Shown here one piece after another: positions 1-64,000 of a DNA stretch of 64,000 nucleotides. The stretch spans positions 48,714,116-48,778,115 of the forward strand of contig NC_081358.1 of the NCBI RefSeq assembly GCF_030684315.1, written 5' to 3'. Numbering within the stretch: the stretch's first letter is position 1; every line of letters begins with the position of its first letter. The translations under genes and the position numbers were made by a program. This DNA is from Stegostoma tigrinum (lineage: Eukaryota). The notes under the pieces are model-generated. The model was given only the letters and a program-made list of their open reading frames with translations. It made no database searches and was not told where the DNA came from.

Positions 1-750
1 TCCCAGCATCCAGCAGTTAACTACTCCCAACCCTATCCCCAGAACCCAACTCTGCTCTGCACCATCCTCAGCACACAAGTTCCCACAGCCCCATCCCAGC
101 ACCCAACGCTCCCCAGCCCCAACCCTTGCACCCAACTCCACCCAGCCCACACCATTACCCAACACCCCTCCAGTGCCATTCTCAGACCCAACACACCCCA
201 GGCCCATCCCCAGCATCCAACTACCCCAGCCCCATACCCAAAACCCAACACCCCCAGCTCCATCCCCAGAACACAACTTCCCCCAACCCCATCTCCATCC
301 CCAGACCCAACTACCCTAGCTCCATTCCCAGCACACAACTTCTCCAGCTCCATCCCTAGCACCCAACTCCCTCAGCCCCATACCCAAAACCCAACTTCCT
401 CCAGCTCCATCTCCAGCACCAGCACCCAACATCTCTCGGCCCCAACCCAGCACCCAATTCACCCCACCACCCAACTCACCCCAGCCCTATCCCAGCACCC
501 AAGTCCCCCCAGCACCATCCACAGACGCAACTCCCCTGGCTCCATCTCCAGCACCCAACTCACCCCAGCCCCACCCCACCACCCATCTCCCCCAGCCCTA
601 TACCCAAAACCCAAATCTCTCCAGCACCATCCCCAGTACTCAACTCCTTCCAAGCCCCATCCCCATCTCCAACACCCAATTTCTCCCAGGCCCCAATACC
701 CCCAGCTCCACACCCCAATAACGCCCAGCTCATCCCATCCTCAACCCCAT
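1..750. repeat. Degenerate C-rich minisatellite (~27-28 bp unit, CCCAGCACCCAACTCCCCCAGCCCCAT-like)
   Basis: Recurrent CCCAGCACCCAAC / CCCAAAACCCAAC / CCAGCTCCATC motifs with strong C-skew. Runs off the left edge. ORFs here are compositional artefacts. Confidence 0.85.
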
Positions 751-1861
751 TCCTAACTCTGCACCCAGCTGCTGAAGTTCTGACCGGTTGCTATCCAACT
801 GCCACTGTAAATGAAAGGGTCAGTGTCCAGAGTAAAACAAAGACCGTCCACACTCCACCTGTCCTCACAACATATGTGTGAAGGAAAGAATGTTTTAAAA
901 AACAAAGGCCTCAAACACCAGAAGTGAAAATAAATAATTTGGGCTAGATGACTGGAATGGCAACCCTCAGCAGGATATTTCAAAGGTGCAAATTTCCTAA
1001 ATTCTCAAAGTAAGGTTGGAAAGGCTGCACATGACACCAAAGCTAACTAAATGTGGCATTAAGGGGTTTAGGTAGAATTGAAATCAACGAGAATCTGGAT
1101 GAAGACTCTCTGCTGGTTGAACGTTACCCAGCACCAAGCCAGATGTTTGTGGTCATTAGAGACCAATTAGCTGCACACCAGTGACATCTGTTCCACAGGG
1201 TGGGCCCAGGGCATGTTAATAGAAATTTGTCACTGTACTGAATAGTACATTCTTCTTTCAACGACTAAACCCGTCTGTAACTCTACCTATGATAAATGAA
1301 CTGAAACTTTTATTGTGTTCTAATGCAATCATTAATTCTCCCTGGAATCTTTCATGAGTAAAGTTAAAGTTCATGTGGAAGGCTGAATTACCTGTAATTG
1401 GTTTTCAGATTAGAAATCTTTTGGTAGGACAACAGACAATGAACGGGCACCAAGAATGTTGCGAATCAGATGGCAGGAATTTTCTTTGCTGATGTGACCT
1501 CACTGGGGACTGGTTGGGCCTGGGAATGGTTGACAGGGAGCTCAGGATTGGAACACCAACTGTAATTGTGACTTCTGGTAGGCAAATAGAGTGTGCAGGA
1601 CTACCTTGCAAAATGGTGGCATAATAAATAGATTTCAACTGTGATTAGGATCAACACATCTTCTAGTTATTCAAAATTTTTGCTACTATAATTGCAATTG
1701 TCCAGTTATCCAGTGGAAGGCATTTTCTAGTTCATCAGGTCCTTGCGCAATCCTTTAGCATCACTGAAACCTTCTCATTGAAATATGGTCACATTGAAAG
1801 TTCTGATGACACTGTAAATCTCAATCATGTTAATGATATTCATTATCAACTGAATCAGCAG

Positions 1862-3837
1862 AACAAAGTATGGAGCTGGATGAACACAGCAGGCCAAGCA
1901 GCATCTTAGGACCACAAAAGCTGACATTTCGGGCCTAGACCTTTCATCAGAAAAGGGGGATGGGGAGAGGATTCAGAAATAAATAGGGAGAGAGGGGGAG
2001 GCAGACTGAAGATGGATAGAGGAAAAGATAGGTGGAGAGGAGAGTATTTGTGGTGAGGTAGGGAGGGGATAGGTCAGTCTGGGGAGGATGGACAAGTCAA
2101 GGGGGTGGGATGAGGCTAATAGGTTGGAAATGGAGGTGCAGTTTGAGGTGGGAGGAGGGGATAAGTGAGAGGAAGAACAGGTTATGGCGGTGGGAAAGAG
2201 CTGGGCTGGTTTTGGGATGCAGTGGAGGGAGGGGAGATTTTGAAGCTGGTGAAATCCACATTGATACCATTGGGCTGCAGGGTGCCCAAGCGGAATATGA
2301 GTTGCTGTTCCTGCAGCCTACGGGTGGCATCATTATGGCGCTGTAGGAGGCCCAGGATAGACATGTCGTCTAAGGAATGGGAGGGGGAGTTGAAATGGTT
2401 CATGACTGGGAGATGCAGTTGTTTATTGCGAACCGAGCGGAGGTGTTCTGCAAAGCGGTCCCCAAGCCTCCGCTTGGTTTCCCCAATGTAGAGGAAGCCA
2501 CACCGGGTACAATGGATACAGTATACCACATTGGCAGATGTGCAGGTGAACATGTGCTTGCTGTGGAAAGTCATCTTGGGGCCTGGGATGGGGGTGAGGG
2601 AGGAGGTGTGGGGGCAAGTGTAGCGGTTGCAGGAGAAAGTGACGAGTGTGGTGGGGTTGGAGTGGAAGGTGGAGCAGATAAGGGAGTCACGGAGAGAGTG
2701 GTCTCTCCGGAAGGCAGACAAGGGTGGGGATGGAAAAATGTTTTTAGTGGTGGGGTCGGATTGTAGATGGCAGAAATGTTGGAGGATGATGTGTTGTATC
2801 TGGAGGTAGGTGGGATGGTATGTGAGGACTAGGGGGATTCTCTTTTGGCGGTTGTGGCGGGGGCGGGGTGTGAGGGATGAGGTGTGGGGAATGCGGGAGA
2901 CATGGCCAAGGGCGTTCTCGACCACTGTGGGGGTGAAGTTGTGGTCCTTGAACGTGGACATCTGGGATGCACGGGAGTAAAATGCCTCATCCTGGGAGCA
3001 GATGCAGCGGAGATGAAAGAATTGGGAATGGGGATGGAATTTTTGCAGGAAGGTGGGTGGGAGGAGGTGTATTCCAGGTAGCTGTGGGAGTCGGTGGGCT
3101 TGAAATGGACATTGGTTTCGAGGTGGTTGTCTGAGGTGGAGACAGAGAGGTCCAGGAAGGTGAGAGATGTGTTGGAGATGGCCCAGGTGAACTTAAGGTT
3201 GGGGTGGAAGGTGTAGGTGAAGTGGATGAACTGTTCGAGCTCCTCTTGGGGGCACGAGGTGATGCTGATACAGTCATCAATGTAACGGAGGAAGAGGTGG
3301 AGTTTTGGGCCAGTGTAGGTGCAAAAGAGGGACTGTTCCACATAACCTACAAAGAGGCATATTCTGCTTGAGAACCCTACAGCCCAATGGTATCAATGTG
3401 GATTTCATCAACTTCAAAATCACCCATCCCCCCACTGCATCCCAAAACCACCCCAGCTCCTCCCAGTCTCCTTAACCTGTTCTTCCTCTCACCTATCCCC
3501 TCCTCCCACCTCAAGTCGCACCTCCATTTCCTACCTACTAACCCTCTTCTCGCCCCCTTGACCTGTCTGTCCTTCCCAGACTGGTCTACCCCCTCACTAC
3601 CTTCCCACCCATACTCTCCTCTCCACCTATCTTCTCCTCTATCCATCTTCGGTCCGCCTCCCCCTCTCTCCCTATTTATTGCAGAATCCTCTCCCCATCC
3701 CCCTTTTCTGATGAAGGGGCTAGGCCTGAAACGCCAGCTTTTATGCTCCTCTGATGCTGCTTGGCCTGCTGGGTTCATCCAGCTCCACACTTTATTATCT
3801 CAGATTCTCCAGCATCTGCAGTTCCCATTATCTCTGA
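1862..3837. mobile_element. Penelope-like element (probably Neptune-type), tail-out inverted insertion
   Basis: Minus arm ~1862-3358 (RT end + GIY-YIG + 3' tail) is joined to a plus-strand 3' fragment ~3359-3837. TSD TATCAACTGAATC(A/G)GC at 1844-1859 and 3838-3853. Confidence 0.92.
2182..3341 (-). pseudogene. Frameshifted PLE ORF: RT C-terminal part and GIY-YIG endonuclease
   Basis: ORF 2829-3341 has FLRYIDDC and HFKPTDSHSYL. ORF 2182-2961 has IPLVLTYHP, a Cys-containing linker and VYCIHCTRCGFLYIGETKRRLGDRFAEH. Confidence 0.92.
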
Positions 3838-4019
3838 TATCAACTGAATCGGCGGTTGGGTTAATAATGACTGAGAAACGCCAAATAATTATTTTGACAA
3901 GTTCTGTTTTTTGATTTAATAAGTGTAGGTAGACGTTGAGAAGTTTTATTGCGCTTTTGACTGAGAGAAATGTCATCACTGCACAGAAATAAATTGTGCT
4001 CCTTGATCCTGTAGATTAA

Positions 4020-4112
4020 AAAAAACTTCATTCATATAGCGCTGTTCACAACCTCCTCCAAAGTATTCTACAGCCATTAAAAGCCCCTGACATTTGTCAC
4101 TATAGTAATGTA
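4020..4112 (-). mobile_element. L2/Deu-SINE type 3' tail remnant
   Basis: CATATAGCGCTGTTCACAACCTC...CTACAGCCATTAA...GTCACT resembles the reverse complement of the common shark L2/Deu-SINE tail. A similar remnant lies at ~45327-45400. Confidence 0.45.
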
Positions 4113-6109
4113 CAACATCCTTTAGCACAGTGATTTGTTTTGATTTATGTTCCTTGCTTGCTTTAATTTATGCTGCCAATAACCTCAATTAGGCCAACTT
4201 AAAATGCATTTTCAAAATAGAACAGACAACCCCTTAGTTACGCTGTCTGTCATGAGCTAAACGATATTGATGTTGCATTAAATGATCCACTCTGGAGTTT
4301 ATTTCACTGCACTTTGTGAGATAATATCAAGTCCTGTCTATTTTACTTTATCAATGCGTATCGCATTGTCATTGTCAGGTCCTTAGGTTTATGTAAATTT
4401 TCTTATTCAAGTTATTTAAAGGTACAACAATAGGTGGCAGTGTCATTCCACTACTTTGACTCATTTGCAAATTGCCCCGCAGTTTTTAACCACTGCTACA
4501 ATCGAGAACCTCGGGCTGAATCTAACAAGTCTAATCGCACGGATGAAGCAGAAGTGTGACCAAAAAAAGGCAGTTTCATTGCGGTAGTATCAAAGATAGC
4601 AATAGAAAGACAGGCCCACACGTCTTTACTGAAAAAAACCTCTCAGCATCAGGTTAGTTTGAAAACTGGAGATTTGAGTTGACTGAAGACATATATTATA
4701 AAAAACATCTGTTCTAAGGATCACCCCCACACATTCCTGCTCTCAGTCACATTGAGCCCATTGTTCATGCAATAGTAATTTTTGCTTGAAAATTAGCAAG
4801 GAAATCAGGATGAAATTGTGTAAGTGTTTTCATCAGTGAAACTAAAATTCTAGGCTGTGTTAAATGTCATGTCAGACCAAACAGTTGTGAAAATAACAAA
4901 TGTCTTTGGGTCTTTTACAAAAGCTAGAGAGATACCAACATCATGAATAGCAGTAAAACTGTGCAGGAATGAAAACATTCAGTTTTAGGCTTGCAAACAT
5001 TTTTGAAAAGATATTGCACATCATATGAAGGGTGGAATTATCCGTGAGCTACTAGTTTGAAGCCTGTACCGGTTCAGAGTGAAGCAAAACTGGCAGGCTC
5101 AGGTTATGCTACTCCTGGGGCAGATAACTACCAGTGAACATCAAATGGTGAGTGCAAAAGTGTTACAAAGTGTTCTCCAACTCCATGCATACTGCTAAGT
5201 TCAAATCAGATTTGCTTCATAGGCAAATTTAATTTATTATTTTTATCAGGTGTGTTCTATTCAAAGGCAGGCTCTTAGTTCATAGTAGTCTTTCCATGCC
5301 TCTCTAATCTCTACCAGTCTTTATATTTGCCTATAACTTCTTTCATTTCTCATATAATCTAATATTGGTATTCTCTGCCTTCATTTTTTTCCTTCAAATC
5401 TTCTCTGTGTAACATCTCCTACAAGTCTTTCCCTTAAGATGATCTCTGTTTCTGATTATGTTCAGCAAATTTCTTTGTTCAATTTCCACAGCAATTACAC
5501 AGAATCTCCACCATCAAACCATTTCCTTAACTATAATTTTTCAGGTCCATTTTCTGTTGACTAATCATGCAGAAGTCTCTAAATGCATGAATGCTTGCAG
5601 GGAGTATTGCGCGACACCATGGGCCATTTTCTTGTTGTTACAATTGAGTTAGGAGTAGTGAACTGATTCCCTCTCTTGTCTGACTTCTCTAATAGTCGCA
5701 ACGAAGGTTGAATTTTAAAAAGAAATGATATTGCCACTTATCTATATGTTAGACTGTATGTAGTTTGGTCATAAAGTCATAGAATAATACAGCATGGAAA
5801 CAGGCCCCTTCAGCCCAAAACTGGTCCGTGCTGACCATGGTGCCCAATCAGCTAGTTCCACTTGTCTGCATTTGGTCCTTATCCCTCTAAACCTTTCCCA
5901 TCCATGTACTTTTCCAAATGCCTTTCAAATGTTTCTATTGTACCTGCCTCAACCACTTTCCCTGGCAGCCCATTCCACAAATGCACCACTCTCTGTGTGA
6001 AGAGGTTGCCCCTCAAGTCCTTCTTCAAGCTATCCTCTCTCATCTTAAACCTATGCCCTCTAATTTTCAATTCCCCATCCCTGGGGGAAAAAAAAACTAT
6101 ACATTCAAA

Positions 6110-6286
6110 TACAAATACAGTGTGGAGCTGGAGGAGCACAGCAGGCCAGGCAGCAAAGGAGCAGGAAAGTTTTGGGTCCAAAACATCAACTTTCCTGCTC
6201 CTCTGATGCTGCCTGGCCTGCTGTGCTCCTCCAGCTCCACACTGTGTTATGTCTGACTCCAGCATTGGTAGCTTTTACTATCTCTG
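6110..6286. mobile_element. Short fold-back element made of two inverted PLE-type tails
   Basis: CAGTGTGGAGCTGGAGGAGCACAGCAGGCCAGGCAGCA is inverted against TGCTGCCTGGCCTGCTGTGCTCCTCCAGCTCCACACTG. Flanking TACATTCA at 6100-6107 and 6289-6296, inside the CR1. Confidence 0.75.
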
Positions 6287-6460
6287 TCTACATTCACCCT
6301 ATCTATGTCCCTCATGATTTTATACACCTAAAAGTCACCCTTCATTCTCCTATGTTCCAAGGAATAAAGTCCTATCCTGGTCAACCTCTCTCTATAACTC
6401 AGGCCTACTAGTTCTGGCAACATCCTTGTAAATCTTCTTTGCACACTTATCAGTTTAAAT

Positions 6461-6889
6461 AGATAACAAAGTGTGGCGCTGGATGAACACAGCAGGCCAA
6501 GCAGCATCTCAGGAGCACAAAAGCTGATGTTTCGGGCCTAGACCCTTCATCAGAAAAGGGGGATGGGGAGAGGGTTCTGAAATAAATAGGGAGAGAGGGG
6601 GAGGCAGATCAAAGATGGATAGAGGAGAAGCAGTGGGAGAGAGATCCCCTAAGGTTTGTCTGGAGGGAGGAGGGTAACTTCTTCATCCCTGGAAGAGGCT
6701 TCGCAGTGAGGTTAAAATTGTATCAGAGATAATGGGAACTGCAGATGCTGGAGAATCTGAGATAACAAAGTGTGGAGCTGGGTGAACACAGCAGAAGTGC
6801 TCCTCAGATGCTGCTTGGCCTGCTCTGTTCATCCAGCTTCACACTTTGTTATCTCGGATTCTCCAGCATCTGCAGTTCCCATTATCTCT
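6461..6889. mobile_element. Rearranged PLE tail insertion (tail, read-through segment, tail, inverted tail)
   Basis: Same tail family as 1862-3837. TSD CAGTTTAA(A/C)TA at 6451-6461 and 6892-6902. Confidence 0.88.
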
Positions 6890-8299
6890 TCCAGTTTAAC
6901 TATGTCTTTCCTGTAACAGGGTGACCAAAACTGTACACAATAGTTCAAGTGTGGCCTCACCAAAGACTTAAACAACTGTAACATAACGTCCCAACTCCTA
7001 TACTCAATGCCTTGACTGATAAAGACCAGCATGCTAAACCCCTTCTTCACCACCCTATCCACCTGTGATGCTGCTTTCAACGAACTATGTACTTGTACTC
7101 CTATGTACTTCTGTTCCACAACATTCCTTAGGATCTTACCATTTATTTGATAAGTCCTACATTGGTTTGACTTTCTAAAATATAACACCTCATGCTTATT
7201 TGTATTAAAATTTCATTTGCCAATCCGTTGCCCACTTTCCCATCTGATCAAGATCCCTCTGTAATTTTTGATAACCTTCCTTGCAGTCAATGATACTTCC
7301 TAATTTCATGCCATCAGAAAAGTTACTAACCATACCTTGTACACTCCCATTCAGATAATTTATGTAAATGACAAATAACAAAGGTCCCAGCCCGAGCCCT
7401 GTGGGACACCACTAGTAACAGGCCTCCTGTCCGAGAAACAGCTTTCAATCACCACCCTTTGCTTCCTACCATCGAGCCAATTTTAAATCCAATTAGCTAG
7501 CTCTCCCTGGATCCCATCCAGGTTTCTTTAATAACAAACATGGAATTCACTTATTTTAAACAAATCTACTCACACGGAGATGTAACAATTATTTACACAA
7601 GGTTTAAACTGTGTGAAGAGGCACAGAACTATCCTTCTTAAAGAATAACATATTCAACCTTCAATAATGGGGAGAAAAACAAATTCTGCAGTGTTATCTT
7701 AACAGTAACTTTGGCCAAGTAACAACTAAGTTCAGGAAAAAAAACCTAATCAAAGATTGTCCAGATGTTAAACTGTAGGCAAAGTCACCTGTCAAGATAT
7801 TTTCCTGGATCAGCTATTGTTGGCTGAATTCACTTTTATTGGAGACAATGGTGTGGATTTCAAGTTCTCCTTTAGGAGTCCTCCACTTGTGGTGCTGAGG
7901 TTTTCCAATGTATATATAACTCACAAACATTGACAAGAGGGATTTCTGAGAAAAGTGAAAGTAGGCAAGTTATCTTTCTCATCTCTCTCTCTCTCTCTTT
8001 CCCTCTCTATGTCCAAATACGACATCATTTATTTTTGTCCATTAACCGAATCAAGGGGCCTCCCTCTGAAAGTGTTGCAGATTTGGTGCCTTCATCCAGG
8101 TATTATAATGTTATCAATGCTGTAACTGATGGAGCTTTTTTCACAAAGTGCTCTTTCCAAAAATATGCATTTATGCACACACATATACATAAGTCCACTT
8201 AATTACACAATAAACTAAAATTTTGGACAGTAATGCTACTAGGGCCTCTTCAAGTAAATAAACAAACTTTAAAGATCTACAGTCTCTTCAAAAGGCTGT

Positions 8300-8760
8300 G
8301 TAGAGAAGATAAATAAGTAACATAAGTGGATAAGGGATTAGGGTACCAGTTGGGTGAGGACATAGAGAGGGAAGTAAGTGGGTAATGACAAAGCTGGCAG
8401 GTTTTTGGATGAAATGTTAAGGTAGGTGTTTTAATTAGGGGCAGGGTGCCAGGTGGGTGGGTGAGGGCAAAAGTTGTGAGTTGTAATTTGGTGAGGGGAC
8501 AGAGTGGCAAGTGAATGAAGGAGTAGTGACAGATGAGTGAGAGGGTGGGATGGCAGGTGGATGAAGGAGTAGGGTAGCTGGTAGGTGAGGGGTCGGTTAG
8601 CAAGTGGGTGCATGACAGGTTTGGATGGCAAGTGGTGAGGTTTTAGGGTGGCAGTTGGGCTGAGTGGATGAGGGGAGCAGATGGCTCAGAGGATCAGTAT
8701 AGTGAGTAAGTGGTGAACGTGGATAAGGTTGGGCCAGGATGGAGTGTGAAAGGTCAAAGG
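8300..8760. repeat. Purine/G-rich low-complexity tract (GGTGGGTGAG-like), probably inside an old non-autonomous element
   Basis: Repeated GGTGG/GTGAG/GGATG words. No credible ORF. Confidence 0.45.
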
Positions 8761-9073
8761 TTTATTGCACCTCATGCCAGTGAGCAGGCCATTTGTCCAG
8801 GCAAGGATCAGGTACTGGGTGCATTTATTACTGTGAAGGTACAATTGGGTGTGTATGGGAAGGTCACTGTGCACGAGTGTCGATTCAATAGTTTGGCGTA
8901 ATTGTCCAGGAGTTTGAGCAGGTTTTAATATTTCTAAATTAGTCCGAACTCTCTGAAATTTCTCTGACTCAAAGTTCGGGATATCTTTGGAGCGTTTCAG
9001 ACACAGGCAATGGCCCATCAGAAATTTCAACTTCCTGAGCAATTACCTTGTTGGTGTGTGTTGGGAATCCTAA

Positions 9074-9366
9074 GAGTGGCATGGTGGCTCAATGGTTAGC
9101 ACTGTAACCTCACAGCACTAAGGACCCAGGTTCGATTCTACCCTCAGGTGACCGCCTGTATGGAGTTTGCACGTTCTCCTCATGTCTGCATTGGTTTCCT
9201 CTGGGTGCTCTGGTTTCTTCCCACAGTCCCAAAGATCTGCAGGTTAGGTGGATTGACCATGCAGGGATGTATGGGGAGATGGGTCTGGGTGGGGTGCTTC
9301 AAGGATTGGCGTGGACTTGTTGAGCCAAAGGGCCTGTTTCCACACGGTAGCAATTCTATGATTCTG
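9074..9366 (+). mobile_element. HE1-type tRNA-derived SINE
   Basis: A box GGTGGCTCAATGG, B box GGTTCGATTCT, core TGGAGTTTGCACGTTCTCC and CR1-like tail TCTATGATTC. Confidence 0.9.
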
Positions 9367-10039
9367 TGAAGCTCCTGAAGCCTATCTTTCAGAATGTGTT
9401 CATTCTCCAACAATCCGGAAGCCAGAAAAATCTTTGTCTGTATGAGAAAGCAGTTTTTTTCCTTTGAACAAATTTTCAATAATTTAAAATTAGATTATTC
9501 ACATTTGGTGGATTGATGCTGCGGCCCGATGTTATACCCCTGAAGTAGGGGTGCAAAGTTTGCGAATTTCTCCCATCTGCCAACCTGATTCAGAGGAAAC
9601 TGCTCCAATCTGCCACATTTCTGTTCTGGGAATGGGGGATTGGGGCAGGGTGGGGTGGGGATAGGTTTTGTACTGGAGTCAGACTCGATGCACTGGAAGC
9701 AGTGCTTTTGTAGCCACAAGGACTGCAGCATGCTAAGGAAGCTACTGGTTAAAAAGCCAATCTTAGTAATGTGCAGCTTCCTCTCCATTATAATAAGAAC
9801 AGATGGCACTCTAGCCTTTACCCCTGACAACCCTCGCCACCTGTGCCTGCCTAACTATTCTTCATCCAAGCATCCATTGTTCCCCACAGCTATATAGAGC
9901 ACTTATGCACAATTAGTGCTTATTCATTCCAAATCATGTCCCCACAAAGCACCCTTTTCTTTTTCACTCTCTGTGCCAACTCAGCAAATATCCACCCTGG
10001 GTAGACTTCATGAGGAATGCTGAGATAAAATAGTTTGAC

Positions 10040-11017
10040 TCTGTTAAAGTAGAAAACTGAAGGAGCTTTGCAGGAACATTATTAGGTAAGGCACTGAGCC
10101 ATGTAAGGGGATACTAAGACAACTGGTCCAAAGCTTGATAAAAGAGATAATGGGAACTGCAGATGCTGGAGAATCCAAGATAACAAAGTGTGGAGCTGGA
10201 TGAACACAGCAGGCCAAGCAGCATCTCAGGAGCACAAAAGCTGACGTTTCGGGCCTAGACTCTTCATCAGAGAGGGGGTGGGGAGAGGGAACTGGAATAA
10301 ACCAAGGGGAAACCAAGCGGAGGCTTGGGGACCGCTTTGCAGAACACCTCCGCTCAGTTCGCAACAAACAACTGCACCTCCCAGTCGCAAACCATTTCCA
10401 CTCCCCCTCCCATTCTCTAGATGACATGCCCATCATGGGCCTCCTGCAGTGCCACAATGATGCCACCTGAAGGTTGCAGGAACAGCAACTCATATTCCAC
10501 CTAGGAACCCTGCAGCCTAATGGTATTAATGTGGACTTCACCGGTTTAAAATCTCCCCTTCCCCCACTGCATCCCAAAACCAGCCCAGCTCGTCCCCTCC
10601 CCCCACTGCACCACATAACCAGTCCAGCTCTTCCCCTCCACCCACTGCATCCCAAAACCAGTCCAACCTGTCTCTGCCTCCCTAACCTGTTCTTCCTCTC
10701 ACCCATCCCTTCCTCCCACCCCAAGCCACACCCCCATCTACCTACTAATCTCATCCCACCTCCTTGACCTGTCCGTCTTCCCTGGACTGACCTATCCCCT
10801 CCCTACCTCCCCACCTATACTCTCTCCACCTATCTTCTTTACTCTCCATCTTCGGTCCGCCTCCCCATCCTCTCCCTGATAAAAGAGGTTTGTTTTAATG
10901 AATACTTTAAATGAAAGTAGGTTGATGGAAAAAATTCCAGTGCCGAGGGTCCAACTACCCAATGGCAAGACCAATCGGCGACGCACAAGATGCCAGAATT
11001 GAAGAAGAACAGGAAAC
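10040..11017 (-). mobile_element. L2 3' fragment interrupted by a PLE; inverted partner of 11967-12207
   Basis: After removing the PLE, the sequence aligns to the reverse complement of 11967-12207 with few differences. Confidence 0.7.
10144..10876. mobile_element. PLE tail-out inverted insertion with GIY-YIG fragment
   Basis: Minus tail 10144-10300 joined to a plus fragment starting GGGGAAACCAAGCGGAGG (GETKRR). TSD TGATAAAAGAG at 10136-10146 and 10877-10887. Confidence 0.92.
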
Positions 11018-11859
11018 TGTTTTTAAAATGTAAAAACTTTTAACATTCCTTCTTGTTCTTGATACGTTTTAAAAGCAAATGTTCATATTCTTGACCCTTG
11101 TTAAAAGACAATTATCTTTTAACAACCACTTGGATTTAATTCTAACTCTTCCACAACCTATGTTGTACAGGATGTAGTAGCAGTCAAGCCATAATAAAAC
11201 TATAATGATAACCTAAAGTTTATGTCAACAAACTAGGGAAGGGGGAAACACATTTTTTGAAGCTGGAACAATTTTGAATATAATTTATACCAGAATCGAA
11301 ATGCTGTGCAAGGTGCGAATTTAACTTATAGTTAATTCTTCTGATTTGTGCCTACTTTATGTTAAAAAAAATGTCTAGACTATTCGCATGAAATAAGATG
11401 CTCATGAAATTTTGCCTCAAGTTATATTTTAGCTGAAATGGTGTCCAATAATTTTAGCACATTATCTGAACACAAGATTCTTCCCTGCTCCAAAAAGAAA
11501 ATAGAGGTTTTTGACAATCAAGGTTTTCATCCCCCCAACCAATCCCATTCTTTAAATGTGGATTGAACTTCTGGGAATTCTGGTTAAATGAAGAAAGCTT
11601 GAAGTATACTGACTGGACTCTAGAGGAAGAATACAGCCAGAGCAGTGATGACACTGGAAGTTTGATGTTGCCTCTTTAACTAAACATAGCAACTGTTCTC
11701 TTCTGGCGCTGAAATCACTTTGCTCAAAATGGTATATCGATGACATAAATTCAGCTTTAGAGGATTATTTTCAAGTTTGAATAGGAGCTCACATTCTTTT
11801 TGCCTACAGCAAACTCTTGAACTCAGCACTGACTTGTTCTGCAGAAAAACTTATAGTGA

Positions 11860-12236
11860 TAGCGCTGTGCAAGACTTCCTTTTTAATCATGTCCCAATGT
11901 TTAAATCCCTTCCATGGCCTCACCCCTTCGTACTTCTGTGCATTCTTTAGCCTTACAATCCTCAACGTTTCCTGTCCTTCTTCAATTCTGGCATCCTGTA
12001 CATTGCCGATTGATAGTCTTGTCATCAGGTAGTTGGACCCTCGTCTCTGGAATTTTCTCCATCAACCCCTCTACTTTCATTTAAGGCATTCATTAAAAGA
12101 AACCTTTTTATCAGGCTTTGGGCCAGTTGTCTTAGTATCCCCTTACATGGCTCAGTGCGTTACCTATGTTCCTGCAAAGCACCTTCACAGTTTTCTACTT
12201 TAACAGAATTATATATACCTGAGTTTTTGTTGTTGC
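11860..12236 (+). mobile_element. L2 LINE 3' end remnant
   Basis: Encodes NPFHGLTPSYFC-like L2 ORF2 C-terminus and ends in a TTGTTGTTG tail. Confidence 0.65.
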
Positions 12237-15200
12237 ATAAGGCAGTTCTGATGAATTAATCAAAGACAGTGATAAATTATATGGCTATGAGTATTATTTC
12301 TGCATTGAAGCTATAATATTACTAGAAACCTTGAGAACATAGTTCATAGCATTATAAAATTGCAGCAGCATGTTTACTTCTCTCTTTGATGACATTCATT
12401 GCCCAGAAACAGAATTCTAAAAAGTGTAAAATTAGTAGTGGGGATGTGGTGCTAAAGAAAATGTTGGCTGCTGTCAAAATTGCAGTTCCATACCCAGAGA
12501 CAGAGTGAGGAGAGATGTTCCTGGTGTTGTCCTCAGATCCTGTTATTGTATGCCTTGTCCTGAGCCGAGTCATTATTTGTAATGTTTGAGTGTTATGGTT
12601 ATTCAGGATCATGTTAATAATCATTGCGTACTATAGATATATCAGCCAAACAATGTGCTTTGGAAGGGTGTGCATTCATCAGCTACTTTGTTAAAAAGGC
12701 TTCCTCTTTTTCCCATGCAGTTTGCCTAGAGGCATTTGGTAACAAAATGACTTAAAGATTCCACAACATATTAGCCATAGTAACATTAAAGCGTTACTTG
12801 TCTTTAAAACTTGCAGCTGTGCGCTGTTCACATTTTGTTTTACTTATTTCAGAGATACAGCCAGTGTCTGAAATGGGAGAATGCTCATTTTGAAATAAAG
12901 TGGCTCTGAACTGAAATGGTAGGATCTGCAAAGATATTACAAATAGATATTTCAAATGGGCAGCTCGGAGAGCTAAATTAATTGGAATGGCCAATCCTAA
13001 CATTTGCTTTAACCCAGACTAGTGTTGTGGGAGGGGAGAGGGTGCATGTGATGACGCTGAGGCTGTGTGGCGTGTGTGTTCCTGGGGACACTGCGGATTT
13101 CTCGAAAACAAAATTTGGGAAATGCATTCAGTCAGGCCAAAATAGAAAAATCTGCATGTGTATAGTACCTCTTTGCTTCTGCAGTAAGTTCAAAAATGTT
13201 TTACCACCAATTAAGCACCTCTGCAGATCAGTGTTGGAAAGTAGGAAAACTAATAGTTAATTTGCACACAGCAAGCACTAAAAACAGCAACATGACTCTG
13301 TGCAGATAATCTGCTTACTCACTGATGGTGATTGTGCAAAAAAGTTAGCTAGGGCACTTAAGTTAACTCCCCTGCAAAGTAATGCAATGGGAACTGGATT
13401 AACGTGTCAATTAAAATTTGGCACCAACAATGCAGCACCAAAGTGTCAAATCCTTACCGCTAATGAGAACTGAATCCGTTACTTGCAGGACAACTGAGAC
13501 TGCTCCTGCAGTGATCCAGACCATCCAAGTGACCCACCAACCAAGTAAATGCCATTATTCATTAAACTTAAACTCTCACATTAACATTGCTGTCACTCTC
13601 ATTCAATCTAAACCACTTCCAACCAGAAACTGCAACACCTTCTCCCTCCCGCCTAGCAGGTACAGCCTCCACCACTTCAGACAAAAATCATCTGGTTCCC
13701 CACGAAGCCACCTCCTTGATCATTGGAGACAAAAACAGTGGCTTCAGAGAAACCATCGCTACCTCCTGCAGCCCACCAGCCTAGATATTGACACCTTATT
13801 GGAAATGTTGGGCTTAGACATGATAATTGTGAGGAGTTGGATGGTGCCAATGTCTATGGGCAATGAGTGTATGTAACTGGTACCCATGCTCTGGTCATAG
13901 GTACGGGGATATTTGGAACAAGTGGTTACCTGAATCTGCCTGGTACCACTTAGACTTCCATGTTAAAGTTTCTCATATCAAATTTATTTGACCTGTTTGG
14001 TAAGATAGGAAACTAAATATTGATGTGGTGAATTGGAACTAACAACAGGGCATTTAAAAAGCAATGACTCCCATTAACTTGCAGCTCCCTGCAATCTAGT
14101 GAGAATCTTGCTGTGATGCTAGTGAAAAGCATTTTAAAAAACGGCACATGTTCCTCCTGAAATACAGAAATTTGTCTGATTCTGCCCCAAATCTCACCAC
14201 ATCCAACATTGCCTGGACCCCTGTAAGATCCACCCACTGTTTGAAATCAATGATCTTTCACTCAAACTGTGGGGAGGCACTTGAGCTGAAATGATGGGGT
14301 TATATTTAATGAAGGTCATGGTGTCATGTGCATGGATGAACAAATGGTGAAAGACATCATCACCTTGTGCTGAAAGTCCACAGCATGAAGTGCCAGTTAG
14401 ACACTTACCTGGGCTGCTGTAGGCCTTCCCCTGAGTGAAGGACCCCCTGGGTGAGGACAGTGGTGGGTGAACAACCTGCCTGCTGAGAGCTGTGAGCTAA
14501 TCAGAAGCCAGCAGCTCTGGATCGTCCTCCAGCTCCAATGGTATGCCATCCACCAGAGACCTAGATTTGTCATGGGTTCTGGTATCAGTTGTGTGATGGG
14601 AGGAGAGAGTGATTGAAGGGCAGGACATCAGCAAGGCAGAGGGTTGGCTCCCAGTGTTCCCCTCTTCCCAATACCAAGGAGCTGACCCTCAGTTGCCCTC
14701 AGCCATGCACCAGGATTGATTTTCAAGCTCCCCACACGAGGCCATTAAATGCCCACTTAGGGGTATGAATTGGTGGTGGAACAGAAAGATTACCCATTAG
14801 CTCCCCACCTTGGACTTCATGGGGACAGTGGCATGAAAGGCATGAGGCCTTCATCCATTCCTCTCCCAGGTAATCAAATTCCCCATCACAAAGGAGAGTA
14901 TTAAATTCCACTACCTGACCTGCTGTATATTTTCATAATTTTAATTCTGAGGAGCTTGCTTTGGAGCTGGTTTCAGAGCAGGGATTAGAGCATTACTCCT
15001 GGTTTTGGTCTGCGGATACATTCTAATCAGGGATATAACATTGTATTTGTGCCCCTACCTTCACTATGAGGTAGCACTTGAACACATCGGATGCCAATAA
15101 CCTAACTGCATATCAATCTAATATACTAGGACTGCTCAGAGTAGGATGAGAGATTTATGCATCTGCTCAGAAGCACAAACATTATCACAGAGCCAGTGGT

Positions 15201-16189
15201 TCCTCTGCCTGCATGCAATTGCGCTGCCAGATCAATGAAAACAATATTTTGGTTCCTTGCCGACCAATATGCTTAGCTGAAACCTATCACCTCCTGACTC
15301 AAAGAGATGAATACTACCACTAAAGTCAAATTGCCTCATGCCCCACGAAATGATAGGTGAAAATTTTAATAAACATATGCGTCAGACCCATAAAGTGGCA
15401 TTATATTGCTCACTTGAATCAGATACATGAGCAGTGACTTCTGCGTCTGTGCTCATTGGTCCTTTCACTTTAATGGGTAGAAATTACAATCTGATGCAGG
15501 AGCTCCAAGCTCTGATACTAAAGCAGAAAGGCAATAACTTTGAAGTGGCAATTGATGGCAAAGCTAATGGTGCAGCAGTGAAATCTGTCCAAAAATGTTC
15601 ACTGTTACAACTCAGCTGATAGGGTCTGTCTTCCTTGCTGGACCTCTTTCAAGCCAATGGACTATTTACCCACTAACAATGATAAACTCTGTTAAAATTA
15701 AACTAGGGGCCATTTCATCAACCAGTTCATTAGTAAGCCTGTTGGTAGATTTACTGGCATTACATTAATGACAAAACTGTTGAGGTGTTCAGTCAGCATC
15801 AGTAAATATCCGAAACCACTCAACAGATCCTGGATCACCAAGTGAAAAGACAGCGTTGGGATAGGGCTGTCTGTTTTTTTAGTCCACCCTAGAATTCAGT
15901 TCATGCTATGTTGCATAAATATATTACCTCCTTTCAGTCCAAAAAATGTTTTGCATTGAAATGTAATCCAACGTAAGTCTCACAGCTTAAGTGATCAGTG
16001 TTTGTTCTCTGATTTGCATAAATGTTCAATGGATTTAAGTTGTAATAACATCCTGCTATCAGCATTCCAAAACTCATTGTCTGGGAACAAAAAGCAAACA
16101 GTTTCAGCACACAGTGTGGACCTAAGTTGATCAATAAAAATGTAGGTGTCTCAAACAGAGTAGGGAGCATAAATCTTCCCATCTGGAGC

Positions 16190-16650
16190 TACGGCTGTAG
16201 CTACTGCTACTTGCAGTTCCTCCTGCCAGGAGGCCTATTGTCGTGGTAAATCATACTCGTTTTTCCACATCATCCTCAAACATTCACTGTACTTTGCATG
16301 CAACCACTCTGTTATATCTCTCATCCAAACAAGCCCAGGTAAACCCACTTTCTGTTGGTTTCCATTTTTATCCTCTGGAACAGATCTCTACGGTTTGCCA
16401 GTTGTGATTAAAGGGCTAAAATGCTGTAATTTTCTTTCCTACTTCTTGGAGAGACGCTTTTGGTCTTGCAACTTTAAGCACCTCTTCATGAGACCCTTGC
16501 ACTGTACATGGAATTATTAGGCATCTTTTTTGGCTTTCACCTGGCAAAGCTTTCTGTATTCTTCCAAAGATCTGTACCTATTATGTAGATTTCGAAAACA
16601 AACAGGAAAGTGGATAGAATGTAGTATCTTAAAAGTTTTACAAGCTTGAA
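16190..16650 (-). mobile_element. Ancient RTE-type LINE 3' remnant
   Basis: Minus translation gives SHEEVLKVARPK and WMRDITEWLHAKYSECLRMM, typical of an RTE ORF C-terminus, followed by a short (TAG/CAG)-like tail. Confidence 0.5.
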
Positions 16651-18653
16651 TCTTCCTGTTGTTAACACATCCTTGCTCTTCACAAAATTAGTGTGGCACC
16701 CTCTGTCTGAAGTAGTTTCTTGGGTAAAAAGTCACAGTTTAGACCATATGGTCTAAGTATTGCCCTATATGTGACTTGATGTACTATATGCCACAAAGAT
16801 GAGGTTTTTATTTGAGATAGATGTCTTAAAAGTTTATTAATGATATTAACCATTTACATGTTGATAATATCATAGACCTAGATGTAGTCTCCATTCTGTG
16901 CTTTCTGATATTAGTGTAATGGTGCATACACATGCACAGAAACACAGGATAACTAAGCAACTATCCACCATCAACACTCACCCTGCACATACAGCAATGT
17001 TCTCCACTGAGGCAAATGATGGCCAAGCAGTGAGATGCTAGAGAGTTACTTCATCAGTGCTTTGACCTGAGCCTCCCCAGTCCATCTTCCATATTACTCG
17101 TCCAGCAGCAGCTCGATGGGTGTTGTCTCTGTATGTGCAGATGCCAGCAACACTGCAGATGGGGCCTTGTGATGTCAGTGATGCATGCACAGATGCTTTC
17201 TGCAGTTTATTACGGCCAGCTGACATCATACCCTGCTTCTCCACAAGTGGAGGCAGCCATTTTGTACATTTGATGTCACAATTACCTACTTTATGTTGCA
17301 CATACATATGAGTCGCTGAGAACTTAACTGAAGATAAGCAAGCACCTTTATATTGGGGCATCAGATGTCATGATATCATATAACTCTTAATGTAACAGCC
17401 TGTCTGATCTGAAATCCATGCAGTAATAATAAAACTCTACCTTTTTTCTGACTTCTAAATCATGTTAATGAAAGTAGGTTATCATTTTTTGTCCTAAAAG
17501 GACAAAGTTTGCTTTTTGTTCTAATGTTACACCATCCACTTCAATCTTTATTCTCATTTCTTTTAATGTTTTCTTTCTAGGCACCATTGTTTTTGTCTTT
17601 TTCTTTCCCTCCTTTATCCAATTGGAACACACATCAAAAGAACAGTTTCTTAAAATGTCACCTTATATTCCTGTCCGTGCTCTCATTTCAGTTTTTGATT
17701 TTCTTTGCTCATAAGATTATAAATGAGACTGATGTTTAGGATACCTGTTGACATTCCCAGAAAGTACAGACCTAATGCATCACTTTGGTAGTATTGGCAC
17801 ACAATTGTAATGATCTTCTCCTGTTTGTTATCTTAAGATAGGAGCTGATCTGATTATTTGAAAAGTGTGTTTTAAACAGGTTACCCACTTTCCTAAAGTA
17901 GGACAAACAAATTTCATATCAATACCTTAAGCTTTCTTCAGCTACTAATGCTATGTAATCTTTGCCTGAAGTGCTTGTCCTCATAACTTCTAACTTCAGT
18001 TCTAATTAAGTGCTTTCCATCTACCTGTAGTGAATGTAATGTTTGATTGAAAGTACCACCATTGAGGCAAAACCTCAAAGGAAAATTAGCACAGAGTAAA
18101 GAGTTGGTAGGAATGCCATCCTTTCTCCTTTATGTACATTATTTGATAGCTTCAAAAAGTTATGTTGAATGTAAAAAACAAACTATTTCCTGCAGTCATC
18201 ATGTAGCAAAAGTGTGTGCAAAATAACAAAATCAGGCAAAAATATATTTAGTGTGGTGAAGGATTATAACAATTATTAACTCAAGATTTGTTGTTACCAA
18301 GACTAATTACTGCCCCACTGGCTGCAAATATGTATTTGAGGCAAAATAAAGCCTTCAGTCCTCAGGTTGACTTACATGTAGTCTATGTTCTAGGCATAGA
18401 CTTTTTATTGTAGTGCTGCTTATTATGAAATGTTAACATATCATGGACCATGGAGCAAAAGCATGGAAGGAATTGAACAGCCCTTTCAATGAGCTGCACA
18501 AGCACATTGGGCCAATGGCCTTCTTCAATGCTGTATGGTTCAATTATTGAAAGTATTTTCTGGGCTGTTTTGGTTACAAAGGCCTTGCTCAACCTTCATT
18601 CTACAATATAAATAACTATAATACAAGGCAAGAGGACATAGGCTGAGTTGATA

Positions 18654-18806
18654 CAGTACAGAGCTGGAGGAACACAACAGGACAGGATCCTGAAGAAGTG
18701 TCCCAACCCAAAACATCGAATCTCCTGCTCCCTGGCCCGCTGTGTGCATCCAGCTCCACACTGTACTGATTCTGACTTCCATCATCTACAGTTCCTGCTA
18801 TCTCTC
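18654..18806. mobile_element. Old fold-back PLE tail element
   Basis: GAGCTGGAGGAACACAACAGG is inverted against CCCGCTGTGTGCATCCAGCTC. Degenerate CTGAAGAAG...CAAAACATC core. Confidence 0.65.
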
Positions 18807-19019
18807 AAGAGTACATAGTTGATTACTGTACAGTTTAGTGTTTCAATGGATCTCAGTGAAGTACCAGGCTCAAGAACTCACTCATTCCAGTACATTCTTT
18901 TTAAACTCTTCAAAAGCTCAATGAGCACTGGGTACTCCAATACCTGATTAAAACACTAAGAAAAGTTCTATGCAAAATCCCACTCTGCCAAGTTCCTGAT
19001 GTCAGTTAAGATTATAAAG

Positions 19020-19305
19020 CTGCAATAGTGGCATTACTGTCATAGTATTCAAATCCTACTATCGCAGATGGTGGAATTTGTGTTCAGTAATAATCTGGAA
19101 ATAAATCTGATACTAAAGCCATTGATTTTCAGGAAAAATCCATCTGGTTCATTAATTTTTATTAGAGAAGGGTATCTGTCAGCCTTACCTGGTTTGACTC
19201 CAGACCCACAGCAGTGGGTGTGATTGTTAATTACCCTCTGGGTAATTAAAGATAGGCAATAAATGCTAATCTAATCAGCGAAACAATAATCTTGTGAATA
19301 AATAA
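19020..19305 (+). mobile_element. Second SINE family, degenerate (shares ends with the LINE at 49050-51160)
   Basis: TTCAAATCCTACTATCGCAGATGGTGGAATTTG...CATCTGGTTCATTAAT...GGCAATAAATGCT. Homologous to 60590-60930 and to 46160-46760 (minus). Confidence 0.65.
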
Positions 19306-19769
19306 TATTCCACTGCATGGTCTTCAGGTGTCTGACACATGGGGTAGGTGTTTTTTTTTGGAAAACATGAGGTTTTACATTTTCCTTTAATAAAACAAAT
19401 TTATAATTTAAAAAGGCAGAAATAATTCACACAGCAACAGTACATAAGTCTATGCACATTTGAAAAAAATGCTGGAGCAAGAGAATCCGAAAAACATCTT
19501 GCCTTGAGCATTTGTGTGTAAATCATTAGTAATCGCCCTTCCAAGGTGCTAGCCATTCTTTTCCCTTCTTCGTGTTCAGTAATATGGAGAGCCAAATTGC
19601 AGAATATCACCAAAAGGAGGTTTTCAAAACCATTAAAAGAAACCTGCAAGGACTGTTATGTCATTAGCTGCAAGGTCAATCAGAACTTTCTCCTGCCTCA
19701 TCCAGATCCATATACAGCCCCATTCCCACCTATGGAAACCTCTTATCGACCACTGGCTTTGTGGTGATC

Positions 19770-20950
19770 AGAATTTTGTGTCACAGATCGCCGTCTTCTC
19801 CGAGGCCTGGACTGCTTGGAGGCTCAAGTAGATAGGCCCCTCATCACTGGCCTTGCTCCAATACCTTGGCCTTTCCTCTCCATATTCCCAATGTGGTCTC
19901 ACAATGTGGTTAGTACTGTCACAAATGAGCCTTGTACATTTTAGTTGGTCATCATGAGTCAGTGGAGGGTGTTTAACCTCTTCAGTGATGCTTTAAGGAA
20001 ATCCCTGAAGCTTTTCAGCGAAGGTGACTTTGCATAATGAGCCCCTTGCCTTTGGGCATGTTGAATTGGGAGAAGACACTGCTGTTGGATCACATTTCTT
20101 GCCAGTGGATTTGGAATAGCATGTGTAGGCACTGTTGATGGGTGCTTTGCGAAGCTTGCTGCTGATTGTTCCAGTGCCAGAAACATTGGTAGGAGTGTGG
20201 CAATCAATGCTGCTCCCAGAGAAGCACGATCCTTATGTTAGATTGACATCCTGACCATCAAACACTGTAATCTTCGGCTGGCTCAAGGTGGAGTTGAATC
20301 ATTGGAGGTGAGTTCATCTGTGATGGCCTTCTTCAAAAGGAGAGTTGTTAGACGTGGAGAATGGTCCACGTTTTCCATGATTTCACCATTAGTGGGCACA
20401 AGCACAAGCATCCTCTGCATATGGAAGCTCAATGACTGAAATTGGAATAATTTTGAACTCAAGATAACATAAGTTAAGCAGCCGTGTTCTGTTGGTGTTA
20501 ATGGGATTGAGGATGAGGATCATGCACGACTTGGAAAAATTTATCCAATGACACTTGGATACTTTTCTTCTGCCAGTGGGTGCCCTTGCCATCAGCAACT
20601 GCCCTGTTCACATCAATGCTGTGTGGTCAGTTTCAGTCATCCTCTAAACATTTCCATTATCTCATTGATGAGTTCGAATGCTCCTTATGGTTGTTTTATG
20701 ACAAAACTCAAAGAGGTGATGCTTTAGTTTAATTCTCTTCTCATGTTGATTCTAAAGGCACAGTCTACATTGGACAATTCCGCTCCATGAAAAAAACCAA
20801 GCAATGCTATAACACCAGCCTCAGACTGATCAAAGCCAGCCTCCATCACCCAGGTGATGGTTCATGTGGAGCCTCAGGAACATTGTCGTGAAATTTTCAT
20901 GCTAGGGGAGCAGCAAGTTCTAGACCACTAATCTTCAGTACTATTGCTAG
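19770..20950 (-). mobile_element. Degenerate RTE-clade LINE remnant
   Basis: Minus translation includes SFRDFLKASLKRLN, resembling RTE C-terminal RFKDxLKASLK. The rest is heavily decayed. Confidence 0.5.
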
Positions 20951-20999
20951 AATGTTGTCAACACCCAGAGCCTTTGCACTACCCAGTGCCTCTAATCAT

Positions 21000-22360
21000 T
21001 TTTTGATATCACATAGCGTAAATCAAATTGGCTGAAGAATTGCACCCATGTTCATTGAGGCATCTGGACGAAACCTGCAAGGATCGTCCACTCAGCACAT
21101 CTGGCTCAAAAATCGAAAATGTTTCCTGCTACTGCTACATTTTAAATTCAATTCACTTTTTTAAAGAAGGTAACAATTTGCCAATTTTATGGATAATGGT
21201 TGTATTCAGATTTGGCAATGTAGCCACCACTTTCTAATTAGAATTGCTTCAGCCTTAATCTTTTGCATTGATGTATTGGGCTACCTTGTAATTGAGGTAG
21301 GAATTGTGGAGTGACTTCCTCCAGTGAATTGTTTAATTGTTTGCCGCCATTCACAATTCAATGTGGCAGGAGTAAAGAACTTAGGCCTGATTGCTCAGTT
21401 GTGGAATCGCTAACACTGCTTTGCTACTCATGCATTTTAGCACACAAAGTCTTGATTGGTAGCTTCACCAGTTTGACACCTCATTTTTGAGGTGTCTGGT
21501 TCTGCTCCTGCTATGCCATTCTGCATCTTTCATTGATCCAGGGTTGATCCTTTGGATTGTGGCAATGGTAGATTGGAGGATCGGCGGAGCCATGAGGTTG
21601 TAGATTGTGTAGGAGTACAATTCAGCTGCTGCTGATTATCCATAGCTCCTAGGAGCTTAGCTTTTAGTTACAAGATCTGCTCAAAGCACATTGGAAGTGT
21701 GACACAAAACACTGAAGTGTATTCTCAAAGTTTAGTTAGGACTTTGCATCTGCAGCAGGCAGATTGGTAAGGATAAGGTTGGATATGTTCTTTCCTCTCA
21801 ATTATTTCCATACTATTTGCTGTGACCCCAGTCTAGCAGTTACATCCTTTCGGACTCAAGAGTATGATCAGCAGTGCTGCTGCCAAGCCTCTTGGTTATG
21901 GAAAGGGAAATCACCCTACAGCATCCCCATGCCCATTCTCATCCCAGAGTACAGTCTGAACATTCGCCATCCACAATGCTTCCTCTAAGTGCTGATCAAC
22001 ATAGAGGAAAATTGATTCATCAGCTGAGGAGTGGCAGTGTATGGTAATTATCAGATTTCCTTCCCCTTCTGTGATCTGATACTATGAGAGTTTGGATTTA
22101 ATGCTGAAGACTCCTGGGGTAGTAATCTCTTGACTGTGAGAGATGGTTCTACCACCACTGCTGTGGATCAGCCAGCAATGGTGATGAAGCTATCTGGACC
22201 CATGGCTATGTCAGGCTGTTGCTTGACAGGTCTGAGAGACAGCTCTTTCAATCTTGACACCAAGCCCCAGATGTTAGTCGGGAAGACTTTTCAGGATTGA
22301 CAAGGCTGTAGTTGCCATTATTTTTTCTGGTACCTTAGTTGATTTGTCATTCAAAACTGT
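21000..22360 (-). mobile_element. Degenerate non-LTR LINE (endonuclease region), same family as 49050-51160
   Basis: TGCTTGACAGGTCTGAGAGACAGCTCTTTCAATCTTGACACCAAGCCCCAGATGTTAGTCGGGAAGACTTT is the reverse-complement homologue of 49375-49430 and 49545-49580. Confidence 0.65.
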
Positions 22361-23235
22361 AGACTTAAGACGTCTTCAACTGGGATCAAACTTCTGTATT
22401 TAAACTGGCTGTAAGCTGAGTCATTTGAACTCCAGGCCCCAAAAAAGGTAGAGAGAATGTAGCTTGATAGCACTGTTCATAACCTTTTCCATCTCTTAAT
22501 TGTTGGTTGAGACTAGACTGATGGGGCAGTAATTACAGAAGCAAACTGCATCACCAAAGTGCCACGCAGGGGTTCCTACTTTGCATAATTTTGTTGGCCG
22601 TTGCAGGGATCCATTATATTTAGCATTGCTGAGAACACTGAGGAAGACAGTGTGTCCCTGCTACACAACCCCTTTTCAAGTCCTGCTTCACCTTCATTCT
22701 TCCACCCACCTTTAAGGACAACTGTAAAGAAAATACCTCTGGCAGTGTTATCCTCATCTTTGGTGCCAGGCTGTGGGTCCTACCTGCATGAAAAGTTTCC
22801 ACCACTCCTACCAAGGCGGTTGGATACCCAAACTCCAGGAACTGCAACTGGTTGCCATATATGTGGATCCCATCCATCCATTCTCCTGAACTGCATGGGG
22901 ATTGCAAAAGCCATCGCTTGTTTGACAGTCACTGGGTAGATTGTGCAGCTGCATGGGGTTCATAAACCATCAGGGTCAGACCCTCCAAAAATTACCTAAA
23001 CCCAAGAATCCTTCAAGAGGAGAAGATTCCGGTTGTAATACTGACAAACATCAGTGCCTTAAAATATTAAGCAAACATAGCATTTCTGAATATCCTTGAC
23101 AATAGCTTCTGAGATTTGCTTTACATATTCGCATTCGATTTGACAAAACAAGGTTAGTTAGTTCTGTTCGGTGGATTCTGTTACACGTCTGACCCACCTT
23201 ACATGTTATTTACCTCCTTTGCATATAATTTGTAT

Positions 23236-23896
23236 GCACTGTGCATCCCAGGGGCCACATCCTCAGTACAAAAACAAAACAGTATATTGTCTAACAATGA
23301 ATTTAGGGATTTTCTGAAGAATAGTCTCTGTGCCTACGAGCACCTGCTTGCAAGTACAGTTTTGCCTTCAGGTTAACCTGTCATTCAGATAGACTGATGT
23401 TGAGATGCTTGTGCAAATTCTTCCTGACGCCTTCATTAAACGCATATATTACCTCTTATAACAGGTTTTATCTACTTTGCATGATGCTATCCAAGAACAA
23501 CGTACACAAATTTATTTCCCTTCTTTTACTGAGTGAGCTTTCCCATGAGTTTTCTTAAACTGATCCCCTCAGTGACAGACACTTTATTAACTTTAATAAT
23601 TCACCTTCAAACCCACTCCCTGGCTATGAAGTGCTCTGGTACTGAGTAACCGGAGATTAATTTCTTCCCCACTCCCGCCATGCAGGATTCAACATTTAAG
23701 GGCAAAATTTTAATCCAACTGGTTTCCCCTGAATTTATCTGAGCTTCTAGACCCTTTTCACAATCTAAACACTTGCAGGCTCCATACCCTTGACAGTGCC
23801 TTTCTGCCACTGCTTCAGAAAATCCCTAAATTCATTGTTAGACAATATGTTGTTTTGTTTTTGTACTGAGGAGGTAGCACCTGGGATGCACAGTGC
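23236..23896. repeat. 84-bp inverted repeat pair with ~490-bp spacer
   Basis: 23236-23319 matches the reverse complement of 23813-23896 without gaps, 5 mismatches by hand count. Confidence 0.93.
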
Positions 23897-23994
23897 TTCA
23901 CAGGTTTCATTCTCTCCCGAACTTTCACCTAATTCAGTCAGAAGAAAAAAAAAAAAGAGTTCTAAGAGCTTTAACAAGTTCTCCATAAAGGCTC

Positions 23995-24456
23995 TTACCA
24001 ATTTTTATACAAACCATTCTATCTGGAAGCATCACATCTTGATACAGCAACTTCTCTGTAAAATACTACAGAGATGAACTCAGCCCACTGCATCATGCAA
24101 GCCAGCTTTCCATCCATTGGCTCCATCTGTATTCCTCACTGCTTCGGGAAGGCAGCCAACATCAAAGACCCCTCCCATCTTGTTATAATCTCTTACAACC
24201 TCTTCTGGTCAGGCAGAAGATGCAAAAACTTAAGCACACAAAACTTCCCCATTGTCATTAGACTTCTGCATGGACCTCAATTTTTTAATTTAACATTGAT
24301 CTCGCTCTTTGTGCACCATCTCTACAGCAGTACATTGTATTCTTCACTCTACTGTATTGCCTATGCATTTTGTATAGTATGATCTGCCTGTACTGCATGC
24401 AAAATAAAACTCTTCACTGTGCCTAGGCATGTGTGACAATAATAAATCAAATCAAC
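23995..24456 (+). mobile_element. Rex1/Babar-type LINE 3' end
   Basis: Translation CFGKAANIKDPSH...SGRRCK...FPIVIRLL. Tail GTGACAATAATAAATCAAATCAA. Confidence 0.8.
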
Positions 24457-24602
24457 AACTTTTCTTTCAAATTACTGGTTTCTATAAAGAGTTTTTTCCA
24501 GAATGTTTCTTTCATCCTGGCTTGAAATTTATTGATAACTGCAATTTATTTTGGAGGAGTTCTACACTATAAATATACCCAAAGATTTTATTACACAAGC
24601 TC

Positions 24603-25027
24603 AAAACCAAAACAGAAGTTGCTGGAAAAACTCAGCAGGTCTGCTAGCATCTGAAGAACAGTCAGAGTTAACATTTCAGGTCAAGTGACCCTTCCTCAGA
24701 ACTGATGGTAGCTAGGAAAGTGCCAGTTTTGTGCAGAAGATAGGATGGGGGCAGGGGTAAGGAATAAATGATGGATGGGGGTCGAGCCCAAAGACAGAGA
24801 AGAGTTAGACAGACAAAGGAGTTGCCTATCATTTATTCCTTACCTCCACCCTATCTTCTGCATATTAGCTGACATTTTCCAATCTGTCATCAGTTCTGAG
24901 GAAAGGTTGCATGATCCAAAAATGTTAACTCAGATTGCTCTCCATGGAGGCTGCCAGACCTTCTGAGCTTTTCCAGCAATTTGTGTTTTTCTTCTGATTT
25001 ACAGCATCTGCCTTTCTTTCAGTTTTT
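24603..25027. mobile_element. Fold-back element of another PLE family (CTGAGGA hammerhead variant)
   Basis: TTGCTGGAAAAACTCAGCAGGTCTG...GACCCTTCCTCAGAACTGATG is inverted against CATCAGTTCTGAGGAAAGG...CAGACCTTCTGAGCTTTTCCAGCAA. Confidence 0.8.
24666..24703 (-). ncRNA. Minimal type-I hammerhead ribozyme-like motif (degenerate at stem III)
   Basis: Minus strand reads AGTT-CTGAGGA-A-GGGTCA-CT-TGACCT-GAAA-TGTT-AACT: 4-bp stem I, paired stem II, conserved core. Confidence 0.55.
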
Positions 25028-25304
25028 AAAAGACCTTCAGAGTCTGTTCCTAAATGGTGAGTTAAACAATAAAGGAGGATTAATCAAGCAGTCTAAGTAT
25101 GAGCACAGAATCGCTTAAAAGGATGCAGAAAAAGACTTACAAGAATAACACCAGAACCAGGCAATCCACACCCTGAGTAGTTTCTTTTAAAAAAAACACA
25201 TTCATGACACATATGCATTGCTGGCTGGGCCAGCTTTTATTACCCATCCCTAATTGTTGTGGATTGACTGGCTTAATTAGGCCATTTGTTAATTAGGCCA
25301 TTTG

Positions 25305-25512
25305 AGGTGGCACGGTGGCTCAGTAATTAGCACTGCAGTCTCACAGCACCAGGGACCCAGATTCAACTCCAGCCTCGGGTGACTGTCTGAGTGGAGTTTG
25401 CACATTCTCCCTGTGTCTGTGTGGGTTTCCTCCAGGTGCTCCCATTTCCTCCCACAGTCCAAAGATTTGCAGGCTAGGTGGATTGGCCATGCTAAATTCC
25501 CTGTAGTGTTCA
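25305..25512 (+). mobile_element. HE1-type SINE (3' truncated)
   Basis: GGTGGCACGGTGGCTCAGTAATTAGCACTGC...TGGAGTTTGCACATTCTCCC...GGATTGGCCATGCTAAATT. Confidence 0.9.
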
Positions 25513-26869
25513 AATAAAACCAAACACATAAACCTAATCCACTAACAATACATTTTCCATTTAGAAACTTTATGGCCTTGAGGAGATAACATTGAATTCC
25601 ATAACTTCAGAAATTGACTGGATAATGTTTGTTTCCATTTTTCATATACCGCCACCATACCCCTCCCCACACCACTTTGGCTTTGATTTGTTTGTGTCAT
25701 TTACTTTGCTCTCGGTATTGAGGACCCATTTCCAAATATCGCTTGTACGTATACACCCTATTTTATATCTCTATTTCTCTTTCATAGCAATGAACAATCC
25801 CTTTGTATTTTGCACTGAGACTTCAGACCATCTGTTCCCTCGTCCGTCTGCCTCTGTCAAGAATATTGAAAAGAAATTCCAACTCCCTTTTGTGTTATGA
25901 AGATATATTGGATTCGAAAAGATAACTGTTTCTCTGTCCACCGATGCTATCAGACCTGTTGATTTTATCCAGTGTTTTTCTGCGAATCACTCTCCCTTTT
26001 TCAGCCTTCACACGTATGATGCTGCTGCATCAGTCAACAGTGATGGATTGGACAATAATCCTTGAATACACAAATAGAAATCATAGAACCTTAATAGGAT
26101 CCACCATTCATGTTACATTTACTGCCTATGGGAGAAAAGTAAAGCTATTACATATGAAAAATATACCTTGTTTTCTGTGGAGATTTTCCAAATTCCCTAA
26201 TGTATATTGGAACAAGAGATTGGCAGAATTCTTGGGAAACATGGACAATGGAGATTCAGGCCCATAATTCAAGAGGTTGAAAGTTGTATCTCTGGTAAGA
26301 CCCTTGCCTGTTCTAATTGCTTGTCACACTCAAATTCCTTCATCTCATTTCAAAACAGAGATCTAAAAGAACAAAGGATATTCCCTCGACACTTAAAATA
26401 CCAAAGAAGTAAATGTGTGTCATCCCACAAGTGACCTTGCTGTAAACATATCTAATTTTGCTTACAATTCTGCTTTTTAGCTTTAAAGTGCTGTACCCCA
26501 ACCCTGCTGTAGAGGCATAAAATGCTTGACATGAAAATCTGTGCATCCTGTTTGCTGACCTCAGATATGCCTGAGCCCACCTGAATTCCTGAACCTGAGT
26601 CAGCAAAGGTAGGGTTAAAGATAAGGACGCTAGTCCGGAAGTTGTCTAACCAGAATGGATAGAGTCACAGAATGATATTCCACCCTCGCTTATTTGGGAG
26701 TTTCATGCCAGTATGGAGCAGACATCTGCGTGACTGCCCAAATGTATTTCATTCATGATCAATCAACCAACAGCCAGTGATCATCTTCACAGGCCAATCA
26801 GGTTTTGCCTTCAACGATCCCAAAGCGAGGGGCTAGAGTCAAGCACATTACACCACTCAATAAACGTAT

Positions 26870-27146
26870 ACAGTGACTCTCAGTGGTTAACACCGCTGTT
26901 TCACAGCGCCAGGAACCTGGGTTCAATACCACCCCCAGGTGACTGTGTGGGGTTTGGGTATTCTCCCCGTGTCAGTGTGGGTTTCAACAGGTGATCCGGT
27001 TTCCTCCCAGAGTCCAAAGACATGTGGGTTAGGTGCATTAGCCAAAGGAAATGCAGGGTTACAGAGGTAGAGGGGGGATGCCCTTTGGAGGGCTGGTATG
27101 GACTTGATGGGCTGAATGGCCTGCTTTCACACTGTAGAGATTCTAT
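26870..27146 (+). mobile_element. HE1-type SINE
   Basis: CTCAGTGGTTAACACCGCTG...GGGTTCAATACC...CACTGTAGAGATTCTAT. Confidence 0.85.
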
Positions 27147-27202
27147 ACCTTAATTCCTTGATTCATTAAACCCCTTACACTACAGGGCATCGCTTGCATA
27201 GC

Positions 27203-28150
27203 CATAAGAACGGAAAATGTAACAGTAGAAATGGACCATTTGGCTGATTGAGTCTGTTCTCCTATTCCATGCAGTCATGGCTGATCTGATTATCCTCAAC
27301 TCCATTACCTTGCCTTTTCCCTATAATTCCCTTGATTCCCTTTTTGTAAAAATGTGTCTGCCTCAGCCTAGATGAATCAAAGTCTACAGCTTCTGGTACT
27401 AAGAATTCCATAGATTGACAACCTCTGATGGAAGAAGTTCCTTCTCATCTCTGTTTTAAATGGGTGACTCTAACTCTGAGATTACACCCTCTGGTCCTAG
27501 ACCCTTCCACAACAGGAAACAAGCACTCAGCATCTACCCTGTCAAACCCCTAAGAATCTTACATAGCACAATAAGGCCAGTTGCCATTTTTCTAAACTCT
27601 GTAGAATCTAGGTCCAACCTACTCAACCACTCCTCATAAGAAAATACCTGGGATTAACCGAGTAAACTTCATCCGGACAGCATATGATGCAATATTTTTC
27701 TTTAGATACAGGGGCCAAAACTGTTCACAGTAATCAGCTGTGGTTCAACTAGTGCCCTGCACTGATTTGCCAAAACATATCTATTTTTATTCTCCATTAC
27801 TTTTGAAATAAATGCCAACATTCCATTTGCATTGCCTGTTGCCCACTGAACTTGCATGCTAGCTCTGCGTGATTTCTGGACTACAACACCAAACTCACAC
27901 TGTGCTGCAACTTTCTGCAGTCTTTGTCCATTTATATCATACTAAATGCCTCCATTCTTCCTGTCAAAGTGCATAACTACATATCTTCCCACACGATATT
28001 CTATCTGCCACGTTTTTGCCCACCCACATAACCTGTCTATATCCTTCTACAGACTCTTGGTGCCATCCATGCCACTCATCCTCCCATCCAATTTTGTGTG
28101 ATCCAAAAACTTGACAATGCTAAATTCACTTCCATCATCTAGATAATGAA
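27203..28150 (-). mobile_element. Old CR1 LINE 3' portion
   Basis: CATAAGAAC-type tail and GAATTCCATAGATTGACAACCTCTGA (reverse of QRVVNLWNS). CCAAAACTGTTCACAGTA (reverse of YCEQFW). Confidence 0.8.
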
Positions 28151-30759
28151 TGTATACTGATGGCAGTCTGGAAAAGGTGATGACAACGCTGTGCTACACA
28201 CCCTCTAAGAAGCTGGTAATAATAAATTAGCTAAAAATGCACTTCAAATAAAATTGACCATTACATATTACTTATCATTATGATGAATTAGGGATGAAAG
28301 CTGCATACTGACTATAGCGCTTGGTTTTAGTACATAAGTTGAACATATTTGGGCCAGATCAGACAGAATCTGTCTGTGGGAATTTACAAACCACCTCCTC
28401 CAGCTACACCTGTGGCAATGTCAATCAGAATAGGATCACTGACTGACTAATCCATTGTATTATAATCCGTACTTCTGGCAAAAGACTCTCAGAAACATGA
28501 AAAAAGATGATATTCAAAAGTTACCATGGGTGAGTGGGACAATTCTTATAGAAATTCAACTGATTAATATTGCGAACAATCTTCTAAAATAAGCAAAAAC
28601 GGGATCAGTTGTTACAGTTATATGTAGCTGTGTGCTAAAGTATTAATTATCCTGTTCAAGTTGATTCTGTCAATGGCTGTAGGTCCATGGGGGCATGTTC
28701 CCATTCATGTTAAGACAACTTGTAGCTGACCACAGTTTAATCTTTAGTTGACAAAATTACTGGTACTGCCTGACATTATATCCAGGGTAACTGCTTAGTT
28801 CAGAACATTTACCCTGCAGAAAACAAACATTTGATCGAACGGAGCTTGCTTTTGCATGTTATTTCAGAGATATGCACGTTGAAGAGATAGATGAGTACAA
28901 TATTATTTCAAGAAAATAGGATATGAATTCATCTTCTCCCATTAAAACTGTTGGGAGTTTTTATTAAGAATGCAATGGATTTCAGATCTCAAGCTAGAAC
29001 AGACAGACTTTGATTCTCACACTGTCATCTTGCACTGTATGACAAAATGTCTTATTTCATTCAAATCATTATTTTTTACAAGTAGCAATTACAGTGATTA
29101 CTTTGTATTAGTCAATCTGCCCCAGGGTTTAGAGGGCAACACAGTCAGATCGCATTTCTACAGCCGTGCATTTTCATAATTTTTGGTTGGACTGAAAGTT
29201 ATTATTACAATTTGATAAGCTAAGGAAAATGTATTTGCTCAGTAGACAAAGGATTCCTAAACTTGGTAAGAAACTGGGTTCAGCAAATGTAACAAAGCAC
29301 AGCTGCAAATGTCTGAACAAAAGAAGCAGGATTTGCAATGTCAGTGGACATAATGTCTATCGCGTTCTCTTATAAATGTTCTCAGCTAATTCACCTTAGT
29401 TTTCAAATCATTATCTTGAAAAGGCAGTTGAGTACAAGCAATGTTATTTAGAGCAATTATGGTAGCTAAAAGTACATACCTGAATTTGGAAATTAATTGC
29501 TCCGTGTATTAAATTACCTCTGGTATTGATGCATTACTAATTTGTAATTTAGCGGATGGCTTCTGCTGGATAAGGGATGGAGTCAAAATGTGTGAGATGC
29601 TACTGTGATAGTCTGCATTATCACCAGAAGCAATGCAATGTCACTTGATCTTGCTCTCTCACTTGCAACCTCGTGGTAAGATGAAGCTCTGGTAAGATGT
29701 TTCTTGAATAAATTTGTTGCTCTCCCTACCTCAGCAGACTCTGTCAACATTCTTTAGCAACACAATAAGACCAAGAATATTATAGTTTTGAGTGCAGTAA
29801 TGCTGAAGACCCCCAATGGAATTATTAACTTTAATTCCCAGCACAGTACCTTACCAAAAGTGTCAAGTCCTCTACCAGCTTCCCACCTTATTCCAAATGA
29901 TAACACATCATAAGTGTCATACACTGTTAGTCATCATTGAATCAGTGGCTGTAGTTTGAGACCCACTGGAAAGTGAATGGTGTCATACGTCAGCTGAAAC
30001 ATTCAAGTGAATTTTTCACAATATGTGCTGAATTTTACACTGGAGAAAGATGTTACTGGTGGCTCTTTCAGTGCAGCAGCACTAGCTCCTAAGGTGACCA
30101 TTGCTGGGACTTTTTGGGAAGTCTGTTGTGATAAAGCTAGACTTTGAGGTAAATCTGGAGTCTCACCAGGCCCTGAGGTGTAGGGCAAAGAGTTTGGGAG
30201 CTGGGGTTGGTGCATGACATGGGGCTGGGCCCAGCCAGGAGGAGGAAGATGAGGGTGGGAGGACTCTGATTGGCACAGATAAACTGAAAAGAAGGAATAA
30301 GTACTCAAGTCTTGCCACCAGCTCACGCTGTGAAAGATAGCAGGGTGGAGGTTAAGCACTGGCCTACCTCCATGCTGGATAAAATCCCAGAGGCAGTGCA
30401 GGAGACCATTAAGTGGCTACTTATTGGTCACTTAACTTCATCAATTGATCCACAGGCAGACAAGCCTGATCCCCCGTAGTAGTACTCCAACCACTGGTGG
30501 CTTGACACTAGCAGCAGAAATCCAGCATGGTGTCCAATTTTTAAATGTGTCACTTGCATGTCATCCCTGGGGAGGCCCTAAAAATAGCCCCACAAATATT
30601 GACAGCATCTTTCCACCATTTTTTTAATAGACAGACGAAAACAAGCAAGGGCTGTTTGTGATACCAAGTGACCTGTGAAGCCCAACGACAGGTTTGTTAA
30701 ATACAGTATGGTCTACAAGAGCCATCTTAGCCTCATAAATGACAGGACAAATCTGTCAC

Positions 30760-31400
30760 AGGAGGCATTTTCACTTCTACTGGTACGTCTACTGTCCACT
30801 ACAAATCTGGCTTCTTTCACTGATATTTCTGGAGCACTTATCTTTCCTTCCAGCTCATAAATACAAAAACAGAGAGGTTATGATGGATCCTTTATTAAGC
30901 ATTTGTTTGTCTTTGCATGGAACATTGTACCCATTCAAACTTTAGGAAAGATGTTAAAACCTGAGTGAAGATGTGGAAAATATTGACGAGAATGAATTTA
31001 AGGACGAGGGAGTTCAGTTATGTGAATAGACCAGGCAAGTTCTCCTTCGTGAAGTGAAAACTGCGAGAGATGTTCAAAACCAAGGGGGAGCCAGGCAGTC
31101 AGAATCTGTTCTCATTGATAGATGCAGTGAGAATTGCACAAATTTAAGGTGAATAGCAAAAGAACCAAAAATGACATGAGGAAAAACATTATGCAGTAAG
31201 TGGTTATGATCTGTAATGTGCTGCCTAGGACTCTGGTGAAGGCAGACTCAGTTGTAGTTATCGAAGGAGAGTTGCATAAGAGCCTTAAAGGAAAACATTT
31301 GCAGGTCTGTGGGGAAAAGCCAGCGACTAGTATTCAGTGAGTTCCATTCAGAGAGTTGACATGGACTTCAAAGGCCAAGGGACCTCCTTCTGCCATTCTA
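30760..31400 (+). mobile_element. Highly decayed CR1 LINE 3' portion
   Basis: AAATACAAAAACAGAGAGGTTATG and ATGCAGTAAGTGGTTATGATCTGTAATGTGCTGCCT motifs. Confidence 0.6.
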
Positions 31401-32272
31401 CCCTCCTCTTCACAAACTAGTGCAAACATCAAATAATCTTGGTGTATAATAAGTAATATAAAAATTGACATACAAGAGCATAATATCATCCTGTCAAAAA
31501 GAATTGCATAATGTGAAATAAACTAACACTTCAATAAAGAAAATGTACTGTCTTTCATGGTTTGTTGATCATTGGCAGAAATAAGGCTTGTGATGATCAG
31601 GTACAAAATGTGGGAATGTGAGCAGTCATTGACTCAATAGCTCCAAATGTTTAGTAATGTAAAGTTTCAATGCAGGATGAGATCATTGGTCCTGACATGT
31701 CAAAAGAAATTGGTGGAAATGACAAATCAAAGGGCAAAACCATGCAAAAAGATTTGAGAGTTCTGTGAAACACATGGCCACATCCTTCATCCACCAAACA
31801 CAGCAGTGAAGAATCAGTTACTGAGTTTAAAGATACCATTGGCAGCAAAGGACAGGAGAGAGAAGTCCCATGCCAAAGCATTTCATACAGGAATGAAAGA
31901 AAACAATTACTTAAGGACAATGATTCCAATTACAGTGAGTATTGGAACAAGGTATGAAAAGATACCAAATGTGTGTCCAAATACTCCTGACATGATGGTT
32001 AGAAAGAATTCAATAGTTGAGATAGCAGCATTAGTTAAGCCTGGCATTGCATCTACAATTGCTTGACAAATAACCCGAAGCTAATCTAAAGTTTGCCAAA
32101 TAATATTTAGTGCAACCCTCAGCACCAAAGGTTGCGCCCTTTTAACAGTCTCAGCAATTGGTAATTTGAGAAGCAATTCCATGCTATGCAACTGGATAAA
32201 GACTAACCAAGATAATAAAATGTGAGGCTGGATGAACACAGCAGGCCAAGCAGCATCTCAGGAGCACAAAAG

Positions 32273-32304
32273 CTGACGTTTCGGGCCTAGACCCTTCATC
32301 AGAG
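32273..32304 (-). ncRNA. Minimal hammerhead ribozyme motif (mirror of 33185-33216)
   Basis: Exact reverse complement of the plus-strand motif. Confidence 0.65.
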
Positions 32305-33184
32305 AGGGGGATGGGGGGAGGGAACTGGAATAAATAGGGAGAGAGGGGGAGGCGGACCGAAGATGGAGAGTAAAGAAGATAGGTGGAGAAGGTGTGGGTG
32401 GGGAGGTAGGGAGGGGATAGGTCAGTCCAGGGAAGACGGACAGGTCAAGGAGGTGGGATGAGGTTAGTAGGTAGCTGGGGGTGCGGCTTGGGGTGGGAGG
32501 AAGGGATGGGTGAGAGGAAGAACCGGTTAGGGAGGCAGAGACAGGTTGGACTGGTTTTGGGATGCAGTGGGTGGGGGGGAAGAGCTGGGCTGGTTGTGTG
32601 GTGCAGTGGGGGGAGGGGATGAACTGGGCTGGTTTAGGGATGCAGTGGGGGAAGGGGAGATTTTGAAACTGGTGAAGTCCACATTGATACCATATGGCTG
32701 CAGGGTTCCCAGGCGGAATATGAGTTGCTGTTCCTGCAACCTTGCAAGGTTGCAGGAACAGCAACTCATATTCCGCCTGGGAACCCTGCAGCCATATGGT
32801 ATCAATGTGGACTTCACCAGTTTCAAAATCTCCCCTTCCCCCACTGCATCCCTAAACCAGCCCAGTTCATCCCCTCCCCCCACTGCACCACACAACCAGC
32901 CCAGCTCTTCCCCCCCACCCACTGCATCCCAAAACCAGTCCAACCTGTCTCTGCCTCCCTAACCGGTTCTTCCTCTCACCCATCCCTTCCTCCCACCCCA
33001 AGCCGCACCCCCAGCTACCTACTAACCTCATCCCACCTCCTTGACCTGTCCGTCTTCCCTGGACTGACCTATCCCCTCCCTACCTCCCCACCCACACCTT
33101 CTCCACCTATCTTCTTTACTCTCCATCTTCGGTCCGCCTCCCCCTCTCTCCCTATTTATTCCAGTTCCCTCCCCCCATCCCCCT

Positions 33185-33216
33185 CTCTGATGAAGGGTCT
33201 AGGCCCGAAACGTCAG
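33185..33216 (+). ncRNA. Minimal type-I hammerhead ribozyme motif in PLE pLTR
   Basis: CT-CTGATGA-A-GGGT-CTAG-GCCC-GAAA-C-GTC-AG: intact CUGANGA/GAAA core, GUC triplet and palindromic ACGT at stem III. Stem I is only 2 bp. Confidence 0.68.
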
Positions 33217-35021
33217 CTTTTGTGCTCCTGAGATGCTGCTTGGCCTGCTGTGTTCATCCAGCCTCACATTTTATTATCTTGGAATCTCCAGCATCTGCAG
33301 TTCCCATTATCTCTAAAGACTAACCAAGTTTGCCAAAGATAATAGCTGTGTAAATGGCACTAGGGATGTAAGAAGTTCTGAATTGAGGGGATGTCACATT
33401 TTGAAGAATATGATTGTAACCCTGACATCCAAGATGGTGCCAGTGTTCAAGTTCCATTGTTGAAATTATAGTTAGAGTCTATCCAGAGGCAGCAAACCTG
33501 TTTCCATTGATTTAACATAAAAACAACTCCACTAATAGGAGGGAAGTTAGCTGAAGTGAGTGCATGTCCATGGATGCAAAATATCTCATGCAGTATCAGG
33601 AAATGTCATCCTGTTTAATGAAAGCTACAAAAGACTGCGTTAAGGTGCAACTGGTCTCTAACATTAGATTGGTAGATTGGGAAAAAAAGTGTTGTGAAAC
33701 ATCTCAGTGAAGGTCACAATCATAGAGGAGCTAGATCCTGTAACTGGGGCATGATCATGAATCTGTAAGACCTGTTGGTACAGTCTGGTACTTGGTTCAA
33801 TCCATCTCCAGTAACAAAGTAGTGATGTCCCACTTGTTCAAAGCATTGTCCACTGTGTGTTCTGATTTTGTTCACCAGAAGACATTTGTAAAGCAAATTG
33901 ACAGCTCTATAATTGTGCATCATAACACTGAGTTGGGTAACCAGTTCATACACATTATAAACTAAATTACATTCCAGGGATGTGGCCACAATTTTTGTAC
34001 TGAACTTAACTTGTGTAGTTCAACAGATAGAACTCTGTTATAATACAAGTGGCTGAGGCTGAGAGATGGGCTTAGTATCAAAAGGAAGTGGTGACTGAAA
34101 CAGTGTGGAGGATTACTGACATCTAACAAGTTATACTTATTTCTCAATCAAGCCTATATTTCTAACCAGATATTGTTGCACCATGCTGCAACCATACCAG
34201 GATTCTTCATAGGCACACTTCTCGCTTTCTCTTTTCTTGTCCCTCTCACAGAAGTGGACATGAATATCTGTACGTATTTAATCATGACTTGAAGAGATCA
34301 TTAAAAGAAGTATTTTTACTTTGCTACATGCTACATGAATGTTTCTTACTGTCTCACACAGATGTCAATGGATAAAAGAAGTATAATCAACCTAAACAGT
34401 TAGACTACATTTTCAAGATAAACATTAAAAAGTGACATAATTTAATCGGGATTACGTGTCACTGCATCCCCTTCAGAGAAAGAAAACTATTATATTATGG
34501 CATTCACAAAACATTACCACAAAGTTGGCTTGCCTCATTGTAGTAGCTCCTTTATGCCTAGTCTTGAAATTATCTGTATTGCCAGCCGATTTAACCGAGA
34601 GGATAAATGCATTATTCAGCAAGGAAAACAGTCTCACAACTCCTGCCATTGACCCATGCCTGCAGCATGAGACAGCAGGGCAACGTCTATAATCTGTGAG
34701 CATTCCCTGAGTTCGGGCAATCATTGATTGCACTATTCAGCCTCCACTTCACAATATGTTGTCTCTTTGTCAGCTGGAAAGAAGATTTATTCTCACAATT
34801 TCCAGCAACACAGGCCAGTTCCATGTCAGCAAATCCCTTGCTTCAGTGGCACGCTCATAATTAAAGGTGAGAGAGGGCCAATAAGGGAGGCGTTGAGAGT
34901 TATAGTTTTAAGAAATTGTGCAAAATGTTAATATGGCCAAAACAAGACATTGTAACTTCAAACAATCATTGACTTTATCACTGTTCAGGAACAACAGGAA
35001 GCATAAAAACCTGATGGGGAC

Positions 35022-35240
35022 AAAAAGTTTGCACCTTCTCCCCATGTCTGCATGGGTTTGCTCCAGTTTCCTCGCACAGTCCAAAGATGGGCAGGCTAGG
35101 TGGATCGGCCATGCTAAATTGCTCTTAGTATTTTGGGTGTGCAGGTTATAGGGAAATGGGTCTGGGTGGGATGCTTCAAGGGGTGGTGTGGACTTGTTGG
35201 GCTGAAGGGCCTATTTCCACACTGTGGGGAATCTCATATT
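35022..35240 (+). mobile_element. HE1-type SINE, 5' truncated
   Basis: AGTTTGCACCTTCTCCCCATGTCTGC...GGATCGGCCATGCTAAATTG...TTTCCACACTGTGGGGAATCT. Confidence 0.85.
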
Positions 35241-35303
35241 AACTGTGTTTTGTTGTGCTTAATATATTCACATCGGAAAGAAACTGAGCTAGTTAATCCT
35301 CAA

Positions 35304-36079
35304 CCATTGCATCCGGTGTGGCTATATCTACATTGGGGAAACCAAGCGGAGGCTTGGGGACCGCTTTGCAGAACACCTCTGCTCGGTTCGCAACAAACAA
35401 CTGCACCTCCCAGTCGCAAACCATTTCCGCTCCCCCTCCCATTCCTCAGACGACATGTCCATCATGGGCCTCCTGCAGTGCCACAATGATGCCACCCGAA
35501 GGTTGCAGGAACAGCAACTCACATTCCGCTTGGGAACCCTGCAGCCCAATGGTATCAATGTGGACTTCACAAGCTTCAAAATCTCCCCTTTCCCCACTGC
35601 ATCCCAAAACCAGCCCAGTTCTTCCCCTCCACCCACTGCATCCCAAAACCAGCCCAGCTCGTCCCTTCCCCCCACTGCATCCCAAAACCAGCCCAGCTCA
35701 TCCCCTCCACCCACTGCATCCCAAAACCAGTCCAACCTGTCTCTGCCTCCCTAACCTGTTCTTCCTCTCACCCATCCCTTCCTCCCACCCCAAGCCGCAC
35801 CTCCATTTCCTACCTACTAACCTCATCCCACCTCCTTGACCTGTCCGTCTTCCCTGGACTGACCTATCCCCTCCCTACCTCCCCACCTATACTCTCCTCT
35901 CCACCTATCTTCTTTACTCTCCATCTTCGATCCGCCTCCCCCTCTCTCCCAATTTATTCCAGAACCCTCTCCCCGTCTCCCTCTCTGATGAAGGGTCTAG
36001 GCCAGAAACGTCAGCTTTTGTGCTCCTGAGATGCTGCTTGTCCTGCTGTGTTCATCCAGCTCCACACTTTGTTATCTTG
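35304..36079 (+). mobile_element. 5'-truncated PLE (GIY-YIG, 39-bp repeats, pLTR with hammerhead-like motif at ~35984-36015)
   Basis: HCIRCGYIYIGETKRRLGDRFAEH...EQQLTFRLGTLQPNGINVDF followed by the standard tail. No clear TSD seen. Confidence 0.92.
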
Positions 36080-36146
36080 ACAATCTATGGTGTAGCAGGA
36101 AGGCAACAAGAGGTATCAAGAAAGGTTGATGTACTCAGCTAAGATG

Positions 36147-36940
36147 TCATAGACTCAGAGTCATACAGCACGGAAACAGACCCTTTGGTCCAACCAGCCC
36201 ATACCGAAAGTGATCCCAAACTAAACTAGTCCCGACTGCCTGGTTCTGTCCCATATCCCTCCAAATCTTTCCTATTCATGTACCTATCCAAATGCCTTTC
36301 AAACATTGTTATTATTCCCACATCCACAACTTCTTCAAGAAGTTCATTCTACGTGTGAATCACACTCTGTGTGAAAAATTTGCCCCTTGTGTCTTTTTTA
36401 AATCTTTATCCTGTCACCTTAAAAATGAACCTTTAGTCTTGAAATCCCCCATCCTAGTGAAAAGACAACAACCATTAACTCTATCTATACCCCTCACTAT
36501 TTTATATACTTCCGTAAGGTTGCCGGTCAAACCTCCGACACTGCAGTAAAAAAAAACCCAGCTTAACCAGCCTTTCTTGATAACTCAAACCTTTCATAAC
36601 TGGAAACATTCTGGTAAATCTCTTCCAGACCCTCTCCAGCTTAATAATGTCCTTTCTGTAACTAGATGACCAGAACTGGACACAGTATCCCAGAAGAGGT
36701 CTAACCAATGTCCTGTATGACCTCAACATGACGTACCAACTTCTATACTCAAAGGACTGAGCAATGAAGGCAAGTGTGCTGAATGGATTTTTAATCACTC
36801 TGTCTATATTTGATGCAAACTTTAAAGAATTGTGTACCTGAACCCCTGGGTCCCTCTGTTCTACAACACTACCCCAAGCCCTACCCTTGATTGTATAAGC
36901 CCTACCATTGTTTGTTGTACCAAAATATAAGTCATACCAA
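36147..36940 (-). mobile_element. CR1 LINE 3' portion
   Basis: ORF 36502-36963: YRTLVRPLLGYCVQFWSSSYRKDIIKLERV. Tail TCATAGACTCAGAGTCATAC. Confidence 0.92.
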
Positions 36941-37449
36941 TATAACATTTTCTTCCACTTCATGGTCTAGTTGGCCGTTGACAAGGTGATAGAGAGAGAA
37001 TTATTGGGTAATTATGCTCAAAGTTCTATCCCTGTCTCAAAACACATTAAAATTTCCTGGAATTGGCAATACCCAACTTGCCTCCTCCTGCTGCAAGCAG
37101 ATACAATGAGGGGACAAAATTTGTTAGAAACTCGTTGCCCTTCTGGCTGCAGGTACAGAATGCCTCTGGGAAGGGGCTTTCAGACCCGTATGATGCAGGT
37201 CAGACCAGCTCATTCAATATAGGTCACAAATCATTGGAGTTTAAAATAGTTCAATTAAAGGACCTTGCTTGTAATATACAACAACATCATGTAAATAAAA
37301 ATGTTATAGTCAGATTTCAAAATCTTTGAAGTTCTTTTACAAAATTTGCTCAAACATTTATAAAATATCCATGAACATTTTTTTTGAAAAATGACTTTGT
37401 AGTTTTGTTTAAGTTTTATAGGTCATATGGGAAACCCAGCAAGAGCTTG

Positions 37450-38434
37450 AAGAGGTGATTAAAGTCTTAGACACAGAAATGTTTGTGAATGTTATTTATT
37501 TGGAACTCCAGAAGGCATTTGATGAAGTTCCTCGTAAGAAACTGGTAACTAATTTTGGAGCTCAAGCAAGTGAAGGCAACTATTGACCTCATTAGGAAAT
37601 TGGCTGAATAGAAGAGAAGGAGAGTAGGGATAATTTTCAGGTACACCAACTAGCAGAGGGTGACTCCTCATATCCCACAAGGATCTGTGTTTGAATCTCA
37701 AATGTTCACCATATATAAAACACAAAACCCATGTCAAAATCTGTGCATGGTACAAAGATAGGCTGCATTGTAAGCTGGGTGGATGTAAATATGTAATTAT
37801 ACAGGTCTATTCATAAGTTAAGTGACTAAACAAAACTGTGGTAAATAGATTTCAGTGTAGGCAAATGAGAAGTTATCCATTTTGAACTTACCTTTGTATC
37901 TAGAGGAGTCGATATGTTGAGTAGAATCTTCCCAGGCCTTAAATGTTCTTGGTTGTGGTGATGAATCTGGGATAAATGTATAAGAAAACAAAAGAGAATT
38001 TTCTTGAAGTTGCGAAATGAGTCCCATTTTCCATCTAAGTTCCCGATGTAAGAAAAGAGATCATTTCATTAGAGGCAGTTCAGCGAAGGTTCACAAGGAT
38101 ACTCCCTGGTATGCAGGGATTGTCTTATGAGCAAGGGCTAAACAGGTTGGGACTCTACTCTCTTTAGAAGAATGAGATGTAATCTCATTGAAATATACAA
38201 GATTCTCAAGGGGCTTGACAGTGTAAATACTGAGACTGTTTCCCCCTTTGACAGAATCTAGGACAAAGGATCATAATTGCAGAATAAAGGGATTCCAATT
38301 TAAGATTTCTCTTGGGAGTTGAGTGCCTTTGGAGTTCCTTGAAACAGAGAGCTGAGGGGGCAGAAGTCTTGTGTATGTTTAAGGCTTGGATAGATTGATT
38401 CTTGATCAGTAGGTTACAGAGAAAATGCAGGAAA
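37450..38434 (+). mobile_element. Decayed CR1 LINE; its 3' tail resumes at ~41650-41745 after nested insertions
   Basis: CAGAAGGCATTTGATGAAG (QKAFD) and GAGGCAGTTCAGCGAAGGTTCACAAGG (EAVQRRFTR). Confidence 0.75.
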
Positions 38435-38511
38435 TTTGTAGTTCAGGTTGAGGTTCTGGATGTGAGTTTGCTCGCTGAGCTGGAAGGTTAGTTTTCAGAT
38501 ATTTCATCACC

Positions 38512-39450
38512 TTTCTTTTATTTGAAAAAATATACTTTATTCATAAGATGTACAAAAAAAAACATATTTACACACCTACCCAGTCATGCAAGCCGCTCCG
38601 GGTTACCCAGGGGGTACATACACCAACTAAAGGAAAAAAAACAAAGAAGGAAAAGACAAAGCAAAGAAAATACCCCGGCAGTCGTCACCCCGCACAGTCC
38701 CAGTTGGCCTCCTGACCAGTTGGGGAAGGCGCCAGCTGGGCGCAGTTACCAGATAGGGCCCATTTTTCCATTCTGGACGAGGGGTTTCATACGGTGGTCT
38801 TTCCACACCGCGCCTTGGTGGCGGCTGCCCCAAGCTTTAGCGCGTCCCTCAGCACGTAGTCCTGGACCTTGGAGTGCGCCAGTCTGCAACACTCGGTCGG
38901 GGTCAGTTCTTTCAGCTGGCAGACCAGCAAGTTCCGGGCAGACCAAAGAGTGTCTTTCACCGCATTGATGGTGCTCCAGGCGCAGTTGATGTTGGTCTTG
39001 GTGTGCGTCCCGGGAAACAGCCCGTAGAGCACGGAGTCCCGTGTCACGGAGTTGCTCGGCACGAACCTCGACAAATACCACTGCATCCCCCTCCAGACCT
39101 CCTGCGCATAGGCACATCCAGAAGGAGGTGATCGACAGTCTCGTCCCCCCCTGCAGCCGCCTTGAGGGCAGTGTGCGGTGGCGCAGAGATTCCGGGCATG
39201 CATAAAGGATCTCACTGGCAGAGCCCCTCTCACCGCCAGCCAAGCAATGTTCTTGTGCTTGTTTGAAAGTTCTGGCGATGAGGCATTCTGCCAAACGATT
39301 TTGGCAGTCTGCATGGGGAACCACACGACGGGATCCACCCTCTCCTTTTCCCGAAGGGTCCTGAGGATACTACGTGCTGACCACTGCCTGACAGCCTTGT
39401 GGTCAAAGGTGTTTCCTTTCAAAAATTTCTCCACGAAGGACAGGTGGTGT
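38512..39450 (-). mobile_element. Tx1/L1-clade LINE 3' fragment (ORF2 C-terminal Cys-rich region, 3' UTR, A-rich tail)
   Basis: ORF 38787-39434: IVWQNASSPELSNKHKNIAWLAVRGALPVRSF...CPQGGC...VKDTLWSARN. Minus-strand AATAAA and A-rich end at ~38512-38552. GC/CpG-rich relative to the flanks. Confidence 0.88.
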
Positions 39451-39457
39451 GTTGGAT

Positions 39458-40890
39458 CTGCTTCTACGGACTACCAAAAATTCACAAACCAGGAGCCCCC
39501 CTCAGACCCATAGTGTCTCTACCTGGAACACCAACACACAGATTAGCCAAGGAACTACACCAAAGACTAAAACACCTAGTAGAAGACTCCCACCACGCCA
39601 TTCACTCCACCCAAGAATTCCTGAACACCATCAAAGACACCAAGATAGAAGAGGATGAAGTAATGGTCTCCTTTGATGTAACAGCCCTGTTCACATCCAT
39701 CAACATCAACCTGGCCAAGGAAACACTGACTGCACTATTAGAAGAACCGAAGACACATACACCAGACACCACCAACCTCATCAGCAAGGACAGCATCAAG
39801 CTAGTGGACCTATGGCTTACCACCCACTTCACTTTCAATAACAAAACCTACAGACAAACCAACGGTACACCCATGGGATCTCCGATATCAGGGTTCTTAG
39901 CAGAGGCAGTAATGCAGAGACTCGAACAAACAGCTCTGCCAATCATCCAACCCAAACTTTGGATCCGCTATGTGGATGACACCTTTGTCATCACTAAACA
40001 AAACAAATTAGAGGAAACCTTCAAGACCATCAATAATACCGTTACTGGCATAACATTCTCAAAAGAGGAGGAAAACAACAACAAACTGCCATTCCTAGAT
40101 GTCACAGTAGAGCGAACAGTCAATGGGGAACTTCAAACCAGTGTCTACAGGAAAACAACACATACGGACCAAATACTGAACTACAGGAGCAACCATCCCA
40201 ACACCCACAAACAAAGCTGCATTAGAACATTATTCCAACGAGTCACCACACACTGTAGCACAGAGGAACTACGAAGAGCAGAAGAAAATCACCTATACAG
40301 CGTATTCAAAAAGAACGGGTACCCTAGTCCGCCGATTTCTCAGCAACAAACCCAAACAAACAGACAAAATGGGCCCAGAAACCGTAACCACTCTCCCCTA
40401 CATCAAAGACATTTCCGAAATGACTGCCAGACTACTCGGACCCCTTGGCATCAGGGTAGCCCACAAACCCACCAACACACTAAAACAGCAGCTAATGAAC
40501 TTAAAAGACCCTATACAGACAACAAACAAAACAAACGTCATCTACAAAATACCTTGCAAGAACTGTGACAAACACTACATTGGATAAACAGGCAGGAAGC
40601 TAGCCACCAGAATACATGAACATCAACTAGCCACAAAACGACATGACTCACTATCACTCGTATCCTTACATACAGATGAGGAAGGACACCACTTTGATTG
40701 GGACAACACATCCATCCTAGGACAAGCCAAACAGAGACACGCACGAGAATTCCTAGAAACATGGCATTCCAACCGGAACTCCATCAACAAACACATTGAT
40801 TTGAAGCCAATCTACCATCCCCTGAGAAAAAGAACAGGAAACGACATCACCAACACAGGAAATGACATCACCAACCCAAGGCAACCTAAA
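39458..40890 (+). pseudogene. Poseidon-type PLE ORF (RT + GIY-YIG), 5' truncated, one frameshift and one stop
   Basis: FYGLPKIHK, PLRPIVS, SFDVTALFT, GTPMGSPISG, WIRYVDDTF, then VIYKIPCKNCDKHYIG*TGRKLATRIHEH. Confidence 0.95.
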
Positions 40891-40936
40891 CAGATAAATA
40901 GAAAGCGGGACATAACACCAGCGCTTTGTCGGCGGC

Positions 40937-40976
40937 TCACTGATGATCGTACCTAGATTGGTGACGAAACGTCTGA
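40937..40976 (+). ncRNA. Minimal type-I hammerhead ribozyme motif in Poseidon-type pLTR
   Basis: TCA-CTGATGA-T-CGTACC-TAGATT-GGTGAC-GAAA-C-GTC-TGA: 3-bp stem I and intact core. The base of stem II is mismatched in this copy. Confidence 0.72.
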
Positions 40977-41799
40977 AAACTAACCTTCCAGCTCAGTGAG
41001 CAAACTCACATCCAGAATGCAGGAAAGTGCATGCGAAAATTTGGTATTTGGGATCCCAGCCTGCTAGATAGAAACCAGATTCTGCAAAATCCCATGAAAG
41101 CCAGAGTGGATTCCTAGCATTTCCAGCTCTTTGCTTGTTCCTCTAGACCTCCATCTTGGACTCCCAGCACCAACACCCCTGATGAACCAATATGAACCTT
41201 CATGAGAGGTGGGTGTAGTAACAGGGATAGACTGGATGCAAGGTGCGATAGAAATGATTATGGCAGATTGAAAAAGGGCTTTGATCTTCTTCCTGCAATA
41301 TGGTGCATTTCTGTACAATGTGGAAATCACATTGTCTTGAGTGACAACCTCAAAACTTCTGGCATGGTGTGGTGTCATGGCATAACCTGGTAAACCTGGG
41401 GGAAGAGATGTCCCTCCTCTGTCCCCACCACACTGCCCACCGTAGCCTGCAGGAGCCTGTCCACAAAGTGAGGCACCAATTTTCCCTTATCTGGTATGAC
41501 TGGGGCAAAAGTCATTCACTCTGCAGGATGGCTCTGGACTGACTGTGCTTGATGAAGTGCACAAAGGCCTTTTAAAGATAGCATTAACATCAAGGATCGC
41601 CGTGTGTGCCAGGATATCCCAGCAGCAGCTAATATTTCCAGCTAGGTGTGTTTGAAATCAGGGGTTAGTTCAGCCGTGATCATAAATGGTCACAGATGGT
41701 TGACAGGTTAAGTGACCTACTTGTGTTTCTGCATCTCTATGTTCTGCTCCATCGGTCAGTAGGTTCCACACTTTGTAAAAATAATTTATTACTATTTAG

Positions 41800-42440
41800 C
41801 CCTAATTTCTTTAAGTTAATTTTGAAATGCTTTCTTTAACCACTGCAGATGACACCACAGTGCTATTTGAAAGTGAATTCGGGGATTTTGCCGAAACAAT
41901 GGCAAAGAAGTGGTCATATATTTCCAAGACAAGATGATGTTTGACTTATGCAGAAATTGCTGGCAGTGTTTTTTGTAAGTACCTGTTCTTCCACGTGACA
42001 GAAACCACAAGCCTGGAAGGTTCTTTCACCTGGTTTACTTGTCAATGATACAAGTGCCACTGGGCTTCAGTAGTGGAGGAAGTCAATGCTGAAGGCAGTG
42101 TGTGGGGTGCCAATCATCAGACTGTTTTGTCGGAATGAAGTCATGCATCTCAAGTGTTGTTGGTTGCTTATCATCCTGATAAGTGTGGAGCTATCCAGCA
42201 CATTCCTGACGTGTGCCATGTAGATAGCTTTGAGGAGAGCCATTTGCCTCAACTCCCACCCCACTGTCCCATTCTTATAGTCACAGCATTTATACAGCTG
42301 GTCCAGTTAAATATCTGATCAACCATAACCTTCAGGATGGTCATGGTATGGGAATTCAGTGTTGGCAATGCTGTTGAATGCCAACAATGGGGGATTAAAA
42401 TCTCTAATTGGATATGGTTATTGCCTGGCACTTTTGTGAC
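41800..42440 (-). mobile_element. Degenerate LINE 3' portion (probably the family of 49050-51160)
   Basis: Minus ORFs give IYMAHVRNVLDSSTLIRM and VMVDQIFNWTSCINAV. Confidence 0.6.
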
Positions 42441-43307
42441 AGATAACAAAAACAGACACGTAGCCCTTTTGTTAAAAACTCTAAAATCTGGAGTTTAGTA
42501 TTCTTTGAACTTCTTAAAGCTTGAAATGATTCTCACTGGACCTCTCAATAAAACACCAGTAGCAATTTCCAGGTTCTTAATGGATATGCTAGATTGAGGG
42601 GTCACAGTGCTCCTTGGGCTTGATTTCTGTTTAGGTTTGGGATTATGACATCGGGATCAAATGTAAGTCCTGACCCTGCACCATGTCAGGAGTAATCAGC
42701 CACCATGATTTTTGACAAACCTAGCGGACAGAGGGTGTTCTGCGACACTGCTCATCAACCAAGATGGGAGTTCCTAAAAGAGAGAAGGAGGGGGCGTCAC
42801 CTTAAAAATGCTCACTAACACCAGATTTAAACAAAAAATGGGTTTAAAGACAGGCATAACATCCAGGTCATGATCACAGTGGGATAACATTTTCATTGGC
42901 CACAGCAACGGCCTGAAAGCCTTGGTACTGATCTTCCCATCCCTCACATGAATCCCACCTCATTTTACTGGCAGGGGGGCACAGATCTTCATGGTGTCCT
43001 TAAATATGTCAATTGACTGCCTACTGTAGCCAACCAGCCTCCCCAAAATAAAATGGTTTGGTTGTGGCAAACTGACATGGTAACTAGCCAGCAGTATGAA
43101 TTCCAGCCTGCCCACGTTTATTCCTTGGTCTTCGATAATCCTGCTCCTCATATCAGAGCAATGTTGTAATAAATTAATCAACTTGTTTTCTGATTTCCAA
43201 GTCGGGCAATAAACCATGAAAATGCTTGACTGTGATTTTACTATCAAGATATGCAGTTCATTTTGGTACTGTACTATATATTGGCCCTTGAGCTATATGG
43301 GGCTCAT

Positions 43308-43965
43308 TTTTGAAAGTAGAGTCACAGGTAGACAGGAATAGTGAAGAAGGCATTTGGTATGCTTGCCTTTATTGGTCAGCGTATTGAGTATAGGAGTTGG
43401 GAGGTCATGTTGAAGCTGTGCAGGACATTGGCTCGGCCACTATTAGAATATCGTGTGCAATTCTGGCCTCCCTGCTATAGGATGTTTTGAAAGCTGAAAT
43501 GGCTCAGAAAATATTTCCAAGAATTTTGCCAGGCTGGAGAGTATAGCAAGAGGCTGAATAGACTGTGGTTATTTTCCCTGGAGCATTGGAGGTTGAGGGG
43601 TGACCTTATGGACGTTTATAAAATCATGTGGGCATGGATAGGGGGTGAATAATCAAGGACTTTTCCCCGGGGAAGGGGAGTCCAAAACTAGAGGGCATGG
43701 GTGAGTGGGGAAAGATTTAAAAGGGACCTAAGGGGCAATATTTTCATGCAGAGGATGGTGCACATGGAATGAGCTGCCAGAGGATGTAGTGGAGGCTGGT
43801 ACTATTGCAACATTCGAAAAGCAACTGGATGGCTAAATGAAAAGGAAGAGATAAGAGGGATATGGGCCAAATGCTGGCAGATGGGACTAGATTTCTGGTT
43901 GGTATGGACAATTTGGACCAAAGGGTTTGTTTCTGTGCTGTCCAACTCTATAACTCTATGACTTT
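43308..43965 (+). mobile_element. CR1 LINE 3' portion
   Basis: GTGCAATTCTGGCCTCCCTGCTATAGG (VQFW.P.YR). Tail CTCTATAACTCTATGACT. Confidence 0.9.
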
Positions 43966-45599
43966 GTAGCATGATATGCTCTGAGGAGATACCGAGTACA
44001 TTAACGAAGATAGTAATGTACCTTCACACAATGTCGCTCTCTTGTACAACATTGTTATAACACACAGTAGGATGCACTCCCATACAGATGGTGTTTTCCA
44101 TACTTCAACAAGCTCTGTAATTATTCTGAATTAGCTGCAATGCCTAGAATATTATGGGCCTGCCTTAAAGGAATGAGCTTCCCAGGCTGATTGTGAAAGC
44201 AGGCCACAAACAGTGAAATGTTGCTGCTTCAAACTGAATGAAATTGTGACTGAATATGAAAATACTTCTAAAAATTTGATACTTACAAATCTGCCACACA
44301 CCCTGTTTTCAGAAAAGCAGTTTTTGAGGTTTATCTTGTCAGACAGTCACAGCTATGCAAATCCACCTCCTAATTCAGCAGTGTTCCAGAAAGATGGATT
44401 TTATTTGCATTACAGAGTCCAAATTTTCTTCAACTGTTTCAGGTTTGCATGACATTTGACTGAAATTCTGAAGCGGCATTTGTTTCACACAGTGACACCA
44501 ATATGAGATGTAAAAACATCAATTTAATTTCCAGTCAAGCAGCACCTAATCTGTCATCAGCTCTGTCTCACAGTGTAAAGGAGCCTTGAGTGAGGGAAGC
44601 ACACAGTTTACATCATGGAGTAATTGTTTGACAGGATTGCTTTTAAATTTTGTGTTATGCCAATCTAAATTGGATAAGAAAATGTCTGGTTGTAAAGAGT
44701 TGTTGACTGGGAGTGGCGGAGACAGTTTGGCATGTACAGGAGCGAAAAAAAAGCCATTAATGATAGAAATCTCAAAGAGATAACACTCTGCAAATCAGGC
44801 AGTGTCTGTGAAAAAAATAGGGTCAGCACTTTGTCGGAACAAAAATATCACCACGTCTGTTCTCTCCTTGTCTCCTGCACGTTCTGTATTTTTGTTTCAC
44901 TCCAATGTGGGCAATGATAAAAGTGCCACAGCTCAGTAGCACCTTATATAATTAACCCAACTACCTGCATACCAATCTTCCCTCATTCCACACAGATTAG
45001 CTAACGTTAGCTTCCTTCTACTGTGTTTCATTTTCTTTCAAACTTACATCCTTACCAAGAAGCTGTCACTTTGTAAAATGTAACTATCCTTAATTTTCCC
45101 AGAACAAATTGATACTTGATCAAGAATTGATAAAACAATAAACCCAGGTAGAAACATACCTGCTGGTTTCAAACATACTCTCCAGGCACAATCATTTGGA
45201 TTAATAATCCATTCATACTCAAATTTGAGGAAGTTGGCAGTGTCAGAATTTCCAGGGTTTGCAAATTTAAATAACGTCAGCAGGACAAAGGAAAGGGTAT
45301 CTTGGGAAATTAAGAAAAAGAAAAAAGTTTTGTCTTTATATAGCACCTTTCAAATGTCCAAAGGCCTTTGCAGCTAATGAAGCACCTTTGAAGCACAATT
45401 GTATGTTTTATTTTGTGCCATTTCTAAGTCTTCAGTCAACTCTTAGTACAATTCTAAAAATGTAACAGATTGAGATTGAATGCTGCTCAAGCAACCAAAT
45501 GCCTTGGGATTTGGCCTGCGGATTTGACGGGTGGTACAGGCATATTGGGAAGCAAATGTGTGGAAGTGTAATACATCGTCACACAGCGCATAGTATTAA

Positions 45600-45926
45600 T
45601 CATATAATCTCTACAGTGCAAAAGAAACCAATCAATCCATTAAATCTGCACCAGCAACCAAAGAGCATCCCACCCAGTTACCATAACTTCTAATCTATAT
45701 AACCTGCAGATCCTTGGACAATAAGATCCACTAAGGATAACTTAGCATGGCCAATCCACCTAATCTGCACATCTCTGGATTGTGCAGGAAACCAGAGCAT
45801 CAGATGGCAAACGACACAGACATGGGGAGACCTTGCAAAGTCCACACAGTCACCCAAGGGTGTAACTGAACATAGATCCCTGGCACTGAGAAACACCACT
45901 GCTGGACAGTGAGCCACTGTGCCACA
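45600..45926 (-). mobile_element. HE1-type SINE
   Basis: TTAGCATGGCCAATCCACCTAATCTGCACATC...GTGAGCCACTGTGCCAC. Confidence 0.8.
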
Positions 45927-46159
45927 TCATGAATCATGCATAGAAGCAAGTCTCCAGAGAAACAAATGAAGTATGAAGCTACTTTCAATCTAAAGAGCTG
46001 GTGGTGGAACATAGATTCAGCCGTTTTAGGTTGTCACAGTAATCTTTTAAATCTTGCCTGCATCCCAATTTATGGCCTTCCAGAACCAGGAATTTGAGAG
46101 ATGCTATTGTTTGGAAGTCAAACTGTTATAAAACAAAATTTCAACATTCTGTTTTTTTT

Positions 46160-46760
46160 TGTTAATTAATTAATGGGATGTAGGCATTGCTGGATTAGCC
46201 AGCATTTATTGCCTATCTCTAACCACATTGCTGTGGGTCTGGAGTCACATGTGGGTCAGACCAGGCTAGGATGGCAGATTCCCTTCCCTGAAGGCCATTA
46301 GTGAACTAGATGGGTTTTCCTGTCAATTGATTCATGGGGGTGACATGGCAGTTCAGTGGTTAGCACCACTGCCTCACAACACCAATGACCCAGGGTTCAA
46401 TTCCACACTTGGATGACCATCTATGTAGAGTTTGCACATTCTTCTGTGTCTGTGTGGGTTTCCTCCAGGTGCTCTGGTTTTCTCCCAAAGTCCAAAGTTG
46501 TGCAGACAATGTGGATTGGCCATGTTAAATCGCCCATGGTGTTCATGGATGGGTAGATTAGGTGAGTTATAGGGAGATGGGTCAGTGTGGTCTTGTTGGG
46601 CCAAAGGGCCTGTTTCCACACTGGAGAGATTCTATGATTGAACTCTTAATTCCATTTTTTTAATTGAATTCAATTCAATCTGCTGAGGCAGATTGCTAGA
46701 ACATTACCTGAGTCTCTGGATTAACAGTCTAGCCATAATACCACCGGGCCGTCTCCTCCC
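46160..46760 (-). mobile_element. Second SINE family copy interrupted by an HE1 SINE
   Basis: GGGATGTAGGCATTGCTGG...GCATTTATTGCC...GGCAGATTCCCTTCCCTGAAGG...ACTAGATGGG; resumes after ~46640. Confidence 0.7.
46340..46640 (+). mobile_element. HE1-type SINE
   Basis: TTCAGTGGTTAGCACCACTGCCTCAC...GGGTTCAATTCC...GATTCTATGATT. Confidence 0.88.
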
Positions 46761-47409
46761 TCGTTTAATTTGGTAGGCCTTTACTGTTCACTCCAGCTTC
46801 TCTACAATCAATGGGCAATAGGAAGCATCCTTTCTGGAGGTGCTGCTGTTTTGAGTAGATCCAGTAAAGTAATACCTGAGGTAATTGTTCCTTCTGCAGT
46901 GATAACCATTACTATCGCCATGGTGCAGAAGGCTTTCAGTCAAAGCACTTGTAAAGAAGTCACAAAGTTCATATAACATCTAAATGTGTATGATGTCTGA
47001 ATCTGCCCATATGATGGCACTGTAATCATTACAATAAACTGCCTTCCCTGCCCCACAGTGTAAACTCAGAGATATAGAGATTGCTCAATACTTTGGAACA
47101 GGTGGTAATCAGAGCTTGTTTGATAGCTCTCAGCTCAAAACTGTCAGACAACAAGCCCAGGCACAGCTGATGCAGTTAAGTTGCTTGGATTTTCTTTTCT
47201 CAAAAAGGATATGGTCCTAGTCTTTTTCTTAATGCTGCTGTTATCCAGTAGAGCCCATAGTTAACATTGAAAGAATTAACACCATGATCCTGAATTTCAG
47301 CTGAAGTCAGCATGAGTGGTTAGAATGGATATTTTGAAGATGCGACACTGATCACCAACATCCATCACTGTCTTTATCTGCCTTGGCTATAACTTACAAT
47401 CTCTAATTT

Positions 47410-47562
47410 CTCCCTGCCACATCTGAAAGGCAGTAGCTCTGATAGTGCAATACTCCCTCAGTTCTCCACTGGAAAGTCAGTGTTGATTGTTATACATAAG
47501 CCCTGGAATGATACTTAAACTGGGAATTTCAGAGGGAAATGGAAATGAGCCGCAGCTGGCAC
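47410..47562 (-). mobile_element. Deu-domain SINE remnant
   Basis: CATCTGAAAGGCAGTAGCTCTGATAGTGCAATACTCCCTCAGTTCTCCACTGG resembles the reverse-complement Deu core. Confidence 0.55.
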
Positions 47563-47713
47563 TGGCATATGTCAGGACATATGTTGGTTCATTGAAATCT
47601 TTACTCATTCTATTTGGTTCAACATCTTCCTTGTTGAAGTAAAAATTACTCTCCTATTACATAATATTTGCCCAGGAAAGAAATTAAACATGATGCCTAG
47701 TTCAGAGTTGACC

Positions 47714-48140
47714 AGTGGCATGGCAGATCAGTGCTTAGCACTGCTGCCTCACAGCATTAGGGACCTGGGAGACTATCTGAATGGAGTTTGCACATTGTCC
47801 CTGTTTCTTCCTTCCACAGCCCAAAAGTGTGCAGGTAAGGTGGATTTTTCTGATGAAGGGTCTAGGCCTGAAACATCAGCTTTTGTGGTCCTAAGATGCT
47901 GCTTGGCCTGCTGTGTTCATCCAGCTCCGCACTTTGCTATATTGGATTCTCCAGCATCTGCAGTTCCCATTCTCTCAGGTAAGGTGGATTGGATTTGCTA
48001 AATTGTCCCATAGTGCCCAGAAATGTGCAAGTTAGGTGTTAAATGCAGAATTACAGGGATAGAATAAGATGCTCTTTGGAAGGTTGGTGTTGACTCAATG
48101 GGCTGAATGACCTCTTTCCAAACTTTAAGGATTCTATGAC
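47714..48140 (+). mobile_element. HE1-type SINE with nested PLE tail
   Basis: GTGGCATGGCAGATCAGTGCTTAGCACTGCTGCCTCACAGC...GGATTCTATGAC. Confidence 0.85.
47847..47975 (+). mobile_element. 129-bp solo PLE tail starting at the hammerhead core
   Basis: TTTCTGATGAAGGGTCTAGGCCTGAAACATCAG...GTTCCCATTCTCT. Perfect TSD CAGGTAAGGTGGATT at 47832-47846 and 47976-47990. Confidence 0.92.
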
Positions 48141-48539
48141 ACATAAATTCTACCCTAGCACAAAGTCTGATGACCGTAAGTCCATGCTGCACCCACATGT
48201 ACCATTCAAACCTAATCAAGGAAGAATTTATTCAAGGGTTAACTAATTTAACAAGGTGAACAACAACATGAAGATCTCAGGAAGTAACAACAGATTGACA
48301 GGGGTTGTAATTAATTATGCAGGAATTCAGCAAAATAGGCAGGATAGCTTGTTACCAAGATTTTTGCCAGCAACATTAACAGGACAAGAACCTTCGTACT
48401 AATGTTTTCCCCAAATCCCATATCAGTAACATTGAGCATTGGACCTGCTGAACTCAAATTCTGCGGTTTAGATAAGAGTAGGTCTTTCTTCAACACCAAC
48501 CTTTGCATGAATTGAATAGGAGTTAGAGGACAGAACAAC

Positions 48540-48645
48540 AGCTTAGTGTAGGTTAGACGGGCTTGAGATCGGTATGACAGGTCGGCACAACATCGAGGGC
48601 CGAAGGGCCTGTACAGTGCTGTAATGTTCTTATCTATGTTCTTAG
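48540..48645 (+). mobile_element. Short, young CR1 3' tail fragment
   Basis: GGTCGGCACAACATCGAGGGCCGAAGGGCCTGTACAGTGCTGTAATGTTCT, homologous to the 57265-57330 minus tail. Confidence 0.8.
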
Positions 48646-49049
48646 TTCTGAGTGGAATCTATGAATCATCGCATGTTTTATGGCTACAGCAAGGCCAGTT
48701 TTGAACTTAGTGCAGGTATGTACATTATCCTATGTGATCAGGAGACCAAGCTGGAGATGGTAAATGAGTGGCTCAAATCCAGGAGTAAGTGACGTGGTTA
48801 GGGGAGACACAAAATAGCTTTGTATTTCAAGGCTCTCTTCTAGACAATCGAAGGAAAAATTAATATGATATTCCAGTATGTCAAAGGCCTAATATATTTA
48901 AGTATGATACATCAAAATTCACTTTATCAATATTTAATCCATTAATAGTCTATAACATATTCATGAAAGCAAAATTTTAATCCATTAGAATATTTATAAT
49001 TCTTGTACAACAATGATAGCATTACTAGTGCTCAATAGATTAAGCCAAT

Positions 49050-51160
49050 CTTAATAGAAAATCTTAATTATAATGACCTTACATTATTGATTTTGAAATT
49101 CACTAAGCCTTACCGGATTATCATTAAAAAAAATGGTTCATTAATGCCTTTTAAGGAAGGAAATCTGATGCCTTTACCTTGGCTGATCTATGTAAGTCCA
49201 GGCAACAGCAATAAGTTTGACTTTTACCTGCCCTCTGAAATCGAAAGACATTCAGTTGCACCTTACCACCAGGTTATTACCACAAAAAAGTTGATCAAGA
49301 ATAGAACTGAATTAACTGCACAGCATTGACCAAGGCTCCAGAAATGACATAAGCACACCAAACCCTCGCCATCTCTGTGAAGTCTTCCTCACAAACATCT
49401 GGGAACATATTCTAAAATTAGGAAGAATGTTGTGGAGGTGCCGGTGTTGTAATGGGGTGGATAAGGTCAGAAATCACACGACACCAGGTTATAGTCCAAC
49501 AAATTAACCTGTTTGACTATAACCTGGTGTCATGTGGTTTCTGAAATTGGGGCAGCAGTCCCACAGTCAAGTCAAGTGACGTACTGACATAGTCATACTC
49601 CCCAAATCATGTCTTACAGCCAACCTCCCAAGACCACCATCACCAGCCCCAGATAAATTCTGTCTCACCAACGTGACAGACCCAGTAAGTGGTGGTGGCA
49701 TGTTGGTATACAGTCGGGGGGAGTTGTGCTAGGGATCCTCAGCATTGACACTGGATTGCATAATGAGTGATGGTTTTAGGGAAAATATAATCAAGGAAAG
49801 CTCTCATGATTCCTAAGCTCATGAACAGCACACTCTGAACACATTTGGAAGAAGTTCTGTGTATAACAAGGGCTGAATGTACTCTGAGTAGGGGATTTCA
49901 CTGCCCATCGCACCAACACTGATTAATCAGCATCATTAATAACTGAATCTCTAAATTTATGGCCCAAATATCCCTTACACCATCATTACTGTCAAGCCAG
50001 GGATCAAACTTGATTTCATCAAGCTTGCCAAATATCAGCAACAGAAATATCTGGGAAGAGACGTAAATCTGGTGAAGCGACATCTCAGGGCTATGTGGAT
50101 GATAAACAAAAAAGGCAGAGCCTGATAGACAGAACTAAGCAATCATGCTCTCAATAGATCTGAACAAAGTTATGTATTTTTGTCATATCCAGTCCTGAAT
50201 AGTTGTGGGCTACTTAACAATTAACAGGAGAAGGGAATCTACAACTACCTCCATTTGGAGTGATAGGGATCTCCACCACCTCAATTCAAATGACAAAGCT
50301 GAAGCATTTGTAACTATCTCCAGCCGGAAGTGCTGAGCCAATAAACATCATATCGTCCACTGCATCACAGATGTCAACTTTCAGCCAATTCAATCCAGCC
50401 CACGTGATATCAAGAACAAACTGAAGGCAATGGGTTTAACAAGAGATATGGACCCTGCCAACATTGCAGCTGTAATACCAGTGCTTTGAAAATAACTGCA
50501 CTCCTCTCCAAGCTGTTCCAATACAACTACAACATGGTCTTATAACTTAACAACTTTGAAAAATTACCCAAATATGTCCTGTCTGTGAAAAGCAGGACAT
50601 GTTCAATCCAGCCTATCATCACCACATTAGCACACTCTCGATCATCAGCAAAGTAATGGAAGATGTTAACAATAAGGTGATTAAGTGGCACCTATTCAGT
50701 AATAACCTACTCACTGTTACACTGTTTAGGTTCCACGTGAACCAATCAGCTCCAGATTTTATCACCACCTCAGACCAAATATGGACAAAAGAACTGAAAT
50801 CATAGGTGACTGACCTTGATTTGCAGGCAGAATTTAACTGCATGGTATCAAGTAACGCAAGCAAATCTGGAGTCATTAGAAATCAGGGAAAAAAAACCTC
50901 TCCATTGATTAGCATCATGCTTACCACAAAGAAAAATAATTTTAGCATTGAGGCTAATTATTTCTATCACTGATAATTGCACAATGCTTGTTGCCACTTG
51001 CAACTCCTCAGATAGGGTTATAATCCATGCCCGTGTGCAGGGAGACTTGGACAATATAAAGTTGTGGGCTGATAAACGATAAAAAACCTTCATGTCACAC
51101 AAGTGCTAGGCAATGACGACAGCCAACAAGACAGAATCTAATCATCTTGACATTCAACAA
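49050..51160 (+). mobile_element. Decayed non-LTR LINE (CR1/L2/Jockey group) with EN and RT remnants
   Basis: ORF 50599-50805 NPAYHHHISTLSIISKVMED...NNLLTVTLFRFHVNQSAPD matches the RT N-terminal pattern (YRPISLLS..SK..E, QFGFR). Confidence 0.8.
49431..49544. mobile_element. Small fold-back element (PLE-type tails of a further family)
   Basis: TCAGAAATCACACGACACCAGGTTATAGTCCAACA is inverted against TGTTTGACTATAACCTGGTGTCATGTGGTTTCTGA, with an extra ~35-nt extension on the left end only. Confidence 0.7.
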
Positions 51161-51164
51161 AAGT

Positions 51165-51386
51165 AAAAGCAAAACACTGTGGATGCTGGAAATCCAGAAA
51201 CAGAGAGTGATGGAGAAACACAGCAGGTCTGGCAGCATCTGTGGAAAGAAACAGAATTACTGTTTGCAGTCCAGTATGACACGTCTTCCTGAACACACCT
51301 CACCTGAAGCCCGAAATATCAGCCTTCCTGCTCTTCTCATGCTGCTTGGCCTGCTGTGTTCACCCAGCTCTGCACCTTGTTGTCTG
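51165..51386. mobile_element. Two adjacent old PLE tail fragments in opposite orientation
   Basis: GGATGCTGGAAATCCAGAAAC...CAGCAGGTCTGGCAGCATCTGTGG (minus), then CCCGAAATATCAG...GCTTGGCCTGCTGTGTTCACCCAGCTC (plus), the latter flanked by ACCTGAAG on both sides. Confidence 0.65.
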
Positions 51387-51919
51387 ACCTGAAGACCAGT
51401 AGTTTTAGAAATTGGCACAAGATCACTATCAGGGCACCACCTTGAATGGAAAACTTTCCTCTGCCCAAATCAAGACACTGGGTTTAGCTGATTGACTGAA
51501 TCGGCAGAGGCAGGTGAAGCGTCACATTTTTCTTAATCAGAGGAGAACTTTAGCTTTTGGGAGAGCTCCAAGAAAGCTTAAGGCCCATCCTCTAGCTGTT
51601 AACAGATGTACTTGCCATTAATTCTCAATTTAAGAAGCAGAAAAGTGTTTCATTATTGTCAAAAGCCTTTACATTTCAGTATGGCATTTCTGTGCGTGCA
51701 GTCGAGTTCCAGCTTGCCACACCGATCCTAGCTGCATAAACCTCTATGCTGTTGGAAATAAATTGCACTGATACAATGAGTTAGAGGTACATTGAAAACT
51801 CTCATTTGAATCTGAACTAAACAATGTGTAATGCTTTCGGTATTGAGCAAACTCCACAAATCTTACTGTGGCTATCTTTTTCATATCACAAGTGCATGCA
51901 TGAAAAACTTCCCAAGCCT

Positions 51920-54830
51920 TGAATGTTGTGGGCTATGGCAAGAACCATTGGGACAATCTGAAGGAGATAGCAGAAGAGATTGTGGTGGCATTATGGTGAT
52001 CTTTCTGGAAGTACTGGAATCTGGTAGTGTCTAAAGTGACTGGAAAATGGCCAATGTAACACACCTATTTAAGAAGAGTGGGAGGCAGAAGGCAAGAAAT
52101 TATTGGTTAGTTAGCCTGACCTCAGCCATTGGCAAGATTTTACAGTATGTTATTAGGAATGAGATTGTGAAGTAATTGGATATTTGTGGTGAAAGAAGGC
52201 TGAGCCTGCCTGGCTTCATCAATGGGGAAGTCATGTATGACTCTTCTGTTAGAATGCTTTGAGGATGTATTGAGCAAGTTAGAGAGAGGAAAGCCAGTGG
52301 ATCATGATCTACTTGCATTTCCAGAATGCCTTCTACAAGGTGCTGCACAGGAGCCTGCTAAGTAAGTTAAAGTTAGGGGCAAGGTACTGGCATGGATTGA
52401 GGATTGGCCGACTGGCAGAAGGCAGAGTTGGAAAATGGGGTCTTTTTCAGGACGACAGCCAGTGACAAGGGGTCTGTGGTGGTACCACAACTATCTACAT
52501 CACACATTATTCATCTGGAGGACGGAACTGAGACCATTTCTAAGTTTGTAGATTACACAAAGATGTGTGGCAGACAGGTAGCAGTGACGAGGTGGGGAGA
52601 CTGCAGAAGTATTTGGACAGGCCAGGACAGTGGGCAAAAATGTGACAGATGAAATACAATGGGTCGAAATGTGAGGAAGAATAGAGGAGTAGGCTGTTTT
52701 CTAAATGGAGAAAGACTTTGTAAATCTGAAGCACAAAAGGACTTGTGTTAATAGGTTAATATGCAAGCACAGTTGGCGCTTAGGCAGATAAATGCAAAGT
52801 TCACATTTATTTCAACAGGGTCACTATACAAATGCCAAGATACACTGCTCAGGCTATATAAGGCTCTGGTCAGACAGCATTTGGAATATCGTGAGCAGTT
52901 TTGGGCCCCGTATCCAGAGAAGGGGATGCTGGCCTTGCTCAGGGTCCAGTGGAGGTTTACAAGAATGATCCCAGGATAAAGGGTTTGTCATGTGAGAAAC
53001 AGTTGAGGGCCCTGCCTCTGTCCTTGATAGAGATTAGAGGCATGAAGGGGAGATTTCATTGAAACTTACAGAACACTGTGAGGCCTTGATAGAGTGGATG
53101 TAAAGTAAATATTTCCACTTGCAGGAGAAACTGACTCAAGGGCACAGCCTCAGAGTGAAGGGATGATACTTCCGAATGGAGCTGAAGAGGAATATCTTCA
53201 GCCGGAGGGTGGTTAATTTGTGGAGCCGTTTGCTGCAGAGGGCTGTGGAGGCCAAGTCATAGAGTGTATTTCACACAGAGGTAGATAAGTTCTCTGTTAG
53301 ATTTTTGAAAGGGTGACCAAGAAAGGAGATGAAAGTAGATATTGTCCACATGGACTTAAGCAAGGCCTTTGACAAGGTACTACATGGTAGGTCGATGAGT
53401 GAGGTTAAATCTCACAGGATCCAGAGAGAACTAGCCAGCTGATACAAAATTGGCCTGAAGGTAGAGACAGAGGGTCATGGTAGAGGGTTGTTTTTCAGAC
53501 CGGAGGCCTGTGACCAGCAGAATGCCACAGTGACTGGTACAGGGTCCACTGTTATTTATTATTTATATTACTGATTTCAATGAGAATTTAGGAAGTATGG
53601 TTAGTAAGTTTGTGTATAACACCAAAATTGCTGGTATCATGGACAGTGAAGAAGATTATCTGGGAATGCAGGGAGATATTGTTCAACTGGGCCATTGGGC
53701 TGAGGAAAGGAAGTTGGAGCTTAATTTAGATAAATGCAAGGTATTGTATTTTGGCAAGGCAAACCAGGGCTGGATTTACACAGTCAGTTTTAGGGTCTTG
53801 GAGAGTGTTAAAGAACAAGGAGTTTTAGGGGTACATGTTCATAGCTCCTTGGAAATGGAATCACAGGTAGACAGGGCAGTGAAGAAGGCTTTTGGCATGC
53901 TAGCTTGGATTGGCCAGAGGACTGAGTGTAGGAATTGGGACAGTTGCTGCAGCAGTACAAGGTGTTGGTAGGGCCACATTTGGAGTGCCGTAGGCAGTTC
54001 TGGTCACCCTACTACTGAAAGGATATTATTAAACTAGAAAGACTGCAGAAAATATTTATTACAATGCTACCTGGACTGGAAAGTTAGAGCTATAAGGAGA
54101 GGTTGAATAGGCTGGGACTTTTTTGCCTGAGTGTAGGAGGTTAAAACGTTGATGGGGTGACGCCCTTCCTCCTCTTGTACTCCACCCTCCAATTATAGCA
54201 TAAATGCTGCCCCCTCCACACTTCACGTCAGCTCTGATGAAGAATCATCTAGGTTCAAAATGTTAACTTGTTCTCTCTTCATGGTTTCTGCCCAGCCCAC
54301 TATGATTTTGTGCGTTCTTGTTTTTTGGTACAGATTCCGGCATCAGCTGTAATTTGCTCCTACATTGTGTTTACTAGGGTGTTACATGAGCTGGAAGGCT
54401 TGAGGTATAAGGAAAGGTTGGATAGTTTGGGACTTTTTTTCTCTGGAGCGTAGGAGACTGAGGAGTCACCTTATAGATGTATATAAAATCATGAGGGGCA
54501 GAGATAAGGCAGACAGTCGATATTTTTTCTCCAGGGTTGGGGAATTTAAAACTTAGAAGGCATAGGTTTAAGATGAGAGGAGAGAGACACAAAGGAGTCC
54601 AGCGGGGAAATTTTTTTAACACAGGGAGTGGTGAGTGTCTGGAACAGGCTGTCTGAGATAGTGGTGGAAGCGAATACAATTTTGTCATTTAAGAAAAATT
54701 TAGACCAGTATATGGATGGGATAGCTATGGAGCGATATGGACCAAATGCAGGCAAATGGGACTAGTTTGGCATGGGGAAGTTAGGCTGAAGGTCTGTTTC
54801 CATGCTGTAGCCCTTTACAACTCTGTAATT
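51920..54830 (+). mobile_element. Cluster of tandem/nested CR1 fragments (about 51920-53295, 53296-54140, 54365-54830)
   Basis: ORFs LYKALVRQHLEYREQFWAP and LNLDKCKVLYFGKAN. GACTGGAAAATGGCCAATGTAACACACCTATTTAAGAAG (DWK.ANVT.LFKK). Confidence 0.9.
54150..54366 (+). mobile_element. Old PLE tail of another family with decayed hammerhead motif
   Basis: CAGCT-CTGATGA-AGAATCATCTAGGTTC-AAAATGTT-AACTTG at ~54229-54270. Confidence 0.55.
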
Positions 54831-55567
54831 CTGAGCTCACAGATACATGAGGATCCAAAGGCTGTGAACAGTTATCATATTCAGCTTGGACCTTATCAGA
54901 GTACTCCCAGAGGGCCTCGGAGATGAACTGTACAACCAGAGGCATCTCATTAGTTTTCTGAAGACCAATAAAGATGATGCCTGAAGTTGTCAAAGGCCCT
55001 TAGCTAAATGATGGGCACAAATGGGAGACAGACAAGTGTGGCAGAAAGCAGTGTTGCTGTGGAGACAGGTACAATATTTCCTTTCCTCGTGACTCCACAT
55101 TATGCTGAATTACAAAAATAGATTTACCTTTTTTGATGACGGCCACATGCAGTTAGTTTTGAAGAAGGCTAGGCCACATGAGGAACCAAAATCTGAGTAG
55201 ATTAATTTCTCATTGAGATATGCAAGGGGCTGGTTCTTGTTTTAATCTATGTTGTGACACTTGAATATTACCTTTCCCAATATGGCAGCAATTGTTTTAC
55301 AAGCACTTTAGCAGCATAATTGGTAAATTGGGATGACCATATATTCTCCAGGGATGACTCCAGGTGTCAGAGTGAGAGCACAGCATCCACCCAAAAACAT
55401 AGACACAGTATCAGCTAATGTCTATTAATATCATAATTGCCCTTCTAAATGATATAGAGTTTTATCATTTGTCAAAAAATGTACTGACTGTGCAAAGTAT
55501 GTAATTAAGTTTTGATAAAGCACTTGTAGTTAAAAATCTTTGAAGTGTGTAACTCCGATTGTGCGAG

Positions 55568-55690
55568 TGATAATGGGAACTGCAGATGCTGGAGAATCCA
55601 AGGTAACAAAGTGTAGAGCTGGATGAACACAGCAGGCCAGGCAGCATCTCAGGAGCACAAACGCTGACGTTTTGGGCCTAGACCCTTCAT
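55568..55690 (-). mobile_element. Solo PLE tail truncated inside the hammerhead core
   Basis: GATAATGGGAACTGCAGATGCTGG...GGGCCTAGACCCTTCAT, same family as 47847-47975. Confidence 0.9.
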
Positions 55691-56195
55691 AACCAGCTTG
55701 AAAACCCCAAGATTGCTGGTGTTAAACTCAAGTATATTTTGTGCTCCAGCGCTAGTTATATTCCTGTTCTCTCTGACATTGGCACAGTCATTCTTGATTC
55801 CAGTTATTCACAGCTTCATTCTGAGTAACTTTGGCTCTGGACAGCTTGCTAATCAATGTTGTCAGTGTTAATTTGTTATAAATTAGACCTCAACGAGGAA
55901 GTATAAAAGTAATAGGGCGGTTTAATTTCAGCTATTCTTCACACCTTGGGAAAAGACATCTGATTTTTGAGAGAGTCGAATAGGACCTTTTGAAGGATTT
56001 GTCAATAAGTTGCCTGAAACAATGAAGGGGTTAATTGATGTTTTTAAATTGTTTCCAATGGCTAAAGGGTCAGTCACCACAGAGCAGAAACAAAGGATTT
56101 CCACCAGAACCAGAGGTGACATTTTCCAGGAAATCCCAGCTGATATTATCACTTGACAAGTCAGAACACTGACTGAAATCAGACTTGGTGGATTA

Positions 56196-56693
56196 TATTT
56201 TTTTTTGTTTCTCTTGTTTTATTCAAATAAATATTAGAAATTGCTCTACCAACGTTGGTACACCAACTATTCAGTTGGAAACAGTCCAAACTGCTGGATT
56301 ACAGATTGCTCTCTTTTGTCTTCCTTCTGTTCTGAAATAGAGCTCATCCTTGAGCTCAACAATGCTGACATGATCAGGATCCAATTTTATCATTTAGATC
56401 CCATATTAATGTGATCTTTACTTTAATTCCCAACACACTGTGTCTTAGCAGTACATGGCATACAGCTGTATCAACATAGTTTTTCCATGGATCACCAAGT
56501 GGATCATCATACCATCAATAAATTTCATGGACTTTACTTGATGCTCTGCCAAGCTACCTAACAAATTGTAATGCAACAATTCTGCTTGAACAATCACAAA
56601 AAACTGTCTAATGGCGATGTTTTCAGCATAAAACTTGACACTTCCCTCTGGAAAACCAAATTGCTTTTCAACAACAGTAGTCAATTCATGGAT
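56196..56693 (-). pseudogene. RPS3: Processed pseudogene of 40S ribosomal protein S3 (uS3), 5' truncated
   Basis: [76 protein letters not shown] and ISEQK are colinear without introns. Followed by AATAAA and an A-tract (T-run ~56198-56206). Flanking TGGATTA at 56189-56195 and 56689-56695. Confidence 0.92.
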
Positions 56694-57261
56694 TAATTTA
56701 ACAAGATGGTCTTATGCTCAAACACAAGCACACAGTACTGCGTATTTGGTCTTTACAAAAAAGAACTTCATTATGCTGATAAAATGAAGATTGAATGATC
56801 AAGCTGCTTACGTATTGTACAATTTTCAAGATTTCAAAATGTGCAGTAAAAATACAATTCCATCTATCCCAATATCCTCAATTTACTGGAATCACACACC
56901 CACAAAATTTGCTTTTCTACCACATCTGTATATTTAGTGTAACTGTTTCTTGCAATTCCTGAGCTTGAGCGTTTAATAGCCCTTCCTTAATTGGTCAGAT
57001 ACAGAGCTTAGACTTCTCAATTTCAAATAATCACAATATGATTGTAAACAGATACTCCTGGTATGAAGTTTTCAAACTAAAACCCTCACTCTGAGGTTAC
57101 ATATCCACTAACTTTTCTGAATTAACTTATTTCTCCAGAAAAATTGTTTCATAAATCTAACATCAGGCAGGACTATTGCAGACTGAAACATGAAAGATTT
57201 CCAAGCTATTGGTTTATCCCCTAAGCAAACAGAAAAATTGATCCTTCTAACTAAAAGCACG

Positions 57262-57663
57262 GAACATAGAACATCACAGCGCAGTACAGGCCCTTCGGTT
57301 CTCGAAGTTCCGCCAACCTGTGAAACCAACCTGAAGCCCATCTAACCTACACTATTCCATTATCATCCATATGCTTATCCAATGACCATTTAAATGCCCT
57401 TGAAGTTGGCGAGTCTACTACTGTTGCAGGCAGGGCATTGCACGCCCTTACTACTCTGAGTAAAGAACCTACCTCTGACATCTGTCCTTTTTCTATCACC
57501 CCTCAATGTAAAACTATGTTCCCTTGTGCTCGCCATCACCATCCGAGGAAAAAGGCTCTTACTGTCCACCCTATCTAATCCTCTGATCATCTTGTATATC
57601 TCTATTAAGTCGCCTGTTAACCTTCTTCTCTCTAATGAAAACAGCTTCAAGTCCCTCAGCCTT
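57262..57663 (-). mobile_element. CR1 LINE 3' end
   Basis: ORF LFSLERRRLTGDLIEIYKMIRGLDRVD...DVRGRFFTQ. Confidence 0.92.
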
Positions 57664-58259
57664 TGGAACCTAAATCATCCCCTTAATTTGCAACAGTTCA
57701 CCAGTGTATGTTCTCAGTCTGGCTGAGGGCTTGTGCAAGCTTAAAGACTGGAGTCCCAAGCAAATCTTGTTGAAGACAGATTCTGTAACCATGGATACCG
57801 CTGCGTCACTATCGACCTCCATGGGAACCAGGTAACCATTTAACTGAACATTAATTTTAATGTGCTTCAGTGTTTACCCTATCAGTTTATAAAACTCAGC
57901 CAATGCAAATTAATCCTCATTATCACTCCATAGACTCTCTTTCTCACACTGGTTCAAAAAAAATGGCTCCAGAAATATTAATCAATCAATTATTAAACCT
58001 CTTCATGTCCAAATGCCTCAGGTTCAAAATCCAAGCTCTAAAATAAATAATATTAAAAATATATAAAGCACACCCTAATCACAGTAACAAATGGTTACAG
58101 TTTGGACTGCACTGTCTGATAGCAATATGAACCCAGGTTCAATATTCACTTTCGAAAGGTAATTGAATATCTCAAAGAAAAAATATTATAAGTGCATAGA
58201 GAAATAGTAGGTGACTGTACTGTTTGGAATGCTTTTTGAAAGTAGCGTGCCCAAGTATC

Positions 58260-59230
58260 TAGCTGGGTCCGCTGCTTTTTGTCATTTATGTAAATGATTT
58301 GTATGTGAATATAGGAGGTATGGTTAGCAAGTTTGCAGAGGACACCAAAATTTGGTGCGTAGAGGACAGCGAAGGATATTTTCTCAAGAGTTCAACGTGA
58401 TCTTGATTAGATGGGCCATTGAGCTGAGGGGTGGAAAGCAGAATATAATTTAGATAAATGTGAGGTGTTGTATTTTGGTAAACAAACCAGGGCAGGTCTT
58501 ATAAAGTGAATGGTAAGGCCATGGGGAGTGCCAAACAAAGAGACCTAAAGGTGCAGTTTCATTGCTCCTTGAAAGCAGAGTCTTACGTGGTCATGGAGGT
58601 GATGAAGGCGTTTGGTACACTTGTGTTCATTGATCAGAACAATGAGCATCAAAGCTGAGGTGTCATGTTGCAGCTGTTCTAGACATTGGTGAGACCACTT
58701 TTAGAATACTGCTTCTCCTTAAGAAGTATTTTTTGTTAAACTTGAGAGGTTGCAGGAAAGATTTACAGGGATGTTGCTGGACTGGAGAGGTTGGGCTATA
58801 GGGAGAGACTTGATCAGCTGGGACTTTGTTCGCTGGAGTGTTGGACACTGAGGGGTGACTTTATAGAAGTTTATAAAATCATGAGGGGCATGGACAGGGT
58901 GAATAGCCAAGGTCGTTTTCGTAGAGTGGGGAGTACAAAGCTAGAGGACATAGATTTAAGGTGAAAGGGAAGATTTAAAAAGGACTTGAGGATTAACATT
59001 TTCACACAGAGCATGTGCACATATGGGATTAAGTGCCAGAGGAAATAATGCAGGCTGGTACAGTTATAGCATTTGAAAGGCATCTGGGTGGGTTCATAAA
59101 TAGGAAGGGGTAGAGAGATATGGGGCAAATACTGACAAATAGGACTATATCTGATTAGGATGTCTGATCGATGTTGATGAGTTGGACTGAAGGGTCTGTT
59201 TCTGTGCCGTATGAATCCATGACTCTATGA
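58260..59230 (+). mobile_element. CR1 LINE 3' portion nested in an older CR1 tail (~58075-58250 and ~59230-59295)
   Basis: AGCAAGTTTGCAGAGGACACCAAA (SKFAEDTK, decayed FADDTK). Tail CCATGACTCTATGA. Confidence 0.88.
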
Positions 59231-59552
59231 GATGAAAGGCAACTCAATGGGCCCAATGGCTTCATTAAATGTTGTATTATTCCACAACTCCTGATTAATG
59301 CAGTAAAGGTATAGACTTAAAAGGAATCATAGCTGCATTCTCCAGTCCTTTTGGCTGCTTTAAAAGACATGGAAACAATAAATTCCAGCTAGACAGCACA
59401 GATGTGATTGGCTCTGAAAAGAGTAATGAGTATTGGATTTTATACAATAATTATTTTGCGATCCGTCTTGCTCAAGGTAGAGAGTAGTTTGGAGAGGGGA
59501 TATGATCTCCTGTGATATTCGCCCAGAAACAAACCAATGTACCCTGATATTA

Positions 59553-59660
59553 GGAACAAAAGCAAAGTTGCAGGAAAAGCTCGGCAGGTCTAGCAACATC
59601 TGAGAAGGAGAGAACAGAGTTAACGGTGGGTTAATGGTGGTGACCCTTCCTCAGAACTGA
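59553..59660 (-). mobile_element. Solo PLE tail (family of 24603-25027)
   Basis: GTTGCAGGAAAAGCTCGGCAGGTCT...GACCCTTCCTCAGAACTG. Flanked by CTGATATTA at 59544-59552 and 59657-59665. Confidence 0.75.
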
Positions 59661-60589
59661 TATTATATCTCCTTGGAGTCAAACCCCCATGACCATGCTA
59701 CAGAGCAAGAAGCTTAAATGAAAACCTATTCAAAAGTAAAGTGTAAGTATTAACGACCAGATTCAAAGGAGAACGGTGTTTGTCATGCTGGGTATAAATA
59801 CACAGACTCTCAGAACCAGTGGAAGAGATTTGTGGAAGAATATTTACAATAGATGATTTTATATCCAACAGAAATTGAGGGCAGTTTGAGCTGAGTCACT
59901 TAAGTGAGTGCTGCTGAGGACAGATCCCTGTTTGAAGAAACAAGGATTGTGAAGAGATGAGAACTAGGGAGTCCCAGAGGGTACTTCGCTGCTGAAAGTC
60001 CACTCTAAAAGTTCCAGAAGTTTGTGTGAAGGGATTTTGTTTAAAAAGACACTGTTAGATTCACACTGATGGGCAGGGAGAAGAGATTCCATTCATATCA
60101 GGAAGAGATTGGAGTACTAAACACATTTTGCCTGAGAGTGTAGTTTAATGTCTAAAGGTACTTGATTATACTGAGAAGTTAATAGGGAATACCGTTTCTG
60201 TCATTTAGTATATTAATTGTTCACTTGGAAAGGTTCAGACAATATTGATTTTAGTTTGTTTGTTACGGTGAAGTCCAAAACATGGGAAATCTTGTATGAT
60301 CTTTTGTAGTGGTAATTGGAAAAATTCATATGTCTTTTTAAAAGTTATTAGTCATAAAAACTGAAAAAAAGAATTAGTTGTAAGAATCGTATATAAGACA
60401 TAATGCAGCAGAGTTAAGATCCAGTGCAATTCAGGCAGACCATGAGCAAAACATAGTAGCTACTGATAGTCTCATAATCCTACCTCAAGGACTCAGTGTA
60501 ATGGCTAATTGGAGGGTTTCACTTAAGGAATGGTGTGTTAGGTGTCAAAGGCAGGAGTAGCGTGACAGAAGCATTATGGGAAGCAAATG

Positions 60590-60930
60590 TATAATGGCAA
60601 TGTCATAAGTGTATGAATCTAGAACTCCAGGTTAATGTTTTCGAGACGGGTTCAAATCCCACCATTGCAGATTTGAATTCAATAAAAATCTGGAATGAAA
60701 AGTCCTGGCCGAGCAACAAACATGTGACCACTTCTGAATGTTTTGAAAACTCATCTGGTTTTCTAAAATGGTTCAGGGAAGGAAATCTGCTGTCATTGCC
60801 TGGTCTATCCTACATGTAACTCCAGATCCATGGCAATGTTGTTGACTCTCAACTGACATCTGGCCAATTAGGAATGGAAAAAAATTGCTGGCCAAGCCAG
60901 TGACATTCACATCCTGTGAATGAATGACAA
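60590..60930 (+). mobile_element. Second SINE family (tRNA-like B box)
   Basis: GGGTTCAAATCCCACC B box; CATCTGGTT...GGAAGGAAATCTGC...CCAGTGACATTCACATCCTGTGAATGAAT. Confidence 0.75.
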
Positions 60931-62450
60931 CACTTGAAACGATAACAATCATACATTATGTAATATGGAAATAAGACCCCGGTACTTCCCTTGAATAGGT
61001 TCTGGGTTTTTAGGGAAGGAACAGCACTCCTAGCTGGTTTCATTGTCTCTTTAAGAAATGGAATAGTTTTTCACTTTTTGCAAGTGCCTTTGATGTTTGC
61101 TTGGAAAAACAGCCATCCTTGCAGCATTGCAGGTGTCATCAAATTCCTCAATGAAATTTTCACTACCTTAACAGTCATTGTCCTGTCCTCCTGTACAGCA
61201 AGGGTGCATGTTCTAAAGCACAGTTTTGTAGTTTGCAATAGATGAGAACTATTATGTAAACTATAGGACTGGACTAAACAGAGTAACTTCCATGTTCAGT
61301 CTGGACATTTAAAACCCTATTTGAAAATCCCAGTGATATGTCTACTAGTGTCAGCTAGGTCAAGTTTTCCATTGTGAACCCTAGTGATATTCCTAATTGT
61401 ACCTTACCAAACTCACCTCATTATTGACCTGCCCCACGCTGTGGAGCCCCCCACATTGAAATCTCAGCTCATTTACCACATGCCACTCTCAGAACAACTT
61501 ACCACTCAATAAATACCCGCATAAAGACTGGCATTGCTTGTGCCTGAGACATCTCAAAAAGGCTACAGTGTACCTGGACAACAGTTGCCAATCTGACCTT
61601 ACCTTCACCAGAAATGTCATGGCACAGCATCCATCAACAGGTTGATGGATGCCATGGCTGACACTTGCTCACACATACTGGAGTCACTGTTTAGCCATCA
61701 AGCCATACAGTTTTCTTGTCCGTAGCTGCATTCCATTGAAACACACTGTCTAAATCACCATGACTGTCCCAATCCCCACTACAGAACTGTATCTTGTCAT
61801 TGTCCAGCAGGACAATATTACATGCAGGCAAGCAATTGGACAAATCCACAGATAAACTTTTATTTACAACCAGAAAAGTAAACACAATCAAAATAAGAAG
61901 AGCTTGACCCCATTATGTGAACCAAATCCAGGCATGATGACCAAAGACTATTTTACATGATGCACCCAGGTTTCATCGATTGGAGCTGGGCCCTTTCTAA
62001 CTTGTAGACCCAATGCCTCCCCTTCAGAGGACAGTTCCTATTCTGTGGCTTCCAACCATTTATCACTTGGCATTGTTATCTGAGCCAGTTGTATACAGCA
62101 CAGCGCATCAGGATGATGCAGCACCCTGTGCCTGAACAACTCCTTCCCCAGACCGGTCCGAGTACCATTTCCAACTCCCTGGATTGTAACTGGTCATATA
62201 TCCTGACTGTAACTGTCTCAAAACAAACAACTGGCTGCAGCCAAGCACTTGAACTGTGTGCATACTGTGCCCCCTGCTGATGATATGAGGACCCCTGGAT
62301 AGAGAGTGTACACCCCCCTATCTCCTCTCCCCCATCGCTGGTCTGAGGTCTAGCCTCCACCTACTTTCTGACATAGTCTTTTGTCAAATTAAGATTGCAA
62401 TGAGATGCAGCCTGGTCCAATTCATGAGCTGGGAATCTGTTCCTGCATGC

Positions 62451-63246
62451 TGTAGCCAGATTGGCCACTCATAATGGCAGAATCAGATAATACACCAAGC
62501 ATGCTGGGAAATCAAGCCAAGCATTGGCCAAAGTATCTGCAAAGATGCTGAAATAAACAAGCTGCAGAACCAGACAGGTGAGCTGCAGCTGCATGCAGCA
62601 CAATACAAAATTGACTAAGCGTATTTACCAGGACTTTAGGAAGCATCAAGCTGTTTCTGGAACAAACAGACACCTCACACTCTTAGCTGGGGAGTCTACG
62701 TGACTTACATGCCCCTGGCACTTTCAGAGATGGAGAACCAAAGACCACCTCACCATTCACAAGGCATTGCCTGATTGAGTCTGATCAATCAGGGTAATCG
62801 ATTCCTGATTGATCCATTGGTGGGATTTGAAAATTCTCCCAAAGGGGTGTGAGAGTTTCCAAGGACATGAATCACCACAGCAGCATCCTTGGGAACAGTA
62901 ACTCAAGACTAACCACCATAAGAAGAGGTGCCCCCTGGGACCACCAGGAGAGGACGACCAGAGAACTATCACCCACATGGATCAGGGCTAAGGTCCAGCA
63001 TGATGATGTTTGATCATTCCAAGTTAAGTTGAAGTACAAGATGTACAGATTTATCGTATTAATTATTAGTTTGCTAACTAACTGCCTTGCTGCTGCCTAG
63101 CATTAAATATTAGTTCGTAGCATAATCATTATTTTAGCATTAATTGTGTTATAACCAATAAAGATCATTTCATATTACTATTAAGAGTCAACTGACAGTC
63201 CTTTGTGGGATATACAGGCTAAACACACTGTATGGTGAGCGCAACA
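62451..63246 (+). mobile_element. Probable 5' LTR of an LTR retroelement
   Basis: Ends ...GCAACA 3 nt before a PBS, with AATAAA at 63157-63162. The 5' boundary (TGTAGCC) is a guess. Confidence 0.6.
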
Positions 63247-63249
63247 AAT

Positions 63250-63269
63250 TGGCTACCCAGATGGCACTC
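63250..63269 (+). promoter_or_regulatory. Primer-binding site complementary to a tRNA-Arg 3' end
   Basis: TGGCTACCCAGATGGCACTC vs expected TGGCGACCCAGATGGGACTC (18/20, tRNA sequence from memory). Confidence 0.72.
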
Positions 63270-63454
63270 AACAAGGAGTGACTTTGTCACTCTGAGATCA
63301 AACCCCATGGAACCTGATAGGCAAAATTTTTAGGGACTGAGTCCAACATGACGGCCAGGAATTGATATAAATCAAGAGGAAAAGAAAGGTCTACATTGGA
63401 CTGTTCTTTAAAGAACAAAGCCAACAGGCTTTATTCAAGCAAATGACAGTTTTG

Positions 63455-63726
63455 TTGTGTATATGTCTATGTGTTTGTGTGAGTGTCAGTACACGTGTGT
63501 GTGTTTGTGTGCGTGTGTCTGTACATGGGTGTGTGTGTGCGTGTCTGCCTGTATGTGGTGTGTTTGTTTGTGTGTGTGTATGTGTCTGTCTGTATTTGTG
63601 TGTACATGTGTGTGTCCGTATGAGTGTGTGTGCGTATGTCTGTTTATGTGTGTGTGTTTGTGTGTCTGTGTGTCTACATGTGTGTGTGCCTCTGTGTGTG
63701 TATGTGTGTATGCTTCTGTGTGTGTG
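63455..63726. repeat. Imperfect (TG)n microsatellite
   Basis: About 270 bp of interrupted GT dinucleotides. Confidence 0.97.
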
Positions 63727-64000
63727 GGATCCTTCATGAGATAGGTGAGGTAAAACACCAAAAGTCAGTAGATACCTGGTGGGATTAGGACTGAACATAG
63801 CCAAAGCCATACCCTCAATCCGATTCACCCCCCATACCTCTTAGTTTAATCAGAAATGGCAAGAAAAGGTGCCAGAGTAGAAGATTGTTCAGTATGGGGT
63901 AAAAAAGCTACGACAATACATCAGTCAGAAAAAGTGGCCCATTTGGGCAGAATTTTGCTGTAATGATGAAGTGGGACCAGGATCCCAAGGACAAAAACAT

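Follow-up and report, generated by a model that had tools for sequence, protein, structure and literature searches.

A spacer-less 1076-bp palindrome left by a Penelope-like element in the genome of Stegostoma tigrinum

The palindrome and its element

The window, i.e. the whole 64,000-nucleotide stretch of Stegostoma tigrinum DNA analysed here, harbors two 538-nt arms, a tail-less inverted arm at 32207-32744 on the minus strand and a forward arm at 32745-33282 on the plus strand, which are 100% complementary (538/538) with 0 nt between them. The absence of any mismatch and of a spacer, claimed in an earlier sequence-only reading of this DNA, was thereby reproduced by an inverted-repeat search, in which the structure is the sole perfect inverted repeat of the window with arms of at least 20 nt and a spacer below 30 nt. 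It is bracketed by a 15-nt target-site duplication (TSD) at 32197-32211 and 33314-33328, identical at 15/15 positions and occurring exactly twice in the window; contigs of three sequencing runs (X16, X17 and X4, discussed below) diverge directly after the end of the left copy at 32211, and the right copy is recognised from sequence, by its identity to the left one. The one-sided extension that had been described is present as a 31-nt tail (33283-33313, plus strand) on the right side only, between the forward arm and the right TSD and outside the palindrome, and corresponds to the distal 3' end of the element, the same end being reached by other tailed copies. The inverted arm runs from element position 538 to 1 of the 569-nt forward copy, and its junction with the left flank is contained in a contig of run X15. 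As one TSD encloses both arms, the claim of a single insertion event holds.

The left TSD and the inverted arm overlap by 5 nt (CCAAG, 32207-32211), which close the former and open the latter and constitute a microhomology whose complement is present at arm positions 495 and 534. The centre reads CCTTG followed by CAAGG and departs from the family sequence, as had been noted, with C at arm position 1 as opposed to G in all three window copies that span the site. The central dinucleotide, G at 32744 and C at 32745, therefore lies outside the family sequence and was likely non-templated or added by repair. With a G+C content of 56%, the forward arm diverges by 6.9-14.6% from four other copies of the window, and 16 of 431 informative columns are private to the palindrome copy in a comparison confined to window copies. 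The two examples of private variants that were put forward earlier did not survive this comparison: CCCTAT is the majority state (three of the four copies covering the whole site), and a TAPHNQ-type repeat unit is also found in the copy at 10306-10877.

The forward arm comprises the 3' end of an open reading frame, tandem units of about 41 nt and a pseudo-LTR region. The reading frame at 32747-32962 on the plus strand (RLQEQQLIFRLG...) has no start and translates into the C-terminal ~70 residues of an endonuclease of the GIY-YIG type, a peptide that is also found after the GIY-YIG core in the copy at 2182-3189 and in homolog P0012. The palindrome itself holds only these last ~70 codons, and the remnant is, on its sequence, effectively non-coding. 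The features that define an endonuclease-bearing Penelope-like element (PLE), namely a C-terminal GIY-YIG domain, two core cysteines and a CCHH motif, are present in a longer family copy (copy A, 1862-3359), where the core with its two internal cysteines and the motif VVYCIHCTRCGFLYIG...EH...NH can be read directly. The copy at 2182-3189 matches Pfam GIY-YIG with an E-value of 6.8e-4 at 20.3 bits, under the cut-off of 22.6, and homolog P0045 clears the cut-off. A further mark of the group is a telomerase-related reverse transcriptase (RT) ahead of the endonuclease in one ORF; a piece bearing YIDD, which gives no Pfam match, lies upstream in copy A, and homologs P0012 and P0019 carry the YIDD motif and the endonuclease in a single frame. 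Besides the endonuclease, the characteristics of this group found here are the TSD-enclosed inverted 5'-truncated copy, the one-sided tail within 30-40 bp and the minimal hammerhead motif in the pseudo-LTR. The palindrome is hence a 5'-truncated endonuclease-bearing PLE in a cartilaginous fish, and the top named homologs of its family come from rays and sharks.

Within the PLEs, a CX2-5CxxC linker before the GIY-YIG domain marks the Neptune and Nematis clades and is described as absent from Penelope/Poseidon (PMC8557442). Homolog P0012, with 56% identity across 98% of the query, has the complete linker (CKRNKCYTC), of which copy A retains two of the three cysteines. Because P0012 carries this motif, the clade is likely Neptune, an assignment made from a motif that is common to Neptune and Nematis and does not separate them. 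Membership in the Penelope/Poseidon clade was rejected, as it requires a linker devoid of the zinc finger.

The arrangement is in line with published PLE insertions. Endonuclease-bearing PLEs are described with an inverted pseudo-LTR beside the insert, a TSD around both and a one-sided 31-bp tail, and palindromes at their head-to-head junctions have been interpreted as products of self-priming (Arkhipova et al. 2013, PMC3846280); the same layout, with a one-sided tail of 30-40 nt, is extended to all endonuclease-bearing PLEs by Craig et al. (2021, PMC8557442). The closest likeness in these two sources is Pen2a_Av of Adineta vaga, in which a 5'-truncated copy and a head-to-head inverted copy share one TSD and a one-sided 31-nt tail, with a palindrome at the inverted junction and a hammerhead in the pseudo-LTR. 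However, the palindromes reported there are short (18 and 38 bp) and situated at the 5' end of the pseudo-LTR, whereas the one described here extends over the full 1076 bp without a spacer, and an empty allele exists for it. The palindrome is thus the known PLE insertion layout at its zero-spacer extreme; the missing spacer is its only unusual trait and likely arose while the element was copied in. A literature search of incomplete coverage brought up neither a kilobase spacer-less PLE palindrome nor twin priming by a PLE.

Filled and empty sites

Contigs of four of the 21 listed sequencing runs were compared with the window over 31876-32775, three from organism E (X15, X16 and X17) and one from organism A (X4), leaving out three bisulfite runs and 14 others. 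Between 0.91 and 0.99 of the sampled words of 30600-34900 are contained in the four organism E runs, the highest share (0.99) being that of X15. A 4467-nt contig of X15 (sample S8) crosses the left flank and, beyond the TSD, enters the inverted arm for 18 bases. For sample S9 (same species label), a contig of X16 (5276 nt) and one of X17 (5441 nt) match the window as far as 32211 and then continue with 845 letters each that are unlike the arm. The contig of X4, which belongs to another species, likewise stops matching at 32211 and continues with 1843 letters unlike the arm; its flank differs from the window by 13 letters and one gap in 336. From the exact stop at the TSD end and the high share of words, we infer that the letters past 32211 in X16, X17 and X4 are the right flank. 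The filled junction is therefore seen in S8 (one of one run), and the empty site in S9 (two of two runs) and in organism A (one of one). S9 may be heterozygous, given that contigs drop rare paths, and S8 and S9 carry separate sample labels which may stand for one animal or two. Taken together, the species apparently has an empty allele, the ancestral state was apparently empty and the insertion is young and apparently segregating. This comparison of filled and empty sites, which the sequence-only reading had recommended, bears out its expectation of a very young or polymorphic insertion, and the identity of the arms is explained by this youth. At a divergence of 7%, that of the neighbours, 538/538 identity between the arms would have a probability of about 1e-17, and at 0.5% one of about 0.07.

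Two other accounts of the identical arms can be weighed against these data. One, which is improbable, accepts the insertion as real and has its exact centre or perfect arms stem from assembly, from polishing or from a later repair that removed a spacer. The contig evidence is confined to the left junction; the centre, which the very many repeat contigs did not resolve, and the right junction are seen in the assembly, no listed piece spans the compared stretch, and X15 may itself be the source of the assembly. The 0.99 share of words in X15 also leaves room for the few centre words to be absent from it. Against such an account, the left junction is present in contigs of raw data, the empty allele places the TSD end at exactly the same base, and in a segregating insertion identical arms are to be expected even with no homogenisation. 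A simple fold-back of a read, argued against already in the sequence-only reading, would moreover not yield different flanks and a tail. Far less probable still is that two independent insertions hit one site, or that an old insertion had its arms kept identical as a useful hairpin. The 7% distance of the arm from its nearest relatives in the window is the sole point in favor of this, and it is countered by the single TSD around both arms and largely refuted by the empty sites of sample S9 and organism A. Furthermore, tens of thousands of short contigs (35,731 of the 122,087 placed in X15) match the arm at 99% or more, pointing to a widespread young subfamily rather than to private decay. Read depth over the arm is unusable as a copy number, and differences and joints of the arm were counted only partly in X15-X17.

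In addition, there are contigs of other loci in which the antisense arm is joined to the sense start near the same centre (window positions 32325-32752, 32693-32746 and 32698-32751), two of these joins being present in all three organism E runs. They are probably further head-to-head junctions with spacers.

Neighbouring insertions and the origin of the palindrome

Four further head-to-head insertions with TSDs of their own lie in the window: A (1844-3853), D (6100-6296), B (6451-6902) and C (10136-10887). Measured from the element end, the start of the tail-less arm lies at 31 nt in the palindrome, 38 nt in A (at 1862), 34 nt in B (at 6461), 38 nt in D (at 6108) and 160 nt in C. A start in the range of 30-40 nt is hence shared by four of these five insertions from one window, C being the exception, and the one-sided tail measures 34-38 nt in A, B and D. 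In three neighbours the tail-less arm is longer than the tailed arm, measuring 1498 nt against 477 nt in A, 334 nt against 92 nt in B and 572 nt against 158 nt in C, and holds sequence missing from it, from which it follows that these three tail-less arms were copied from RNA and not from the tailed cDNA. In D, the 59-nt arm is contained in the longer tailed arm and is compatible with priming from two nicks as well as with snap-back of the cDNA. Identity between the arms amounts to 384/437 in A, 58/59 in D and 65/69 at the centre of B, as compared to 538/538 in the palindrome. The two arms of C, enclosed by one 11-bp TSD, abut without overlap, the tailed one stopping at element position 411 and the inverted one at 409; this is the textbook pattern of twin priming, in a PLE.

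Individual features of these neighbours were also recorded. A is an older copy, with remains of the RT thumb and the endonuclease in its 1.5-kb tail-less arm, arms that are 88% identical and CpG-type mismatches in its TSD. The inverted arm of B leads from the pseudo-LTR across an internal deletion to 95 nt which in the element follow the tail, and on to a second tail; because it runs past the tail sequence, its template was a partial tandem. The centre of B is near-palindromic with a spacer of about 23 nt. D is short and belongs to another subfamily; at its junction, a 6-bp inverted repeat flanks a 2-nt core, and the junction of C shows a short duplicated motif resembling a templated repair insert.

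In L1 twin priming, the two pieces derive from different parts of the RNA and hence form no long palindrome. An inversion of the L1 type was rejected for the palindrome, as its arms overlap completely and the same 538 nt were copied in both; among the window copies only C has the separate pieces. What the insertions share with L1 twin priming (Ostertag and Kazazian 2001, cited after PMC10760644 and PMC10191854) is a 5' inversion inside one TSD and, probably, the priming of a second cDNA at the second target nick, with C displaying the non-overlapping form.

A biochemical counterpart is the anole PLE Poseidon of Anolis carolinensis, for which nicking and extension of both target strands were described in vitro, together with two start sites of reverse transcription whose separation equals the tail and initiation without target homology (Frangieh et al. 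2024, PMC11167929). The shark insertions are alike in the spacing of two start sites, which equals the tail, and in double-strand nicking, both deduced from sequence in the shark. They differ from Poseidon in belonging to another clade and in that the shark junction has 5 nt of homology, which Poseidon initiation does not need.

The explanation we prefer, by a narrow preponderance of probability, is that both target nicks primed reverse transcription on one RNA, 31 nt apart, and that both cDNAs extended to a common end of this RNA before they were linked head to head. Its steps are reconstructed from the observed structure, filled left junction and empty site. The GIY-YIG endonuclease would nick the two strands 15 nt apart, as the TSD suggests, and the bottom-strand nick would prime at the distal start site and yield the tailed arm. 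The top-strand nick, ending in CCAAG, would pair with the RNA 31 nt further in and yield the tail-less arm. With an RNA end at one base, both cDNAs would stop there, and one or two added bases (the central G and C) and end joining would seal the centre. Unequal arms elsewhere would arise where one enzyme halts early, and in C the top nick would prime deeper. Two primers on one RNA would accommodate all five insertions. The proposal is favored because the tail-less start falls at 31-38 nt in four of the five, like the two start sites in vitro, because the tail-less arms of A, B and C were copied from RNA, and because the non-overlapping arms of C (411/409) fit two primers sharing one RNA. It has a cost, in that the ending of both cDNAs on one base is an additional assumption and no RNA end is known at the shared stop, which falls within the coding sequence of the endonuclease at a distance of 442 nt upstream from the hammerhead. 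Moreover, initiation in vitro proceeds without target homology, whereas the junction of the palindrome has 5 nt, which would equally suit DNA end joining.

Snap-back, the origin suggested in the sequence-only reading, is a possible explanation that we do not favor and consider the less probable one. In its pure or hybrid form, the first cDNA would fold at its 3' end and the hairpin copy would anneal to the top target strand, either via the CCAAG microhomology or via a short second cDNA from the internal start site. A zero or tiny spacer is its direct prediction, which also counts against two-nick priming, and the hybrid of a hairpin cDNA and a short second cDNA fits every feature of the palindrome copy. 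The three added bases (GCA) can be templated from TGCAA just upstream, where the adjacent end folds weakly (-2.0 kcal/mol). In the family sequence, however, the centre offers no hairpin from which the observed junction would readily follow, and the first 19-20 nt of the cDNA end do not fold onto its final bases. The target overhang has its nearest match at positions 534-538, so that joining there needs no special site, but in pure snap-back the common start at 31-38 nt in four of five insertions becomes a coincidence. Precedents are the self-priming interpretation of PLE junction palindromes (PMC3846280) and the self-annealing via small hairpins to which inverted duplications of target DNA at L1 sites are attributed (10.1101/2024.12.14.628481). 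The neighbours also speak against snap-back: it fails for three of the four other head-to-head insertions, since the extra sequence in the tail-less arms of A, B and C cannot be produced by it, and the family would then need two routes.

The origin of tandem and inverted PLE structures is treated as an open question in the sources considered (PMC8557442, PMC11167929). The palindrome is a dead copy without an expected function and, on its own, one copy of a known layout with modest mechanistic value. As a segregating palindrome with identical arms, an empty site and intact junctions, it would nevertheless, once its source element is known, constitute a clean specimen for telling two-nick priming from snap-back, and it illustrates, for the left junction, that perfect palindromes of kilobase length in assemblies may represent real young alleles and not read artefacts. 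A wider generalization is tentative and, in our judgement, rather unlikely: that shark Neptune-type PLEs copy one RNA from both nicks and that run-off at the RNA end writes spacer-less germ-line palindromes of about 1 kb. If true, many such palindromes would segregate in shark populations, providing a direct genomic read-out of PLE arm joining and a natural test of the persistence of long perfect GC-centred palindromes in a vertebrate.

Secondary structures and further sequences of the window

The description of the palindrome as cruciform-prone was overstated. Cruciform extrusion in vivo is described as needing an AT-rich centre (PMC1851657), and it is less likely here because 10 of the central 20 bases are G+C and the arms have 56% G+C. 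The resemblance to human PATRRs, as presented in that source, consists of a long, near-perfect and polymorphic palindrome in a vertebrate genome; PATRRs are 190-600 bp long with 1-3 G+C in the central 20 bp, unlike the shark centre. A cruciform-extruding structure of the PATRR type was accordingly rejected, the symmetric centre being present and the AT-rich one absent. Hairpins in single strands of the palindrome are possible.

A hammerhead motif on either strand had been anticipated, and a motif scan with a core pattern located one minimal motif on each, at 33187-33214 on the plus strand (arm positions 443-470, with a 4-bp stem II that forms in a predicted fold) and, as its mirror copy, at 32275-32302 on the minus strand. 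The former matches the minimal hammerhead ribozyme described in PMC4209133, and the minimal motif of the family is found at six other places. Rfam gave no hammerhead match; its 11 matches are all below the gathering score, 10 of them being miRNA-like folds of the palindrome centre and none meaningful. As minimal hammerheads are reported to need a partner and to cleave poorly (PMC4209133), and as each single motif would here pair with its own antisense, both are likely inactive. A screen with sampled words found no RNA run on record containing the palindrome stretch, and four of four single-arm segments tested for RNA structure at the tail or the truncation point fold no better than shuffles (z from -0.65 to +0.49).

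Two further candidates were rejected. A target resembling the element's own end is represented by a near match 4 nt beyond the TSD, which is attributable to chance (p 0.051 against 4000 background windows, the score being the best of 12 flanks from 6 insertions), and the natural 7-bp inverted repeat of the family near the centre would, as the source of the palindrome, leave a spacer of 26 nt. The 29-nt tail pattern was found neither in viral nor in metagenome contigs (0 loci in each). A motif of about 17 nt occurs at 32085-32112, about 110 nt upstream of the target, and again across the end of the right TSD (33323-33348), and resembles the second start site of the element, a likeness without significance against background.

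Solo tailed copies at 47832-47990, with a perfect 15-bp TSD, and at 55569-55690 start at element positions 442 and 446, i.e. at the 5' edge of the hammerhead (443) and not at its predicted cut (470). A tail-less copy at 35293-36079 stands by itself and breaks off some 32 nt before the element end; neither a partner arm nor a TSD was found for it. A second, Poseidon-like PLE at 39381-40973 has a reverse transcriptase match (Pfam RVT_1, E-value 2.9e-13), a GIY-YIG-type region in another frame and a hammerhead-like motif of its own at 40940-40973. Adjoining it, a minus-strand frame at 38787-39470 with a weak zf-RVT match (E-value 2e-4, below the cut-off) is likely the end of a LINE of the Tx1/L1 type.

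Follow-up and report, generated by a model that had tools for sequence, protein, structure and literature searches.

Foamy viruses serve as a model for virus–host co-divergence, with estimates of their age founded mostly on pol. In the parts of the literature covered here, C. milii FLERVs are described from pol alone (PMC5512871), spuma elements of sharks and jawless fish are given without Gag or Env domains (PMC10699275), the Foamy_virus_ENV domain is assigned to amphibian EFVs with no mention of sharks (bioRxiv 2020.12.18.423569), and an Env described from cartilaginous fish is of gamma type (bioRxiv 2021.11.23.469661). For teleost FLERVs the covered text gives 4-nt target duplications and a polypurine tract (PPT) border (PMC5210030), and the env of DrFV is reported there as lacking homology to foamy Env (PMC10699275). 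No foamy-type env of cartilaginous fish is described in the covered text of these five papers or of PMC4422223, PMC6001957 and PMC6955096 (supplements, subscription journals and repeat databases lie outside this scope), and such an env is provisionally regarded as unreported.

The locus analysed here lies in a window of 64,000 nt from Stegostoma tigrinum, to which coordinates refer unless a paralogue is named, and is very probably a non-coding, neutrally decaying env remnant of a likely foamy-type (spumaretroviral) ERV that does no present work. It is not a lone orphan: the genome (3.2 Gb, 835 contigs) holds at least eight env-bearing copies, a lower bound comprising the window copy and C43, C13, C2, C4, C36, C10 and C1, and at least 32 LTR copies.

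Like mammalian spumaretroviruses (PF03408; 8ozh), this family has a membrane-proximal/anchor block followed by a short tail, a TM cysteine cluster with CGN (C36), a basic site followed by a putative fusion-peptide pattern (C10), a long LTR and a 4-bp target duplication. Unlike them, it has RT identity of only ~28–34% and barely detectable Env identity, all its copies are broken, the window copy is without over half of TM, and gag, PBS and Bel were not detected in the family. With the foamy-like ERVs of chimaera and catshark (CmiFLERV, ERV-Spuma.0-Sca) it shares a Spuma-clade RT, S. torazame P0065 falling in the same supported clade, but its recognisable env sets it apart from those elements as described in the covered text of PMC5512871 and PMC10699275. 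The amphibian and coelacanth EFVs (NviFLERV-1, CoeEFV, ERV-Spuma-Rbi/Smu/Ame) have the same LTR-pol-env-short 3′ region-LTR layout and a Foamy_virus_ENV domain, and the 492 nt between env and 3′ LTR given for NviFLERV-1 in the covered part of PMC5512871 compare with ~480 nt here; their preservation is far better, and Gag_spuma is present in them. Teleost FLERVs (AciFLERV, DrFV, Poecilia P0051) resemble it in their Spuma-like RT, 4-nt target duplication and G-rich PPT/LTR border, but their RT lies outside the clade of C10 and C13.

Env block and anatomy of the relic

The features of the relic, with strand and basis, are as follows:
34222..34233 (minus), KRKR, a chance motif in host flank outside the element; single-copy, no paralogue match
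34121..34180 (minus), first ~60 nt of the family LTR, with TG start at 34180-34179; the remaining 5′ LTR, PBS, gag and pol are missing
33700..34130 (minus), internal family segment, putatively the env 5′ region (leader/SU N-terminus); aligns to C4 17413+ and C13 17905+
33490..33699 (minus), likely SU C-terminus, degenerate SU/TM site homologue (33581-33592) and fusion-peptide start; subgroup profile against C10
33329..33489 (minus), C-terminal part of the TM ectodomain, picking up beyond a ~700-nt deletion; aligned with C36 18630+ and C10 17971+
33314..33328 (no strand), target-site duplication copy 2, 15 bp; identical 15-mer, second-species contigs begin aligning at 33314
32212..33313 (no strand), young insertion, presumably Penelope-like; inverted arms 32207-32744 / 32745-33282 plus short tail
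32197..32211 (no strand), target-site duplication copy 1, 15 bp, part of env; C43 is colinear across this point without the insertion
31883..32211 (minus), TM membrane-proximal region, anchor (31913-31969) and short tail, with two internal stops; Pfam, PDB, profiles
31401..31882 (minus), ~480-nt 3′ internal region ending in the polypurine tract 31401-31411; 66–70% identity to C2, C43 and C1
31000..31399 (plus), unrelated repeat fragment abutting the purine tract, which we take to be a CR1-like 3′ end; from sequence, 3′ LTR absent

The foamy Env-like part is a C-terminal block in a single minus-strand frame (32209-31886), in which the TAG noticed earlier at 32081-32083 is indeed a stop; a second stop lies at 31907-31909, and the hydrophobic anchor and the end stop (31883-31885) were likewise confirmed. 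With stops read as X, the block matched Pfam Foamy_virus_ENV (PF03408, 885-967/982) at 26.1 bits (E 2.3e-6), narrowly below the curated cut-off of 27 bits and over the C-terminal block only. PF03408 was the sole Pfam family matched, foamy Env 8ozh was the top PDB match (E 5.4e-4), and frameshift-aware alignment gave 51.7, with none of 25 shuffles above 27.2. Using Env profiles built from 16 foamy genomes, taken from 32 retroviral loci fetched by primer-binding-site motif, the block was the best Env domain (24.4 bits) among six-frame tiles of the window and the seven paralogue regions. Neither of the two non-foamy Env profiles matched better: the betaretroviral profile gave 3.6 bits at the block, which was absent from the top 8 of the lentiviral profile, and both stayed below 4 bits there. 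The similarity is nevertheless remote. Run over the whole genome under a stricter filter, PF03408 gave no match, and neither did its controls. Searches of 5.8-billion and 1.84-billion protein sets with the block returned 0 matches (E<=0.001 among the 1.84 billion representatives), a 42-aa piece of it gave no usable match in the ESM Atlas, and the foamy Env alignment search drew on 33 proteins (30 named mammalian foamy Env and three unnamed with PF03408), with no fish or amphibian Env among them. We regard the locus with high confidence as a real foamy-type env fossil, old and unannotated, as the earlier note suggested.

The further proposal that essentially the whole TM subunit survives, with seven motifs colinear with foamy Env, did not hold up. 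The flank upstream of the block, aligned alone with frameshifts allowed, reached 25.9 against a shuffle maximum of 30.0, with no foamy Pfam match, and raw-frame Pfam scans of upstream pieces and of C2 and C10 revealed no retroviral gag, pol or env. Upstream structure was instead read from the paralogues. A subgroup profile placed 33700-33485 onto C10 17083-17287 (E 3e-5 to 1e-6) and sequence from 33490 onward onto C10 17971+ and C36 18630+; C4 crosses the same gap directly (C10 17247 to 17968). These alignments show that the window copy has lost ~700 nt of its TM ectodomain, with the cysteine cluster, and retains ~190 of ~417 TM codons. It is not a complete foamy TM subunit (~417 codons, heptad repeats, cysteine cluster), and its 5′ end is a truncated LTR. 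The ~407-codon length that had seemed to match such a subunit is a coincidence.

In C10, IKRR (17174) and the anchor block are separated by about 335 codons, where the foamy profile has 319, and the segment after IKRR is in register with the fusion peptide of foamy viruses (21.5 against a maximum of 19.2 in 100 shuffles; hhalign gave no confirmation, E 0.27). The homologous SU/TM site in the window, degenerate and modestly supported, is likely near 33581-33592; pairwise comparison of the window alone with the C10 cleavage-site region was marginal (37.6 against 37.5), and support comes from the group profile. Further upstream, the 34130-33700 segment overlaps the LTR piece by ~10 nt (34121-34131). 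Part of it maps far upstream in C36 (E 7e-5) and in C10 (E 1.2e-4, within an inverted piece), which implies a second deletion. This segment may be the env 5′ region: it gave no significant foamy env N-terminal or pol-C score, and shares only a hydrophobic stretch, in the same frame in all three copies. The window relic is therefore a deletion derivative, comprising an upstream internal piece, the SU end, the degenerate site and fusion peptide, the gap, and the TM C-terminus. At the 3′ side, 31401..31882 occupies the foamy accessory-gene position, with no open frame >76 codons and Bel1/Bel2 profiles <7 bits; its counterparts in C2, C43 and C1 run on into the LTR.

LTR, pol and env across the family

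A genome search with 33329-34300 returned 34 matches: the locus itself, one env paralogue and 32 confined to 34121-34180. These 32 all begin at the same TG, have unrelated flanks, share 1.2–1.5 kb beyond and end in CA, defining a family LTR of ~1.3–1.4 kb (TG..CA). Both ends were found in 7 of the 8 solo LTRs examined (8 of 12 fetched), which span 1227–2072 nt with insertions. Flanks matched at 18/28 positions for a 4-bp target duplication against 6/21, 6/35 and 10/42 for 3, 5 and 6 bp (one solo-LTR end is ambiguous, with the same duplication score either way). In C2, C1 and C43, env is followed downstream by a purine tract and then the LTR. An LTR profile had a sole family match in the window, LTR positions 12-75 at 34121..34180 (E 5e-16), with no family-LTR match on the 3′ side. 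Profile matches at ~1000–1200 were discarded, since one training copy contains a Penelope-like piece that gives rise to them. The C10 copy is bracketed by a direct repeat of 88% identity, which resembled an LTR pair but proved to be a common non-LTR repeat. The earlier note had recognised no LTR nearby, yet the LTR start at 34180 falls inside the interval it had itself assigned to env.

The LTR start also bears on the KRKR motif, which is literally present at 34222-34233 and had been read as a furin-type SU/TM site. It lies upstream of 34180, within a stretch (34185-34900) that is single-copy in the genome; 34185-34500, KRKR included, gave nothing above shuffles against the seven paralogue regions, and a second species is without 5 nt at 34230, within the site. 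These observations together place KRKR in host flank.

Upstream of env, C10 (99.0) and C13 (69.0; shuffle maxima <24, 4 shuffles each) carry a foamy-like pol, and C13 also retains the RNase H/integrase start (48.7 against 24.1). The RT tree comprised these two family copies (the window copy is not in it) and 30 reference rows, none of them ERV-L, snakehead-type or coelacanth. C10 and C13 pair as sisters (SH-aLRT/UFBoot 93/97) and fall in one clade (90/96) with mammalian foamy viruses, a newt element and catshark RT P0065 (Scyliorhinus torazame); two teleost-type FLERV rows fall outside. Internal supports among the foamy-like rows are low, leaving branching order in the clade unsettled. C10 RT is 28–34% identical to mammalian foamy RT against 13–22% to ortho/gypsy RT, and P0065 searched against the genome gave RT matches of only 21–36%, with two matches of 41–49% elsewhere in the protein. 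The best gag profile score over the window and seven 20–30 kb regions was 4.3 bits, the copies being perhaps deleted or too decayed, and none of them showed a complete 5′ LTR, a PBS or internal sequence running on from a 5′ LTR end.

Outside the window, Env profile scores exceeded shuffles in C36 (profile 608-958, 60.7 against a maximum of 24.9 in 6 shuffles), C10 (494-935, 36.4 against 25.8) and C43 (33.6 against 23.7); four of the seven paralogues (C13, C4, C2 and C1) remained at shuffle level. The cysteine cluster of TM, with its terminal CGN, is retained in C36 (46.0 against a maximum of 18.8 in 40 shuffles; hhalign E 5e-4). Foamy Env was not found by phmmer in PDB with the two env pieces searched, C36 included, nor did six paralogue pieces (five env, one RT) match a foamy or RT family in Pfam. 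Permissive whole-region paralogue alignments fell in the linear regime, and others were used in their place. By sequence identity the copies form two subgroups: the window, C4, C13, C2, C43 and C1 are mostly 62–71% identical among themselves (C1 57–64%) and mostly 52–60% identical to the other, C36/C10. The short form with the ~700-nt gap is common to the window, C4, C13 and C2.

Decay and a second species

Stops and frameshifts occur in every env copy, and mismatch by codon position among the eight copies (0.395/0.393/0.348 for positions 1/2/3) has no third-position excess. Measured against the majority of the other copies, members of the window subgroup diverge by 18–24% and C1, C36 and C10 by 31–33%; for 14 LTRs the mean is 19.5%. 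This pattern points to neutral decay after a burst.

An orthologous locus, which the earlier note had suggested looking for in other sharks, is present in a second species (9 runs in 3 studies, with 7% of words; contigs from one run per study). The env piece, the LTR junction and the flank are all represented among its contigs, so that integration and the LTR-env deletion predate the split. One contig of 4151 nt spans 33314-34900 and differs there by 110 substitutions and 18 gap positions (~7%), and four frame-changing indels separate the two species within the env part. Setting the 18–20% divergence of the family against 3.5% per lineage, the family would be about 5–6 times older than the species split, assuming a constant rate and identical starting copies. 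Nothing at the locus indicated a co-opted env with an open frame under purifying selection: there are stops, frameshifts, an insertion and indels, and no codon-position bias. The locus is a dead fossil rather than a co-opted gene.

Alternative readings and proposed history

The gap common to the window, C4, C13 and C2 could point, in place of a defective derivative, to a separate lineage or to a 'mini-Env' (leader, stub SU, fusion peptide, anchor) that selection once maintained and that has since been lost. The closer identity of these four, C43 and C1 to each other than to C36/C10, and the hydrophobic N-terminal stretch kept in frame in 3/3 copies, fit such a history. A class I fusion protein, however, requires the heptad core, which is missing here, and the lack of third-position excess and the disruption of every copy also speak against selection; we consider this account very improbable. 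A colinear, near-complete foamy TM running from KRKR to the tail is highly improbable. It draws on a joint frameshift-aware path over profile positions 690-969 (window 34016 to 31913) and on 34120-33760, which scored 25.9 against TM ectodomain profile 650-800, a value reached by 0/50 shuffles. The homologous stretches in C4 and C13 do not reproduce this score (reached by 23/50 and 24/50 shuffles), and it was one of many sub-profile tests; it is therefore likely due to chance, and likely the source of the extra motifs seen earlier. In addition, the C36/C10 ectodomain is matched by no part of 34125-33765, the flank upstream does not reach significance by itself, the paralogues put the cleavage site near 33581-33592 followed by the ~700-nt gap, and KRKR itself belongs to single-copy DNA beyond the LTR start, disrupted in the second species.

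The foamy match might also reflect generic amphipathic/transmembrane similarity, the element then being class III or gypsy-like with a non-foamy or captured membrane protein; scores are weak, the block is hydrophobic, and a class III ERV with a class I env is reported from frogs (PMC8278194). Foamy Env was nonetheless the sole Pfam family and top PDB match where beta- and lentiviral Env gave <4 bits, C36 carries the independent cysteine/CGN motif at a colinear distance, and C10 RT is closest to mammalian foamy RT, so that we judge this explanation extremely unlikely.

For the favoured reading, a decayed foamy-type env, the following history is suggested. A foamy-type virus would have invaded the germ line, and an internally deleted variant (window, C4, C13, C2), in which ~700 nt of the TM ectodomain and likely a large part of SU were gone, would then have spread. 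Lacking that ectodomain, the variant could not have fused membranes; it was presumably copied by helper proteins. In the window copy, a further deletion would have joined LTR base ~60 to internal sequence at the ~10-nt overlap; the junction is observed, and deletion is its probable cause. The 3′ LTR, observed to be absent, was probably lost beside the other repeat at 31399. Lastly, the palindromic Penelope-like insertion would have arrived once the two species had separated.

Since this env bears foamy hallmarks and is linked to LTR and RT, it extends the record of Env evolution to the deepest host class. Its orthologous fixation in two species, whose split it long predates, provides a calibration point based on orthology; the dead locus has no functional consequence for the host. 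A broader reading, with an even chance of being right, makes this the first recognisable true foamy-type envelope in cartilaginous fish, with an RT nearer to tetrapod foamy viruses than teleost FLERVs are. Under it, a foamy fusion protein would have been in sharks several times earlier than the two-species split, either since the jawed-vertebrate ancestor or via an ancient cross-class jump, and most surviving copies would represent an amplified deletion variant.

The 1.1-kb insertion with duplicated target described earlier is real: 32212-33313 lies between identical 15-mers (32197-32211 and 33314-33328) and is mostly a palindrome with 538-nt arms, 100% complementary. Two second-species contigs start aligning exactly at 33314 and continue for 2292 further bases unlike the insertion tail, so that the insertion is likely absent in that species. 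Near-identical copies occur elsewhere in the genome, and a second palindromic copy, with its own 10-bp duplication, lies on C1. An assembly artefact is unlikely, given the 15-bp duplication, the C1 copy and a read contig across the right junction.

Palindromic Penelope-like insertions

The Penelope-like insertions seen here, one in the window and one on contig C1, share one layout: a duplication, an inverted arm, an arm, a tail and the second duplication, with the arms joined without a spacer. Such copies, in which an inverted arm directly abuts an arm between flanking duplications, suggest that a fold-back step may occur during insertion of these elements. The window and the genome that holds it (G000) contain the following Penelope-like and non-LTR pieces:

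32212-33313: palindromic Penelope-like insertion in the env relic; 538-nt arms, 100% complementary
G000:C1 (contig C1), near 145607725-145608542: second Penelope-like insertion of like layout
35300-36080: further copy of the repeat inserted at 32212-33313
2185-3192 (-): GIY-YIG-bearing open frame (E 7e-4)
39381-40565 (+): reverse transcriptase (RT) open frame, 395 codons (PF00078, E 3e-13)
38790-39470 (-): zf-RVT match

The last two are non-LTR retrotransposon pieces.

Foamy-like relatives and other RT matches

In the foamy-like provirus on contig C10, an internal piece of ~730 nt is inverted (G000:C10 ~76573519-76574252; 5520-6253 in the local numbering, L053) and flanked by 53-nt inverted repeats (94% identity). 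An additional match to the C10 RT piece (G000:C11:39889734-39889949; 41% identity) is possibly another pol-bearing copy.

RT matches of the LTR type, in long open frames, lie at G000:C15:63728884 and C33:37455257 and on unplaced contigs C73, C432, C443, C474, C529 and C832, several, on small contigs, being near-identical; these probably represent young elements from other LTR families.

Catshark protein P0065

The annotation of P0065, from Scyliorhinus torazame, describes a PR/SET-domain protein; P0065 also contains an RT domain, which falls in the foamy clade of the RT tree. The protein may stem from a gene model fused across an ERV, or from a genuine capture.
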